Part shown: positions 1-63,281 of the stretch, piece after piece
Layout of the letters: each line of letters opens with the position of its first letter
Position numbering within the stretch: the stretch's first letter is position 1
Source: Thermotogaceae bacterium
GTDB taxonomy: Bacteria; Thermotogota; Thermotogae; MWEM01
DNA length: 63,281 nt
Assembly (NCBI GenBank): GCA_030445775.1
Contig: JASUTC010000003.1
Span: 1-63,281 of the forward strand
Reading direction: 5' to 3'
Program-made: the position numbers and the translations under genes
The notes under the pieces: model-generated
Told to the model about the DNA's origin: nothing
The model's database searches: none
What the model saw: the letters and a program-made list of their open reading frames with translations, nothing else

Positions 1-188
1 TGGCTTCAAGTAAATCTCCCATCATCACATTTATCACGCCGGATGTTGATAAAATGTATCACTATCTCATTGAAAAAGGTGTAGAGATCGAGAAGAAACC
101 TGAAAAGAACCCGTATTTTCCGATCTATCACTTTTTCCTCCAAGATCCCAATGGCTATACGGTGGAAATTCAAAAATTCTTAGATTAG
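1..188 (+). CDS. VOC/glyoxalase family protein, 3' part (truncated by window start)
   Basis: Frame from position 3 reads ...IITFITPDVDKMYHYLIEKGVEI...HFFLQDPNGYTVEIQKFLD* (TAG 186-188); the F-x-x-DPNG-x-x-VE motif is typical of VOC folds. Not in the ORF track. Confidence 0.75.
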   Translation, partial: ASSKSPIITFITPDVDKMYHYLIEKGVEIEKKPEKNPYFPIYHFFLQDPNGYTVEIQKFLD

Positions 189-203
189 GGACTGCTGATT
201 TAA

Positions 204-902
204 TCAAACGACTAATACTTGACAGGCTTCATGACAAGATTCTTTCAGGATGCACGCTTCACAAAGAGGTTTGCTTTTACAGACCTCTTTGGAGTGTTTA
301 ACGATGAGGGCATGAAATTCATTGTAAAGCTGCAATTCGTTCGGCAAGAGTTTTTCAAAAAAACACTTTAATTCATCATAAGTAATTCTTTTCATCCAGT
401 CCCACTTGGGATTGAGCCGGGAAAAGAGCCTTCTGGTATATGCATCGACTACAAAAGTCCTTTTTTCAAGTGCATAAAGAAGAATACTATCTGCCGTTTC
501 AGGGCCAATTCCGTTTATCTCAAGCAGTTCTTCTCTTAAAGATTCAATAGGTTCTTTTCGCATGGAATAGAAATCAAGTTCTTTTTTCATCAAAAAATCC
601 AAAAAGTTCTTCAGACGTTTGGCTTTTATATTATAATAACCTGCTTGAACGATTAAAGATGCCAATCTCTTTTCGCTTGCCAGATACATTTTTCGAGGTT
701 CTAAGAGTCTTTCCTCTTTCAAGCTTTTAATGGCTTTCTTGACGTTAAACCACTGAGTATTTTGAGTTAATATAGCTCCAACCATTATCTCAAAAATACT
801 ATCACCTGGCCACCAATTCTGCTTTCCATATCTATTATAAAGATTTTCGTAGATATTGATAAAAAAATCTTTATCTAGTTGTTCCTGATTTTTCTTTGTC
901 AA
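204..902 (-). CDS. Endonuclease III-related HhH-GPD DNA glycosylase with 4Fe-4S motif
   Basis: WWP, GAILTQNT, HhH GIGPETADSILLY, VVDAY and C-terminal CKSKPLCEACILKESC. Likely start is TTG at 902, overlapping the upstream TGA with GGAG upstream (ORF track extends to 953). Confidence 0.85.
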   Translation of the reverse strand: MTKKNQEQLDKDFFINIYENLYNRYGKQNWWPGDSIFEIMVGAILTQNTQWFNVKKAIKSLKEERLLEPRKMYLASEKRLASLIVQAGYYNIKAKRLKNFLDFLMKKELDFYSMRKEPIESLREELLEINGIGPETADSILLYALEKRTFVVDAYTRRLFSRLNPKWDWMKRITYDELKCFFEKLLPNELQLYNEFHALIVKHSKEVCKSKPLCEACILKESCHEACQVLVV

Positions 903-1756
903 CGAAGGTTCAACTCCATCTCTATTTGTTTGAAGAGGATTTCTGCGTTGCAACCAACTAAATTTTCAAAAAGATCATCATTTTCAGGAACGTTTGTAAT
1001 AAGACATTTTGTCTTATTGGTTTTGGTTCTGAGAAATCGTTTTACATCCTGGATGATTTGCTTTAAATCATAATCGGGATTGACAGTGTAGGTGTCAATG
1101 ATATAGGCATTGTCGGTATTTTCACCCCATACCAAATAACCAATGGGATGACCCTTATCACTCTTATCATAAATCACTTCTTTATAATATCTGTCCCCTG
1201 AATTACCTAAGGCTGAAGGCATACGCTGCCAATTCAGATGTCTATGAAAAATATTGTTGGCTTGAAGAGATAATTCATGGATAATATGGGTATTGCTATT
1301 TTTATATCGGTACACTTCGGGACTAAAATCATTTAAATCCAACAACAGAGAAAAGAGTTTGCGTTCGTGTGAAAAACCCTGCTTCTCATAAAATCTGACA
1401 GCTCTTTTGTCGCTCTCAATCACCTCGAGCATTACGCTTTCGATCTTTTTCCACTTCAAATTCTCTAATGTGTGCTGAAGCAATAATTCAGCACAACCGG
1501 TCCCCCTGAAGTCATTTTTTACTCCCATTGAATCTATTCTTGCCCGATCATTATTTTTGGCAATGACAATAAACCCTACAGGAATGGAATCTTTAAAGAG
1601 AAAAAATGAATCTTCCAAAGAAATCCGATTCTCTATCATATCCATTTCAAATTCTCTTTCAGTCCAATTTACAGGAATAGGGTAATCATCAAACACCTCG
1701 TTTATCAGTGCTAACAGTGTACTTATTTGATTTTTTTGAATTACTTTGACTTCCAT
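899..1756 (-). CDS. GNAT family N-acetyltransferase (probably two-domain)
   Basis: Acetyl-CoA motif MGVKNDFRGTGCAE and AVRFYEKQGF; ATG at 1756 preceded by AGGGGGA RBS. Confidence 0.8.
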   Translation of the reverse strand: MEVKVIQKNQISTLLALINEVFDDYPIPVNWTEREFEMDMIENRISLEDSFFLFKDSIPVGFIVIAKNNDRARIDSMGVKNDFRGTGCAELLLQHTLENLKWKKIESVMLEVIESDKRAVRFYEKQGFSHERKLFSLLLDLNDFSPEVYRYKNSNTHIIHELSLQANNIFHRHLNWQRMPSALGNSGDRYYKEVIYDKSDKGHPIGYLVWGENTDNAYIIDTYTVNPDYDLKQIIQDVKRFLRTKTNKTKCLITNVPENDDLFENLVGCNAEILFKQIEMELNLR

Positions 1757-1850
1757 AAAAATCCCCCTTAACATGATTGATGAAATTCCATTTTAATTGT
1801 TGTTTTCAGAAAGAGTAAATACCGACTTCAAAATAAAGTATATCACGTTA

Positions 1851-1859
1851 TGGTATAAT
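1851..1859 (+). promoter_or_regulatory. Extended -10 promoter element (TGGTATAAT)
   Basis: Perfect TGn-TATAAT about 40 nt upstream of the 1898 start; the same motif recurs before other transcription units. Confidence 0.55.
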
Positions 1860-1897
1860 TTTTACAGATTTTAAACTGAACCATTTGGAGGCTAAAC

Positions 1898-2953
1898 TTG
1901 AATCAAAATCTTTTTTTAACCATTTTACTTCTTTTATGCTTTTCAGCTGTTCTTTTTGGAGAGCCGTTGGGATTATCGCTGGAGGCACAAAGATTAGACA
2001 TGATAAACGAGGAAAGTATCGATAATTTAATGGGCAAATGTATAAACTATCGTATTGATACACTCTACATTCCCATCGTTTCTTTTATGGAATCCCTTTA
2101 TGAATCAAGAATATTGCCCAGGAGTAATGTGCTGATCAACAACGAAAGCATGTTGACCTTTGACCCCCTTGCATATGCCATGAAAAAGGGGGAGATATTT
2201 GGAATAAGGATTATTCCGGTGGTGGATTTACTCACGGTTTGGCCATCTCAGGATTTACCCAATAACCCCCTCCATTTGTCCAAAAAACAGCCGGATTGGT
2301 TAAGTAGGAATTCAGAGGGCAAATTATTGTACAATCCGGTATTATTAGATCCCGGAGCACCACAAGTCCAAAATTTTATTATTGCTTTGGTAAAAGAAAT
2401 TCTAATTCATTATAAACCCTCTCAACTGGCCTTTTCAAATTTCTATTATCCAAATCCCGAATATGGCTATAATCCATATGCACTAAAGGAATATGAACAA
2501 TATTTGCGGGATAATCATTCACAGATTGCCAATTTTAACAACTTCAGACAAGATACCCTTAATAAACTCATGGTGCGTTTAGATGCACTTGTTCAGACGT
2601 TAGGATTGACTACACGCTTACTCGTCTATCATACCAGTAATTATGAAAATTCTCTCTCTCAGCACTTTCAAGACTGGGTATACTGGTTAAATTCAGATTA
2701 TGTCGATACGGGGATTATGTGGTACTGGTTCACTGACAAAAAAAACGTTGCTCATGATACACAATGGGCACTGGAGCATATAAAGGGTCAAAGGATAATC
2801 CCGGCTTTTTCACCGGATGCTTTACAGTATTCACAGTTTTTGGTAGTAATGAATACAATCCTTGATTTTCCCGTCTCGGGAATAATGGTCGACACTGTCG
2901 ATTCAAGTTTACTGGAAATACTAAATAACAATGAAGTGGGGATACCAAGATGA
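1898..2953 (+). CDS. Secreted glycoside hydrolase-like family 10 (GHL10/DUF187, YddW-like) protein, possibly catalytically degenerate
   Basis: Signal peptide; FDPLAY...G, HLSKKQPDWL, LDPGAPQVQNFI...EI...Y, FYYP and QDW..W motifs; GGAGG RBS before TTG start. Confidence 0.7.
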   Translation: MNQNLFLTILLLLCFSAVLFGEPLGLSLEAQRLDMINEESIDNLMGKCINYRIDTLYIPIVSFMESLYESRILPRSNVLINNESMLTFDPLAYAMKKGEIFGIRIIPVVDLLTVWPSQDLPNNPLHLSKKQPDWLSRNSEGKLLYNPVLLDPGAPQVQNFIIALVKEILIHYKPSQLAFSNFYYPNPEYGYNPYALKEYEQYLRDNHSQIANFNNFRQDTLNKLMVRLDALVQTLGLTTRLLVYHTSNYENSLSQHFQDWVYWLNSDYVDTGIMWYWFTDKKNVAHDTQWALEHIKGQRIIPAFSPDALQYSQFLVVMNTILDFPVSGIMVDTVDSSLLEILNNNEVGIPR

Positions 2954-3927
2954 ATTATACCAATCGCAATCGTTTTGTCTTTTTGTTTGAACAGGCTCCA
3001 ATGACTATATCCATTCTCATTTTAAATGCAGTTATGTATTTATTAACGGTTATTTTGGGATCGGGAAATATTTGGAATGGGGGATCAACCGGAACGCTGA
3101 TACAATTTGGCGCCCAATACGGACCACTAGTGGCCAGTGGAGAATGGTACAGACTAATAACCGCAAACTTCCTTCATGGTGGGTTAATGCATATTTTTTT
3201 CAACTCCTATGCCCTGTTCTACTTTGGTATTGTTGTGGAAAAGATCTATTCATCTCAAAAGTTTATTTTCATTTATCTCATAACGGGCGTCATGGGAAAT
3301 CTGTTAACTCAGATTTTTTACACGAATGTCCCATCTGTTGGAGCAAGTGGTGCAATATTTGGTTTGGTGGGACTTATGTTTTCTGCCGGAATCAACGGAA
3401 ATATGCGTGGAAGATTAAGCGGCTTCTCAGGTACCGCTTTACTGCCAATGATATTAATCAACCTTTTCTTGGGTTTTACCACTCCGGGAATTAATAATGT
3501 TGCTCATATCGGTGGGTTGGGTACCGGCTTTTTACTCGGTTTTCTAATCTCACCCAATCCGGAGTTCCGGATTTGGCAAAAAAGACTCTGGTTAACTGTG
3601 AAATATGTTTGTATCATCGTGATCATTCTCAGCATTGCCCTAAATTTCATCAACTTCACTCCTTCAGTAGAAAAAGTGATAACTTTTCACAACACCTATA
3701 TTAGAGTGTTATCTGATTTATCAACTTCCTCTGATAAGACAAGATATGCCTATTATCTCAATTTATTAGAACCATTTGATTCGAAAACACGACATTTAAA
3801 AGATCAAATTGAAAAATATATCAACACCAATGGCAGTTTACCCACATTATCTGAAATCTCTTCGGAATTTAAAACTTGGCAGAAAGAGGTGCTGGAAAAA
3901 TACGACCTTCAGTTACAATCCGAATAA
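2950..3927 (+). CDS. Rhomboid family intramembrane serine protease with C-terminal soluble extension
   Basis: GEWYRL, FLHGG..H..FN, catalytic GASG and AHIGG motifs; ATGA overlap with upstream gene. Confidence 0.92.
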   Translation: MNYTNRNRFVFLFEQAPMTISILILNAVMYLLTVILGSGNIWNGGSTGTLIQFGAQYGPLVASGEWYRLITANFLHGGLMHIFFNSYALFYFGIVVEKIYSSQKFIFIYLITGVMGNLLTQIFYTNVPSVGASGAIFGLVGLMFSAGINGNMRGRLSGFSGTALLPMILINLFLGFTTPGINNVAHIGGLGTGFLLGFLISPNPEFRIWQKRLWLTVKYVCIIVIILSIALNFINFTPSVEKVITFHNTYIRVLSDLSTSSDKTRYAYYLNLLEPFDSKTRHLKDQIEKYINTNGSLPTLSEISSEFKTWQKEVLEKYDLQLQSE

Positions 3928-4985
3928 TTATAATAATATTATTAATGACGGCGAGTAACGTTTTTTCACTGTCATTAGTTCATAAAAACGATATCCAAAT
4001 TGGCGGTAAACCCGTCCATTTTTTTTTGGATGAGATTTACCAAAGGATTTTTGTTATCGATTATCAAAATGAAAATATTAAAGTCATTGATGCTCAAACT
4101 GAAGCAATTACAAATATCTTGGAAAAATCCTCTTATCCTGTATTTTGTTCTTTTTCAAAATCATATGTGATTGTATCCGACTTTTGGGGACATAAAATCG
4201 ATTTTTATCAAAGAGATGATTTATCCTTTTCACATTCTGTAAATACAAGAAACGGTCCGGCATACTCGATTGTAAAAGACGATTTGCTTTATTTTGTTTC
4301 TCAAAGGGACTATTTTTTTCAAGTACTTGATATTGAAAGAAGAGGGATCTACCAGGAATTTGAATTAACGGGACGTGTACCCAAATTCTACATCTATGAT
4401 GGGCTTGTCATTCTTCCCTATTATGATAATTATCATACCTGGTCCAGAGACTATGAACTCAAAAATTCAATCAGCATCATTAACCTTTCATCCTTATACC
4501 GTTGGGATATAGAAGGCCTTGTTAAAAAACCTTTATCAGTTTTAAGACTCAAAGAAGGTCGTTATGCTATCAGTGGGTATCTTGATAATGGCATATACGA
4601 AATTAAATGGGGTAGTATGGACACAAAAACACTTGTAAATTGGCCAGATCACTCACATATTTTAGATATGACTTTGTTTCAAAATAATATACTTGTTCCT
4701 TCTATGAGTGACGAGAAGTTGCTTGTCTACGATTTTGATAAAAATACGCTAAAACGCATTGATTGCGCTAAAGGTGTTTTAGATATAGAGTTTTTTAATC
4801 AAGAAGGGATATTGCTTCTATCAAATTTTGATGAAATCCTACAGCTTTTTTCATCAAAGTATGAACTACTTGAAGAGCATAAAGTTGGAAAGTACCCAAT
4901 TAAACTGCTCATTGACAAGGAAAGATTATATGTCTTATGCATGGATAGTGCTGAAATCAACATTTTTAACATTATAAAGGAATGA
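3876..4985 (+). CDS. Exported YncE/YVTN-like beta-propeller protein
   Basis: N-terminal hydrophobic segment; repeats such as IQIGGKP, VGKYPIKL and RLYVLCMDSAEINIF. Exact start uncertain. Confidence 0.6.
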   Translation: MAERGAGKIRPSVTIRIIIIILLMTASNVFSLSLVHKNDIQIGGKPVHFFLDEIYQRIFVIDYQNENIKVIDAQTEAITNILEKSSYPVFCSFSKSYVIVSDFWGHKIDFYQRDDLSFSHSVNTRNGPAYSIVKDDLLYFVSQRDYFFQVLDIERRGIYQEFELTGRVPKFYIYDGLVILPYYDNYHTWSRDYELKNSISIINLSSLYRWDIEGLVKKPLSVLRLKEGRYAISGYLDNGIYEIKWGSMDTKTLVNWPDHSHILDMTLFQNNILVPSMSDEKLLVYDFDKNTLKRIDCAKGVLDIEFFNQEGILLLSNFDEILQLFSSKYELLEEHKVGKYPIKLLIDKERLYVLCMDSAEINIFNIIKE

Positions 4986-4992
4986 TGAATAA

Positions 4993-6066
4993 ATGAAAAA
5001 GACCGTTATTTTAGCTATGAGCGGAGGGGTAGACAGTTCGGCTGCTTTAAGTCTTCTAATAGAAAGGGGGGATATAGTCAAAGGCGTCACGATGCAAAAT
5101 GGTTATCTTTCTTCTGAAGAATTGTCAAAAGCAGAACAAGTTGCCAAAAAATTTAATGTTGACTGGGAAATTTTATCTGTAGAAAAAGAGTTCGAAGATA
5201 AAGTGATTAACCCATTTATTGATGATTACAATAAAGGATTAACCCCTAATCCCTGTGCAATATGCAATAAAACCATAAAGTTTGGTTTTCTTTTTGATAT
5301 TATGCAACAAAGATACCCTGATTCGTTTTATGCGACCGGACATTATGCCATTATCACTAAAGAACAAGATTCCTTTTTTATCAAAGAAGCGAGGGATACA
5401 AGAAAAGATCAAAGTTATTTTCTCGGAATGATAAGGCCTGAAATATTACCCCGCTTAATTTTCCCCGTCGGTGATTATCTAAAAACTGAGGTAATCGAAT
5501 ATGCCAAAAAAAGAGGGATTATTTCGGGCCATGTATCAGAAAGCCAAGACATTTGCTTCATACAGGATAATGATTATAAAAGCTTTCTTATCAGTAACGG
5601 TATCAAAGAAAAAAAAGGAGAAATCATTCATGAGAACGGAGAATTGTTAGGTTTTCACAATGGAATCTTTAATTATACAATCGGACAAAGGCGTGGATTA
5701 GGAATCTCATATACCGAAAAACTGTTCGTTAAAGAAATCATACCTGAAACAAATACTATTGTATTGGCCTCTTTAAAAAACATGCATAGTAAAGTACTCC
5801 GCGCCTCAAATCTCAACAGATTTATCACTAGCGAGCAAATTTTTGATTTTTCAAAAAAAATGTTAAAATGCAAAGTAAAAAGTGGCAGTCAGAAGTTTGA
5901 TTGCGATATTAAAATGCAGGAAGGCGAAATGAGAGTCTTTTTCAAAGACGACATTTTTGCAGTCACACCCGGGCAATTATGTGTCATTTATAATGATGAA
6001 GGATTGATCGTGTTAAGCGGTATTATTGAAAAGAATATTGATCAAAAAAACGGAACGATTATTTAG
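4993..6066 (+). CDS. mnmA: tRNA 2-thiouridine(34) synthase MnmA
   Basis: AMSGGVDS PP-loop, TPNPCAICN, ATGHYA, KDQSYFL, ESQDICF, YTIGQRRGL, TPGQ. Confidence 0.96.
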   Translation: MKKTVILAMSGGVDSSAALSLLIERGDIVKGVTMQNGYLSSEELSKAEQVAKKFNVDWEILSVEKEFEDKVINPFIDDYNKGLTPNPCAICNKTIKFGFLFDIMQQRYPDSFYATGHYAIITKEQDSFFIKEARDTRKDQSYFLGMIRPEILPRLIFPVGDYLKTEVIEYAKKRGIISGHVSESQDICFIQDNDYKSFLISNGIKEKKGEIIHENGELLGFHNGIFNYTIGQRRGLGISYTEKLFVKEIIPETNTIVLASLKNMHSKVLRASNLNRFITSEQIFDFSKKMLKCKVKSGSQKFDCDIKMQEGEMRVFFKDDIFAVTPGQLCVIYNDEGLIVLSGIIEKNIDQKNGTII

Positions 6067-8313
6067 ATGATTCAGGATAAAACATTGAAATACAAGCATT
6101 ATCTTCTAAAGAGATTGCTTGTGTTCATCATTTCTTTTACAGTTGCTATATCATTACTTTTTACTGTTGGTTTCTTTATGATCCAATCAAACAAAACCAA
6201 ATCAACTGGCATGGAAATCATAAAAATTCATACTCAAAACATTCAAACATGGCTTCAAAGCAGGAAAATTGAATTAGAAAGTATCATTCAAACGCTTGGC
6301 ACGAATATTAACACACATGATCCGTTAAACGAAAATTTGATAAGAACTTGCAAAGAACGACCGGGTTATTTTGAAACCATTTTTATATCGGATTTAGAGG
6401 GCAGGACAAACGATTGTTTCAAAGAAAATCATACAATCACCAATCGGGATTATTTTCATCGTATTGTTCAAAATAACGAAGAATTTGTAATAAGTGACCC
6501 ATTATTATCTAAAACCAACAACAAACCATCAATTGTCATTGCGACCCGCTTGAGCGAAAAAGATGAACAACTGAAAGGTTTATTCGGTGCAACCATCAAT
6601 TTAAGCATCATCGAAGATTTTCTTAAACAAGTAAACATTGATGATCTTGGAACAGCTGTTTTAATCAATAACGAAGGCCAATTCGTCGCTCATTCTCAAC
6701 TCACCTATTCAATGGAAAATGTCAGCCAATACATTCAAAACATCCCTCCAAGGATAATGGAAGAAATCTTAACATCTCAAAATGGCGTAATAGATTACAC
6801 ATCTGAACAGACAAAGGGTGCAAAGGAACTACTGTTTTTTGAAACACTTGACACAATGCCCAACTGGAAGATGCTCATTCACATCCCCAAGCGGGCATTT
6901 TATTCAGAAATCATCCAAATTACCGTCATTGCATGGAGTCTATTATTTGCATCGATCATCTTGGTGATCATCTTAATGATGCGTGCCAGCAAAAAAATTA
7001 CCGAACCTTTGGAAACAGCTGTGTCTGAAATTAATCGATTCAATCTTAAAAATTTGGAAATATCATTGCCAAAAACAAAAATCAAAGAAATCAATCAGTT
7101 GACGAATACCTTCACAAAGATGTCAAAAGAACTGAAACATTCAATCCATGAATCCAAAAGGTCTCAAGATGAGTTAGCAGCCGCTTATGAAGAATTAAGT
7201 GCAACCAATGAGGACCTTGAACAATCGTATCAGCAATTGGAAAAAATGTCACATAATTTGGAGGAAATCTTTGAAACGGCGACTCAGATTAATCAAGCCG
7301 GTTTAAAATCCGAAGAAGAATATTTGGATTTTTTATTGAAAATGTTAATAGATATCATCGATAGCGCTGAATACGGCAGTGTGGCTTTGTTTGAAAACGA
7401 TAAATGGCGTTTTGTTTCAGCAAAAGGGCATGATCTACAGAAACTGCAACAAATTGACCTGGATAAAGCCTATCATATCAAGACTGAGTCAGTTAAACAA
7501 ATTAATAACATCCTTTCAAATGTTTCGAGAATGCCTGAAGAAAAAATGAAAGAACTTATCAATGCAAGTAAACCTATCGGACATACGATGATCTCCGAAT
7601 TGAAATTTAGAAATACAGTAGTTGGAACAATATCCATCGATTCTCCGCCTGAGGCAAGCCCTTTTACCGAAGCAGATTTAAGGGTTTTTGAGGCATTTAC
7701 TAATTTTGCCACAGCTTTTTTAGGCTTAAAAAGACTATTTAAAGCCCAAACCCAGTTCCAACATCAATTGATTCTCGCCATGATTAAGATTTTGGAAATT
7801 CACGATCCCTATACAAAAGGGCATTCAGAAAAGGTTGGACTCTTATCAGCAGAAATCGCCCGTGAAATGAATTTTGACGAGGAAGAAATCAACGAAATTT
7901 TTGGTGCCGGTTTGGTACATGATATTGGAAAAATTAACATACCCAATACAATACTTTTAAAAGTCGGCAGGTTAACGAAAGAAGAATACGATGAGATTAA
8001 AAAGCACCCGGTTTGGGGTGCGGAAATACTGGATACATCAGAAAATATTGATGTTATTGTCAAGGCAGTACGTCACCATCATGAACGCTGGGATGGCCAT
8101 GGTTATCCTGATGGTCTTTCCAAAACAGACATTCCACTCTATTCCAGGATAATTGCAGTTGCAGATACTTATGACGCCATGACATCTGATAGATCCTACA
8201 AGAAAGCTGTTTCTAAAGACATTGCTATTGAAGAAATCAAAAATAACAGCGGTGAACAATTCGATCCTGAGATTGTAGAAATTTTTTGCCGAATTAAAGT
8301 TAAATCAAAATAA
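6067..8313 (+). CDS. Membrane HD-GYP cyclic-di-GMP phosphodiesterase (dCache-HAMP-GAF-HD-GYP)
   Basis: Two TM segments flanking a Cache-like region (RDYF, SDP), HAMP and coiled coil, GAF-like region, then YTKGHS, VHDIGKI, HHERWDGHGYP, ADTYDAMTSDR. Confidence 0.9.
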   Translation: MIQDKTLKYKHYLLKRLLVFIISFTVAISLLFTVGFFMIQSNKTKSTGMEIIKIHTQNIQTWLQSRKIELESIIQTLGTNINTHDPLNENLIRTCKERPGYFETIFISDLEGRTNDCFKENHTITNRDYFHRIVQNNEEFVISDPLLSKTNNKPSIVIATRLSEKDEQLKGLFGATINLSIIEDFLKQVNIDDLGTAVLINNEGQFVAHSQLTYSMENVSQYIQNIPPRIMEEILTSQNGVIDYTSEQTKGAKELLFFETLDTMPNWKMLIHIPKRAFYSEIIQITVIAWSLLFASIILVIILMMRASKKITEPLETAVSEINRFNLKNLEISLPKTKIKEINQLTNTFTKMSKELKHSIHESKRSQDELAAAYEELSATNEDLEQSYQQLEKMSHNLEEIFETATQINQAGLKSEEEYLDFLLKMLIDIIDSAEYGSVALFENDKWRFVSAKGHDLQKLQQIDLDKAYHIKTESVKQINNILSNVSRMPEEKMKELINASKPIGHTMISELKFRNTVVGTISIDSPPEASPFTEADLRVFEAFTNFATAFLGLKRLFKAQTQFQHQLILAMIKILEIHDPYTKGHSEKVGLLSAEIAREMNFDEEEINEIFGAGLVHDIGKINIPNTILLKVGRLTKEEYDEIKKHPVWGAEILDTSENIDVIVKAVRHHHERWDGHGYPDGLSKTDIPLYSRIIAVADTYDAMTSDRSYKKAVSKDIAIEEIKNNSGEQFDPEIVEIFCRIKVKSK

Positions 8314-8347
8314 AGATCAAGTAGTACGAAAAAAGGAGTGATATACT

Positions 8348-9469
8348 TTGGAAGTAACAAATACAATCTATGAAATAGCTAAAAATTATGAAACACCTTT
8401 TGTACTTTTGGATCCAAAACTCCTTGAAACAAATTACAAACGCCTTGCTTCAGTCATGGATAATTTAGAGATTTATTATGCTGTAAAAGCAAACAGTCAC
8501 CCGGAGATTATCAAAACCCTGTTTAATCAGGGATCACATTTTGATATTGCTTCCCGCGGTGAGATAGAATTACTGTTAAGCCTTGGTATCCCAGGTCAAC
8601 TCATGAGTTTTGGCAATACCATCAAAAAGGAAAAAGATATTGCGTTTGCTTATGAAAACAAGATTGAAATGTACTCTGTGGACAGTGAAATGGAACTTGA
8701 AAAGATTGCAAATAATGCACCCGGAAGTAAAGTTTATGCCCGCTTATTAATGAGTTCAGACGATTCAGATTGGCCGTTGTCAAAAAAATTCGGGACAGAT
8801 ATTGACCACGTCATTCAGCTGTTAGTCCATGCAAAAGGATTGGGATTAATCCCTTATGGTGTCTCTTTCCACGTAGGTTCCCAAACCTACAACAAATACA
8901 AGTGGAAGGAAGCAATTGTTCAGGCGGCAGAAATATTCTACCAATTAAAAGAGTACGAAAATATAGAATTGGAGATGATCAATCTTGGGGGTGGAATGCC
9001 AATTCAACACACAAGACCCATCCCACAAATTGAAGAAATAGGTCTGATGATAAAAGAATCCATAGAAGAATACTTTGCGGATGTCAAAAGACTCCGTGTG
9101 ATTGTAGAACCCGGAAGGTCCATGGTGGGTGATATAGGTGTTTTGGTCACTGAAGTCATTCTTCGCTCAAGAAAGCAAAAAGACAACTGGGTGTACATCG
9201 ATGCAGGTGTTTTCCACGGATTGCTGGAGACCATAGAAGATTTCCGATATGAAATCATTGTTGAAGGCAAAGAGGAAGAAGAAACAGGCATTTTCTCACT
9301 TGCGGGCCCTACTTGTGACAGTGTGGATACCATATATGATGAAGTGGAACTACCCGTTTCGATTACAATGGGAGATAAACTATACTTTAAAAATGCCGCT
9401 GCCTATACTGTCGAATACGGAACCACCTTTAACGGGATCAAACCGCCAAAAGCATATATTATACAGTAA
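8348..9469 (+). CDS. Ornithine/lysine decarboxylase (fold-type III PLP enzyme)
   Basis: YAVKAN (PLP Lys), FDIAS.GE, FHVGSQ, NLGGG, EPGR, GPTCDS; AAGGAG RBS before TTG. Confidence 0.9.
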   Translation: MEVTNTIYEIAKNYETPFVLLDPKLLETNYKRLASVMDNLEIYYAVKANSHPEIIKTLFNQGSHFDIASRGEIELLLSLGIPGQLMSFGNTIKKEKDIAFAYENKIEMYSVDSEMELEKIANNAPGSKVYARLLMSSDDSDWPLSKKFGTDIDHVIQLLVHAKGLGLIPYGVSFHVGSQTYNKYKWKEAIVQAAEIFYQLKEYENIELEMINLGGGMPIQHTRPIPQIEEIGLMIKESIEEYFADVKRLRVIVEPGRSMVGDIGVLVTEVILRSRKQKDNWVYIDAGVFHGLLETIEDFRYEIIVEGKEEEETGIFSLAGPTCDSVDTIYDEVELPVSITMGDKLYFKNAAAYTVEYGTTFNGIKPPKAYIIQ

Positions 9470-9492
9470 AAGGGGGCAAAGCCCCCTTTTTT
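9468..9492. terminator. Rho-independent terminator, probably bidirectional
   Basis: AAAA-GGGGGC-AAA-GCCCCC-TTTTTT between convergent genes. Confidence 0.85.
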
Positions 9493-9591
9493 ATACTGAT
9501 TTTCCCCTAGATTCTACGATAATCTTTTTATACCCATCTTCGTTGACTAAATAAAATAAACGTATAGGCTCACAAAATTCCTCTCAAGGAA

Positions 9592-11964
9592 TTACAATTT
9601 AAAACGGTTGATTTCCTGATTCAACTGTTCTGCCAAAATACTTAGCTTTTCAGTAGACTGTTTAAGGTTTTCAACTGAATTTGTTTGTTTTGCCACCTCG
9701 CTAACCAACGATTCAACCTGTTCGGAGGCATGAACCATGGATTGTGCCGATTGATCCATAGCTCCTGCAATCTCATCTGCTGCTGCGCTTTGTTCTTCTG
9801 ATGTATTTGAAAGATTCTCAACAGAAGTGAGAACTTCGGAGAGATTGTCAGAAATGGCTCCAAATTGTACCAGTGCACTCTGAGCTCTTTCATTCATATC
9901 ATTGACAATATTGACTGTCTTGTCTGAAGCGTCATTAACGGATTGTACGCGGGTACTGATCTCTTTTAGCATCTTTGAAATATCTTCCGTTGCCTTTTGA
10001 CTTTCTTCTGCTAATTTTCTTATTTCATCAGCTACAACTGCAAACCCCTTTCCGGCTTCCCCTGCTCTTGCTGCTTCAATGGCAGCATTTAAGGCCAATA
10101 AATTAGTTTGTTCTGAAATACCCGAGATCGTCTGGACAATTTCACCTACATTTTTCGCTTGTATTTGCAATTCATCAACATATTTAGAAGTTTCTGAAGC
10201 CTGATTTTCCGCATCTTTCACAATTGAGGCCATTTCAGTCAGTTCTGTTTTGCCAGTTTTTGCAGAAATTGTAGTGTCATTGGTTTTTGTATACAGTTCT
10301 TTTGAAATATCAGAAACATTTTTCGCAGAAGCGGCAATTTCTTCAATTCCCGAAGTTACCTCCTCAATAGCTGCGGAAGTATCTTGTATATTTCTATCAG
10401 TAACAGAGGAAATTTCCTTTAACTCAAGAGAAACGCCTGTTGTTTCTTCAGTAATATGATCAAGCTCTTGAGAAGCCCCTTTTACCTCATCCATGGCTGT
10501 TTTTACTTTGCTTAAAGTTGCTTTCATTGAAAGAACAATCTCTTGCATGGCCTGTTCGGCTAATTCAATCTCGTCCTTTCGTTTTTTTGTATCTTCAAAT
10601 TCAACGGTTAAGTCAAGCGCTTTTAGTCTATCGGTTTTTGCCAATAAAGATTTCAGTGATTTACGAATGGTGAAGTGAATGATAGCGGCTACAAGAATAG
10701 CTATAACGATAGAGGCTAAAACAATTATGAGAATGATCACATTACTTGAATAAATGCTGTCTACGCTTTCATCACTTCTTTTCTTGACTGTTTTTAACCC
10801 ACTGTTAAACGCTTTATTTTGTTGAACCGCAATTTCGTCCAACCGTTGAAGTAATTTATTCAAAGTTTGGTTGATATCCTCATTAATGATATTCAACGAA
10901 CCTGCTTTTGCTTCTTCAATATCTGTTTGAACGGTTTCTATATTTCCTTGAATATCACTAAGCTTTGCACTGATTTCAGTGGATCGATTTAGCAACCCTT
11001 TTAATTCTTCAATTTTCTCTACATATTGATCCAAAGACAAAGTAATCAAGACCGTCACAACCGGATCAAAAAGATCAAATCCGTACTTTGAAACAATAAA
11101 TCCTCTTTTACCTTCGGCAAGTACTCCAGATAGCATTTCATTTTTAAAGGTTTTGATCTTTTCCACTTGTTGATCGGCATTTTCCGGTTTGATTAATACC
11201 TCTCGAGTCATCAGTTTGAGTTGTGTCAGTTCTGTAAATGGAACATTTGTTCCCAATATCTTTTCATTCCATAACAGTTCCAGTTCCAACAAACCAAAAT
11301 CTTGCACCCCTGCTTCCACTTTTAATGCCGTCTGTATTTCTTGCTCTTGTTCTTCAGTTAAATCCGTCAACACATTCCCCTCTTCTTTGACTGTCTCGTA
11401 TACGGGGAAAAAGGTATCCATTTTTCCACTGTTTAAACCCTGAAAAGATTCCTCAGGGTTATCCGAAGGCTCAATATAAAGAGCAGAATCGATTTCAGCA
11501 TCAATATTCTCTTTTTCCTTTTGATAATTCAAAATCTCTGCATTCATAGTATTCAAATCGTTGGTTCTATTTATCTCATTACTCTTATAACTGTAAACAC
11601 CTTCTACTTCTTTGGTGATTTCTTCCAAGCTATCTTTCGTATCTTCGTATAAATTTAGTTCTTGTGCTCGTTTTGATATATTGGACTGTTCGGAACTGAG
11701 TTGATCATATAAATCATTCAAATGTTCAAGATCAAAAATATATCCCATTTTTAAAACCGTTTGAAGCATACCGTTAATTTCTGTAGAGAATTCACTCACT
11801 TGTTCATAATTGATAAATTGTTCACTGACCGCATCCACTTCATCTTTGATTTTGCTACCCTCAGCATCGATTTTCCATGATGAAAGCAAGGTTAACACTG
11901 AAATAACAGCAAATAAAGCTACTAATATTGAAAATCCAATGATAACTCTTTTTGAAATTGTCAC
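9592..11964 (-). CDS. Methyl-accepting chemotaxis protein
   Basis: Two TM helices, HAMP, signalling hairpin [38 protein letters not shown]; GTG start. Confidence 0.95.
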
Positions 11965-12136
11965 CGTAAACCACCCCCGTGAATTAATTTGACATCCTAA
12001 ATGATATATAATTCTACCACATCAAATTTATCTTTTTTTCATCAATACTAATCAATTACTTGAATCCTTTCAAATATTAATAACTTTCTGTTGATTGTAA
12101 GAACCATATACACCCCTTAATAAAAATCACTCAAAC

Positions 12137-12508
12137 TTATGTTAACGCTGCAAGAACACAATCTTTTACCACATTCATATCAAATTCTTCGGCTAATCGA
12201 TCTATTTCCACACTTCTAGCACCAGGTTGTAACCAGATATTTTTTATCCCAAGTTGTGATACTTGGTGAATAAGCTTTTCACCAATTGACGGATTAACAA
12301 CAAAATCAACAACATCGATTGACTGCGGAATCTCCAGCAAAGTTGGATATACTTTTACACCGCCTATTGCTTTTATTTTTGGGTTAACCGGATAAACATC
12401 ATAACCGTTATTAACGAGTATTTTAAAAATCTTATAACCGTATTTATCCGATTTGTCAGTAGCGCCCAACACTGCCCATCTTTTTAAAGAAAGCATTTTC
12501 TCCTTCAT
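12137..12508 (-). CDS. CoA-binding protein (YccU-like Rossmann fold)
   Basis: WAVLGAT...KYG, YPVNP, IDVVDFVV, IWLQPGA, DC motifs. Confidence 0.88.
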   Translation of the reverse strand: MKEKMLSLKRWAVLGATDKSDKYGYKIFKILVNNGYDVYPVNPKIKAIGGVKVYPTLLEIPQSIDVVDFVVNPSIGEKLIHQVSQLGIKNIWLQPGARSVEIDRLAEEFDMNVVKDCVLAALT

Positions 12509-12652
12509 TGTATGACCTCACTTTATTTTGAATTTTTTTGCTAAGTAAATAAATTATATCATGAAAGAAATGAAAAACTGAGAATTTCGAACTTTTTTAA
12601 AGCTAATCATAATTATTTATCTTAAATCAAACGAGATATCTTCTGATAACAC

Positions 12653-12710
12653 TTGAATATAATTTTGATTGGTATATGATATAGATGTGATGGTTCATTC
12701 ACATATCTAT
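12653..12710 (+). promoter_or_regulatory. Candidate promoter (TTGAAT-N16-TATGAT) followed by an inverted repeat, possible TetR operator
   Basis: ATAGATGTGA-tggttcat-TCACATATCTAT at 12681-12710, just downstream of a plausible -10 and upstream of the catabolic operon. Confidence 0.4.
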
Positions 12711-12739
12711 TTTTATCAATATTATGCGGAGGTGTTATT

Positions 12740-13480
12740 TTGAAATTTGAAGGGAAAATTACCGTTATTACCGGGGCTGCAAGGGGAATTGGTAGGGAGA
12801 CAGCCCTGTTATTTGCAAAACATGGATCAAAAGTCATCGCTTGTGATGTTTTAGACGATGATTTACAAACTTTAGAAAATGATTCCAGGGAAATGACCGC
12901 CGGTTCAATTAAAGGTGTCCATTTGGATGTGACCAACAGAAAAGAGATTGACAAAGTAATCGGAGAAATTAAAGAAGAATTCTCAAAAATTGATATACTG
13001 ATCAACAACGCTGGGATTACCCGCGATGCTTTCCTGATGAAAATGACTGAAGAACAATGGGATCAGGTTATTAATGTCAATCTTAAAGGTATCTTTAACA
13101 TGACCCAGGCTTGTTCCAGACTCATGAAAAACGATGGGGGCGTTGTTTTGTCCACCTCTTCGGTAGTTGGTGTTTACGGAAATATTGGTCAAACAAATTA
13201 TGCAGCCACCAAATCAGGTGTCATTGGTATGACCTATACATGGGCAAAAGAATTGGCCAGGTATAAGATTAGAGTAAATGCTGTTGCCCCCGGTTTTATC
13301 AAAACACCGATGACAGAAAATCTTCCACAAAAAGTATTGGATTACATGACAGAAAAAACACCTCTGAAGATGATCGGTGATCCAATCGATATTGCCAATG
13401 CCTTTCTGTTCCTGGCAAGTGATAATGCCAGATATATAACAGGACAAGTACTTGGTGTAGACGGAGGTCTTGTTATTTAA
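12740..13480 (+). CDS. fabG: SDR 3-oxoacyl-ACP/CoA reductase (FabG/PhaB-like)
   Basis: TGAARGIG, NNAGITRD, YAATK catalytic motif, VNAVAPGFI.T.M; GGAGGT RBS before TTG. Confidence 0.88.
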   Translation: MKFEGKITVITGAARGIGRETALLFAKHGSKVIACDVLDDDLQTLENDSREMTAGSIKGVHLDVTNRKEIDKVIGEIKEEFSKIDILINNAGITRDAFLMKMTEEQWDQVINVNLKGIFNMTQACSRLMKNDGGVVLSTSSVVGVYGNIGQTNYAATKSGVIGMTYTWAKELARYKIRVNAVAPGFIKTPMTENLPQKVLDYMTEKTPLKMIGDPIDIANAFLFLASDNARYITGQVLGVDGGLVI

Positions 13481-14782
13481 ATGATATCCAACAAGGAGAA
13501 ACCAATCAGAAGAATCCCGAAATCAGAGAAGGGTGAAAAAACATGGAAATCCCTTTTTGAAAGTGCACAGCGCATTTTCTTGGAAAAGGGTTATCATAAA
13601 GCTTCTGTATTGGCTATCTCTAAAGACGCCAAGGTCTCTCCTGCAACTTTTTACCAATATTTCAGTTCAAAAAACGAGATCTTTGAAATCATATTGGAAA
13701 CCTTTCAAAATGAATTTTTCAACCTTTTATCCAGCATCATCCATTCAGAATTGACTTTGGAGGAAAAAATAAAGATTCTTATCAACCGAGTTTTTGATAC
13801 ATTTTGGAATTTCAGATATGAGTATAAAGTATTTCGTGAAGCTGAATTTATAGATAAGGAACTCTGTCTTAATTTCCATTTAAAGATAAAAGCTATTTTA
13901 GAAAATAACCCGGACTCTAATTCTCAATCCCAAGACCCTGATCCCTTTTTTTGGTTTTTGTTTGGACCTTTGTTTTACATCGCAGGTTATTGGATTCTTT
14001 GGAATGATTCAAAAGTGCCGGAAGGAACACGAGAAACCCTTTTGCAATTCTATTTAAACGGTCTTTCAATCAGAAAATTCAGCGTGGATGAAAAGGTTTT
14101 CTCCACTCTGAATGCGTTCCGATTAGATGATGAAAATATTCTGAATAAAGGGGAACAGAGTAAAAAGAGATTATTGAATTCAGCTGAATTACTATTTGGA
14201 GAAAAGGGATATTTTGAAACAACCGTTCATGAAATCTGTCAACAATCGAATCTGAGTGCCGGGGCGTTTTACTTGTATTTCCCGGGAAAACAGAATGTGT
14301 TATCTGAGTTAATCAAAAAAACCAGTAAGGAACTCAGATTTGTTTTAAAAAAGTATTCAGAAAGATTTTCAGACAGAAGGGATATGGAAATTGCATCGCT
14401 GAAAGGATTTCTTGAATTTTTCAAAAAACATTCTAACATGTATGGTGTTGTAAGAGAAAGCGAATTTATCGACAATAAAATCACATTGGAATATTACGAT
14501 TCCTTAAAAAAGCCCTATATAAAGGTATTGGATCATGCTAAAGAAAAAGGACAGATTCGAGACTACGATTCCGAAACACTCTCCATGATCTTAATGGGAA
14601 TCGGACATTTATTAGGACAATCTCTTTTGATTTTATCGGATAAATCATCAGAGAAATTTGAAAACTACCTAAAACCACTTTCACACTTGATGATGAATGG
14701 CGTTTCGAAGAACACTCCCTGGAATTTGGTTCACAAATTACACGGGATAGAATCTGAAAGCAATTCAACAACAGAAAAATGA
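13481..14782 (+). CDS. TetR/AcrR regulator with two tandem TetR modules
   Basis: Two HTH blocks: FLEKGYHKASVLAISKDAKVSPATFYQYFSSK and FGEKGYFETTVHEICQQSNLSAGAFYLYFPGK; both followed by (F/V)RE(A/S)EFID. Confidence 0.9.
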   Translation: MISNKEKPIRRIPKSEKGEKTWKSLFESAQRIFLEKGYHKASVLAISKDAKVSPATFYQYFSSKNEIFEIILETFQNEFFNLLSSIIHSELTLEEKIKILINRVFDTFWNFRYEYKVFREAEFIDKELCLNFHLKIKAILENNPDSNSQSQDPDPFFWFLFGPLFYIAGYWILWNDSKVPEGTRETLLQFYLNGLSIRKFSVDEKVFSTLNAFRLDDENILNKGEQSKKRLLNSAELLFGEKGYFETTVHEICQQSNLSAGAFYLYFPGKQNVLSELIKKTSKELRFVLKKYSERFSDRRDMEIASLKGFLEFFKKHSNMYGVVRESEFIDNKITLEYYDSLKKPYIKVLDHAKEKGQIRDYDSETLSMILMGIGHLLGQSLLILSDKSSEKFENYLKPLSHLMMNGVSKNTPWNLVHKLHGIESESNSTTEK

Positions 14783-14792
14783 GGAGGAACGA

Positions 14793-15992
14793 ATGAAAAA
14801 GATCTTTATTACCGGAGCAAAAAGAACAGCCATTGGAACGATGGGAGGCACCCTTAAAAATACATCAGCCGTTGATCTTGGTGTAGTAGCTGCTAAAGCG
14901 GCTATGAAACAATCCGAAATCAATCCTGAAGAAGTAGATGAAACCATAGTCGGAAATATACTTTCCGCCGGTATTGGAATGGGACCGGGAAGACAAGTCA
15001 GCATATACGCCGGTGTACCGGAAGAGAATCCGGGATATTCAGTGAATATGCTATGTGGATCGGGAATGAAATCAGTGATGATTGGAGCCTCAGACATTTT
15101 GCTTGGCGAGGCTGACTGTGTGCTTTGTGGTGGTATAGAAAATATGAGTATGTCACCTTATCTGTTACCAAAAGGGCGTTTTGGATACAGACTGGGAGAT
15201 GGAAAAGTTGTGGACCATATGGTCAACGACGGTTTGACGGATGTTTTCAACCACTATCATATGGGTTTGACTGCAGAGAATATTGCGGAAAAATATACGA
15301 TATCAAGAGAAGAACAAGACCAATTTGCCTATGAAAGTCAGCAAAGGGCTGCAAAGGCCATAGAAGAAGGCAAATTCAAAGACGAGATAGAACCCGTTAT
15401 CATCAAAGGAAGAAAAGGAGATACGGTTTTTGAAGTGGATGAACATCCAAGATTGACCGATTTGGAAAAAATGGCAAAACTGAGACCGGCATTTAAAAAA
15501 GACGGGTCAGTAACGGCCGGAAATGCCTCCGGTATCAATGACGGCGCTTCCATGACCATTTTGATGACGGAGGATAAGTGTGAAAAGCTCGGGGCGAAAC
15601 CATTAGCCGAATTGGTAGCCTTTGCACAGTATGGGGTAGATCCGGCATTTATGGGATTGGGTCCCGTTGGCGCCATCAAAAAAGTTCTTAAAAAAGCCGA
15701 TATGAGTCTTAAAGACATGGACCTTATCGAATTAAACGAAGCCTTTGCCGCTCAGAGCTTGGGTGTCATTAAAGATTTGACGGAAGAACATGATGTTTCG
15801 AAGGAATGGCTCATGGAAAGAACCAATGTGAACGGAGGGGCAATAGCCTTGGGGCATCCCATTGGATGTTCAGGAAACAGAATCATCGTCACCTTATTGT
15901 ATGAGATGAAAAAAAGAAACCTTAAATACGGGCTGGCAAGTCTTTGCATTGGCGGAGGAATGGGAACCGCCGTTATTATTAAGAACGTATAG
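14793..15992 (+). CDS. Acetyl-CoA C-acetyltransferase (thiolase)
   Basis: NMLCGSG, NASGINDGA, ELNEAFAAQ, GHPIG, CIGGGMG. Confidence 0.96.
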   Translation: MKKIFITGAKRTAIGTMGGTLKNTSAVDLGVVAAKAAMKQSEINPEEVDETIVGNILSAGIGMGPGRQVSIYAGVPEENPGYSVNMLCGSGMKSVMIGASDILLGEADCVLCGGIENMSMSPYLLPKGRFGYRLGDGKVVDHMVNDGLTDVFNHYHMGLTAENIAEKYTISREEQDQFAYESQQRAAKAIEEGKFKDEIEPVIIKGRKGDTVFEVDEHPRLTDLEKMAKLRPAFKKDGSVTAGNASGINDGASMTILMTEDKCEKLGAKPLAELVAFAQYGVDPAFMGLGPVGAIKKVLKKADMSLKDMDLIELNEAFAAQSLGVIKDLTEEHDVSKEWLMERTNVNGGAIALGHPIGCSGNRIIVTLLYEMKKRNLKYGLASLCIGGGMGTAVIIKNV

Positions 15993-16072
15993 TCAATAAC
16001 CTGTTCTAATTTTTTGTTATTTTATTTATTTTTTTATACGATTCAAATTTTTCCGGAGTGGAGGACTTATTT

Positions 16073-17104
16073 ATGTCAAAAGAATTAATTGGTATCAGGG
16101 GAATCGGTACCTATTTCCCCGAGAAAATTGAAACTGCTCAGTATATAGCAGAAGAGACAAACATCCCGCAGGATGTTATAGAAAAGAAATTTGGCGTCTT
16201 GAAAAAAACCGTTCCAGGCCCAGAAGATACCGCCAGTAATATGGGGTTATGGGCTGCTCAAAAGGCGATTAAAAAGGCACAGATAAACCCTGAAGCAATC
16301 GATCTGGTGATATGGAACGGGGCACAGCATAAAGATTTTCCCTGCTGGCTTGCCAGTCTTGATGTTGCCCATCGATTAGGAGCCATTAATGCATGGGGTT
16401 TTGACATGGAAGCCATGTGCGGTTCCATGATGGCAGGTTTTGAGACGGCTAAGAGTCTCATGAGAAACAACGACGAACTGAAAACGGTTTTATTGTGTTC
16501 AGGTTACAGGAATAACGATTTGATCAGTTATCAGGAGCCTTCCTCTTCTTTTATGTTTGATATCGGAGCCAGTGGTGCAGCAGTCGTCTTGGAAAAGGGT
16601 TACAACAAGAATGTGATTCTATCTTCCTCTTTTAAAGGGGATGGATCATTCTCAAGAGGATGTGTTGTCCCGGTGGGAGGCAATGACCGCTGGCCCATGA
16701 AAGAAGAAGATGTCAAAGATTTCCATTTTAAGATCCAAGGAGATCCCAAGGCATTTAAAACCAAACTGGGCGAGAAGACATTACCCAACTTCTTCTGGGT
16801 CATTCGAGATTCTTTAAGAAAATCGGGTTATTCACAAGAAGATATCGATTATCTTGCCATTTTACATTTTAAGCGTTCTGCCCATGACTTAATCTTGGAA
16901 GAATTGAATATCAGCCCGGAAAAGACCACTTATCTCGATGAATATGGTCATATTGGTCAAAATGATCAAATCATTTCATTGGAGATCGGATTAAAGAACA
17001 ATAAAGTGAAAGACGGGGACATTATCGTTATGGTGGGAGCCGGCTTAGGCTTTGTCTGGGCATCTTCAGTGATTCAATGGGGTATATATCAAGGCGGGGA
17101 GTGA
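16073..17104 (+). CDS. FabH/KAS III-like thiolase-fold enzyme (atypical 3-oxoacyl-ACP synthase family)
   Basis: EAMCGS (catalytic Cys), LAILHFK, YGHIGQND, GAGLGFVW; ATG at 16073 after GGAGG. Confidence 0.8.
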   Translation: MSKELIGIRGIGTYFPEKIETAQYIAEETNIPQDVIEKKFGVLKKTVPGPEDTASNMGLWAAQKAIKKAQINPEAIDLVIWNGAQHKDFPCWLASLDVAHRLGAINAWGFDMEAMCGSMMAGFETAKSLMRNNDELKTVLLCSGYRNNDLISYQEPSSSFMFDIGASGAAVVLEKGYNKNVILSSSFKGDGSFSRGCVVPVGGNDRWPMKEEDVKDFHFKIQGDPKAFKTKLGEKTLPNFFWVIRDSLRKSGYSQEDIDYLAILHFKRSAHDLILEELNISPEKTTYLDEYGHIGQNDQIISLEIGLKNNKVKDGDIIVMVGAGLGFVWASSVIQWGIYQGGE

Positions 17105-17109
17105 TTTTT

Positions 17110-18411
17110 TTGAACGGATTTTACAAAGATTATGCGGCAAAGAAAACGGATCATCATCATGTTTTATCACAGATCAAATCCAATGATGTAATTGTTTGTG
17201 GCATGGCAGCCACGGAACCTCAACAACTCTTAACCGATTTACACACTATCGCTGACAGGGTAAAAAACGTTGAGGTGTACACATGCCTAAATATGAAAGG
17301 CTATGAGTTTTACATGAAAAAAGAATATGAAGACTCTTTTATCAACAATTCCTGGTTCCATAATGCAGCGATTCGCAGTGCTATTAAGAGTGGTTTAAGA
17401 ACAGCTGCCTATGTCCCAAACAATCTGCATGAAGCCGGTACAAACCTGCTTGCATTACAGGATCCGGACTTTTATGTGGGAATCGCATCTGAAATGGATG
17501 AACATGGTTTTTTTACCTGTTCTCTTAGTGCAACCTATGAGAAAGACGTGATCGAGAAAGCAAAAAAGGTGGTTCTTGAAGTGAACAAAAACGCCCCAAG
17601 GACCCATGGGGATACACAAATTCACATTTCTCAGGTTGATTGGCTGTATGAAGTCGACTATCCCATTCCTGAACTGCCGGATGTACAAGCCAGTGAAACC
17701 GATGAAAAGATTGCCGGTTATATTGCAGAACTCGTACATGATGGCTCAACACTTCAGATTGGTATTGGCGGGATTCCCAATGCGGTTGCCGGATTACTCA
17801 AGGATAAAAGAGATTTGGGGATTCATACTGAAATGTTTACCGAATCCATGATTGACCTTTTTAAATTGGGTGTCATCACAAACAGAAGAAAGACTCTTTG
17901 GCCGGGAAAAGCCATCTGTACTTTTGCATTAGGCTCAAAGAAAATGTACGACTTTATCCAGGACAATCCCGGTGTCTGGTTATTAAGGGGAAGTTATGTC
18001 AATGATCCTTATGTCATTGCCCAAAATGACAATATAGTTAGTGTGAACACAGCCATAATGGTGGATTTGACAGGACAGGTGTGTTCTGAATCAATCGGAA
18101 CAACTCAATTTAGCGGAACGGGTGGTCAGCTGGATACCCACAGAGGTGCTGTCATGAGTAAAGGCGGCAAAGGAGTTATTGCCCTCTCGGCTAGAACTCG
18201 AAAAGGGGCTTCCAAAATCGTTCCCATGCTAAAAGCAGGTTCTGGAGTTACCGTTCCCAGACAGGACTTGGATTGGGTTGTCACGGATTTCGGTATTGCT
18301 AAATTAAGGGGACTTCCAGTGAATAAAAGGGCAAAGGAATTAATCAGAATAGCACATCCCGATGACAGGGATGACTTAAAAAAACAGGCTCATGACATTG
18401 GGCTTTTATAA
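17110..18411 (+). CDS. Acetyl-CoA hydrolase/4-hydroxybutyrate CoA-transferase family protein
   Basis: LQIGIGGIP, DLGIHTEM (catalytic Glu), DLTGQV.SE, SGTGGQLD, IAHPD; probable TTG start at 17110 after GGGGAG. Confidence 0.9.
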   Translation: MNGFYKDYAAKKTDHHHVLSQIKSNDVIVCGMAATEPQQLLTDLHTIADRVKNVEVYTCLNMKGYEFYMKKEYEDSFINNSWFHNAAIRSAIKSGLRTAAYVPNNLHEAGTNLLALQDPDFYVGIASEMDEHGFFTCSLSATYEKDVIEKAKKVVLEVNKNAPRTHGDTQIHISQVDWLYEVDYPIPELPDVQASETDEKIAGYIAELVHDGSTLQIGIGGIPNAVAGLLKDKRDLGIHTEMFTESMIDLFKLGVITNRRKTLWPGKAICTFALGSKKMYDFIQDNPGVWLLRGSYVNDPYVIAQNDNIVSVNTAIMVDLTGQVCSESIGTTQFSGTGGQLDTHRGAVMSKGGKGVIALSARTRKGASKIVPMLKAGSGVTVPRQDLDWVVTDFGIAKLRGLPVNKRAKELIRIAHPDDRDDLKKQAHDIGLL

Positions 18412-18428
18412 AAAAGGAGGAAATTAAC

Positions 18429-19622
18429 ATGAAGAAATTGTTATTAATCGTTTTGGTCGCAGCTATGATTTTTTCAACAGGTTTTAGTGCGGAAAATTCA
18501 ACAAACGGAATAACCGACGATTCAGTAAAAATCGGTACATTCCAAGCGCTTTCGGGAGCAGTAGCCTTTATTGGTGTTTCAATGAACAAAGGAATGGAAG
18601 CTTACTTTAACTGGATCAATGAAAATGGTGGTATCTACGGAAGAAAAATCGACCTGATTTCAGTTGACGACCAATTTGTTCCTTCAAAAACAGTCATCGA
18701 AGTAAAAAGACTTGTCGAACAGGACAAAGTATTTGCAATCGTTGGTGGCCTTGGAACACCTGGATGTCTCGCAGTTATGGACTATTTAAATGAAGGTGGG
18801 GTTCCATTTGTATACCAGGGAAGCGGTTCAAGCTTGCTATCTATACCTCCGAAAAAGTATATTTTCTCAGTACAGCCAAACTATTCCATTGAAGCACCCA
18901 TTGTTGGAAAATATCTTACCGAAGTGGCAAACAAAAAGAGAATCGGTATGATTTACAGAGCTGCTGAAGATGGAAAGGAAGCTTATGCTGCACTGAGGGC
19001 ATGGTTAAGGGAAAACGGAAAATCAGATATGTTGGTTAGAGCCATAGCCGTTGATCCTGCACAAACATCCTTTGACAATGAAATCATCAAAATGATGCAA
19101 TCCGGAGTCGATGCAGTTTACCTGTTAACCTTTACCGATCAGACGCCAAACATCCTGAAACAATCCAGAGATTATGGGTTTGAACCATTATTTGTTTCCT
19201 GCTATCCTAATGCTGAACCGAAACTTATTCAGTTAGCTGAAGGAGCCGCAGAAGGAATGGAAGCTATGGCCTGGGTTGATTTAAATGATCCTGAAGCTGA
19301 GAATTATTTAAAATATATGGATATTTTCCAGGCTACATATCCGGATGAAATTCCCGATGCTTATGCTGCAGCAGGATTTATAGCCGCTGAATTGTTCACT
19401 GAAGGACTTAGAAGAGCGGGAGAAAATCCAACCAGAGAATCTTTAGTCGAAGGCCTCGAAAGCTTGAACGGATGGCAAGGTATTATTACACCGATTATAA
19501 CTTATTATCCGTATGATCCTGAAAATGAAAAGGCCAGACTCGGTTTGAATGCCATGTATATCTTACGAGTTGAAGGAGATCAGATGCTAAAGGCAATTGA
19601 CTGGGTAAAAATGGGAGAATGA
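18429..19622 (+). CDS. ABC transporter substrate-binding protein (Liv/HAAT-type, PBP1 fold)
   Basis: Signal peptide, GITDDSVKIG...LSG, GGIYGRKI...DD, LVEQDKVFA; AAGGAGG RBS. Confidence 0.9.
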   Translation: MKKLLLIVLVAAMIFSTGFSAENSTNGITDDSVKIGTFQALSGAVAFIGVSMNKGMEAYFNWINENGGIYGRKIDLISVDDQFVPSKTVIEVKRLVEQDKVFAIVGGLGTPGCLAVMDYLNEGGVPFVYQGSGSSLLSIPPKKYIFSVQPNYSIEAPIVGKYLTEVANKKRIGMIYRAAEDGKEAYAALRAWLRENGKSDMLVRAIAVDPAQTSFDNEIIKMMQSGVDAVYLLTFTDQTPNILKQSRDYGFEPLFVSCYPNAEPKLIQLAEGAAEGMEAMAWVDLNDPEAENYLKYMDIFQATYPDEIPDAYAAAGFIAAELFTEGLRRAGENPTRESLVEGLESLNGWQGIITPIITYYPYDPENEKARLGLNAMYILRVEGDQMLKAIDWVKMGE

Positions 19623-19636
19623 TCAATTAACTATTT

Positions 19637-19675
19637 TGGGATTCGGTGTTCGAACCGAATCCCATTACTTTTTTT
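19637..19675 (+). terminator. Intra-operon stem-loop or partial terminator after the SBP gene
   Basis: Perfect 11-bp stem TGGGATTCGGT/ACCGAATCCCA with a 6-nt loop, followed by TTACTTTTTTT. Confidence 0.7.
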
Positions 19676-19705
19676 ATTTATTTTGTTGTTGGCAGGTGAT
19701 AAGGT

Positions 19706-20473
19706 ATGGGTTTAATGGAAGTCAGAGAAGTAACGGTAAGATTTGGAGGTCTCATTGCAGCCTCTGAAATCACCATGGATATAGAAGAAGGAACCATTCA
19801 TTCGTTGATTGGCCCCAACGGGGCTGGAAAAACAACCTTGTTTAACGTAATCACAAGAGTAATTGACCCAAACATCGGCGATGTTCTTTTTAATGGGGAA
19901 AGTTTGTTGAAATCAAAACCTCATGAGATTATAAAAAGCGGAATTGCCAGAACATTCCAAAATCTTGAAATCTTTAAATTGATGACGGTGAGGGACAATT
20001 TTCTAGTTGGGGAACATGTGAATATAGATACTAAATTAACCGCTGAAATGTTTCAAACAAAACATATCCAAACTGAAGAAGCCAATTCAAACACTAAGGC
20101 CGTTCAAATAGCTGAGTTTTTGGGGTTAAAGAATAGATTGAACAGTCTAACCGGAATGCTCCCATATGGATTGCAAAAGATGGTGGAAATCGGAAGGGCA
20201 TTGATTTCTTCTCCAAAACTATTGCTTTTGGATGAACCAGCAGCAGGCTTAAACCCTTCAGAAACCCATTTCCTAAAGGAAGTTATCAGGGAAATCAAAT
20301 CCCAGGGTGTGACCATATTGCTTGTGGAGCATGATATGTCGTTGGTCATGGATATATCAGATTACATTACGGTCATGAATTTCGGAAAGAAGATTGCTGA
20401 AGGGATGCCTGATCAGATTAAAAACGATCCTGAAGTCATCAAGGCCTATTTGGGGGAGAGCAAATATGCTTAA
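19706..20473 (+). CDS. livG: Liv-type ABC ATP-binding protein (LivG-like)
   Basis: GPNGAGKT, ARTFQN, LPYG, LLLDEPAAG, VEHDM, AYLG. Confidence 0.88.
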   Translation: MGLMEVREVTVRFGGLIAASEITMDIEEGTIHSLIGPNGAGKTTLFNVITRVIDPNIGDVLFNGESLLKSKPHEIIKSGIARTFQNLEIFKLMTVRDNFLVGEHVNIDTKLTAEMFQTKHIQTEEANSNTKAVQIAEFLGLKNRLNSLTGMLPYGLQKMVEIGRALISSPKLLLLDEPAAGLNPSETHFLKEVIREIKSQGVTILLVEHDMSLVMDISDYITVMNFGKKIAEGMPDQIKNDPEVIKAYLGESKYA

Positions 20474-21170
20474 ACTAAACGATGTTAAACTCAAATACGG
20501 ATATGTTGAAGCACTTAAGGGGATTAACCTTGAGGTCAAAGAAGGATCCATCACCGCTTTACTTGGTGCCAATGGTGCAGGAAAATCAACAACACTTCGT
20601 GCCATATCCGGGCTTAATCACATTTATTCCGGAGAAATCATCTTTTTAGACCAGGTAATTCAAAATCGTTCAACCGATTATATTGTCAAGCAGGGCATCA
20701 TCCATTGCCCGGAGGGCAGAAAACTTTTTCCCGATCTTTCTGTCTATGAAAATCTTTTAACAGGGGCTTATGTGTTAACGGATAAAGAAAGAGTGAAAGA
20801 AAATCTTGAACGTGTTTATACTCTTTTCCCCATTCTTAACGAAAGAAGAAAACAAATGGCCGGAACACTCTCCGGTGGGGAGCAACAAATGCTTGCAGTT
20901 GGAAGATCACTTATGGCTGATCCGAAATTGTTAATGCTTGATGAACCCTCTCTCGGACTGGCTCCGATCATATTTGAACAAATCTTTGATACCTTAATTG
21001 AATTAAAAAAAGCCGGGACGACTATCTTTCTGGTGGAACAAAATGCGAATGCCGCATTACACATATCAGACTATGCTTATATCTTAGAAGTTGGAAAAAT
21101 ACCTCTGGAAGGTCCTGCTTCGGAGTTGTTGAAAAATGATCAAGTCAAACAGAAATATCTGGGGGGATAG
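20466..21170 (+). CDS. livF: Liv-type ABC ATP-binding protein (LivF-like)
   Basis: GANGAGKS, PEGR, LSGGEQQM, LDEPSLGLAP, VEQN; ATG at 20466 after GGGGAG. Confidence 0.88.
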   Translation: MLKLNDVKLKYGYVEALKGINLEVKEGSITALLGANGAGKSTTLRAISGLNHIYSGEIIFLDQVIQNRSTDYIVKQGIIHCPEGRKLFPDLSVYENLLTGAYVLTDKERVKENLERVYTLFPILNERRKQMAGTLSGGEQQMLAVGRSLMADPKLLMLDEPSLGLAPIIFEQIFDTLIELKKAGTTIFLVEQNANAALHISDYAYILEVGKIPLEGPASELLKNDQVKQKYLGG

Positions 21171-21178
21171 GTGATATC

Positions 21179-22054
21179 ATGCAGCAATTAATATTGGGAT
21201 TAAGAGATGGAAGTTTATTTGCGTTGGTTGCTCTGGGTCTTGTTATCATCCACAGGACAACCGGTGTCTTGAATTTTGCTTACGGACATATGGGAATGTT
21301 TGCCGCCTATATTACATTCTCCTGTTATGCCTTCTTTGGATTTCCGCTGTTGTTGGCGATTTTTATGGGGCTTTTATTTGCCGTTATATTGGGAATGTTG
21401 ACAGAGAAATTCCTGTTACGCCCCATCAGAAACCTCTCTAATTCGTCGATGCTCATCATCACGTTGGGAATGCTCATGACTTTGGAAGGGACAGCCCTTT
21501 GGATCTGGAAACAAGATACCCGACAACTTCCAAATTTGATTAATGGTAAGCCTTTAATTGTCAACCTTGGCGAAACATTCTTGGTTATTACACAACAGGA
21601 TTTGTTGATTTTCATCTTAACGGCCATTATTGTTTTCGGGACCTTTTTTTATCTGAAATACACAAAAGTAGGACTGGCGGTCAGGGCATCTTCGCAAAAC
21701 GAAGAAGCTGCCAAACTTATGGGAATACCCGTTGGTGGTGTTTACGGATTTGCCTGGGGTTTTGGAGTTGCTTTAAGTGCTTTGGCAGCTATACTGGCAG
21801 CACCAAAAACATATGTACATCCAAATATGATGGTAGATCTTCAAATACAAGGCCTCACCGCAGCTGTTCTTGGTGGATTTGACAGTTTGCCGGGAGCAAT
21901 TGTAGGTGGTTTATTGCTTGGCGTCATTGAACAATTTGTTGGAGAATGGATCTCAGCGGAGTTGAAACTTGCAGTGGCTTTAATCATCATTATCGTTCTA
22001 CTGTTGATTAAGCCTTCAGGTATTTTAGGTAGATCATCCAAGAGGAGGGTATGA
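21179..22054 (+). CDS. livH: Liv-type ABC permease (LivH-like)
   Basis: ALVALGL..I...TGVLNFA.G, T..GLAVRA..QN..AA.LMGI, AAVLGG..S..GAIVGG. Confidence 0.88.
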   Translation: MQQLILGLRDGSLFALVALGLVIIHRTTGVLNFAYGHMGMFAAYITFSCYAFFGFPLLLAIFMGLLFAVILGMLTEKFLLRPIRNLSNSSMLIITLGMLMTLEGTALWIWKQDTRQLPNLINGKPLIVNLGETFLVITQQDLLIFILTAIIVFGTFFYLKYTKVGLAVRASSQNEEAAKLMGIPVGGVYGFAWGFGVALSALAAILAAPKTYVHPNMMVDLQIQGLTAAVLGGFDSLPGAIVGGLLLGVIEQFVGEWISAELKLAVALIIIIVLLLIKPSGILGRSSKRRV

Positions 22055-23829
22055 TTATGAAAAACATGAAAAATTTTATACTCTTTGCAGCCGTTCTAGC
22101 CATTTTACCCCTTCTCTTTTTAAATCAGACCTTTTTAATCAGTATTTTTTCTCAGGTGTTGATCTTTTCGATCGCCGCTTTGGGATTGAATGTGTTAATT
22201 GGCTATGCCGGACAAATTTCCATTGGTCATGCCGCTTTTATGGCATTAGGTGCCTATCTGTCAGCTGTACTGACTAAGAATTTTAATTTCCCGTTTTTGA
22301 TAACCATCTTTTTGGCGGGAGGGTTTTCCGGACTCTTTGGTTTGATTCTGGGTTTTCCGGCCTTAAGATTAAAGGGTTTTTATCTCGCCATCGCAACCAT
22401 GGCCTTTGGTGTTGCAGTTGAAAAAATTGTGGCAGCGAGTGATTTTCTGGGAGGCCATACCGGAATGACCAATGTACCCAACCCGGATCTTTTTGGCATC
22501 ACGATTTCCACAGATTTGGGGAAATATTATCTCATCGCCGTCATTACCATTATCTTATTCATCTTTGCTCAAAATCTAATGAAATCCAAAACAGGTAGAG
22601 CTTTTAAAGCCATACGAGAAAGTGAATTTGCAGCCAGATCTTCGGGGATTAACATTTCAAAGTACAAGTTGATCGCCTTTATCATAAGTGCAGTTTACGG
22701 CGGTATTGCCGGAGCACTGTATGCTCACACCATCAATTATATTGCTCCAACCGATTTTGCACTGGGTTTGTCCATCAATCTGTTGGCAATGATCGTCGTG
22801 GGTGGATTGGCTTCCCTTTCCGGAAATGTCATCGGTACTATTTTGATGGTTGCCATTCCTTTCTTTTTCAGTAGAAGCAATGTACCCATGTCGATTATTT
22901 TTGGTGTCATGCTGATTGTTGTTGTTCTGTTCTTCCCAAGAGGACTTAGCTATGCCTTATATATCTTCCAATGGAAATACCTTTGGAGACCCTATGTATG
23001 GATCAGAAAAAAGATTAGAATACTGCGATTTAAGGAGGAAAAATCAATGTTTGTTAACCTGGGTGATAAAAAAATCCATTATGAAACCGGAGGAAATCCT
23101 TCCGGAGAACCTCTGTTCATGGTCCATGGTAATTTTGCTTCGTGGAGATGGTACGAACCTGCCTTGAACAGATTGAAAGATACTCATTTCAGAGGAATCG
23201 CCGTTGATCTACCGGGTTTTGGCGATTCAAGCAACCCTGAAAGAGAAATCACCATTGAAAATTATGCCAAAGAATTGGAAGGATTTATCAACACCTTCAA
23301 TCTGAAAAAGATCAATTTAGTGGGTCATTCTCTCGGTGGTGCGGTATGCTTACGATATGCATTGAACAACCCGGATAAAATCAACCGTTTGTTGTTGATC
23401 GACTCGGCACCTGCGGATGGATTGATTACACCGGAGGAATACTATCCCGTCCTGAATTCCTATCAACATAATCGCGGACTTCTCAAGCTTGCATTGTCAG
23501 GCATGTTTCCTTCAAATGACCCGGACAAAATGCTAAACAAATTAACCGATGATGCCTTGTTGATGGATCCAAGGGCATTCTCGGGTAACGCCAGGGCTTT
23601 GGAAAAATACAATTATCTTGATGAACTATCAAAATTAAAAGCTCCGGTTTTATTCCTGGTGGGTGAAAAAGACACACTGATAACTGAGTCACTTTTAAAA
23701 CCAACGGCTGATCGTCTGCCTAATGCCGAAATAAAAGTCTTGGATAATGCTGGGCATGCGGTGAACGTTGAAGATCCTGAACGATTCATCAACATTCTGA
23801 AAGATTTTTTCGGAGGTAAAGAGGCATGA
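22051..23829 (+). CDS. LivM-like ABC permease fused to a C-terminal alpha/beta hydrolase
   Basis: Residues 1-~310 carry LivM motifs (GYAGQISIGHAAF, LKGFYLAIATMAF, GRAFKAIRE, PRGL). From codon 333 (ATG 23047) the hydrolase has HGNFAS, DLPGFG, GHSLGG, GEKD and AGH. Confidence 0.88.
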   Translation: MIMKNMKNFILFAAVLAILPLLFLNQTFLISIFSQVLIFSIAALGLNVLIGYAGQISIGHAAFMALGAYLSAVLTKNFNFPFLITIFLAGGFSGLFGLILGFPALRLKGFYLAIATMAFGVAVEKIVAASDFLGGHTGMTNVPNPDLFGITISTDLGKYYLIAVITIILFIFAQNLMKSKTGRAFKAIRESEFAARSSGINISKYKLIAFIISAVYGGIAGALYAHTINYIAPTDFALGLSINLLAMIVVGGLASLSGNVIGTILMVAIPFFFSRSNVPMSIIFGVMLIVVVLFFPRGLSYALYIFQWKYLWRPYVWIRKKIRILRFKEEKSMFVNLGDKKIHYETGGNPSGEPLFMVHGNFASWRWYEPALNRLKDTHFRGIAVDLPGFGDSSNPEREITIENYAKELEGFINTFNLKKINLVGHSLGGAVCLRYALNNPDKINRLLLIDSAPADGLITPEEYYPVLNSYQHNRGLLKLALSGMFPSNDPDKMLNKLTDDALLMDPRAFSGNARALEKYNYLDELSKLKAPVLFLVGEKDTLITESLLKPTADRLPNAEIKVLDNAGHAVNVEDPERFINILKDFFGGKEA

Positions 23830-24632
23830 ACCTTGAATTAACAAATGGCGGAAAAATATATTACGAAACCTATGGGCAACAAGGTCCATGGGTGGTTTTT
23901 CTCAACGGAATCATGATGAGTACCGCCAGTTGGGAGGGTTTTAAAGAGTCGATATCAAAGGATAATCGCCTGTTGTTGATGGACTTTCGGGATCAGGGAA
24001 ATTCCAGTAAAATCGAGAATCAAGATTATACATGGAAACTACACGTTAACGATCTTTTGGAATTGCTGGATCATCTGAAAATCGATCAAATCCACATGTT
24101 AGGTGTTTCATACGGGGGACAAGTTGCCCTTGAATTCACAAGAGAACATCAGGACCGATTGGCTTCACTGCTCTTGGTAAATGTGACTCCCAAAGTATCT
24201 CGTTTCTTACAAGCGATTAGTGATTCATGGGAGTTAGCGGCCAAGTTAAACAGTGGATCGGATTTTTTTACCATCGCCATTCCACCCATCTATTCAGATG
24301 TATTCTATGAAGAGCAGTACGACTGGCTTCAAAAAAGGCAAGATATCTTCGAAAAAATGCTGACAAAAGAATGGTTTGAGGGTTTCACCAGATTGTCAAA
24401 AAGCGCGAAGGATTTTGATTGCTCGGATCTTATCAGCAAAATCAAAGTTCCAACACTTGTTCTAAGTGCTGAAAAGGACATTCTCACACCTGCTGAGAAA
24501 ATGAATGAAATGGCCTCTCAAATAAAAGATTCTGTCTATCTACAAATCCCCAATGCGGGTCATGCAGCCTTTTATGAAAAACAAAAGGCATTCTTAACAG
24601 CAGTAAAAGGCTTCCTTTCCATAAATAAATAA
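23826..24632 (+). CDS. Alpha/beta hydrolase (enol-lactonase/esterase-like)
   Basis: FLNGIMMS, DFRDQG.S, nucleophile GVSYGG, AEKD, AGHA; ATGA overlap with upstream gene. Confidence 0.9.
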   Translation: MNLELTNGGKIYYETYGQQGPWVVFLNGIMMSTASWEGFKESISKDNRLLLMDFRDQGNSSKIENQDYTWKLHVNDLLELLDHLKIDQIHMLGVSYGGQVALEFTREHQDRLASLLLVNVTPKVSRFLQAISDSWELAAKLNSGSDFFTIAIPPIYSDVFYEEQYDWLQKRQDIFEKMLTKEWFEGFTRLSKSAKDFDCSDLISKIKVPTLVLSAEKDILTPAEKMNEMASQIKDSVYLQIPNAGHAAFYEKQKAFLTAVKGFLSINK

Positions 24633-24645
24633 CCAGCCAAAAATT

Positions 24646-24671
24646 AGGCCCGCTTATGCGGGCTTTTTTTT
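24646..24671. terminator. Rho-independent terminator ending the catabolic operon (possibly bidirectional)
   Basis: AGGCCCGC-TTAT-GCGGGCTT followed by a T-run; A-run upstream. Confidence 0.85.
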
Positions 24672-25734
24672 ATTTCACAAAATCCGAATACCCTCCCGGA
24701 TAATGGTAAATGTACTCAAAGCCAAGATCAGTCATCACTTTAACAGCCGTTATGCTTCTGCCACCGCTCTTGCAATAGACCAAATAGACCCCATTCTTAT
24801 CCATAGATTTAACTCTTTCCTCAAATTCCTCCGAGAGAATGTTGATATTAATGGCGCCTGCTATATGCCCTTCGTCGTATTCTTGAGGGGTTCTTACATC
24901 CAGGATAACCAGTTCTTCCTCTTCTAACAAAAGTTCTTGGACTTGACTTTTATTCACATCAGTCCAAAATCCCACGGGGGTCGTCTCGACTTTTTCTTCC
25001 GTTTGAGTTTCAACACGATGGTAATCTCCCAGCTCTCCTTCATATACATAGACATTTTTAAGGATGGGAGCTTGATCATCCAAAAAGTTTTTAACAGAGT
25101 TGAAAGTTGCTTGTTCGATGATATAATAATCTAAGGGGTTCAATTCATCATAGGATTCTTTAAAGTGTTCAAAGGAGAAGACCTTTATATTGGGTAAAGT
25201 TTCCAAAAACAATTTTGCCGTTTCCATATCCTCTATGAGCTTTAACACTTGACCTTTTGGTCTTTGGTATAACGGGTTGAGTGTCTTGATGGTCTCGAGT
25301 AAAAAGTCGGTCTCATAAAAACCTTGAAGGCGGTTTACGTAATTGCCGTTTTTATCAAAAAAAATCATTGTGGGCGTTCTACTAACTGAAAAATCTTTAA
25401 AGATCGTTGAATAGGGATAATTTTCTGCCTTTTCATCATTTATAGGAAATCTACCAAAATAAATGGGAACAGGATTAATATCCACAATAATAAACCTTTC
25501 TTTTAGAAAAGTAGCTGTCTTTTTATCTGAAAGGGTTTTTTCCTTTAAATCCACACAATCATGACAGCTTTTGATACTGAATAATATGATAAGTGGTTTT
25601 TCAGTTAATTGAGAAAGAGTATAAGCCTCGTTCAATTTGTTATCAATGACATAATCTGAATAAGTCAGCCCGAAAGAAAAAACGAATAACAATAATCCTA
25701 TCATTAATAAAATCTGCTTTTTTGTTAAAATCAT
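24670..25734 (-). CDS. Exported thioredoxin-fold (SoxW-like) + rhodanese fusion protein
   Basis: Signal peptide; SCHDC and RTPT cis-Pro in the Trx domain; LDVRTPQEY..GHI.GA.NI and YCKSGGRS in the rhodanese domain. Confidence 0.85.
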   Translation of the reverse strand: MILTKKQILLMIGLLLFVFSFGLTYSDYVIDNKLNEAYTLSQLTEKPLIILFSIKSCHDCVDLKEKTLSDKKTATFLKERFIIVDINPVPIYFGRFPINDEKAENYPYSTIFKDFSVSRTPTMIFFDKNGNYVNRLQGFYETDFLLETIKTLNPLYQRPKGQVLKLIEDMETAKLFLETLPNIKVFSFEHFKESYDELNPLDYYIIEQATFNSVKNFLDDQAPILKNVYVYEGELGDYHRVETQTEEKVETTPVGFWTDVNKSQVQELLLEEEELVILDVRTPQEYDEGHIAGAININILSEEFEERVKSMDKNGVYLVYCKSGGRSITAVKVMTDLGFEYIYHYPGGYSDFVK

Positions 25735-25745
25735 ACAATTCTCCT

Positions 25746-26198
25746 TTAATCAATCATCATTTTTAGTGTTATTGTACTAATCTCAAATCCAAAGTCCCTG
25801 TAAAAATCAACGACTTGTTCATTGCCTGCAGCAACCTTTAAATTAATTTCATCTACATTCTCATTTACCAGCCATTTTATAGAATCACTGATGAATTGTT
25901 TACCAACCCCCTTTTTTCTGTATTCGGGCTCTACATAAATAGATTCAATTTCACCTTCATGATCGGTTTTCCCGGTTATACAATAACCTATCAAGTTCTC
26001 TTCATCCTTCGCTGTTAGAATTAAGAGTTTTTCTTTGTTTAGAAGAGCATCTTTCCTGTATTCAAATGAAAATTGTTGAAATCTCTTCTTAAAATGAACG
26101 GATTGGGCTTTATGATGCTCGTTTAAAGCTTCCCAAAGAGGCTTAACCACATCTATCCGTTCTTTTTCTAAAACCTCTATAATAATTTTTTTCTTCAT
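25746..26198 (-). CDS. GNAT family N-acetyltransferase
   Basis: IYVEPEYRKKGVG, N..V..FY..FGF. Confidence 0.88.
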   Translation of the reverse strand: MKKKIIIEVLEKERIDVVKPLWEALNEHHKAQSVHFKKRFQQFSFEYRKDALLNKEKLLILTAKDEENLIGYCITGKTDHEGEIESIYVEPEYRKKGVGKQFISDSIKWLVNENVDEINLKVAAGNEQVVDFYRDFGFEISTITLKMMID

Positions 26199-26200
26199 TA

Positions 26201-26902
26201 TTAAACCTCAATAAAATTATTAACATCCATTTTGATTTTCCCATCTTTCAATTCGATTATCCGATCTGCCATTTGAGCCACTCTTTGATCATGAGTAACC
26301 AATATAAAAGTCGTCTTAAACTCTTTATTTATTTCTCTCAATAAATAATATACGGTTTGTGTGTTTTCAGAATCCAAGTTTCCCGTTGGTTCATCTGCTA
26401 AAACAATAGGTGGATTGTTAATCAGGGAACGAGCTATGGCCGTTCGCTGTTGCTGTCCACCTGAGATATTCGTTGAAGGTTTGTCCTTTACATCTTTAAG
26501 CCCCATCTTCTCCATCAAATAATTGGCCTTGTCAATGATTTCATTTGGAGGATTCATGTTATTCATCCAGTAAGGCATTAGGACGTTTTCATAGGCTGTA
26601 AATTCGGGGAGCAGATAATGAAATTGAAAGATAAACCCGATGGTTTTGTTTCTTATGGTAGAAAGCTCTTTTTGATTTTTTTTGGTGATGTCGATTCCGT
26701 CAATCACAACCTTTCCGGAGGTTGGGTTGTCCAAGGCACCGATGATGTTCAGCAAGGTGCTTTTTCCGCTTCCGGACTGACCAATGATGGCGTTAAATGA
26801 ACCTCTCTCAAATTCCAAATCCAAATCAAACAACGCTTGTGTTTTTACTACTGTTCCGTATATTTTATTCACCTTTTCAAGTTGAAGTACGGTGTTATCC
26901 AT
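26201..26902 (-). CDS. ABC transporter ATP-binding protein (LolD/MacB type)
   Basis: [39 protein letters not shown]. Confidence 0.92.
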
Positions 26903-28067
26903 TCCTGATCACCTCAATTGGACTAAGCTTTGCAGATCTTCTGCCGGGAATGGTTGCTGAAATAACAGCTGATGCAACAGCTATTCCCATTGAAAGAAGA
27001 ATAAAGCCATAATTAACATAGACTGGAACAACGGGCGTTCCGTCCGGATTGACTGCAAATGTTGTGAACATCCAAATAAGACCAACACCCAGAATGGTTC
27101 CCAAAATGGCCCCAAATACGCCTAAAATCAAACCCTCATAAATGAAAATTTGACCAGCCATTGAATTTTTAATACCCATAGCCTTTAATATTCCCAACTG
27201 TTTTGATTTTTGCACCACACTGATAGCCAAAACACTGGCAATAGCCAATGAAACAGAAATAATAACAAATATCTGTATCATAATGCTGGATATACTTTGC
27301 CCATCCAATGCACTCAACAGATCTTCATTTTCGATTTTCCAATTCAGGATTTTGATTTCTTCACCTTTCAAAGCATTTTGAATCCCGGATGCAATTACGT
27401 CCGCTTCAAAGGGTTCCTGTATCTGCATTTCGATTGAAGACGAGGTGTTGGGTTTATTTGTCAGATTTTGAACGGTTTTAATATCTGAAATGATCCATGA
27501 CCGGTTTGCCGTTCCAAGACCCAGCTTGAATATACCTGAAATTTTAACCGTTTTTGGAAAGATCACAACCGGAGGTATGACTACTGATATTTCATCTCCA
27601 ACCTTTAAAGAGAGTTCTTTTGCCATATCCGTTCCGATAATCACTTCATTCGTTTCTTTTGGCATTTCTCCCTCTACAATATTCTGTGCAAATTCATAGA
27701 CTTTATTCGCCTCATCAAAGTCGAACCCACGAATAAAAGACGAAAAATCACGCTTTTCAAGCCGCACAATTCCCGGTGTTTCTGATACCGGAAAAATGCT
27801 GGTAATCTCATTGGCATATTCTGTTTCTTTGATTTTTTCTATCATTGTTTGAGGACTGACAATTACATCATCATCACGAGTTGATCGAACTGTGATTTGA
27901 GAGGCATTCCCGATGGTTTGGTCTACAAGGTTTAACTGAAGGCCCTGAATCAATAAACCGATAAAAATCTGCACGGACACACCAATGGTGATAGCGGAAA
28001 TGATTAGTAATGATTGTCCCCTGGATTCTTTTAGAAATCTCCAAGCGATTTTCAGTGCCAGTCTCAT
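26895..28067 (-). CDS. ABC transporter permease (LolC/E, MacB/FtsX type)
   Basis: One TM, large extracytoplasmic domain, then 3 TM with KSKQLGILKAMG and P.RRSAKLSPIEVIR; probable ATG at 28067. Confidence 0.88.
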   Translation of the reverse strand: MRLALKIAWRFLKESRGQSLLIISAITIGVSVQIFIGLLIQGLQLNLVDQTIGNASQITVRSTRDDDVIVSPQTMIEKIKETEYANEITSIFPVSETPGIVRLEKRDFSSFIRGFDFDEANKVYEFAQNIVEGEMPKETNEVIIGTDMAKELSLKVGDEISVVIPPVVIFPKTVKISGIFKLGLGTANRSWIISDIKTVQNLTNKPNTSSSIEMQIQEPFEADVIASGIQNALKGEEIKILNWKIENEDLLSALDGQSISSIMIQIFVIISVSLAIASVLAISVVQKSKQLGILKAMGIKNSMAGQIFIYEGLILGVFGAILGTILGVGLIWMFTTFAVNPDGTPVVPVYVNYGFILLSMGIAVASAVISATIPGRRSAKLSPIEVIRNG

Positions 28068-28068
28068 C

Positions 28069-28734
28069 TCATTCACCATCCCTTTTTTTGCCGACATCCA
28101 CCATCAATGAAGCAGCAAAGGCATCAATATCATCGATATTTTTTAGAAAGACGTCAAAATCCATTGTCTTTACAAAATCATTGTTTTTATTAAAAGCCCT
28201 TCCACCTACAATAATTCCAATCGATGAATCTTTTTCTCTCACCGCATCAATAATATTCTGAGCTTTGTAAAGATTATAGGGATTTGAAACACTTAATCCC
28301 AAATAGTCCGGTTTCTCATAGTCTAAAGCCATAATAAGTGCATTTAAAGGAGTGTTTCCCCCTGCAAAGACGGATTTAAAACCATTCAACTCAAACCAAT
28401 CCGAAACAACCCTTAAGGGAAGTTCATGATATTCCTCCGAAGGACAAGTCATAATAATCTTTTTTCCGTTGAAGGGTTTTCTTTCTTTCAACAAATAAGG
28501 ATAAATTACTTCAATAATCGTTCGGGTCGTGGATGTTCTCACATGCTCTTTCCAAATACAAAGCGGATCTTCTTGAAAAGGACATTCGAAATCTTCAATG
28601 GAAGGCAATATCCTTTCTTTATACAACTCTCTAACACTTACAATCTCTTTATCCAGGGAATCAATCAAAAGGTTGATTAATTGTTCTTTTTCTTCTTTAA
28701 CGATTAAATCATTAAATTGTTCTCGGTTGATCAC
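28069..28734 (-). CDS. Stand-alone cobalamin-binding protein (helical cap + B12 Rossmann domain)
   Basis: WKEH in the cap; EYHELP-x41-SVS-x26-GG matches the (D/E)xHxx(G/P)...SxT/V...GG pattern; GTG at 28734 after GGAGGGGG. Confidence 0.8.
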   Translation of the reverse strand: MINREQFNDLIVKEEKEQLINLLIDSLDKEIVSVRELYKERILPSIEDFECPFQEDPLCIWKEHVRTSTTRTIIEVIYPYLLKERKPFNGKKIIMTCPSEEYHELPLRVVSDWFELNGFKSVFAGGNTPLNALIMALDYEKPDYLGLSVSNPYNLYKAQNIIDAVREKDSSIGIIVGGRAFNKNNDFVKTMDFDVFLKNIDDIDAFAASLMVDVGKKRDGE

Positions 28735-28864
28735 AAAGTATTCCCCCTCCCTCTTTTCTTTATTACATTTATACCATATGATAAAAAGCAAGTTATAACT
28801 TTTCAAGCCAAGAAAAATATAACTATATAGACGAGTATTAAATAACTTTAATTACGAATAAGAA

Positions 28865-28873
28865 TGATATAAT
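28865..28873 (+). promoter_or_regulatory. Extended -10 (TGATATAAT) for nadE
   Basis: TGn-TATAAT about 112 nt upstream of the nadE ATG, back-to-back with a minus-strand TGGTATAAA at 28768-28776. Confidence 0.55.
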
Positions 28874-28985
28874 CTCATGTAAACAAACACTGTTTAATTG
28901 AATTTGTGAAGCAAATTCCCAGGAATGTTCTTCGAAACTCCACTGAATAATGGCTTGAAAACTAAACGAAGGGAGGGTACAAACA

Positions 28986-29834
28986 ATGCAAAAAGAATGT
29001 ATCGATTTTATACAAAAAACCATAGAAAAATATGATTATGACGGATGTGTCATAGGTATCAGCGGAGGTGTAGATTCTGCGGTAGTTGCTGCTCTTTGCT
29101 GTGAAGCAATTGGCAAAGAAAAAGTACTGGGGTTGTTGTTACCTGAAAGAGATTCAGCTAAAAACACCTTGAATGATTCAGTTGATCTCTGCAATCATTT
29201 GGGAATCCCTTACAAAGTAAAAAAGATCAGCAAAATCTTGAGAAAAACCGGCGCTTATGCCTTGAAACCACCGGCTTCAATCGTACCAAGAAAGATTCAG
29301 GAAAAATATGTCAAAGATAAGTGGAGAGATTTGCCAAAAGAGGACACTTTTATTGAAGACCTTGAAGACAGGGGGAATGAAGAATTTTTAAAAGGGCTTG
29401 CCTTTTATCGGATTAAACACCGAATACGCATGTGCCTGTTTTACCTTGAAGCAGAACAAAGAAATTATGCCGTTATGGGGACAACCAATAAAACAGAAAT
29501 GCTGACGGGTTTTTATGTCAAATGGGGAGACGATTCCACCGACATCGAGCCCATCATGCACCTTTATAAAACACAAGTTTATGAATTGGCAAGGGAGTTA
29601 AAGATTCCTGATTTTATTATCAGCAAACCCCCTTCTCCCGATCTGATACCAGGAATCACCGATGAATTTGCATTGAAGGTCAAATATAAGGATCTCGATC
29701 GCATTTTGATGAAGTTACAGAAGAATCGGGATTTAGATGATGAAAAACCTGAGGATGTACAACGAGTCAAACAAATTCTTAAAGCCGCAGAAAAAAGAAA
29801 GATCAGGAATTTGAATGTGTTGGGAGATGATTGA
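28986..29834 (+). CDS. nadE: NH3-dependent NAD+ synthetase
   Basis: GISGGVDS, RIRM..FY, GTTNKTE..TGF.VKWGD, LYKTQV..LA, KPPSPDL...TDE; no glutaminase domain. Confidence 0.93.
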   Translation: MQKECIDFIQKTIEKYDYDGCVIGISGGVDSAVVAALCCEAIGKEKVLGLLLPERDSAKNTLNDSVDLCNHLGIPYKVKKISKILRKTGAYALKPPASIVPRKIQEKYVKDKWRDLPKEDTFIEDLEDRGNEEFLKGLAFYRIKHRIRMCLFYLEAEQRNYAVMGTTNKTEMLTGFYVKWGDDSTDIEPIMHLYKTQVYELARELKIPDFIISKPPSPDLIPGITDEFALKVKYKDLDRILMKLQKNRDLDDEKPEDVQRVKQILKAAEKRKIRNLNVLGDD

Positions 29835-30360
29835 AATGAATTTTCTGATGCAAACGCCTATTGGGTTTTTTTCAGGTATATTTGAAAAACGGAATTTGTA
29901 TGAAATTTCATTTGTTAAGGCAAACCAGACCATAACCACACGTCAACAATCATTCATTGGAGAAGAGTCAGCGGATTTACTAATCATAGAAGACCAAATC
30001 AAACAATACATCAAAGGTGATAGAAAGGAGTTTAACTTAAACAACTATTTGAAATGGCTCTTCAACGAAGATCACCCCGGCGAAGATTCCCAACATGGCA
30101 CGCAATTTCAAAAAAAGGTATGGCAGGCTTTGTTGACAATTCCTTACGGGACTTGTTGTTCCTATTCGGACGTTGCAGAACAGATTGGTCAGCCAACTGC
30201 CGTTAGAGCCGTTGCAAATGCCATTGGGAGCAATCCACTGCTAATGATTATCCCTTGTCACAGGGTGATCAGAAAAAATGGGGCGTTGGGTGGATTCTCA
30301 GCGGGGTTGGGGTTAAAAAAACGCCTTTTAGAATTGGAAAGGACATATCATTCATCTTGA
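29827..30360 (+). CDS. ogt: Methylated-DNA-[protein]-cysteine S-methyltransferase
   Basis: FQKKVW..L..IPYG, AVRAVANA...NP..IPCHRVI, K..LL.LE. Confidence 0.93.
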   Translation: MIEMNFLMQTPIGFFSGIFEKRNLYEISFVKANQTITTRQQSFIGEESADLLIIEDQIKQYIKGDRKEFNLNNYLKWLFNEDHPGEDSQHGTQFQKKVWQALLTIPYGTCCSYSDVAEQIGQPTAVRAVANAIGSNPLLMIIPCHRVIRKNGALGGFSAGLGLKKRLLELERTYHSS

Positions 30361-30505
30361 GGAATAGTCTTCTTCTTTTTTCATCCTTGCTTTAATTGTG
30401 TCTGTGAATTTCAAGTCATCTGAAGGCACACGGCTATCCAACAGGTTTGAAAGAATTACTCCCTTGAAGATATTTATCCTCCATATACCAACTTCTTCAT
30501 TTTCA

Positions 30506-30522
30506 TGTATAATTAATATACA
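30506..30522 (+). promoter_or_regulatory. Palindrome TGTATA-N5-TATACA overlapping a TATAAT -10
   Basis: Perfect 6-bp arms ending 23 nt upstream of the MBL hydrolase start; TATAAT at 30508-30513. Confidence 0.45.
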
Positions 30523-30545
30523 ACAGAACAGGTGGAGGGGATAGG

Positions 30546-31223
30546 ATGAACATCATTCCAATTAAACTAAGCATGACGAAAGCAATCCTGATCAAAGATC
30601 AAAAGAACCTTCTGGTGGATACCGGTAATCCAAAGGATTATGCAACATTATGGCATTTCTTGGATGCCAACTTGGAAGACGGAGAACCGTTAGATTATAT
30701 ATTGATTACACATGCTCATTTAGATCATTATGGTTGTGCTGCAGCCTTACACGACAAGACAGGGGCTAAGGTCATCATTCACGAAAGAGATTATGAAACT
30801 ATGAAACTTGGTTATAATTCTCCTATCGTTCCTTTTAGCTTTACGGGTAAACTTCTGTCACCATTTATAAAAAAAGACCCTAAAAAAATCGTGGCAAATC
30901 CTGTCGAAGCTGATATTGTGATCAAAGACGAAGAAACCGATTTACAACCATTCGGAATTGCCGGAAAAGTCGTTGCCACACCTGGTCATACTCCCGGATC
31001 AATTTCTCTGTTTTTAGACGATCAAACAGCCATCGTGGGAGATCTGATGATGAGCTTTTTTATACCTGAAAAGCCTGAGAAACCTCTATTTGCATATAAT
31101 GTAGACGAGTGGAAAAATAGTTTAAAAAAAGTTCTTGAATTTGAACCGAAAAAAATTATCATCACTCATGGAAATTTCTACACTTATAATGATTTTAAAA
31201 GCTTTTGCAAAAAAGTCTTTTAA
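30546..31223 (+). CDS. MBL-fold metallo-hydrolase
   Basis: LVDTG, THAHLDHYG, TPGHTPGS, VGD, THG. Confidence 0.92.
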   Translation: MNIIPIKLSMTKAILIKDQKNLLVDTGNPKDYATLWHFLDANLEDGEPLDYILITHAHLDHYGCAAALHDKTGAKVIIHERDYETMKLGYNSPIVPFSFTGKLLSPFIKKDPKKIVANPVEADIVIKDEETDLQPFGIAGKVVATPGHTPGSISLFLDDQTAIVGDLMMSFFIPEKPEKPLFAYNVDEWKNSLKKVLEFEPKKIIITHGNFYTYNDFKSFCKKVF

Positions 31224-31298
31224 AAAAAATTGAAATAATGGCATCTATTGAATTTGTTTTTCTGATGCACTTTATTATATTTGGAAGTAGGCGATTTG

Positions 31299-34022
31299 AT
31301 GGATAAACAACAATGGCATACTTATTCAATTGAAGAAACAGCTGAAAAATTGGATACTGATTTAAAATCCGGCATTCAAGAATCTGTTGTTCAACAAAGG
31401 CTTGAAGAATACGGAAAAAACGAATTGGAGGAAAAAAAGGGACGAAACCCAATAAAAATATTCCTCATGCAGTTTACCTCAACCATTGTTATCGTATTAC
31501 TTGTCGCAGCAGTTATAACCGGAATCATTGGTGAATTAAGGGATACAATTGTCATCTCCATCATTCTTATAATCAACGCTTTAATTGGCTTTTCTCAGGA
31601 ATATCGTGCTGAAAAGGCTATGAGTACCTTAAAGAAGCTGTCCATTCCCAAAGTACGTGTAAAAAGATCTGGTACTGAAAAGGTCATCTCATCAACCGAA
31701 ATAGTTCCCGGTGATATTGTTTTTCTTGAAGCCGGCAATTACGTACCTGCAGATATGAGATTGATTGATACCCATAATCTGAAGATTCAGGAATCAGCGC
31801 TTACAGGAGAATCACAACCGGTAGAAAAAGATGCTGATGAAATCTTTGAAAAAGACGCTGATTTAGCCGTGAGAAAAAACATGGCCTACTCGGGAACCGT
31901 TGTCAGTTATGGTAGAGCAGTTGGAATCGTAGTAAGAACAGGTATGAAAACGGAAATCGGAAAGATTGCCGCTATGCTTCAGGAGGATGAAGAAGGCCAG
32001 ACTCCCATGCAAAAAAGGCTTGATAAGCTGGGCAGGATTCTTGCCTTTGCCTCTTTGGTAATCGTTGTCGTCATCTTTTTGATGGGTGTTCTCCGCGGAG
32101 AAGACTTAAAAGTCATGTTCATGACAGCCGTTTCGTTTGCCGTCGCTGCCGTTCCGGAAGGACTTCCGACGGTTGTTACGATTGCATTGGCTCTGGGAGC
32201 CAGACGCATGCTCTCAAGAAATGCCTTGGTGAGACGTTTGATGGCAGTTGAAACGTTGGGATCGGTCAACGTCATCTGCTCAGATAAAACGGGAACCATC
32301 ACAGAAAACCGAATGAGAGTCACTGTCTTGGAATTGGCCGGCAATCGGTTGGATTTTGGAAAAGAAGATGCCGATGACCCTGATTCTCTTCCCGATGATG
32401 ATCAAAGTGCGCTGAGCCTGATGCTTCTTGGGGGGAGTATGTGTAATGATGCTCGCTTGGAACCTTCAAAGAAAAGGAAGGGTGATTTCGATGTGATTGG
32501 TGATCCCACAGAAGGGGCCTTGGTATATGTTGCCAAAAAAGTTGACATGGGAAAAGATGAATATACCGAAATCTTCCCAAGAATCAATGAAATCCCATTC
32601 GAATCGGAAAGAAAGATGATGTCAACTGTTCACGATATTTTGTTTGAACAATTGGATAAAAAAAACACAAGGATTCACAAATATCTCAAACTCTTGGATA
32701 TTGATCACAATGTGGCTTTTACAAAAGGGGCAGTTGACCAACTCATTAAAAATTGCAATCACGTTTTGGATGGTGACGAAATTTTTGAATTGGACGATCA
32801 ATGGAAAAAAAAGATTATGGAAGAACACGACAAACTGGCCAAAAACGGTATGAGAGTCTTGGGGATCGCTTATAAGAATGTTGATTATGAAATTGATGAG
32901 GATTATGAATATAAAGAAAGCGACATGACCTTCATCGGGATGTTCGGCATGATGGATCCCGAAAGAGAAGGCGTAAAAGAAGCCATTGCAACAGCAAAAG
33001 ATGCCGGTATCAGGTCGATCATGATAACGGGAGACCATCCCCTAACAGCCGGTTACATCGCTCAAAAACTGAATATGATTGAAAACAGAGAAGAGGTCAT
33101 CCTGGGAAGAGAATTGGAAGGAAGATCCGATGATGAAATAGACCAAATTGTCAAACAAAAGTCCGTGTATGCAAGGGTCACACCTGAAAATAAAGTCACC
33201 ATCGTTAAGAGTCTACAAAGACAGGGTAAAACGGTATCCATGACAGGAGATGGAGTTAATGATGCCCCCGCACTCAAACGAGCTGATATTGGTCTTGCCA
33301 TGGGTATTACGGGAACGGATGTGTCAAAAGAAGTATCCGATATGGTTTTGCTGGATGATAATTTCTCAACGATTGTTGCCGCTGTAAAAGAAGGCAGAAC
33401 CATTTATGATAACATCCAAAAATTTATTCAATATATACTCGCTTCCAATATGGCTGAGATATGGATCATGCTTTTAGGACCTTTTCTTGGCATACCTTTA
33501 CCGTTATTACCACTTCAAATCCTTTGGGTCAATTTGATCAGTGACGGTCTTCCTGCACTGTCTTTATCAGTAGAACCGGCTGAAAAGAATATCATGAAGC
33601 GGAAACCCAATCCCATCAACGGCAATATCATTGGAACGAAGTGGATTTATTTGATTTTAACCGGTTTAATCATTGCCATTTTTACACTGATCCCCAGTTT
33701 ATCTTTCAAGAACTCGGTGATGGAAGAAGGAACATGGAGAACCGTTCTCTTTAGTATCTTAGTGTTTTCTCAGTTGTTTTTCACCTTTTGCATCAGAAGT
33801 CACAAATCTGTTTTCAAACACGGCTCCGGAAATAATCCTTATTTGTATGGGGCAGTGGGGATTAGTTTTCTCCTACAACTTGTTGTGATTTACGTGCCTT
33901 TTTTCCAAGATATCTTTGGAACAACAGCTTTAAAATTTTCTGAACTAATGATCTCCTTGCTGTTTTCCAGCCTTATTCTGTGGCTCTTTGAAATCATCAA
34001 GCTCTTCAATAAAGATTTATGA
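31299..34022 (+). CDS. Cation-transporting P-type ATPase (P2A, Ca2+/SERCA-like)
   Basis: TGES, VPEGL, DKTGT, KGA, TGD, GDGVNDAPAL, WVNL.SDG.P; probable ATG at 31299. Confidence 0.95.
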   Translation: MDKQQWHTYSIEETAEKLDTDLKSGIQESVVQQRLEEYGKNELEEKKGRNPIKIFLMQFTSTIVIVLLVAAVITGIIGELRDTIVISIILIINALIGFSQEYRAEKAMSTLKKLSIPKVRVKRSGTEKVISSTEIVPGDIVFLEAGNYVPADMRLIDTHNLKIQESALTGESQPVEKDADEIFEKDADLAVRKNMAYSGTVVSYGRAVGIVVRTGMKTEIGKIAAMLQEDEEGQTPMQKRLDKLGRILAFASLVIVVVIFLMGVLRGEDLKVMFMTAVSFAVAAVPEGLPTVVTIALALGARRMLSRNALVRRLMAVETLGSVNVICSDKTGTITENRMRVTVLELAGNRLDFGKEDADDPDSLPDDDQSALSLMLLGGSMCNDARLEPSKKRKGDFDVIGDPTEGALVYVAKKVDMGKDEYTEIFPRINEIPFESERKMMSTVHDILFEQLDKKNTRIHKYLKLLDIDHNVAFTKGAVDQLIKNCNHVLDGDEIFELDDQWKKKIMEEHDKLAKNGMRVLGIAYKNVDYEIDEDYEYKESDMTFIGMFGMMDPEREGVKEAIATAKDAGIRSIMITGDHPLTAGYIAQKLNMIENREEVILGRELEGRSDDEIDQIVKQKSVYARVTPENKVTIVKSLQRQGKTVSMTGDGVNDAPALKRADIGLAMGITGTDVSKEVSDMVLLDDNFSTIVAAVKEGRTIYDNIQKFIQYILASNMAEIWIMLLGPFLGIPLPLLPLQILWVNLISDGLPALSLSVEPAEKNIMKRKPNPINGNIIGTKWIYLILTGLIIAIFTLIPSLSFKNSVMEEGTWRTVLFSILVFSQLFFTFCIRSHKSVFKHGSGNNPYLYGAVGISFLLQLVVIYVPFFQDIFGTTALKFSELMISLLFSSLILWLFEIIKLFNKDL

Positions 34023-34930
34023 TCAAAAAACTTAATTCACTTTTCGTTCTCTTGGCAGGTATTGTTTTGTTATCGTCTGCAGGACCTGTAATCAAACTGT
34101 GTGGAGAAGATCCCATTAAAATCGCTTTTTACAGACTTTTTTTTGGATTTCTGTTTTTTTTGTTTTTTTACCTTAAGGATCGGCATAAGAGGGAAAATGT
34201 TGTTTTACTTAATAGAACGGATTTGCTTGTACTGCTAATTTCCGGAATCTCACTGGGACTGCATTTTTTCCTGTGGATTAGGGCATTTACATACACCACT
34301 GTGGCAGGGGGTGTGATCCCCATCCTGATTCAGCCTGTACTGGTCAGTTTTTTGAGCATCCTCTTTTACAAGGAAGCCATGTCAAAGATCATGTTGATCC
34401 CCCTTGCCATCACATCGATTGGAATTGTAATCATGGGAATCGGAGATTTTAACACCAGTACGCATCTGGGAGTTGGAGATCTTTACTCCTCCCTGGGAAT
34501 CGTGATGATCTGTTTCTATTTAGTAGGCGTAAAACGACTGATTGTGAAAATAAGTCCTATTCTTCTAAACATCTTTCTTTATATTATTGCAATGTGCGTG
34601 TTGCTCATTCCAATCCTTATAAACAACAAAGGATTTTTGATTGGAACCACACGAGACTTTCTGTATATCCTTTGGCTGGGAGGCGCCTGTTCCTTCTTGG
34701 GCTATTTGGCAGTCAACCTCTCATTAATCAGATTCAAGGCACCGGAGGTATCCTTTGCCATTGTCGGAGAGCCTATACTAAGCATCATTTGGGCATGGTT
34801 GTTCTTGGGAGAAATCATGAGCCAAAATCAACTCATCGGCTTTATCTTTGGGCTGATTGGCTTTATCATCTTCATCCTTGTTTTACGACATAAATATCAA
34901 CAGAATAACTTTAAAAGAGTTGTTCAATAA
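34019..34930 (+). CDS. DMT/EamA family transporter
   Basis: About 10 hydrophobic helices in two repeats; IAFYRL, HFFLW..A..YTTVA, GEP. Confidence 0.88.
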   Translation: MIKKLNSLFVLLAGIVLLSSAGPVIKLCGEDPIKIAFYRLFFGFLFFLFFYLKDRHKRENVVLLNRTDLLVLLISGISLGLHFFLWIRAFTYTTVAGGVIPILIQPVLVSFLSILFYKEAMSKIMLIPLAITSIGIVIMGIGDFNTSTHLGVGDLYSSLGIVMICFYLVGVKRLIVKISPILLNIFLYIIAMCVLLIPILINNKGFLIGTTRDFLYILWLGGACSFLGYLAVNLSLIRFKAPEVSFAIVGEPILSIIWAWLFLGEIMSQNQLIGFIFGLIGFIIFILVLRHKYQQNNFKRVVQ

Positions 34931-34944
34931 AACAAAATTCCCCC

Positions 34945-34968
34945 GGACCAACCCACAACACTTGGTCC
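34945..34968. terminator. Possible hairpin between convergent EamA and nagA genes
   Basis: GGACCAA-N10-TTGGTCC; U-tract is weak. Confidence 0.35.
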
Positions 34969-36080
34969 TAATTATTTCTTTGATAGACAATTTGTCCATT
35001 TTTTACCGTTTTTACAACCTTCATTTTTCGATCCAAAACCACAAAGTCCGCCTTTTTCCCCACATCAATCATTCCCGAATCAAGGGATGAACTAATCGAG
35101 GGATTTTTCGTCAGACACTTTAAGATATTTCTCAGGGGTAAAGACAGGTGCTTATACACATTTGAAAGAGCTTCGTCAAGTTTCAGAACCGACCCCGCCA
35201 ATGTGCCATCTTCCAATCTGGCTGAATGTTCGTCTACATTCACTTCAAGGCCACCCAGGGTGTATTTCCCCGGTTCAAGTCCGGTGGCTTCCATTGCATC
35301 TGAAATAAAGATGATCTTTTCAGGATCTTTGGCTTTAAAAACCAGTTGAATGGTCTCTTTTGAAAGGTGAATCATATCGCAAATGATTTCTACATAGGCA
35401 TCCGATAGCAATCCCGCTCCTGAAGCTCCCAGGTCTCTGTGATGAACGGGTGTCATGGCATTAAACAAGTGAGTGAATCGAGTAGCACCGGATTGAATAG
35501 CTTCCATGGATTGTTTGTAGTCGGCACAGGTATGTCCAATAGAAACGGTTATTCCTTCAGAAGTAAGGGTTTGGATCACTTCCCTTCCAACAATCTCCGG
35601 AGCCAAGGTGATCACCTTTATGAGATCTTTGTTTTCTAAGATAAAGTCAATTTCTTTTTCATCGGGAGATTTAATGTACTCTGGATTTTGAGCTCCTTTC
35701 TTCTTCAAATTCACAAATGGTCCTTCCAAATGAATCCCGACAATGGAGCTATTCGGTTGTTTTTCTCTATACTCACGAATCAACGCCACTGTTTGTTTTA
35801 TTTTCTCGAACGGAAGTGACAAGGTAGTAGCCAGAACAGTGGTAACACCTCTGGTATAAAGAAATTCCTCCATTCGTTTTAAACCTTTCAAATCGGTGTT
35901 TGAAAAATCCTCACCCATACATCCGTGGTTATGGGAATCTACAAAACCGGGAACCAAAAAATCGTTATTTTCCGAACTTATATTGTTCGTATGAATTTGC
36001 TGGAAAGATTCTTCATATACAACACGGCTATTGGGTATGAAAACATCAGGTGTATAAATATCTACATGATCAATTTTCAT
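34968..36080 (-). CDS. nagA: N-acetylglucosamine-6-phosphate deacetylase
   Basis: PGFVDSHNHG, GIHLEGPF, LAPE, GHT, THLFNAM, D.IH, SDAM, LAGS. Confidence 0.95.
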   Translation of the reverse strand: MKIDHVDIYTPDVFIPNSRVVYEESFQQIHTNNISSENNDFLVPGFVDSHNHGCMGEDFSNTDLKGLKRMEEFLYTRGVTTVLATTLSLPFEKIKQTVALIREYREKQPNSSIVGIHLEGPFVNLKKKGAQNPEYIKSPDEKEIDFILENKDLIKVITLAPEIVGREVIQTLTSEGITVSIGHTCADYKQSMEAIQSGATRFTHLFNAMTPVHHRDLGASGAGLLSDAYVEIICDMIHLSKETIQLVFKAKDPEKIIFISDAMEATGLEPGKYTLGGLEVNVDEHSARLEDGTLAGSVLKLDEALSNVYKHLSLPLRNILKCLTKNPSISSSLDSGMIDVGKKADFVVLDRKMKVVKTVKNGQIVYQRNN

Positions 36081-36116
36081 TTGTTATCACCTCATCAATA
36101 AAGTAATAACATTATA

Positions 36117-37193
36117 TCATACTTTCTTCTTTTTTGGGATTTTCATCGCGAAAGGAGCCCCGATAAAAATATTCATATAATAAGACATAATGCGCCATAA
36201 GATTACCGCACCTGCTATATTTGATGGTGCGAAGAAGTTCTTGAAGAACAGGTAAAAGCCCCCTTCTGCCGCTCCCCCTGCTCCGGGAACAGGCACGAAG
36301 GAAATGATTAAAAACAAGATACCCTGAAATGAAAAGATCTCAGAAAAGGGGACCGTAGGTGGTTCCAACATCCTGTATATGCAATAGGGAATTGAAAAAT
36401 AAAAGAATATCTGTATAGAGGTAAAAAGAAATGCAATGAACAATTTGAAAGGTGCTTTCCCTAAATTTTTCATGGCACTGTGAAATTCACCGATTTTTGT
36501 GATCCATTGCTCTTCGCTTTTTTTCATCTTTTTTCCAAATTTAAACGGGGATACAAGAAAAAGAATCAGATCAAAAATCTTTCTTGTCAATAATGGGCTG
36601 AAAGAAAAGATCAACAAAAAAAAGATTACCGCTGAATTGATCAAGAAACCAAATACAGCTAATATGGAAATGGAAGGCAATGAATTTATCTTATCAAAAA
36701 AAACAAACATAATAAACACCCCCAGGATGGTAATGGTTGTTTGATAAATCAAAAATCGGGATATTAAAACGGCTGTTGCCTTGGATACATCAATGCCAAG
36801 CCTGTATAACCGTAGAATCTGCATGGGTTGTCCACCGGATGCAAAAGGTGTGACAGAATTGTAGAATTGTCCTACCATATTTGTCTCAATCGCTTTCCAC
36901 AACGATAATTTAACACCTGAGATCTTAGCTGTAGTATAAATGGTTAACGATTCGGATAGCCAAAAAATCAAAAGACATATTCCCGATATGGCAAACCAAA
37001 CTAAATCAATACTTTTAAAAACTGCAATGTTTTCTTGAAAATCGCCAATAAAGAAAAAACCAATAACAACGATCAATCCAAGTATGACAGACACCATCAA
37101 CCATTTAAATGAAACCGACTTTTTTTCTTCCGAAGAAAGATCGTTTTCTTTGCTATCTATTATTACAGTAGTTTCGTTTTCCTTAGTTTCCAA
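36117..37193 (-). CDS. Lysylphosphatidylglycerol synthase TM domain (UPF0104, flippase-like) protein
   Basis: GQFYNSVTPFASGGQP, PVPGAGGAAEGGF, LWR..SYY; multiple TMs. Confidence 0.88.
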   Translation of the reverse strand: METKENETTVIIDSKENDLSSEEKKSVSFKWLMVSVILGLIVVIGFFFIGDFQENIAVFKSIDLVWFAISGICLLIFWLSESLTIYTTAKISGVKLSLWKAIETNMVGQFYNSVTPFASGGQPMQILRLYRLGIDVSKATAVLISRFLIYQTTITILGVFIMFVFFDKINSLPSISILAVFGFLINSAVIFFLLIFSFSPLLTRKIFDLILFLVSPFKFGKKMKKSEEQWITKIGEFHSAMKNLGKAPFKLFIAFLFTSIQIFFYFSIPYCIYRMLEPPTVPFSEIFSFQGILFLIISFVPVPGAGGAAEGGFYLFFKNFFAPSNIAGAVILWRIMSYYMNIFIGAPFAMKIPKKKKV

Positions 37194-37340
37194 AATCTTC
37201 CCCCTAAATACTTCATTCGATAGATATTATATCAGAAAGCTTTGAACTTCTACATCAACTGAAGAAGTAATTCAAAAATCAATTATTTTTACCTTATTAT
37301 TAAAATAAAGGTTAACAAAAGATATGCAATTCCCCCTTTA

Positions 37341-37349
37341 TGGTATAAT
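37341..37349 (+). promoter_or_regulatory. Extended -10 (TGGTATAAT) for the recJ operon
   Basis: Located 32 nt before the likely ATG at 37382; divergent TGATATAAT on the minus strand at 37226-37234. Confidence 0.55.
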
Positions 37350-37381
37350 CAATGAAAATAAATAAAAAGGAGTCAAGGAGG

Positions 37382-40300
37382 ATGAAATGCGAGTGGATTA
37401 TCCAAGAGCCGGATAAAGAAGAAGTACAACGACTGGTTCAAAAATACGATATCCCGGAGCTTCTTGCTACCATATTTGTGAATAACAAATTAGAGCAACG
37501 GACAAGTGTAACGAAATATCTGAATTTGGAAGAAGAAAAATTCCATGACCCTTTTTTGCTGAAAGGCATGGAAGCATTTGTGGAAACTTTGATGAAGATC
37601 AAAAAAAAGAATGAGACAATTGCCATTTACGGTGATTATGATGTAGATGGTGTGACGTCTACCGCTTTAGTCTATTCAGTTTTGAAAGAATTAGGATGGA
37701 ATGTCATTTATTATATTCCTACCCGTTTGGAGGAGGGTTATGGATTAAGTAAAACAGCTATCATGGAACTGTTTAACAGAAACATTAAAAACATACTTAC
37801 AGTTGACTGCGGGATAACCTCAGTCGAAGAAGTAAAATACGCTAATTTCTTGCAATTCAGAATTATCATTACAGACCATCACGAAGTCCAGGATGAATTA
37901 CCTGAGGCTTGTGCAGTCGTGAATCCGAAGCGTACAGACGATACCTATCCATTTAAGGGTTTGGCAGGTGTGGGTGTTGCTTTTAAATGTATGGACGCCT
38001 TGGTCGAAAGATTGGGGAGACCTATTGACATTGAAAAATACTTGGATTTGGTGGCCTTGGGAACGGTTGCAGATATAGTTCCAATGATTGGTGAAAACAG
38101 AATGATCGTACAAAAGGGAATCAAAAGCCTTGCTGAAACCAAACACATTGGTTTAAGAAGGTTGATGAAAATATCCGGTATTGATACCGACCATTTGCAA
38201 ACACACGACATTGGTTTTAAAATAGCCCCTAAATTAAATGCTGTTGGCAGGCTTGGAAGCGCAGAAACGGCTTTAAAACTGCTTTTAACCGAAGATGAAA
38301 CAGAGGCTCGTGAGCTTTCCAGCTTCTTAATGGAACAAAACAGCAAAAGACAGTATATTGAAAACCAAATTTACACTGAAGCGATGAATATGATACACAA
38401 AAATCCCATTATTGCTGATTCTCCCGTGTTGGTATTAGCAAAAAAAGACTGGCATCCGGGGGTTATTGGAATTGTCTCGTCGCGATTAACGGCGAAATTT
38501 TACAAGCCTACATTAATGATTTCCATTGACGAAAATGGAGTTGGTAGAGGCTCTGCTCGGAGTATTGATCAAGTGAATATAATGGAACTCTTTTCCCATG
38601 TCTCATCTTACTTTGAGGAATTTGGTGGACATCCTATGGCCGCAGGGTTTACCATTGAAAAATCAAACATTGAACGTTTGCGAGAAGATCTGTCCTTTAG
38701 ATTTTATAAATTATACGGGAGCGATTCATTTACATCAAAGATTTATATCGATGCTCAATTGGATATCAGCGAGATCACCGATGAGCTATTGGATAAATTG
38801 GAATTGTTAAGACCATACGGACAATCTAATCATGAACCTGTCTTTTTGATGAAGAATTTATCTGTGGATAAACTCAAGCTTATGGGTTCAAGAAATCAGC
38901 ATATACGGATGATTCTGAAACAAGGGAAGTATTTTATCGACTCTATCGGTTTTAACTTGGCATCGAAAATCGATGAATTCAGATATATTCGCCCAAATTT
39001 ACTCAAATGTGATCTGGTAGGGAATATTAAAACGATTTGGCATTATAAAACCAAACATGTTCAAATCTTTATCAAAGATATTAAATACTTTATTGATCCT
39101 ACCTTTAAAAACGAAGAAACGGATAGGAATTTTGTGTTTGACCTCATCAACAATTGGGAGAGCCAAAATAACACCCATAAGGAACAGGATGTTAACCAGT
39201 TGACCAGAGAATTAAATCACAAACTTCAGACCAAATACCCGGCCTTCTTAAAGGTATTGGATAACAAAATGGGCATAACGGGTTTATTCTCATCATTAAA
39301 GGCGCAGGAATTAATGCTATTTTCAAAAATGATTCAAGCAGAGCAGAAAAAGCAAAGATTGTTGATTGTCTTACCTTCAAATATGTTCCTCTCGTCACGT
39401 TTAAAAACCATTGGCAGATTTGACGCTTTATCCACACAAGTCCTTGTGAATCCTGCTCAAAAATTCCAAGAAACCACATTATTTACCACAGTCCCCTTCC
39501 TCTTAAAACACTTTGATCAGTTCAAAAATATTAAGCAATTTGTCTTTTTGGATTTGGAATATCTTCTTCCGGAAGAAAATAAAACTAAAGGGTTGTTGAA
39601 GCGATTAAGTGATGACATTTCAGAAATGACTGATACCAATATTTTGGTATTATCGGGCATTCTCTCCGATAACGAAAAAAATCAAATGAAAGCATTCTTT
39701 AAATTCGATAAAATCCTGATTGAGCATTTAAAAAAACACAAAAAGGGATTGGTTGACAGAAGGGACCATCCGGAACCGATTAAATACATTCAACAACTTG
39801 TTCAAAACAGCAACTTTACTGCTGTTTTTGTTAATTCAGTAGATAAAACGGTTCACCTCACCCGGATACTGGGAAACATACTCTCTGACAGTTTTCACAA
39901 TGGGGAAGTTGTTTTTTACAACTCATCTCTGAAGCCATTTCAACGCTCCAAGATAGAAGAGCTTATTTCGGTTTCAAAGGTGAAACTATTCATCACAACA
40001 TATGAAATCGGTGGCTCCATGCAATTCCCCAAAGAATCAAATATTTGTCTGTTAGATCCTCCGATGAATCCTATTGACATTTTAACCATTTCAAATCTTG
40101 TGGAAAAAAAGGGGTCCACGTCAATTTTCCATCTACTTTATAACAAATCTGATACAAAAGAACATATAAAAAAGCAGTTTGACTTTCTACCGGATAAAGA
40201 TGATATAATATCATTGATTGAGATTGGTTGTTCCAATGGTTTAAAAGCGCTGGAAAACCTAAAAGCTAATGGTTTTAAAAAATTCTCTTTAAATGAAAAA

Positions 40301-40531
40301 AAGTGGGACTTAATCGTTTCCGTATTAGAAGAAATTGGAATGATCGAAGAACAGGAAATTAAAAATAAAAATTATAATGACTTAGTTGAGAAATTAAACC
40401 ATTCTACCTACATGTTGGAATCAATTATTGATAAGATCGTTATTGATGATTATTTGAAATATTTCATTGGAAAGAGTGGTAGAAAGGTTTTAAACCTGAT
40501 TGATGATCCAATGTTGCCGTTTTTGAAATAG
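37382..40531 (+). CDS. recJ: Single-stranded DNA exonuclease RecJ with long C-terminal degenerate helicase-like extension
   Basis: GDYDVDG, TVDCG, TDHH, LGTVADIV, GSARS, GGHPMAAG (DHH/DHHA1) and OB fold, then about 470 extra aa. Confidence 0.93.
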   Translation: MKCEWIIQEPDKEEVQRLVQKYDIPELLATIFVNNKLEQRTSVTKYLNLEEEKFHDPFLLKGMEAFVETLMKIKKKNETIAIYGDYDVDGVTSTALVYSVLKELGWNVIYYIPTRLEEGYGLSKTAIMELFNRNIKNILTVDCGITSVEEVKYANFLQFRIIITDHHEVQDELPEACAVVNPKRTDDTYPFKGLAGVGVAFKCMDALVERLGRPIDIEKYLDLVALGTVADIVPMIGENRMIVQKGIKSLAETKHIGLRRLMKISGIDTDHLQTHDIGFKIAPKLNAVGRLGSAETALKLLLTEDETEARELSSFLMEQNSKRQYIENQIYTEAMNMIHKNPIIADSPVLVLAKKDWHPGVIGIVSSRLTAKFYKPTLMISIDENGVGRGSARSIDQVNIMELFSHVSSYFEEFGGHPMAAGFTIEKSNIERLREDLSFRFYKLYGSDSFTSKIYIDAQLDISEITDELLDKLELLRPYGQSNHEPVFLMKNLSVDKLKLMGSRNQHIRMILKQGKYFIDSIGFNLASKIDEFRYIRPNLLKCDLVGNIKTIWHYKTKHVQIFIKDIKYFIDPTFKNEETDRNFVFDLINNWESQNNTHKEQDVNQLTRELNHKLQTKYPAFLKVLDNKMGITGLFSSLKAQELMLFSKMIQAEQKKQRLLIVLPSNMFLSSRLKTIGRFDALSTQVLVNPAQKFQETTLFTTVPFLLKHFDQFKNIKQFVFLDLEYLLPEENKTKGLLKRLSDDISEMTDTNILVLSGILSDNEKNQMKAFFKFDKILIEHLKKHKKGLVDRRDHPEPIKYIQQLVQNSNFTAVFVNSVDKTVHLTRILGNILSDSFHNGEVVFYNSSLKPFQRSKIEELISVSKVKLFITTYEIGGSMQFPKESNICLLDPPMNPIDILTISNLVEKKGSTSIFHLLYNKSDTKEHIKKQFDFLPDKDDIISLIEIGCSNGLKALENLKANGFKKFSLNEKKWDLIVSVLEEIGMIEEQEIKNKNYNDLVEKLNHSTYMLESIIDKIVIDDYLKYFIGKSGRKVLNLIDDPMLPFLK

Positions 40532-40834
40532 ATGTGGAGGTGCATTTTTCAATTGCAAACTAAATTTATCGCTGCAGATGAATTGAATTCTTTAATGATT
40601 TTTGTCGATTACTCAGAAATGATGAAAGCCTTCGACTTAATTAAGAAAAAAGGTTATTTTGCAAAGATAATTAAGACACCCAAAGAATTTTTTTCCGCTT
40701 CCTCACTGTCAATCGCAGTAAAAAATACAGATTTGGAAGGAATTCAAAAACAGTTCGAGCGGGAATCGGTAAAACCAATAAAAAGCGTTGTTTTAAAAAG
40801 ATGTGCTTTAGATTATTTATTCCGGTCCTATTAA
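40532..40834 (+). CDS. DUF3343-like small protein
   Basis: AKIIKTPKEFFSASSLSIAV resembles the DUF3343 'LIP.PREIS.SCG.AL' motif; alternative TTG start at 40553 after GGAGGTG. Confidence 0.55.
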   Translation: MWRCIFQLQTKFIAADELNSLMIFVDYSEMMKAFDLIKKKGYFAKIIKTPKEFFSASSLSIAVKNTDLEGIQKQFERESVKPIKSVVLKRCALDYLFRSY

Positions 40835-40846
40835 AAAGTTAATATC

Positions 40847-41530
40847 GTGGAAGTCCTGGCCTTTGATTACGGTGATAAAAGAATAGGCTATGCCGTGGCG
40901 TCAAAAAAAATGAAAATGGCCTTTGCAAAAGGCTTTATTCAAAACGATCATTCGATAACAGATTCCATAAAATCATTAATCTCTCTTTATCAGCCTGATG
41001 AATTAGTTTTGGGATTACCTCTTAGGCAGAATTTATCTTTCACACCGGCAACGGATAAGGCACTACTTTTTGCAAGACAATTGTTTGATATAACAAACTT
41101 GAATGTTTATCTCGTCGATGAAAGATATTCAACTGTTTATTCACAGATAGCCCTCAGGTATGCTGGGCGAACAGTTAAGAATTCAAAAGCAATTATTGAT
41201 TCAGAAAGTGCAAAAAGTATTGCTGAAGTATATATACAATCACCGGCTTGGGTGTTTAAATTTAACTTGGATTGCCTGACGGAAAAGCTCATTAATTATT
41301 GTGTTCAGAGTACGGATACCGATGTTTTATGTTTTATGGGAGCAAAGGATATATTTGATATTCTCCGTAATTATGAGACAAATTTTACCGTTTACGAACT
41401 AAACCCATACATTTACTCATTGGAAAGAAATAAAGAAATCCCGGATAACGTTAAATTTTACGGATTCACTTTTTCAGTCCCTGAAAGTTGTACGTTTTGC
41501 AAACAAAGTGCTCATGGCTCAACTGGATAG
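40847..41530 (+). CDS. ruvX: YqgF/RuvX family nuclease (pre-16S rRNA maturation) with C-terminal extension
   Basis: LAFDYGDKRIGYA, VLGLP, VDERYST, IDSESA. Confidence 0.88.
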   Translation: MEVLAFDYGDKRIGYAVASKKMKMAFAKGFIQNDHSITDSIKSLISLYQPDELVLGLPLRQNLSFTPATDKALLFARQLFDITNLNVYLVDERYSTVYSQIALRYAGRTVKNSKAIIDSESAKSIAEVYIQSPAWVFKFNLDCLTEKLINYCVQSTDTDVLCFMGAKDIFDILRNYETNFTVYELNPYIYSLERNKEIPDNVKFYGFTFSVPESCTFCKQSAHGSTG

Positions 41531-41584
41531 AGTATTGGACTCCGGATCCAAAGGTTGCGGGTTCAAATCCCGCTGAGCACACCA
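41508..41584 (+). tRNA. tRNA-Arg (anticodon CCG)
   Basis: Acceptor stem GTGCTCA/TGAGCAC, D-arm GCTCAACTGGATAGAGT, anticodon stem TTGGA-CTCCGGA-TCCAA, T-arm GCGGG-TTCAAAT-CCCGC, encoded A-CCA end. Confidence 0.96.
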
Positions 41585-41614
41585 TTTATTTCCAACTGAA
41601 TGGAGGGAGTCAAA

Positions 41615-42274
41615 ATGGTTTTAGTATTAAGCGTTTTTGAGAGTGAATTAGAACCAATCACAGAAAACATGATAACTTTCGAAAAGAAAACTCTTTTTGA
41701 AAGAGAAATAAAAAGAGGCTTACTTGGAAGGAATGAAACTGTCACTTGTTCCGGTATTTTCGGTAAGGTTGAATCGGCCTTTATTACACAAAAACTGATA
41801 GATGAATACAAAATCAACAATATTTTTTTGACCTCAGGTGCAGGTGCATTGACAGATGAATTGGAAATTGGAGATGTAGTAATTGGTGAAGCTTATCATG
41901 AATACGACAAGCGCCTCAAGGAAAACGAGTCTAATCCAGCAATAAGAGGCGATTTGGAAACACTTTCAAGTATTAAATTTCAATTTTCAGGTTTAAAACG
42001 AGGGAAAATTATATCCGGCGATCAAATTGTTTCAGAAAAATCATTCAGGGATGAATTATACAATAGATACAGGGCGTTGGCGTTAGACATGGATTCCGCT
42101 GTAATGGCAACAGTCTCCAAGGCAAATAACTGTAAATTTCTTTCAATAAAAGTAATTTTAGACAAATCAAATGAGAAAACAAGCGAAGATTTCAATCAAC
42201 ATTTTTCTGATTATAACACCGTTCCGGCTGAAATATTATGTAAATACTTAAAAAATCATTTTGTTTCCGGCTAA
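41615..42274 (+). CDS. mtnN: 5'-methylthioadenosine/S-adenosylhomocysteine nucleosidase
   Basis: SGIFGKVESA, GAGAL...LEIGDVVI, G.IISGDQ, ALDMDSA, K.ILD; ATG at 41615 after GGAGGGAG. Confidence 0.8.
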   Translation: MVLVLSVFESELEPITENMITFEKKTLFEREIKRGLLGRNETVTCSGIFGKVESAFITQKLIDEYKINNIFLTSGAGALTDELEIGDVVIGEAYHEYDKRLKENESNPAIRGDLETLSSIKFQFSGLKRGKIISGDQIVSEKSFRDELYNRYRALALDMDSAVMATVSKANNCKFLSIKVILDKSNEKTSEDFNQHFSDYNTVPAEILCKYLKNHFVSG

Positions 42275-44001
42275 AAGGTTTCGTTTTCTTTTTCAAGAAT
42301 AAAATCAAAAACCTTTCTACCAATCGGTGCAGCATTTTGACCACCATAACCACCGTTTTCAATTAGAACAAATACGGTGTATTTTGGGCGCTCTAAGGGA
42401 TAAAATGCTGCAAAATAAGCATGGTAACGACCTTCAATACCGATTTCTGCCGTACCTGTTTTCCCTGCCAGTTTGTCTTTGTAAGATGCATCTTTAAAGG
42501 CCGGATAAGCAGTTCCACCTGGCTGTGACACAACCGCATTCATTGCCATTTTCAAATAGATCCAATGTGATTTAGGCAGATTTAGATAACGATTTGATAA
42601 TGAAAATGAATTAGCCGTAATATATGATTTTTGTTTGTTTCCCTCCAATGCTATCAATTCAAATAATTTTAGCATTTCAATAGGGGTGAGTCTGACATAA
42701 CCTTGTCCGATAGACGATAGAACAGTATCCCCCAGATACCAATTTTCACCTATTTCCTGCAACTTCCATGAGGTGGAAGGGTATATTCCTGTTTTCTCTT
42801 CGGGTAGATTAATCTGTGATTTCATGGTCAACCCGATGGTATCACTAATACTTTTTAAATAATCAATTCCCAACTCTAATCCTTTATTATAAAAATAGAC
42901 ATTACAAGATTCTTTAACAGCATCAAATAAAGTCACCGTTCCATGACCCGTTGATAGCCAATCATGGTATTTATACTCTGTCTTACCATCGTTGGAATAG
43001 AGCGAAAACTCACCATCACAATACAATCTTTGAGTCACAGCCTTATACACTGAAACGGTATTGTCTGATAATACAGACAAGGCCATAAAAGGCTTAATCA
43101 AACTCCCCGGATTATAGGTAGATGAAATGGCCCGGTTAAGAAAGATATTTCCTTCATCTTTTAACATTAATTGCCATTCTTCTTCAATGATGGGTTTTGT
43201 CATCCTGGAACTTTCATAAAAAGGTTTGGATACCATAGATAATATTTCGCCTGAATCAGGAGAAGAAACAATCACTACCGAAGGATTTTCAATCTCAGCC
43301 AACAGTTCTTCAATATACTGCTGTAATTGTAGATCAACTGACAGGTAAATATCTTGACCTTTTTGAGGTTTTCGAACTGTTTGTTTCTTTAATTGACGAG
43401 TTCTCGAATCAACTTCCACCTGAGTAACACCATTTATACCCTTTAAATAGTCGTTAAAGGTTTTTTCAACCCCTGCAACTCCTACTAAGCCACGATTAAC
43501 ATACCCGATAATGTGAGAAAGAGAACCGTTAAACGGGTAAATTCTCTCAAAATCATACTTCAATGAAATATTGGGATTACTGACTGAAATATCGGGTCTT
43601 ATAAGGATATCTTCATTATGATTAATGGCGTCAGTAATATTTAATTCTGAAATACCCGTTAGTTTTGAGATGTCTTTTACCAAATCTTCTCTCGCCGAAC
43701 CATAAATACCTTTAATGCTCTCCGATAAATCAATATATCGATTGACTTTAGTATATGCTAATAATGTCCCATTACGATCATAAATATTCCCTCGGTAAGC
43801 CGGAATCACTTCTCTCTTTAGCCTGATTGAATCAAAATATTGCGAAAACTCATCAGATTGTTTAATCTGCAAATCATAAGTTCGGTAAACAAAAGCCAAA
43901 AAAACAAAAAGAAGGATAATCCAGAGTAAGATTATCCTTCCGTTACCATGATTCTTTGTTGTTTCCTGAACTTTTATATTTCTAACACTACTTTTCCACA
44001 T
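42271..44001 (-). CDS. mrdA: Class B penicillin-binding protein (PBP2-like transpeptidase)
   Basis: TM anchor, RGNIYDRNG, R.YP, G..GVE, GSLIK (SxxK), SCN (SxN), KTGTA. Confidence 0.85.
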   Translation of the reverse strand: MWKSSVRNIKVQETTKNHGNGRIILLWIILLFVFLAFVYRTYDLQIKQSDEFSQYFDSIRLKREVIPAYRGNIYDRNGTLLAYTKVNRYIDLSESIKGIYGSAREDLVKDISKLTGISELNITDAINHNEDILIRPDISVSNPNISLKYDFERIYPFNGSLSHIIGYVNRGLVGVAGVEKTFNDYLKGINGVTQVEVDSRTRQLKKQTVRKPQKGQDIYLSVDLQLQQYIEELLAEIENPSVVIVSSPDSGEILSMVSKPFYESSRMTKPIIEEEWQLMLKDEGNIFLNRAISSTYNPGSLIKPFMALSVLSDNTVSVYKAVTQRLYCDGEFSLYSNDGKTEYKYHDWLSTGHGTVTLFDAVKESCNVYFYNKGLELGIDYLKSISDTIGLTMKSQINLPEEKTGIYPSTSWKLQEIGENWYLGDTVLSSIGQGYVRLTPIEMLKLFELIALEGNKQKSYITANSFSLSNRYLNLPKSHWIYLKMAMNAVVSQPGGTAYPAFKDASYKDKLAGKTGTAEIGIEGRYHAYFAAFYPLERPKYTVFVLIENGGYGGQNAAPIGRKVFDFILEKENETF

Positions 44002-45020
44002 TTTCCCTCTTCCATTTTATCAAAGCCTTCTTGCCAATTCTCAAAAGGAATAACATCCGTTATGATCTTATCCAGATCTATCTTTTTTGTATTCAATAAA
44101 CTCGACAATTTATACCAAGTTTCAAACATCTTTCTCCCTGTTATACCATACATGGTGATATTTTTAAAGACTCCGGCATTAATATCAAGGCTGACATTTT
44201 TATCGAACAAACCAAGAATCGATATATGGCCTCCCGGAATCACAGATTTCATACCCAAATTAAAGGCACTCTCATTTCCTGACATTTCCAACACCGCGTC
44301 TACTCCTTCATGTTGGGTTATGTCCATGATTTTCGAATAGGCATCCTCTACAGCTGGATTTACTAAATAGTCAGCCCCGTTCTTTTTTGCCAGATCAAGA
44401 CGGAAATCCTTTACTTCACTTACAATAATCGGTCCTGCTCCAAGGGCTTTTGCAACTTGTACAGCCATAACGCCAATAGGACCGGCTCCAGTAATTAGGA
44501 CACTTTTTCCTGAGACATCACCGCTTGTAACTGTGTAAACAGCGTTGCCAAGGGGTTCTTGAACTGAAGCCATGTGTTGAGGAAGTGAAGGATCGTTCTT
44601 CCACAAGACAACTTCCGGTACTCTGGCATATTCGGCAAATATACCATCTCTGTCTACACCAAGGATTTCCATATTCAAACAGATGTGCATATTGCCGGTT
44701 CGACACATCTTACATCTGGTACAGGGAATATGTGTTTCTGCGGAAACAAAGTCTCCCACTTCAACCAGCTTCACATTTTTCCCTACTTTGATAACTTCAC
44801 CTGAAAATTCATGTCCACCAATTTGAGGGGTTTTAATCCGATTCTGTGCCCATTCATTCCACTGGTAAATGTGGAGGTCCGTTCCGCAGATGGAAGCGTA
44901 TTTAACCTTTATCAGAACTTCGTCTTCTCTTAGTTCTTCGGGTATGTCCACTTCCTTCAGCTTGAATCCTCTTTGAGGTTTTTCTTTGACCAACGCCTTC
45001 ATTTTTCCCACTGTTACCAT
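43974..45020 (-). CDS. tdh: L-threonine 3-dehydrogenase
   Basis: ICGTDLHIYQW..WA, GHEF, SAETHIPC..C..C.....HIC, EPLGNAV, GAGPIG, GITGRKMFETW. The true start may be GTG at 45011. Confidence 0.92.
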   Translation of the reverse strand: MVTVGKMKALVKEKPQRGFKLKEVDIPEELREDEVLIKVKYASICGTDLHIYQWNEWAQNRIKTPQIGGHEFSGEVIKVGKNVKLVEVGDFVSAETHIPCTRCKMCRTGNMHICLNMEILGVDRDGIFAEYARVPEVVLWKNDPSLPQHMASVQEPLGNAVYTVTSGDVSGKSVLITGAGPIGVMAVQVAKALGAGPIIVSEVKDFRLDLAKKNGADYLVNPAVEDAYSKIMDITQHEGVDAVLEMSGNESAFNLGMKSVIPGGHISILGLFDKNVSLDINAGVFKNITMYGITGRKMFETWYKLSSLLNTKKIDLDKIITDVIPFENWQEGFDKMEEGKCGKVVLEI

Positions 45021-46731
45021 CCTCCCGTAATTTTAATAAAGCTCTTTTTTTAAATGCATTTCTATCTTTATCTTTTTTTTCCACTTTTATTCTTTTTCCT
45101 GTAAATGGATCATACCCACTGTAAAAAATCGTAGTCGATACCGTTGAAGGTGTAGGGGTGAAAATTTGGATCGGTTGTTCTCTTTCCTTAAAATAACGGC
45201 GAATGTTTTCAGCCAGTTCAATATTTTCATCTAATCCCTCTCCAGGATGTCCTACCATCAAATAAGCAATGATAAACTGCTTGATACTTTTTTGCTTACA
45301 TAATTGATAAAAGTCGTTATAGAGTTTTTCAAAAGTCGATTTATTGTTTTTTCCCATCACGTTAAGAACGTTTGTTGAAAAATGCTCCGGAGCTAACTTT
45401 AAATACCCGCTAGTGTATTTCAATGTTAGCTGTTTAAGAAATTCACTCCCGTTTTTATGATCTGAGTAAATTAAATCAGGTCTTATTCCGGATGAAATAA
45501 AGACATGTTTAACACCATCAATTTGAGATACAGCTTCCAATAATTCTAAATAATTACCATGATTCGCATTTAAAGCATCACAAACTTCCGGAAATAAACA
45601 TCTTTTATGTTCACAAGGTCCCATCCTTAATTTTCGTTGACACTCAAAACCATACATATTGGCCGTTGGTCCTCCAAGATCGGTTATTGTTCCATTAAAG
45701 GAATCTCTTTGCGTTAATAAAGTGACTTCGTCAACAATAGAAGAAATGGATCTTGACTGGACTGTCCTCCCCTGATGAATAGCAATGGCACAAAAATTAC
45801 ATTCGCCGTAACATCCTCTATGAGTAACTACGGTTGCTCTCACTGCTTCCAAGGCAGATAAGGTTGTACTGTGTCTGAGATTTGGATGAATCTCTTTGTT
45901 ATAGGGTAAAGAATAAACATGATCCATCTCAGATTGTTTTAATGGCCTTGATGGCGGGTTTTGAACAACATATTTATTACCATCAGGTTGATAGATGCCA
46001 TTGCGGTTTGCAGTCGTATTTGTGGAGTAAAACAATCGGTAAGCATGATTATACGCTTTGATATCGCTTGCAATTTCATCAAAAGAATCCATTTTTATAT
46101 ATACTTCAGGAATTTGAGAAGTATTCGTTGTGTAAAAGGCAGTCCCATCAAGGTACTTAATATTGTTAAATGGAACTCCTCTTTTTAGAAGAGAAACAAG
46201 TGATTTTAAAGTCAATTCAGACATACCAAAAATCAACAAATCCGCTTTAGAGTCCAATAAAATAGAATGTCGAACTTTGTTTTGCCACCAATCATAATGA
46301 CCAAATCTTCTTAGACTGGCCTCTAAACCTCCAATTACAATAGGGGTTTCTTTAAATTGAGCTTTTACCCAATTTGAATAGACAATGACCGCGCGATTAG
46401 GTCGCTTCCGTGCCTCATATGCGTATGCATCCGATTTTCTAAGTTTACCCGAAGCGGTGTAATTGGATACCATTGAATCTAAGTTTCCCGAAGTAATTCC
46501 AAAGAAGTATTTTGGTGAAGGATAAAGAGAAATATCTTTTTCAGATTCCGGTTGTGATAAAACCAACACCTTCAATCCTAAATCTTCCAACACTCTAGCC
46601 ACAATGGCAACGCCAAAGGAAGGATGATCCACATAGATATCACCGGTTATTAACGTTACATCGGGTTGAGACCATCCCGTTTGATGAAAAGAATCAAGAT
46701 CAACCGGAATCGTCCATTCACTTTTTGTCAT
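44902..46731 (-). CDS. YgiQ family radical SAM protein
   Basis: GD.YVDHPSFG, GNLDSMV..YT, GGLEASLRR..HYD.W, RGCYGECNFC, DLGGPTANMY, APEH, VGHPG, FTPTP. Confidence 0.93.
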   Translation of the reverse strand: MTKSEWTIPVDLDSFHQTGWSQPDVTLITGDIYVDHPSFGVAIVARVLEDLGLKVLVLSQPESEKDISLYPSPKYFFGITSGNLDSMVSNYTASGKLRKSDAYAYEARKRPNRAVIVYSNWVKAQFKETPIVIGGLEASLRRFGHYDWWQNKVRHSILLDSKADLLIFGMSELTLKSLVSLLKRGVPFNNIKYLDGTAFYTTNTSQIPEVYIKMDSFDEIASDIKAYNHAYRLFYSTNTTANRNGIYQPDGNKYVVQNPPSRPLKQSEMDHVYSLPYNKEIHPNLRHSTTLSALEAVRATVVTHRGCYGECNFCAIAIHQGRTVQSRSISSIVDEVTLLTQRDSFNGTITDLGGPTANMYGFECQRKLRMGPCEHKRCLFPEVCDALNANHGNYLELLEAVSQIDGVKHVFISSGIRPDLIYSDHKNGSEFLKQLTLKYTSGYLKLAPEHFSTNVLNVMGKNNKSTFEKLYNDFYQLCKQKSIKQFIIAYLMVGHPGEGLDENIELAENIRRYFKEREQPIQIFTPTPSTVSTTIFYSGYDPFTGKRIKVEKKDKDRNAFKKRALLKLREDGNSGKNEGVGQRKTSKRIQAEGSGHTRRTKRRRSSDKG

Positions 46732-47371
46732 TACCAACCTCTGACGGAGTGTAATACTCTTTTTCCTTTTCCAATATCTTTTTTAATTTTTTTCTGCATC
46801 TAAGAAGTTTTGTTCCAACGGTTCCAATAGGAATACCCATCTTTTCGGAAATTTCCTTATACTTCATTCCTTCAGCAGATAACAAGAGCATCTCACGACA
46901 ATCTTCAGGTAACCTTTGCAAAATCTTCTTATATTCTTCTATCTTAATCTCTTCAATGGCCAGATCAAGCGGATTATCAGATTTTTCATTCTCTGTAATT
47001 TCAAGGAAAGAATTATCTCCTTCACTGCCCATCTCTGCATCTAATGCAACAGTGTTGGAATCAGCTCTTTTTTTGGCATTTCTTTGTCGATGCATATCAA
47101 TTGAGATGTGTGCTGCCGTCGTTGCTAAAAAGGCCTTTAGATTTTTAACACGGCTTAAATCCTCAAAAGCCATTCTTAAAAAGGTTTCCTGTACAATATC
47201 ATCCGCTGAATCCCTAAAATCAGGGTATTTATAGCCGACAACTGCTTTCAGGTATCTTCCGTATCGATTGTAAATTTCTTCCCAAAAGCGTTTTTCTCCT
47301 ATTTTATCTCTTTTTTTTATCAATTCTTTATCATCAAGATTGTGTATTCTCTTGCCTATCGTTATGGGCAT
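46718..47371 (-). CDS. ECF RNA polymerase sigma factor
   Basis: Region 2 (ADDIVQETFL...FLATTA.H..ID..R) and region 4 (LP...R.ML.L...GMKYKEISEKMGIPIGTV.T.L.R.RKKL); ATG at 47371. Confidence 0.9.
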   Translation of the reverse strand: MPITIGKRIHNLDDKELIKKRDKIGEKRFWEEIYNRYGRYLKAVVGYKYPDFRDSADDIVQETFLRMAFEDLSRVKNLKAFLATTAAHISIDMHRQRNAKKRADSNTVALDAEMGSEGDNSFLEITENEKSDNPLDLAIEEIKIEEYKKILQRLPEDCREMLLLSAEGMKYKEISEKMGIPIGTVGTKLLRCRKKLKKILEKEKEYYTPSEVGNDKK

Positions 47372-47415
47372 ATCCACACCCTTTTCGCATAAATTTATAC
47401 TTTTCTTACACTTAT

Positions 47416-47424
47416 ATTGTACCA
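47416..47424 (-). promoter_or_regulatory. Extended -10 (TGGTACAAT) for the ECF-ygiQ-tdh-mrdA unit
   Basis: TGn-TACAAT about 45 nt upstream of the ECF start. Confidence 0.5.
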
Positions 47425-47546
47425 TATAATGTAAGTTAGCATTGGCTGTTATAATATGACTAATTATTCTTCGAAAAGTTTTTTTGAAAGGGTTTTATGA
47501 TTTGCAAAATACTCCTAACTTATGAAACTGTCGCATGAGGTTTGTG

Positions 47547-48443
47547 TTATTCAAAATATTCTATTTCAGTTTCCAAAAAAATGCCGGTTTTTTTTAATAT
47601 TAGCTTTTGAAGGTGACTGACGAGTTTCTTAACATCAATGGCTGTTGCATCTTTTTTGTTGATGATAAAACCTGAATGCTTTGTTGAAACACATGCCCCG
47701 CCTATAGTGCAGCCTTTTAATCCAAGCAATTCAATTTCCAATGCGGGGTGAAAGACTTGAGAGGGTTTTTTAAAAACACTCCCTGCAGAGGGGTAATTGA
47801 GGGGTTGTTTTTGAGAACGCTTGACTTCATAACGCTTCATTTCGTTTATTATTTGCTGCTTATTGCGCTTTTTTAAATTCAATTTAATCTCAAGTATTAT
47901 CTGTTTATTATCCATAAAACAACTTTTTCGATAATCAAATTCACATTCTTCTTTGTTGTAAGTGATGATTTTATTGTATTTCCGATGAAAAACCGTTACT
48001 TCTTTAAGATAATCCGAAATAGTATAACCATAAGCGCCGGCATTCATATAAACAGCCCCGCCAACTGTTCCCGGGATTCCGGAAAGCCCTTCTAATCCTG
48101 TTAAATCATTTTCAGAACAAAAATAGCATAGTTCTCTGAGCGAATAACCTGCATCAACTGTTATCTCATTGTTTGAACGTGAGACGTTTTTCACAGATAA
48201 CGTACTGATGACTGCTTCTGTTTTCATTTCATCGGCAAACAGAATATTTGAGGCTCTTCCAATAAGGTGGAACTGGATATGATGTTCGTCAAGTAAGTGA
48301 ATTATATTGATTAACTCCAATTGGCTTTTGGGCTGGAAAAAATATTTGATGACGCCGCCTATCTTAAAAGTGCTAATTTCTTTCAACAAAACATTTTTTG
48401 AGTAGTTAAATTTAGAAAGGTCCAGTGCAGTAATATCCATCAT
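47547..48443 (-). CDS. murB: UDP-N-acetylmuramate dehydrogenase
   Basis: STFKIGG, G.ASNIL, GIPGTVGGAVYMNAGAYG, F.YR.S, QPL.YPSAGSVFK, HSGFI, LETE. Confidence 0.95.
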   Translation of the reverse strand: MMDITALDLSKFNYSKNVLLKEISTFKIGGVIKYFFQPKSQLELINIIHLLDEHHIQFHLIGRASNILFADEMKTEAVISTLSVKNVSRSNNEITVDAGYSLRELCYFCSENDLTGLEGLSGIPGTVGGAVYMNAGAYGYTISDYLKEVTVFHRKYNKIITYNKEECEFDYRKSCFMDNKQIILEIKLNLKKRNKQQIINEMKRYEVKRSQKQPLNYPSAGSVFKKPSQVFHPALEIELLGLKGCTIGGACVSTKHSGFIINKKDATAIDVKKLVSHLQKLILKKTGIFLETEIEYFE

Positions 48444-49360
48444 CTGTTTAAATAAGTGAATCGTTTGCCCTGATAAGTATTTCTTTCATGCATGCTTCTT
48501 TCAATCTCTTGTATAATTTCTATTTTAAGCATCCCCCAGTTTCCATGGGCGTTTTCTTTTGGAGGTTCCGAACATAATCGGTGAATGACGATAGATGGAT
48601 CAAGATATTCCAAAAAACGAATTTCTCTTTCGACAAATTCATCAAAAGGAAGTAAATCGTATCGGCCTTGTTTGATTCTTCTATCCAGTTCTGTTCCCTC
48701 AACAACATAGAGAGAATGGAGTTTAACCCCATCAACGCCCAATGCACTGAGAATTTGAGCACCTTCAACCACATCTTCCATCGCATCTTGCGGTAAATCC
48801 ACGATCATATGGGCTAAAGTAGTAATTCCCATTTTTTTTGTCCTTAAAACAGCATCGATAAAATCTGCCAGTGTATGGCCTCGGTTCAAATCAACTAGGG
48901 TTTCTCTGTTAACGGATTGCAATCCATATTCAATCAAAATTTCTGCCTTGTCTTTATAGGTGGCAATCAAATCCAATTTTTCCTGCTCAACACAATCGGG
49001 TCTGGTGGATATGTCAAGTACTTTGATTCTTTCGTCTATAAACAAACGATCAAAGATATGTTTCAGTTTTTCCACCGATGCATAAGTATTTGTATAAGAT
49101 TGAAGATAAACGGCAAAATAAATATCTTCACCGTATTTTTTTTCCGTTCTTTGAATCATGGTTTTAATTTGTTCTTCAATGGGAACCGTTGGTGATTCAG
49201 CTGCAAAACCACTACCCGTTGGGTCGCAAAAAATACAACCGTTGATCCCATTTTTTTTCGTCCGATTAGGACACCCCAAACCGGTTGAAACTGGGATTCT
49301 TTGAACCCGTTTACCATATTTCTTTTTCCAAAAAGAATTCAATTGATTATAAGGCTTCAA
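48440..49360 (-). CDS. TIGR01212 (YhcC/YtqA) family radical SAM protein
   Basis: CPNR....GCIFC, Y.QSYTNTY, STRPD, EYGLQS, NRGH, GVKLH.L.V..GT. Confidence 0.92.
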   Translation of the reverse strand: MKPYNQLNSFWKKKYGKRVQRIPVSTGLGCPNRTKKNGINGCIFCDPTGSGFAAESPTVPIEEQIKTMIQRTEKKYGEDIYFAVYLQSYTNTYASVEKLKHIFDRLFIDERIKVLDISTRPDCVEQEKLDLIATYKDKAEILIEYGLQSVNRETLVDLNRGHTLADFIDAVLRTKKMGITTLAHMIVDLPQDAMEDVVEGAQILSALGVDGVKLHSLYVVEGTELDRRIKQGRYDLLPFDEFVEREIRFLEYLDPSIVIHRLCSEPPKENAHGNWGMLKIEIIQEIERSMHERNTYQGKRFTYLNR

Positions 49361-49905
49361 AGCTCTATCACACTTTCATTAATCACTTTTGGGTTTTCTA
49401 AGTAATCGATTAGTTCAATTCGTATCGTTTCAAGATCTTCAGAACTATCACTTTCAATATAAAAAAACCATTTCTCTCTAAACCATGATTCCATATAAAG
49501 ATTGCCTTCCTGAGCTTTATACTCTCCCATCAAAAAGGGAATAGATGTGAAAGAAGATTTAAATAAAGCGTTATTTTCTTTTGCAAGAGCTCTCCAAAGA
49601 TAATAAACCCCTTTTCCGTTTGTAGTGTGTGCAGAAACAATTTTTGCATAGGCACCGTTTTTTCCTGAATAGACAATTGAAATCATGTTTCCCTCAAGTG
49701 AATCATTCTCCAGAAAATCGGACACGCTGTTAAATTCATATTGTGTGGCTTTATAATTTGCAAGTTTAAAATCCACAAGTCTTGAAACGGTAAAATCATC
49801 CCTTTCAGGGACTTCACCACAAGATGTTAAGAATAATAACATGAATACTGTTAATAAAACGGCAAAAAGATTTTTTTTCATCTTATATGTAATTTTTTTC
49901 ATCAA
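49357..49905 (-). CDS. Putative lipoprotein, function unknown
   Basis: Basic N-terminus, hydrophobic core and LTSC lipobox. Confidence 0.65.
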   Translation of the reverse strand: MMKKITYKMKKNLFAVLLTVFMLLFLTSCGEVPERDDFTVSRLVDFKLANYKATQYEFNSVSDFLENDSLEGNMISIVYSGKNGAYAKIVSAHTTNGKGVYYLWRALAKENNALFKSSFTSIPFLMGEYKAQEGNLYMESWFREKWFFYIESDSSEDLETIRIELIDYLENPKVINESVIEL

Positions 49906-49964
49906 ATCACCTTCTACTTTCCTGGCTTATTCCTTAGAAAATCATTCTTAATGCTATATAAGTT

Positions 49965-50549
49965 TTACTTCATCTTGTTCAAAATAAACTTTGACCAGTT
50001 CTCCATTGCTTCAATCTCATTAGTTAACTCATCAACTCGTTTCCAAGTATAGTCAAATTTATCCTTTTCGTTGATTCCATAAAATTCAATTTTTACCTTG
50101 TAAGCCATTCCCAAATGCACTTGTCCCACGTTTGTGGAATTATCGTAAATGACACCAAGAAATTCAGGAGTCTCTTTTAACTGTACTTCCACTTCTTCAT
50201 CAATTTCACGTTGCATACCTTTTTTAAACGCTTCCAAGGGTGTTTCTGAATCTTCATTGTTCACATGTCCTCCCACTCCCAGGCTTATTTTGTTATGAAG
50301 TCTTTTTTCACTCTGGGTTGTTAGTCTTTTTAGGGTGAGAATTTCATTCTTTTCATTGACCATGGCAATATAAGGTATGACTTGTTTATAATGCGGATCC
50401 TGTTCAACTCTATCACGCGCTTTGAACAATCCTTTTTTTTCTATTATTCCAAACAGAACCTTCTCGTCTGCATCTTTAAGACCGGGGTCACCCTGGATAA
50501 ATTCTTTGAGGTTCTCAGTTTCTATGACTAAAATATCTTCCTTCATCAA
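49965..50549 (-). CDS. Predicted NUDIX-fold phosphoesterase (COG4112/YmaB-like)
   Basis: R..VEQDP.YKQVIPY, E.RLH.K.SLGVGGH.N, G..REIDEEV, VGQVHLG, ENWS. Confidence 0.85.
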   Translation of the reverse strand: MMKEDILVIETENLKEFIQGDPGLKDADEKVLFGIIEKKGLFKARDRVEQDPHYKQVIPYIAMVNEKNEILTLKRLTTQSEKRLHNKISLGVGGHVNNEDSETPLEAFKKGMQREIDEEVEVQLKETPEFLGVIYDNSTNVGQVHLGMAYKVKIEFYGINEKDKFDYTWKRVDELTNEIEAMENWSKFILNKMK

Positions 50550-50558
50550 ATCACCAAA

Positions 50559-51509
50559 TCAATCGCTGTTTTTTTTATAAAATTGCATTTCTAAGACGAC
50601 TCCTTTGTCCACTTCTGAAACAATAACCATTTTGTCCGAATACCTTTGGATGTTAGGTAATCCCATCCCGGCACCAAATCCCATTTCTCTTATTTGATCC
50701 GTTGCTGTTGAAAATCCTTCTGTCATGGCAATTTCTACATCTGAAATCCCCTTTCCGTGATCTTCAATACGTATTCTGACATAGTCTTCATGAACAAAAC
50801 AGTAAATCGTACCGACATTTCCACTATGAATCACAACGTTAGTCTCCGCTTCATAGGTCGCAATGGCTATCTTTCTGACAATATCTTCAGGAATATCCTT
50901 TTTATTTAATAAAAAATCTTTTAATCTGGCTGCACCAATACCGGAAAGACTGATTTCAGTATAATCAATGGGAAAAACAAAATCAGCCCCTGATTTGTTG
51001 ATCTCCTCACCGGTAATCAAAGACCTGTTTAATGCCTCTCCGTCTAAAACGTCGGACATTCTCTTATCTCTGACGTACAACACCCTGAATTCTTCCAAAA
51101 TACTGCGTAAAATATCTTCTTTTGTAATAATACCAAGAAGGTTATTCGCTTTATCTACGACCGGAAACCGTCCAAATCCATGTCTTGTAAATTGTTCAAA
51201 TATTTTTGGAAGGTTTGCGTCCGGTGAAATAACCTTCAATCTTTTACTCATATGCTTTTCTAACGGTTGTTGTATTTCCCTATTTTCAAGCGCTTTAATA
51301 ATATCCTCTATACTGACCAAACCCACGAGTTTGCCGTCATCAACAACGGGTAATCCCGATATTTTCTTTAGTCTCATGAGCTCTTTTGCTTGTTCCATCG
51401 TTCTATCCGAAGAGATTGTGATTACATTGGAAATCATAATATCCCTTGCCAACAAGTCTTTGAACAACAACTGCATCTGATCAATTAATTTATCGACTGT
51501 CGCCTTCAT
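50559..51509 (-). CDS. CBS-pair + RsbT-like anti-sigma/Ser-Thr kinase (HATPase) protein
   Basis: Two CBS motifs (ISGLPVVD..LVG.VS..DI; FGRFPVVD...LLGIIT..DI); N-box EAETNVVIH, DHGKGI, GFST, GAGMGL. Confidence 0.88.
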   Translation of the reverse strand: MKATVDKLIDQMQLLFKDLLARDIMISNVITISSDRTMEQAKELMRLKKISGLPVVDDGKLVGLVSIEDIIKALENREIQQPLEKHMSKRLKVISPDANLPKIFEQFTRHGFGRFPVVDKANNLLGIITKEDILRSILEEFRVLYVRDKRMSDVLDGEALNRSLITGEEINKSGADFVFPIDYTEISLSGIGAARLKDFLLNKKDIPEDIVRKIAIATYEAETNVVIHSGNVGTIYCFVHEDYVRIRIEDHGKGISDVEIAMTEGFSTATDQIREMGFGAGMGLPNIQRYSDKMVIVSEVDKGVVLEMQFYKKNSD

Positions 51510-51531
51510 TTAACTCCTCCTCCGCCTGTTT

Positions 51532-51891
51532 TTATAAACTCTTGATATCCTTCATTTTTCTTTCATACAGCCTGCCACAAGCTGTATACATGGCAAGAGG
51601 AGAATGAAGCAAGGGAATACCAAATAATCTGGCAGCTTCAATTGTTGATTCAGGTATTTGTTTCTTTCGTACTATAACCAAAGCCCCAATACCAACAATA
51701 CTGGCTGTCCTGACAACTTGAGCGGTATTCAAACCGGTTATTAAAAGCATCCCGGGTTTTGCAAATGCCAACACATCACTCATCATATCAGCGGCACCTG
51801 CTCTTTCTATTTCCAAATCATCCTTCTTTTCTTCTCCCACTACTATTAATGCTTCCAGTACATCCGCTATTTCTCCCAGTTTCAAATCCAA
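51532..51891 (-). CDS. DRTGG domain protein
   Basis: AADMMSDVLAF....LLITGL...QVVRTA and MYTACGRLY, typical of stand-alone DRTGG proteins. Confidence 0.82.
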   Translation of the reverse strand: MDLKLGEIADVLEALIVVGEEKKDDLEIERAGAADMMSDVLAFAKPGMLLITGLNTAQVVRTASIVGIGALVIVRKKQIPESTIEAARLFGIPLLHSPLAMYTACGRLYERKMKDIKSL

Positions 51892-52599
51892 TCACTCTCC
51901 TGTTTTATCGATTAAAAGATCACCTTTGTAATAGTGCTTGATAAAAGATTCATACGTCCAGGGACATTGTTCATTAAAAATGTCAGCAATTACTTTAGCA
52001 TATTCTTGTATTTCATATTGCGCGTGTGAATCTGCACGAAGGTTAAGAAAATTCATGAGACTTCTTACATTAATGGTCCAATACCACTGCGTATAAATAT
52101 TCAAAGGCAAAACCATTCTGGCCATTTCTCTCGCTACTCCTTGATTCAAGAGGCTTTCATAAGTATCATAGCAATTTTCCGTCTGTCTTTTGATCATTTC
52201 TATTGAACTTGATTCTTTCTCATCATCAAAACCAAAAAGACTTCCTTGTCTGTTAACCTTATCCTGTTTCCTCATCTTTTGAGGGTAATAAAACTCATGC
52301 TTGATGATGGAGTACCGACCTGATATTTCATTAAAGCTGGAAATCCTGTGCCTAAACCATTGCCTTGCTACAAACATGGGTGCTTTAACTCTGAAAGTAA
52401 AAACAATATGCTCAAAAGGACTTTCATGACCGTTTTCCATTAAATACTTAATGAGTTTTTTATCCCTTGCTTTACTTGATAAACCTTTTTGAAAAGAAAC
52501 CCTGGCAGCTTCTACTGCTCTAAGATCATTTCCCATCATATCAACAAATTCTACAAAACCTTTATCCAAAACTTCAAACATCTTTTTCTTTTGCATCAT
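51892..52599 (-). CDS. thyX: FAD-dependent thymidylate synthase
   Basis: [38 protein letters not shown]...HAQ.EI. Confidence 0.96.
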
Positions 52600-53932
52600 T
52601 CAACTCCTGTTTAATTGTTCCTTTCAAAAATTCCTTCATGATATGTAAACCTCTTTTAGATTTTTCAGCTCTTCTCTTCTTTTTTGGCACTCTTATTCTA
52701 AGATCAGGAAGTAAACCAAAGTTAGCATACATGGGTTTTAAGTCATCAGAATGGCTGCAATAATTAAAAAGGCTTCCAATCATCGTTTCCAAAGGAAAAG
52801 TGATTTTCTCCAAACCCATTAACTCTTGATAGATATTCATTCCCACAAAATAGCCTGACGCAATTGATTCCACATAACCTTCAACACCTGTTATTTGACC
52901 GGCAAAATAAAGTCTGGAACACTTTTTTGACGAAAAATCATCGTGTAAAAGAATTGGACTGTTAATATATGCGTTTTTATGCATCACACCATAACGTAGT
53001 ACATCTACATGTTCCAAACCGGGAATCATACGTATAATTCTTTTCTGCTCGGACCATTTCAACCTCGTTTGAAAGCCCACCAAATTATACATTGTTCCAC
53101 TGTTGTTTTCTTTCCTCAATTGAACAACGGCATAGGGTTCTTTACCGGTTCGGGGATCAATTAAACCAACTGGTTTTAACGGTCCAAATCGCATGGCATC
53201 AACACCGCTTTTTGCTATCTCTTCGATGGGTTGGCACCGATCAAAAAGATGCTTTTTCTCAAAATCTTCTACGGGTAAACAATCTGCCTTGATTAAAGCT
53301 TCTTGAAATTGTTCATAAGTATTTTTGTCCATTGGGCAATTTAAATAATCACCGGCTTTTGGTTGATGGAACTCATCAAATTGATCATAACGGTCCGCTG
53401 AAAAGACAATCTCTTTATCAATTTCTTCTGAATCGATGATCGGTGAAACCGCATCGAAAAAAAACAACTCTTCACTTTTAAGAAAAGATGCCAATGAGGC
53501 CATTAACGATTCTGATGTAAGTGGACCGGTAGCCACAACCAAGTATTCGTCTTTTAGATTAAATTTACGTATATCGGTAATTTCTTCCCGGACGATTTCA
53601 ATTCTTTCTTCAACAGCCTGGGTAACTTTTTGTGAAAAGAGATTCCTGTCAACAGCCAAGGCCTTTCCTGCTTTTACGCGACACTGGTTTGCTATATTGA
53701 GTAACCGAGAATTAAGAAGCGTTAATTCATTCTTTAGCATTCCGGATGCGTTTTCTATCATCTCGGATTTTAAAGAATTGGAACAGACCAGTTCTGATAG
53801 GAATGCCGTTTGATGAACAGGTGTCATCTTTACCGGACGCATTTCAAATAATCGAACCTTCACACCTCTTTCTGAAAGGTATAAAGCACATTCACTTCCT
53901 GCAAGTCCTCCCCCTACTATGTTAACCATCAT
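52574..53932 (-). CDS. trmFO: Methylenetetrahydrofolate-tRNA-(uracil-5-)-methyltransferase TrmFO (Gid)
   Basis: [64 protein letters not shown]. Confidence 0.96.
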
Positions 53933-53934
53933 CG

Positions 53935-54360
53935 TTATTTTGCCCCGTCCAAAAAACGCTTTTTCATATATAAAATATTACCGTTTTTGATGGGTTTGTA
54001 TTCTATTTCAGACATAATATTTTTCATCAAATAAACACCCAATCCGTGATCCTTTACATCATCAAGATCACGAGATTCTATTTTACTCACATCAACCGGC
54101 TGCCCCTTATCTTGAATTTCAAAGATACATTCTCTTTTCTCATTATCCCATATGATTTTTAAAATAATAATCTCGTCAGCTGTGTAATTGTACGTATGCT
54201 CAATTACATTTGCCAAGGCTTCGTTAATGGCCAATTCAGTATCAAAGATTTCAGCATCAGAAACCTTTTTCAGTTTTAAAAAGGTTTTTAAAGAAGACCT
54301 TATAACCCTGATGTTATCAATTTTCGCACTAAAAGTAAAAACAAACAATTCAGCCATCAA
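53935..54360 (-). CDS. RsbW/SpoIIAB-like anti-sigma factor kinase
   Basis: ELAINEALANVIEH, IQDKG, HGLGVYLM. Confidence 0.88.
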   Translation of the reverse strand: MMAELFVFTFSAKIDNIRVIRSSLKTFLKLKKVSDAEIFDTELAINEALANVIEHTYNYTADEIIILKIIWDNEKRECIFEIQDKGQPVDVSKIESRDLDDVKDHGLGVYLMKNIMSEIEYKPIKNGNILYMKKRFLDGAK

Positions 54361-54374
54361 TTACCTCCTTGTCA

Positions 54375-55256
54375 TTAACTGCAGCTTGTTCTAATGTAAT
54401 AGAAGATATATTCTTGAATGTATCCACAAAACTCCCCAAAGATATTTTGGCCAACAATCATCAAACTCTCTGCATTTCCCGTTACGTTAAAATGTTGTTT
54501 TAAAAATCTGGATATCCAGACATCAACCGGAAAAGCCCTAAAATCGGAAAACCCAAATAACGCCACACAATTTGCTACCTTGTAACCAATTCCACTGAAA
54601 CCAGTCAAATAATTTAATTTTTGCTCTAATGGCGTGTTTTTTAACGTATAAAATTCTTTAATGTCTATCACATCAACGAGTTCTTTTAGCCATTTTGAAC
54701 GATAACCAAACAACATGGATTGAAAATCAGTTACGTCTAAACGTCTAAGTTGATCGATTGAGGGAAAAAGAAAAAAAGGGTATTCACCAACAAAAACCTG
54801 GTTTTCAGTAAAAAAACTTGCCAAGGTTTCACAACGTTTTTTTATTGTTGGAATGTTAGATTGCGTCGATAATAAATACTCCACCAGCATTTCCCAAGGA
54901 TCCTGTCTTAAAAGTCGTATCCCAATATTAGTATCCACTATTTCGTTGAATAACAATACGAATTCAGGATACGTTTTTTCTACCTGTTTTAAAGCGTTTC
55001 CTTTAATACTTTGAAGTGAATCATTTAACCCAAGATAATGAATGACCCCATTTTCAAGATTTTCCCCATTTATTTCCTCACAATTGGATTGAACGGTTAA
55101 CATACATTTCGTTTTATTGTGGTATAAAATAAGTGGTGTTCTATTGACGACTCCGTACCATTTACCCTTTTTTTTATACCATCTGAAAGTCTGGCCGCAA
55201 TTTAAGGTTTTATCCAAATCCAATGAAACATTGATGGGAATTTCGACTTCAACCAC
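54375..55256 (-). CDS. 8-oxoguanine DNA glycosylase (OGG1-like)
   Basis: LDKTLNCGQTFRW, GIRLLRQDPWE, GYRSK, GIGYKVANCV (catalytic Lys), FPVDVW (catalytic Asp). Confidence 0.9.
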   Translation of the reverse strand: MVEVEIPINVSLDLDKTLNCGQTFRWYKKKGKWYGVVNRTPLILYHNKTKCMLTVQSNCEEINGENLENGVIHYLGLNDSLQSIKGNALKQVEKTYPEFVLLFNEIVDTNIGIRLLRQDPWEMLVEYLLSTQSNIPTIKKRCETLASFFTENQVFVGEYPFFLFPSIDQLRRLDVTDFQSMLFGYRSKWLKELVDVIDIKEFYTLKNTPLEQKLNYLTGFSGIGYKVANCVALFGFSDFRAFPVDVWISRFLKQHFNVTGNAESLMIVGQNIFGEFCGYIQEYIFYYIRTSCS

Positions 55257-55270
55257 TTGTCTTCTGATTG

Positions 55271-55819
55271 TTAATCACCATCTTTATCATATATCGAGTA
55301 TTCACAACCACAGTAATTTTGCCTGTACAAACCAATTAATTTGCTTTTTTTCACACTGTATAAAAAACCATCACTTTTCCTGAACACCTCATGATAATAA
55401 CGAACCCCAATATTCCATTCTATAACATTTCCAACTTTTTTTATCCAATTTACATCCTTATGCGGACTGGTCATCAAAGAGGTTGTAAAAAAGTTAATTC
55501 CGTTCTTTTTTGCTGTTTTCGCGGTTTCCAAAAGATTTAAAAAAATGCATTTTCTGCATCTTGCTCCTCCTTCTGGTAAATCCTCCAACCCTTTCATTTC
55601 TTTTTTCCAGAGCACAGGATCATAATTCCCATAAATTATATCTATAAGATAATAATCCTGCAGAACCGATACAGCCTCTTTTCTTTTCTCATATTCAGAA
55701 AAAGGTTGAATATTTGAATTAGAAAAAAAACCAATAACTTGAAATTTTTCATCAAGTCTTTCGATTGCTGTCGTGGCATCGGGGGCACAACAGATATGAA
55801 GTAAGATCTTATCATTCAA
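55271..55819 (-). CDS. queH: Epoxyqueuosine reductase QueH
   Basis: [35 protein letters not shown]. Confidence 0.93.
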
Positions 55820-56265
55820 AATAATTTCTCCGAATCTAACAAGATGGTTACAGGTCCGTCATTAACCAATGAAAACATCATGTGTTCCTGAAATTTTCCA
55901 TACTCTACTTCAATACCTTCACTTTTAATCATTTCACCACAAACCAGGTATAACTCCTTCGCTTGCTCCAATCCTGCTGCTGCAGTAAAAGAAGGCCTTC
56001 TTCCCTTTCTGGCATCTGCGTATAGTGTAAACTGGGAGATTAACAGGACTTTTCCTTTAATATCCTTGACTGACAAATTGAGCTTTTGATTACCATCCTC
56101 AAATATTCTTAAACCCGAAATTTTTGAAGCAATCCATTGTGCATCGCTCTCATTATCCTGATGTGTAACCCCCAATAAAATAGCCAGCCCTTCATTAATC
56201 CGCCCTGTTATTTCTCCATTAACTTCCACTTTGGCTTTCTTGACCTTTTGTACAACTGCCCGCAT
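55816..56265 (-). CDS. dtd: D-aminoacyl-tRNA deacylase
   Basis: [31 protein letters not shown]; ATG at 56265 overlaps the rel stop (TAATG). Confidence 0.96.
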
Positions 56266-58409
56266 TATTTCCTCCTGGCTCTGTATACTCTGGAAATCCC
56301 CTTTAAACCTTTCCAGTATTCTATAATATCGTTTAATTGTCCGGCTGATCTTACATAAACGGAAATCGTATAGACCACATAGTCCCAATCGTTGAATTTT
56401 GTATTTACCTCTTTCATTTTCAAATTCTTTTCTTTTGTCCTTTGGATAATATCTTTTAAAACTTTACCGGATGTATCTGAGGATTCCAGGACGATTTGAG
56501 CCAAATAAAACTCGTTTTCAGTATCTCCCCATTTAACATCAACCAACTCTCCCTCTTTCACATCCTGTGCATTGGGACAACTTGCCGCGTGAATAGTGAT
56601 ACCCTTTTTACTCATGATACCTACTACCTTATCTCCCGGTAATGGATTACAACAATGAGCTATCTTTACATCTATTCCCGACTCTCCGTTAACAAATACC
56701 GTGTTTTTTGATTTTACTTTTTCCCCATCTACTACGATGGGTTCTTCTTCTTCCTCTTCAGTAAAAAGAGTAATGATTTGTTCTGGTGAATAATTGGCAT
56801 CGCCAATTTTCATTAATATATCATTCTCGGTAAAATTTTGATTTAAATTAAGAAATTCCGTTATTTTTTCAGAAGCCAAGATATCATCAATGGAAAGGTT
56901 CAACCTTTTTGAAGCTTTCCTAAGAATATCCTTCCCCTGGTCAACGAGTCTGTCACTATCTCTTTTTTTAAAAAACCTTCTGATCTTTGCACGGGTACTG
57001 GAAGATCTCGCCCATTTTAGCCAATCTAAACTAGGACCACTTCTATTTTTATTAACGATGATTTCAACGATATCCCCATTCTTCAATTCATAACTGTTTT
57101 GTACGATTTTCCCGTTTACCTTGGCACCGGCAAAATGATGTCCTACTTCAGTATGTACAGAATAGGCAAAATCTATGGTCGTTGCACCTGCCGGTAAATG
57201 CTTTACCTCTCCTTTTGGAGTAAAAATGTATACTTCTTCAACTTGAAGTTCGTTTTGAAAATCTTTGAATCCGGTATATCCTTGTTTATAGTCCTGATGC
57301 CATTCCTCGAGTTTTTTTAACCAGTTCTGCTGGTATTTTGACATCTTCCCTTCTTTATAAAGCCAATGAGCGGCTAATCCGTATTCAGCCTCATTATGCA
57401 TTTCTTTACTTCTAATTTGAATTTCGAGAGGCTCTCCTCGATGGGTGATAACAGTTGTATGCAACGATCGATAACCATTTGATTTAGGTGTTGCAATGTA
57501 ATCTTTAACCCTCCCGGGGATAGGTTTCCAAAGATTATGTACCAACCCCATGACATAATAACACTCTCGTTCAGTTTCGGTTAAAACTCTTAAGGCAATG
57601 AGATCGTATATCTCATCAAAGGTCTTACCCTTTTTTGTCATCTTCTGCCAAATGCTGTAGAAATGCTTCTCTCGGCCTGAAATATCACAATTAATCCCTT
57701 GCCGTGCAAGGGATAATTGCAGCAGGCTTTTGTACTCTTCCGTAATCAATTCCCGATTAGCCCTTTTTTCATCAACCATATCTGCAATTTTTTCGTATTC
57801 ATTTGGATAAAGATGTTTAAAGGCCAAATCTTCAAGTTGCCACTTCAGAGAATGAATTCCCAAGCGATGGGCAATAGGAGAAAAAATTTGGAAAGTTTCC
57901 CTTGACTTTTCTTCCTGTTTTAATCGAGGCATTGAATCAATCGTTCGCATATTATGAAGTCGATCGGCCAATTTCACCAAAATGACTCGGATATCTTGTG
58001 CCATAGCAAAAAACATTTTGAGTATGGTTTCCGCTTTTTTATCAATATTTGTTTTGGAAATATCAATCTTGTCTATCTTTGTCACACCATCAACGATATG
58101 AGCGACTTCCTCACCAAACTTCATTCTTATATCGGCAAGAGTGGCATTCGTATCTTCTGCTACATCGTGTAAAAGTCCTGCTTTGATGCTGACAATATCC
58201 AAATTTAACTCAGCTAGAATCAGAGCGACATTTAAAGGGTGGTTGATATAAGGCTCTCCTGATTTTCTGATTTGGGAGGAATGACAAATCTTAGCGTATT
58301 CATACGCTTCGACAACACTGATTAATTCTTCTTCTGTGTAGTTTTTAAATAAGTATCCCAAGGTTTTACGTAATTCCTCCGGGAGCCTTTCCATCTTCAA
58401 TTTAGTCAT
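56265..58409 (-). CDS. relA: Bifunctional (p)ppGpp synthetase/hydrolase Rel
   Basis: [17 protein letters not shown] (HD intact), [42 protein letters not shown] domain; probable ATG at 58409. Confidence 0.95.
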
Positions 58410-58505
58410 AAAATCTTTCCCCTGCACCCTTTTGCTTTATTTTAACATATAAAGAGTTGCTTTTACCTGAAAATAACAATGATGATCCCGTTAAGAACAG
58501 AACTT

Positions 58506-59816
58506 TCAACCACAAATACTCAGAAAGTATTCTTTGACTTTGCTATATTCATTTGGTAATAACTCGGATTTCTCTTTTAATCGTAATCTTTCCTTTAATC
58601 TGACGGGTATTTCGATATTTTTTCCAATGATTTTCTCCATATCTTCTTTGAATTTTGCAGGATGGGCCGTTTCTAACGCTATTCCTTTTATATTTAAAGA
58701 GCAAGAAAATCTTTTAAGTATTTCTTCCAAAGCGAATAACCCAACCGCTCCATGTGGGTCGAGGAGGTAACCTTGATTTTGGAACATATCTTTTATCTTG
58801 AACTTTGTTTGCTCATCTGTAAATGCCAACCCAATGATATCTTCTTTTATTGCTTGATAATCATGCTGATAAAGTTCCAAGATTCGTTCAAAGTTACTTG
58901 GATCCCCCACATCCATCGCATTGGATAATGTTCTTTTTGAAGGTTTCGGAAGATACTCCCCGGTGTTTAGATAATGTGGTACAACATCGTTGACATTTGT
59001 CGCAGCTATGAATTTAAAAATGCATAGTCCCATTTTTTTTGCGATAATCCCCGCACACAAATTTCCGAAATTTCCGCTGGGTACAGATATATAGAGCTTA
59101 TCATATTCTTTAAATTGCGAAACGGCTTTGAAATAATAGACTATCTGTGGCAGCAAACGGGCAATATTGATCGAGTTTGCTGTTGTTATACGGTGCATTT
59201 CATGAATCTGTTGGTCACTTAAAAGCCTTTTCACAATTCTTTGACAATCATCAAAATTCCCTTCTATTTCTAATGGATAGATATTATTCCCATAGGTAGT
59301 AATCTGTTTCTTTTGGATATCACTTATTTTTTTTGAAGGATATAAGATAAAAACACGAATCCCATCTACATTGTAAAAACCACTTGCAACTGCACTCCCT
59401 GTATCTCCTGAAGTGGCCACTACTATGTTAATCATTTGCTTATCATTTTTAATCAATTTTGATAAAAGCCTTGACATAAATCTTGCCCCCACATCTTTAA
59501 AAGCAAGTGTAGGACCATGAAATAATTCCAAGACAGAAATATTATCAGTTATCTTTTTCAGCGGGATATTAAAATTGAGGGCTTCATCTACAACTACTTC
59601 AAAATCAGATTGATTTAAATCATCAACTATGAAATCATGAAGAACAACCTTAGCAATATCGTTGATGGGCATATTCTGAAATTCTGATAAAACATATGAT
59701 GATATTTGAGGAATGTCTACAGGCATATACAACCCCCCATCCGATGGCATCCCTGTTGTAACCACTGTTTTCAAATCAATTTTTAAGCTTCTATCTTTTG
59801 TACTGAAATATTTCAT
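58506..59816 (-). CDS. thrC: Threonine synthase
   Basis: DGGLY.P, ELFHGPTLAFKD (PLP Lys), ATSGDTG, SINIARL, PSGNFGN, ETAHPAKF. Confidence 0.96.
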   Translation of the reverse strand: MKYFSTKDRSLKIDLKTVVTTGMPSDGGLYMPVDIPQISSYVLSEFQNMPINDIAKVVLHDFIVDDLNQSDFEVVVDEALNFNIPLKKITDNISVLELFHGPTLAFKDVGARFMSRLLSKLIKNDKQMINIVVATSGDTGSAVASGFYNVDGIRVFILYPSKKISDIQKKQITTYGNNIYPLEIEGNFDDCQRIVKRLLSDQQIHEMHRITTANSINIARLLPQIVYYFKAVSQFKEYDKLYISVPSGNFGNLCAGIIAKKMGLCIFKFIAATNVNDVVPHYLNTGEYLPKPSKRTLSNAMDVGDPSNFERILELYQHDYQAIKEDIIGLAFTDEQTKFKIKDMFQNQGYLLDPHGAVGLFALEEILKRFSCSLNIKGIALETAHPAKFKEDMEKIIGKNIEIPVRLKERLRLKEKSELLPNEYSKVKEYFLSICG

Positions 59817-59819
59817 GTT

Positions 59820-60758
59820 TTATTCCCCCATACTTTGGACATAACTTCCCTTGTTATTTAGACGTGAAAGATAAGTTTGGCAACTGATCCCTGTTGCTTC
59901 CAATAACTTTTCAATTTTTTCTTTCTCATTTAGCAGCTTATCATAGCTATCTGAAAATGAAAAAACTGTTGGTCCGGATCCTGAAATTGAGAGATTGAAC
60001 GTGTTGCTTTTATAAGCGATATCCTTCATCTCGTAGAAATGAGGGATAAATGCAGCCCTTTCCTCTTCTATAAGGTAATCATTTAAAGAATCTCTGATTA
60101 GCTTTTTATCTTTTAAACAAAATCCTGTTATCAAAGCTCCTATATTCGACCATTGTTTTACCGCAAGAGAAAGAGGCACGCTTTTAGGAAGAACTGCTCT
60201 TGCGTCTTGCGTATTCACTTCAACTTCAGGGTGAATTAACAAACAATAAAGTTCTTCCGGAATTGGTATCGGAATAACTTTCATCGGATTGGAATGTCTG
60301 ATGAGTATAACTCCTCCATAGAGAGAAGGAGCAATATTATCACCATGAGCTGATCCACAGGCTAATTGCTCACACCTTAATCCGATGTTAAAAAGTTCTT
60401 CTTTAGTTGCCAGATTATCATAGATGGCATTGACTGCCAACAAGGCTGCAACTGAACTGGCAGCACTGGAACCCAACCCACTGCCCAAAGGTAACCGTTT
60501 ATCCAGCTCAACAAATAATCCATCCCCTTGAATCTGGAACAATTTTAAATATTCTTTTACAGCAAAACCCGCTGTGTTTTTATCAGGGTCATTCGGTACT
60601 TTTTTATTGTTAAGGACTTTTAATTTGACTCCTTGAAAGTCAGAACACCGCTTAATTGTCACAACATCATATAAACAATCTACCGAAAAGCCCAAAACGT
60701 CAAAACCACAACCAACATTGGCGACTGTAGCCTTACCCATTGCCTGTGCCCATCTCAT
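59820..60758 (-). CDS. thrB: Homoserine kinase
   Basis: ATVANVGCGFDVLG, PLGSGLGSSAAS (GHMP), H.DNIAP, ISGSGP; ATG at 60758 overlaps the thrA stop. Confidence 0.95.
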   Translation of the reverse strand: MRWAQAMGKATVANVGCGFDVLGFSVDCLYDVVTIKRCSDFQGVKLKVLNNKKVPNDPDKNTAGFAVKEYLKLFQIQGDGLFVELDKRLPLGSGLGSSAASSVAALLAVNAIYDNLATKEELFNIGLRCEQLACGSAHGDNIAPSLYGGVILIRHSNPMKVIPIPIPEELYCLLIHPEVEVNTQDARAVLPKSVPLSLAVKQWSNIGALITGFCLKDKKLIRDSLNDYLIEEERAAFIPHFYEMKDIAYKSNTFNLSISGSGPTVFSFSDSYDKLLNEKEKIEKLLEATGISCQTYLSRLNNKGSYVQSMGE

Positions 60759-63220
60759 TAATAATCCCACCGTTTGTTCATGGCATTTGCGATTCTAAAC
60801 ACATCCGACATTACCCCTCCTGCCGTCACCTCAGCTCCGGCTCCGGCTCCCTTTATAACCAACGGATTTGTGTATCGGTTTGTATAAATGGCAATAATAT
60901 TGTCCGTTCCATTTAAAGTAAAAAAAGGATGTTCATTGCTGACCCATTCAAGTTTGATTGAAGCTCTTCCATTTTCATATTTTCCAATCCAGCGAATGAC
61001 ACACCCTTTTTCCTTGGCTTTTTGCACTAATTGTGAATATCTTTCATCCTCTCCCACAAGCCGTTGATAAAATTCTTGTAAAGAAACATCTTCAGAGGTG
61101 TAAGGCGATAACAGGGGTTCAATACGGATATCCTCAAATTCCATGTCAATTCCGAATTCCCTAACTAACAGGAGAATCTTTCTGGCAAAATCAATACCAG
61201 AGAGATCAACTCGAGGATCCGGTTCTGTATAACCTAAATCTCTTGCTTTTTTTACTATATCACTGAATTTTCCAGATTCGGTAAGTTGATTAAATAAATA
61301 ACTTATGGTTCCGGATAAAATGGCTTCAAATTTTTGGATCTTATCTCCGGTATCCTTTAAATTGCGAATAGTGTCAATTATTGGCAATCCTGCACCTGCA
61401 TTGGTTTCATATAGAAAATGAACCTTGTATTGATTGGCCGTTTTTTTCAACTCCTCATACATACTCATAGGCTTTGTATTGGCTATCTTATTTGCCGCAA
61501 CAAGGGATATCCTGTTTTGCATTAAACTAATGTATGAATCGGCAATCTTCTCGCTGGCGGTACAATCGATAAACACCGTGTTAATAATATTACTTTCATT
61601 CAACATGCTTAATAATTTTCGGGTATCTGAGGTTAGATCAGAATGGATCAATTGCTCCTTCCAATCATTCAAACTAATCCCTTGAGGGTCAACAAGCATT
61701 TTCTTCGAATCAAGTATAGAGATCACCCGAAGTTCAACGCCCTTCTCTTCTAAAAATGTTTTTTTGGTCTTCTTGAGTTGTTTGATCAATTCAGTGCCAA
61801 TTAGTCCTTTACCAGCGACAATCAAGTTGAGAACTCTTCTTTTTGTAAAAAAAGCATTATGAAGGCTGTTCAAAGCCCTTTCCTCATCTTCGTTGCTAAT
61901 AACGATGGAGATGTTAAGTTCTGAAGCTCCCTGTGCGATTGCCACAACGTTGACCCCCTTTTCTCCAAAAGCGTTAAATATTCTCCCGGCAACCCCGGGG
62001 GTATTTCTCATTTTGTCCCCCACCACTGCTACAATAGAGAGATTTGTATCCACTTCAATCTCATCAATCCTCTTTGTCATCATTTCCAATTGGAATTCTT
62101 TTCGAAGGCTATTACATGCCGTTAAAGTTACATCCGGTTGTACAGCCACACAAACCGACTGTTCCGATGATGCCTGACTGATCAAAATGGCGTTGATATC
62201 ATTTTCAGCAAGTGTTCTGAATATTCTGGCCGAAATCCCTCTGACCCCAATCATTCCAGTCCCTTTAATATTGATTAGCGAGACCGAGTCGATGGAGGTA
62301 ATACCTTTGGCAAAATCTTTTAAAGGGACAGTTGCTTTTGAAACTCGTGTACCTTTGAAAGTTTGATCAAAGGTGTTTTTAATGACAATTGGTACACCCT
62401 TTTCTTTTGCCGGCCGGATAGAATGAGGTAACAACACCTTTGCGCCAAAATACGATAATTCAAGCGCTTCGTCATAACTTAATACATCCAAACTAAAGGC
62501 GTCTTTGACCTTATTGGGATCAGCAGACATGAAGCCGTAAACATCTGTCCAAATTTGAACTTCTTCTGCTCTTAAAACCGATCCGATAAATGTTGCAGTT
62601 AGATCTGAACCACCTCTTCCCAATGTAGTAATTACGCCATTTTCAGTTCTTCCGGTAAAACCGGGAACGATTTTTACTGATTTATCTTCAGAAGTTAAGA
62701 CCTCCATAATTTTCTTTGATGATCTTTCAGGGTTAATTCTAGCGTTCCCAAAAACCCCATCTGTATAGATTAGATGATAGGAATCACAAAATTCAGCTTG
62801 TTTATGATTTGCTTTTAAATAACTTGTTAATAATCGAGATGACACTTTCTCTCCAAAGCTCATGACTAAATCTCTCGTCCTACGGGAAAATTCTCTTATT
62901 AAAAAAACTCCTTCCAACATCTTTTCAAGCTCTTTATGTATTTCATCGATTTGTATGATGAGTTCATAGTCATGATCAAGTGAAAGCCTCTCAATTGTCC
63001 GTTGATGTCTTTGTACAATATTATTATAAAGCTTTTTATAGGATTGATCACCGTTAGCTGCTCTTTCTCCGGAATTAATCAAATCATTGGTTATTCCAGA
63101 AAAAGCTGAACAAATGATTACATCTCCTTTTTCTTCCATAATGATTTGAGCAACCCGTTGGATTCCATCGGCATCTGAAAGAGAAGTCCCACCAAATTTC
63201 ATTACTTTCATCGTCATCAC
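60758..63220 (-). CDS. thrA: Bifunctional aspartokinase/homoserine dehydrogenase I
   Basis: KFGGTS, TLGRGGSD, WTDV.G..SADP, two ACT domains (QASSE, QGASE), G.GLIG, DCTAS, ANK, TEPDPR.DLSG.D, GAGAEVTA. Confidence 0.96.
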   Translation of the reverse strand: MMTMKVMKFGGTSLSDADGIQRVAQIIMEEKGDVIICSAFSGITNDLINSGERAANGDQSYKKLYNNIVQRHQRTIERLSLDHDYELIIQIDEIHKELEKMLEGVFLIREFSRRTRDLVMSFGEKVSSRLLTSYLKANHKQAEFCDSYHLIYTDGVFGNARINPERSSKKIMEVLTSEDKSVKIVPGFTGRTENGVITTLGRGGSDLTATFIGSVLRAEEVQIWTDVYGFMSADPNKVKDAFSLDVLSYDEALELSYFGAKVLLPHSIRPAKEKGVPIVIKNTFDQTFKGTRVSKATVPLKDFAKGITSIDSVSLINIKGTGMIGVRGISARIFRTLAENDINAILISQASSEQSVCVAVQPDVTLTACNSLRKEFQLEMMTKRIDEIEVDTNLSIVAVVGDKMRNTPGVAGRIFNAFGEKGVNVVAIAQGASELNISIVISNEDEERALNSLHNAFFTKRRVLNLIVAGKGLIGTELIKQLKKTKKTFLEEKGVELRVISILDSKKMLVDPQGISLNDWKEQLIHSDLTSDTRKLLSMLNESNIINTVFIDCTASEKIADSYISLMQNRISLVAANKIANTKPMSMYEELKKTANQYKVHFLYETNAGAGLPIIDTIRNLKDTGDKIQKFEAILSGTISYLFNQLTESGKFSDIVKKARDLGYTEPDPRVDLSGIDFARKILLLVREFGIDMEFEDIRIEPLLSPYTSEDVSLQEFYQRLVGEDERYSQLVQKAKEKGCVIRWIGKYENGRASIKLEWVSNEHPFFTLNGTDNIIAIYTNRYTNPLVIKGAGAGAEVTAGGVMSDVFRIANAMNKRWDY

Positions 63221-63248
63221 CTACCACAGTAGAATCATTAATTTTATA

Positions 63249-63277
63249 AATATACCATATTCTTTTGTGGTGCTAAA
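63249..63277 (-). promoter_or_regulatory. Candidate sigma70 promoter of thrABC
   Basis: TTTAGC-N17-TATATT with TG extension (TGG TATATT), about 30 nt upstream of the thrA start. Confidence 0.5.
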
Positions 63278-63281
63278 ATTT

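Follow-up and report, generated by a model that had tools for sequence, protein, structure and literature searches.

What does the importer encoded in this stretch of DNA bring into the cell, and what do the CoA enzymes beside it do with the cargo? The window, the whole 63,281-nucleotide stretch that we analysed (contig JASUTC010000003.1 of a Thermotogaceae bacterium), has positions 12740-24632 filled by eleven ORFs, all in the same orientation. The number, order and families of these genes and the terminator behind them had been described in the earlier note and were borne out by the ORFs and family matches. The count is eleven because the permease gene livM and the first hydrolase (Hyd1) share one 592-aa ORF (22051-23829), a fusion absent from that account. 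The features are as follows.

12137-12508, minus strand: CoA-binding protein gene, divergent
12653..12680, plus strand: candidate sigma-70-type promoter (TTGAAT-16-TATGAT), identical hexamers upstream in close relatives
12686..12703, plus strand: predicted conserved palindromic operator, TGTGATGGTTCATTCACA, heading the operon
12740..13480, plus strand: NAD(H)-type FabG-family SDR (TIGR01830)
13481..14782, plus strand: tandem (double) TetR regulator, two PF00440 stretches
14793..15992, plus strand: acetyl-CoA C-acyltransferase (thiolase), over the TIGR01930 cut-off
16058..17104, plus strand: PRK06840 enzyme of KAS III fold (C121/H270/H298/D303), start probably Met6
17077..18411, plus strand: CoA-transferase of the acetyl-CoA hydrolase/transferase family, nearest 4-hydroxybutyrate CoA-transferases
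18429..19622, plus strand: HAAT-family substrate-binding protein (SBP), not a LivK orthologue
19637..19664, plus strand: called hairpin after the SBP gene, a candidate partial terminator or mRNA stabiliser
19706..20473, plus strand: LivG-type ATPase (family model match)
20394..21170, plus strand: LivF-type ATPase (family model match), start probably Met25
21179..22054, plus strand: LivH-type permease (family model match)
22051..23829, plus strand: LivM permease fused to alpha/beta hydrolase Hyd1 (S427/D541/H569, HGNFAS)
23032..23049, plus strand: internal Shine-Dalgarno AAGGAGG and in-frame ATG (Met333), start of the hydrolase domain
23826..24632, plus strand: second alpha/beta hydrolase, Hyd2 (S95/D218/H246), best PDB match MGS-M2 4Q3L (E 6e-55)
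24646..24665, no strand assigned: candidate bidirectional intrinsic terminator, hairpin called on both strands, between the operon and convergent genes

The CoA-binding protein gene is divergent as claimed, but it was seen in only 1 of 80 related loci; we rejected it as a member of the system and regard it as incidental. The cluster itself holds no gene for ACP, FabF, FabZ or PHA synthase, as had been noted, and ACP, FabF, FabZ, FabD and FabK are encoded elsewhere in the host genome, whose completeness of 86% limits every absence reported from it.

The palindromic operator, which the earlier note did not describe, was found in 14/14 upstream regions of the training set, and 33 of 38 held-out matches lay upstream of module genes. 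It stays with the module where the genes have been rearranged, also at a thiolase-SDR pair that has become detached (locus L109), and was not found when searched for at fab loci. It is likely bound by the double TetR, for which ScbR, an autoregulator receptor, was the best-scoring model, with a score half its cut-off. As judged from sequence, the operon is likely a co-regulated uptake and CoA-enzyme module. Of five sequencing runs four were marked as probably DNA, and the RNA run made up 5% of the words.

We found that Pfam and NCBIfam assign the importer genes to Liv families, with all Liv models below cut-off; the SBP scored 87 against the LivK cut-off of 477. A separate SBP on host contig C109 matches LivK 3TD9 (E 1.5e-109) and is the LivK orthologue. 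At the LivJ positions that bind the alpha-amino group, Thr, Tyr and Asp of the C109 protein are replaced in the window SBP by Gly, Thr/Asp and Tyr/Pro. Structure matches to the window SBP were tied among 4N03, a fatty-acid binder (Z 39.7, rmsd 3.1, 359 aligned), 4Q6W, a hydroxybenzoate binder (Z 39.5, rmsd 2.9, 350 aligned), and LivK 3TD9 (Z 38.8, rmsd 3.0, 348 aligned). Since the host carries a separate LivK orthologue, branched-chain amino acids are probably not what this importer transports, and the C109 protein together with the differing amino-group positions supports the earlier suggestion to that effect. The five-part HAAT layout is that of LivKHMGF, but here the genes fall below all cut-offs, the true orthologue lies elsewhere and LivM bears an enzyme domain. 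HAAT SBPs bind many hydrophobic acids according to the part of PMC3223731 available to us. The same part describes pimFABCDE of R. palustris and the neighbouring HAAT importer RPA3723-3725, likewise a 'branched-chain amino acid' importer supplying carboxylic acids to CoA enzymes; unlike that system, the operon here has no beta-oxidation enzymes and has hydrolases and a KAS III-like enzyme.

The SDR had been called PhaB/FabG-type. The FabG half of that description holds: the protein is marginally over the FabG model TIGR01830 (299.7 vs 297.75) and below both PhaB models (TIGR01829, 233 vs 302; NF042966, 194 vs 436), and it scores as NADH-dependent. Asp36 is present in 82/82 relatives, and the NADPH-type site of PhaB was not found. 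The best PDB matches were 4NBU, 4NBV and 2ET6. An Asp after the second strand is common to the SDR, the NADH-dependent FabG structures 4NBU (an NAD-bound FabG in the part of PMC5264612 available), 4NBV, 4NBT and 4NBW, and the (3R)-hydroxyacyl-CoA dehydrogenase 2ET6; unlike these, the SDR belongs to a catabolic-type regulon. We predict that it is an (R)-3-hydroxyacyl-CoA dehydrogenase. It is also the only FabG-like gene found in the host genome, alongside FabF, FabZ and FabD, and probably also serves fatty-acid synthesis, as FabG, and lysine fermentation. The claim that automatic annotation mislabels the locus does not simply hold for the fatty-acid label, because the SDR scores as an NADH-type FabG and probably doubles as the housekeeping enzyme of Thermotogota. 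The thiolase is the sole one found in the host genome. The CoA-transferase falls below the butyryl-CoA:acetate CoA-transferase model TIGR03948 (309 vs 675).

Acyl-CoA dehydrogenase, crotonase, (S)-3-hydroxyacyl-CoA dehydrogenase and PHA synthase were not found in the 86% complete host genome; among five genomes, they were over cut-off in 1, 1, 0 and 0, respectively. A 3-hydroxy or 3-oxo acyl substrate therefore fits. Genes of the lysine pathway are present in the host together with MaoC and AtoDA, and crotonyl-CoA from this route would need an (R)-specific dehydrogenase. In Marinitoga, a second thiolase-SDR copy adjoins lysine genes (locus L120). The (R)-3-hydroxyacyl logic put forward earlier gains independent support from the enzymes not found, from the lysine pathway genes with MaoC, and from a 3-hydroxybutyrate dehydrogenase neighbour in Deinococcus, described below.

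Our preferred reading, to which we give roughly even credence, is that esters or short chains of (R)-3-hydroxybutyrate, for example fragments of the storage polymer PHB, are taken up by the importer and split intracellularly, and that their acyl part is fermented to acetyl-CoA. Hyd1 would be held by its fusion where the cargo leaves the importer on the cytoplasmic side, perhaps also being made as a free protein from the internal start, and would hydrolyse the ester together with Hyd2. The acid would be activated by the CoA-transferase using acetyl-CoA, (R)-3-hydroxybutyryl-CoA would be oxidised by the SDR with NAD+, and the thiolase would yield 2 acetyl-CoA, from which acetate kinase would form ATP. 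The SDR and thiolase would likely also be used in lysine fermentation, and the SDR in fatty-acid synthesis. ABC import costs about 2 ATP. A free monomer would yield roughly 1 ATP, which import would use up, and this counts against the reading. In the most speculative step, PRK06840 might shift the 3-hydroxybutyryl group from the ester directly onto CoA, sparing an activation step.

The Hyd1 domain is predicted to be cytoplasmic. Matches to the fusion protein occur in 88/119 Thermotogota genomes, and LivM and Hyd1 are fused in 79 of the 88; a sequencing error was rejected, the reading frame being open in most relatives. Eight close relatives retain the internal Shine-Dalgarno and ATG, which occur among them in two codon frames. 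The HGNFAS motif had been likened to that of PhaZ, and B. thuringiensis PhaZ (8YNV) indeed has HGNMTS at the same place. The HGN oxyanion motif occurs in 58/58 relatives and the Ser, Asp, His triad is conserved in at least 95%, so that Hyd1 carries the triad and motif of scl-PHA depolymerases. PhaZ 8YNV is also its best PDB match (E 2e-24, aligning in only two stretches), sharing the alpha/beta hydrolase fold and G-x-S-x-G. The hydrolases do not, however, qualify as PhaZ-family PHB depolymerases, as the earlier note had proposed: against the intracellular scl-PHA depolymerase model NF050089, with a cut-off of 300 bits, Hyd1 scored 118 and Hyd2 88. Unlike PhaZ, Hyd1 is shorter and permease-fused, and no PHA synthase was found in the host. 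Hyd2 is best matched in NCBIfam by enol-lactonase, below cut-off. None of the 4 hydrolase-HMM matches in the host genome is a secreted depolymerase.

The best match to Hyd1 in a plasmid collection was a Deinococcus orthologue (39%, same HGNFAS), which at one locus adjoins genes for a HAAT importer and for a 3-hydroxybutyrate dehydrogenase that scores over cut-off. In D. ficus, the genes listed include the hydrolase and an importer and no 3-hydroxybutyrate dehydrogenase; neither Deinococcus SBP is more than about 23% alike to the window SBP. A Bacillus match examined for phaZ context proved to be MenH, and in the same genome PRK06840 is not adjacent to a hydrolase. No gene context was found in the available part of PMC4596419.

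The FabH-like enzyme had been assigned no role. We found that it belongs to PRK06840 (NF005308, 451.8 against a curated cut-off of 315) and not to FabH (TIGR00747, 124 vs 292). It shares with FabH the fold (Z about 39-40, rmsd 1.9-2.1 over 310-326 residues), the nucleophile and the first His; it differs in having GH for GN, His298 standing where FabH has Asn, and an extra invariant Asp. H298 and D303 are invariant in 90/90 relatives, H270 is invariant and C121 is present in at least 90%; two Bacilli have Ser for Cys. The Cys and His-x4-Asp of the KAS III-like acyltransferases ChlB3 and CerJ are present, C121/H298/D303 being spaced as C113/H296/D301 of ChlB3. The first catalytic His (FabH H244) is not lost, however: PRK06840 keeps H270 where ChlB3 has Phe266. 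Similarity to ChlB3 and CerJ is low (E 6e-12 and 2e-9), and the context of PRK06840 is primary metabolism. The best 50 structure matches listed were tied KAS III-fold condensing enzymes, without CerJ or ChlB3. CerJ forms esters with a Cys-His-Asp triad, according to the available part of PMC9573744. We predict that PRK06840 is an acyltransferase. That it is an 'ester thiolase', converting imported PHB oligomers to 3-hydroxybutyryl-CoA behind an importer with its own esterase, we regard as doubtful. A literature search, mostly outside subscription journals, found neither the name 'PRK06840' nor, among the papers listed, anything on this gene cluster.

The neighbourhood survey that had been called for covered 80 loci, 35 of them with at least 7 kb on either side of the FabH-like gene. 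These 35 full loci contained LivH/M in 34, the CoA-transferase in 32, TetR in 32, a hydrolase in 31, the SDR in 29 and the thiolase in 22 (absent from 13), a clustering far above chance and in many gene orders. Among 119 Thermotogota genomes, PRK06840 occurs in 72, the CoA-transferase in 91 and the fusion protein in 88. The module recurs, rearranged, in anaerobic Thermotogota and Spirochaetota, with variants in haloarchaea, Bacilli and Chloroflexota; its range beyond the named taxa is based on few records and atlas cluster labels. PRK06840 is paired with MaoC and an acyl-CoA ligase in Bacilli and at one haloarchaeal locus. All 8 spirochaete carriers have, at other places in the genome, a canonical FabH as well as a better FabG, which upholds the view that the module is not the cell's fatty-acid initiation system.

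The same architecture might serve another small ester or lactone, such as 4-hydroxybutyrate, gamma-butyrolactone, acetoacetate esters, 3-hydroxyvalerate or short acylglycerols. This is possible, if unlikely: the CoA-transferase is nearest 4-hydroxybutyrate CoA-transferases, Hyd2 leans below cut-off to enol-lactonase, the clusters hold SBPs of two unrelated kinds and KAS III-like enzymes of two kinds, and HAAT SBPs accept many hydrophobic acids (PMC3223731, available part). However, no 4-hydroxybutyryl-CoA dehydratase recurred among the unlabelled ORFs of the loci, and saturated acyl chains could not be oxidised without acyl-CoA dehydrogenase, which was not found in 4/5 genomes. Branched-chain amino acid uptake beside unrelated lipid genes, as automatic annotation has it, draws on the Liv family assignments and on 3TD9 among the tied structures; we consider it very improbable given the sub-threshold scores, the C109 protein, the SBP's divergence at the LivJ amino-group positions and a permease-hydrolase fusion that serves no purpose in amino-acid uptake.

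We give little weight to fatty-acid priming or salvage, in which an imported acyl group is activated, PRK06840 condenses it with malonyl-ACP or transfers it to ACP, and the SDR reduces the product. The kept H270, the KAS III fold and the host's only FabH-domain and FabG-like genes, found with FabF, FabZ, FabD, FabK and ACP present, would suit it. Against it stand the 8/8 spirochaetes, the lack of the operator at fab loci, the 47/119 Thermotogota without PRK06840 over cut-off (two such genomes tested retain FabF) and the haloarchaea, which are not known to have ACP-based fatty-acid synthesis and yet keep the PRK06840 gene beside the importer. Equally improbable is a synthetic direction, with thiolase and SDR making (R)-3-hydroxybutyryl-CoA, PRK06840 making from it an ester or short oligomer as solute or signal, the importer recapturing it and the hydrolases turning it over. 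Thiolase and SDR are reversible, CerJ makes esters with the same triad (PMC9573744, available part), TetR leans to ScbR and many carriers have saline or deep habitats in their record titles, but operons for inducible catabolism are usually built like this one, which puts an importer and two hydrolases behind a repressor-type operator; the cluster has no exporter and the SDR is NAD-type.

In digesters, oil fields and sediments, it is poorly mapped who uses the breakdown products of PHB and by what means. The operon offers a concrete test case for the uncharacterised PRK06840 family, an example of an ABC permease fused to an enzyme, and a predicted operator site that goes with its regulator, and its SDR is a candidate single FabG of Thermotogota lipid synthesis, which would act on both CoA and ACP substrates. 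If the ester thiolase were true, it would be an undescribed energy-saving route, common to bacteria and archaea, by which anaerobes without PHA synthase use the storage polymer of other cells, and would assign a role to a widespread family now labelled 3-oxoacyl-ACP synthase. The operon occurs in most sampled Thermotogota, cultured genera among them, and is therefore directly testable.

The window is contig C108 of a genome that is 86% complete, and its nearest named relatives are uncultured Thermotogota. The co-oriented 11-gene cluster with a terminal hairpin described in the earlier note was borne out: ORFs fill the interval and a hairpin follows the last gene. Another hairpin lies 3' of the gene for the substrate-binding protein (SBP).

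12740-24632, plus strand: 11 ORFs encoding an SDR, double TetR, thiolase, the KAS III-like protein PRK06840, CoA-transferase, HAAT-family SBP, LivG, LivF, LivH, a LivM-hydrolase fusion (hydrolase domain, Hyd1) and a second hydrolase (Hyd2)

A predicted exported thioredoxin-like and rhodanese fusion (24670-25734, minus strand) is convergent on the operon terminator. In run X3 a single contig links window position 16057 to 22595; its short side is 28 letters, and the join may be an artefact.

Using the KAS III-like protein we found 80 loci in Thermotogota and Spirochaetota, 35 of them with 7 kb on each side. These full loci contain LivH/M (34), CoA-transferase and TetR (32 each), a hydrolase (31), the SDR (29) and thiolase (22), and 17 carry a second KAS III-like gene. 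The divergent CoA-binding gene, previously counted as a member of the system, was present in one of the 80 loci and is no longer included. Among 119 Thermotogota genomes (the source genome and 118 at least 90% complete) PRK06840 was above cut-off in 72, and there were matches to the CoA-transferase (91 genomes), fusion protein (88), thiolase (101) and SDR (118); 20 of the 119, closed genomes among them, lack any match related to the PRK06840 model NF005308. Three haloarchaeal records have PRK06840 directly behind a HAAT importer, one adding a ligase, MaoC and a hydrolase. Two Bacilli have TetR, a ligase and MaoC (both identified from translations) and PRK06840, then a HAAT importer in one and the same SDR type in the other, and in one record from Chloroflexota the KAS gene of the cassette is of the second type. 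Because gene order varies among loci, linkage of the module genes appears to be selected, though kin are not independent.

A second KAS III-like family joins or substitutes for PRK06840 in the cassette (L055:8810-9811, minus strand; L110, L113, L117 and L233). It retains the Cys, with Gln and Tyr-Thr at the other two catalytic positions, and no NCBIfam model reached its cut-off on it. Two different HAAT importers are adjacent in clusters L030, L034, L052, L113 and L115, which suggests two related substrates.

A palindrome was observed closely downstream of a promoter candidate in 14/14 upstream regions of the training set. At 87 other loci, one of which (L125) duplicates a training genome, the motif matched 38 times at 15 bits or more. 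Of these matches, 33 fall in the 350 nt preceding a module gene, windows that cover about 6% of bases; a stricter mask gave 31. The motif partly resembles a ribosome site; 24 of the 33 are over 25 nt away from the gene start. In the source genome it scores in 2 of 1,424 upstream windows, one of them this operon's, and it also precedes a detached thiolase-SDR pair in L109. No match of at least 15 bits was found at six fabF loci or four stand-alone SDR loci. We conclude that this module for uptake and CoA processing is real, conserved and co-regulated and, as far as our searches reach, undescribed in the literature.

PRK06840 is modelled with a FabH fold (pLDDT 92.9), but has His where FabH has Asn, and an invariant Asp follows five residues after that His. 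The acyltransferase ChlB3 has the same His-Asp spacing, and passages of PMC9573744 describe its pair as activating Cys as in CerJ. Our best guess from these residues is that PRK06840 catalyzes acyl transfer. It also retains H270, at the position of FabH His244, and condensation is a possible activity. We give a low probability to direct transfer onto CoA by PRK06840. In two Bacilli Ser replaces Cys at the nucleophile position; the gene after this Ser-type one (L106:8984-10849, L105:9010-10911) encodes a long protein made of repeats, NHL-like by eye, for which a signal sequence is predicted.

All Liv models score under cut-off on the operon importer proteins, and contig C109 encodes a separate SBP, the orthologue of T. 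maritima LivK, that is 22% identical to the operon SBP. Both results support the earlier claim that the importer is probably not for branched-chain amino acids (BCAAs). The two SBPs differ at positions that bind the amino group in LivJ. The top PDB matches of the operon SBP profile were 3LOP and the fatty-acid binder 4N03; scores were tied in the structure comparison. We expect that it probably binds a carboxylate or an ester. PMC3223731 covers 22 proteins of R. palustris that carry a BCAA label, very few of which bound BCAAs.

By established chemistry, a CoA-transferase, an SDR and a thiolase with no further enzyme can handle no acid other than a 3-hydroxy or 3-oxo one. Searches of the 86% complete source genome found no acyl-CoA dehydrogenase, crotonase, (S)-3-hydroxyacyl-CoA dehydrogenase or class III PHA synthase; in five genomes (this one and four others, three of those closed and 99% complete) they were above cut-off in 1, 1, 0 and 0, respectively. 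We consider it likely that the operon takes up and catabolizes an ester or hydroxy acid, and give an even chance to a 3-hydroxybutyryl ester or oligomer as its substrate. The CoA-transferase is closest to 4-hydroxybutyrate enzymes, which leaves room for other substrates. Conversion of 3-hydroxybutyrate to 2 acetate and H2 (about -35 kJ/mol) provides about 1 ATP, against about 2 spent on ABC import, which disfavours the free monomer as energy source; oligomer import and direct transfer to CoA would improve this balance. PhaZ is the best PDB match of Hyd1, and its lipase box is given in PMC7236355. Hyd1 and Hyd2 both fall below the PhaZ family cut-off, which does not support placing them in that family. 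The best Hyd1 match among plasmid records, in Deinococcus sp. KNUC1210, is located with a HAAT importer and 3-hydroxybutyrate dehydrogenase; the genes listed at the D. ficus orthologue locus include none for that dehydrogenase. On Deinococcus plasmids (L231:8899-10714, L232:8881-10699) the Hyd1 orthologue is accompanied by a HAAT importer and by a MetX-fold esterase, which is split in two in L231.

KamA, KamDE, Kdd, Kce and Kal are above cut-off in the source genome, which also encodes MaoC, AtoDA and acetate kinase. Lysine-derived crotonyl-CoA would go there via (R)-3-hydroxybutyryl-CoA, and the operon SDR and thiolase are the sole candidates found in this genome from that step onward. In Marinitoga a second thiolase-SDR copy adjoins the lysine genes. 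Contigs C1, C12, C19, C63, C102 and C103 and loci L112 and L120 carry lysine fermentation genes and a hydratase of the MaoC type; neither crotonase nor (S)-dehydrogenase was found. This gene content suggests that Thermotogota convert crotonyl-CoA to acetate by an (R)-specific route.

The SDR is closest to NAD-bound FabGs, and has Asp36 in 82/82 homologues. Of 14 genomes from the bacterium's own family, 11 contain no other match to it at E 1e-35. Closed genomes G105 (without the cluster) and G110 (in which it lies within the cluster) each have one FabG-like SDR, and FabF. Because it is the only such SDR there and persists as a lone gene in genomes without the cluster, it likely also serves fatty-acid synthesis in Thermotogota. 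The module itself is accessory, since 8/8 spirochaete carriers hold canonical FabH and a higher-scoring FabG elsewhere in the genome. Canonical FabH was not found in the source genome; its contigs C16, C107 and C23 carry two fabF and three ACP genes.

Counted by hand from spans and open-frame lengths, the 88 genomes with a match comprise 79 in which LivM and Hyd1 share a single frame and 9 in which they are separate; atlas clusters containing both domains are mostly Thermotogota. Past the last hydrophobic stretch the linker is basic in 30/30 sequences (5-10 K/R vs 0-3 D/E), which suggests a cytoplasmic hydrolase domain. In the operon and eight close relatives this domain begins with an in-frame ATG and Shine-Dalgarno site, in two codon frames. 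The site is absent from L047, and a lax pattern gives some such site in 15/30 rows. Against a background of 38 in 11,056 internal ATGs, this start suggests that a free hydrolase may also be produced from the fusion gene.
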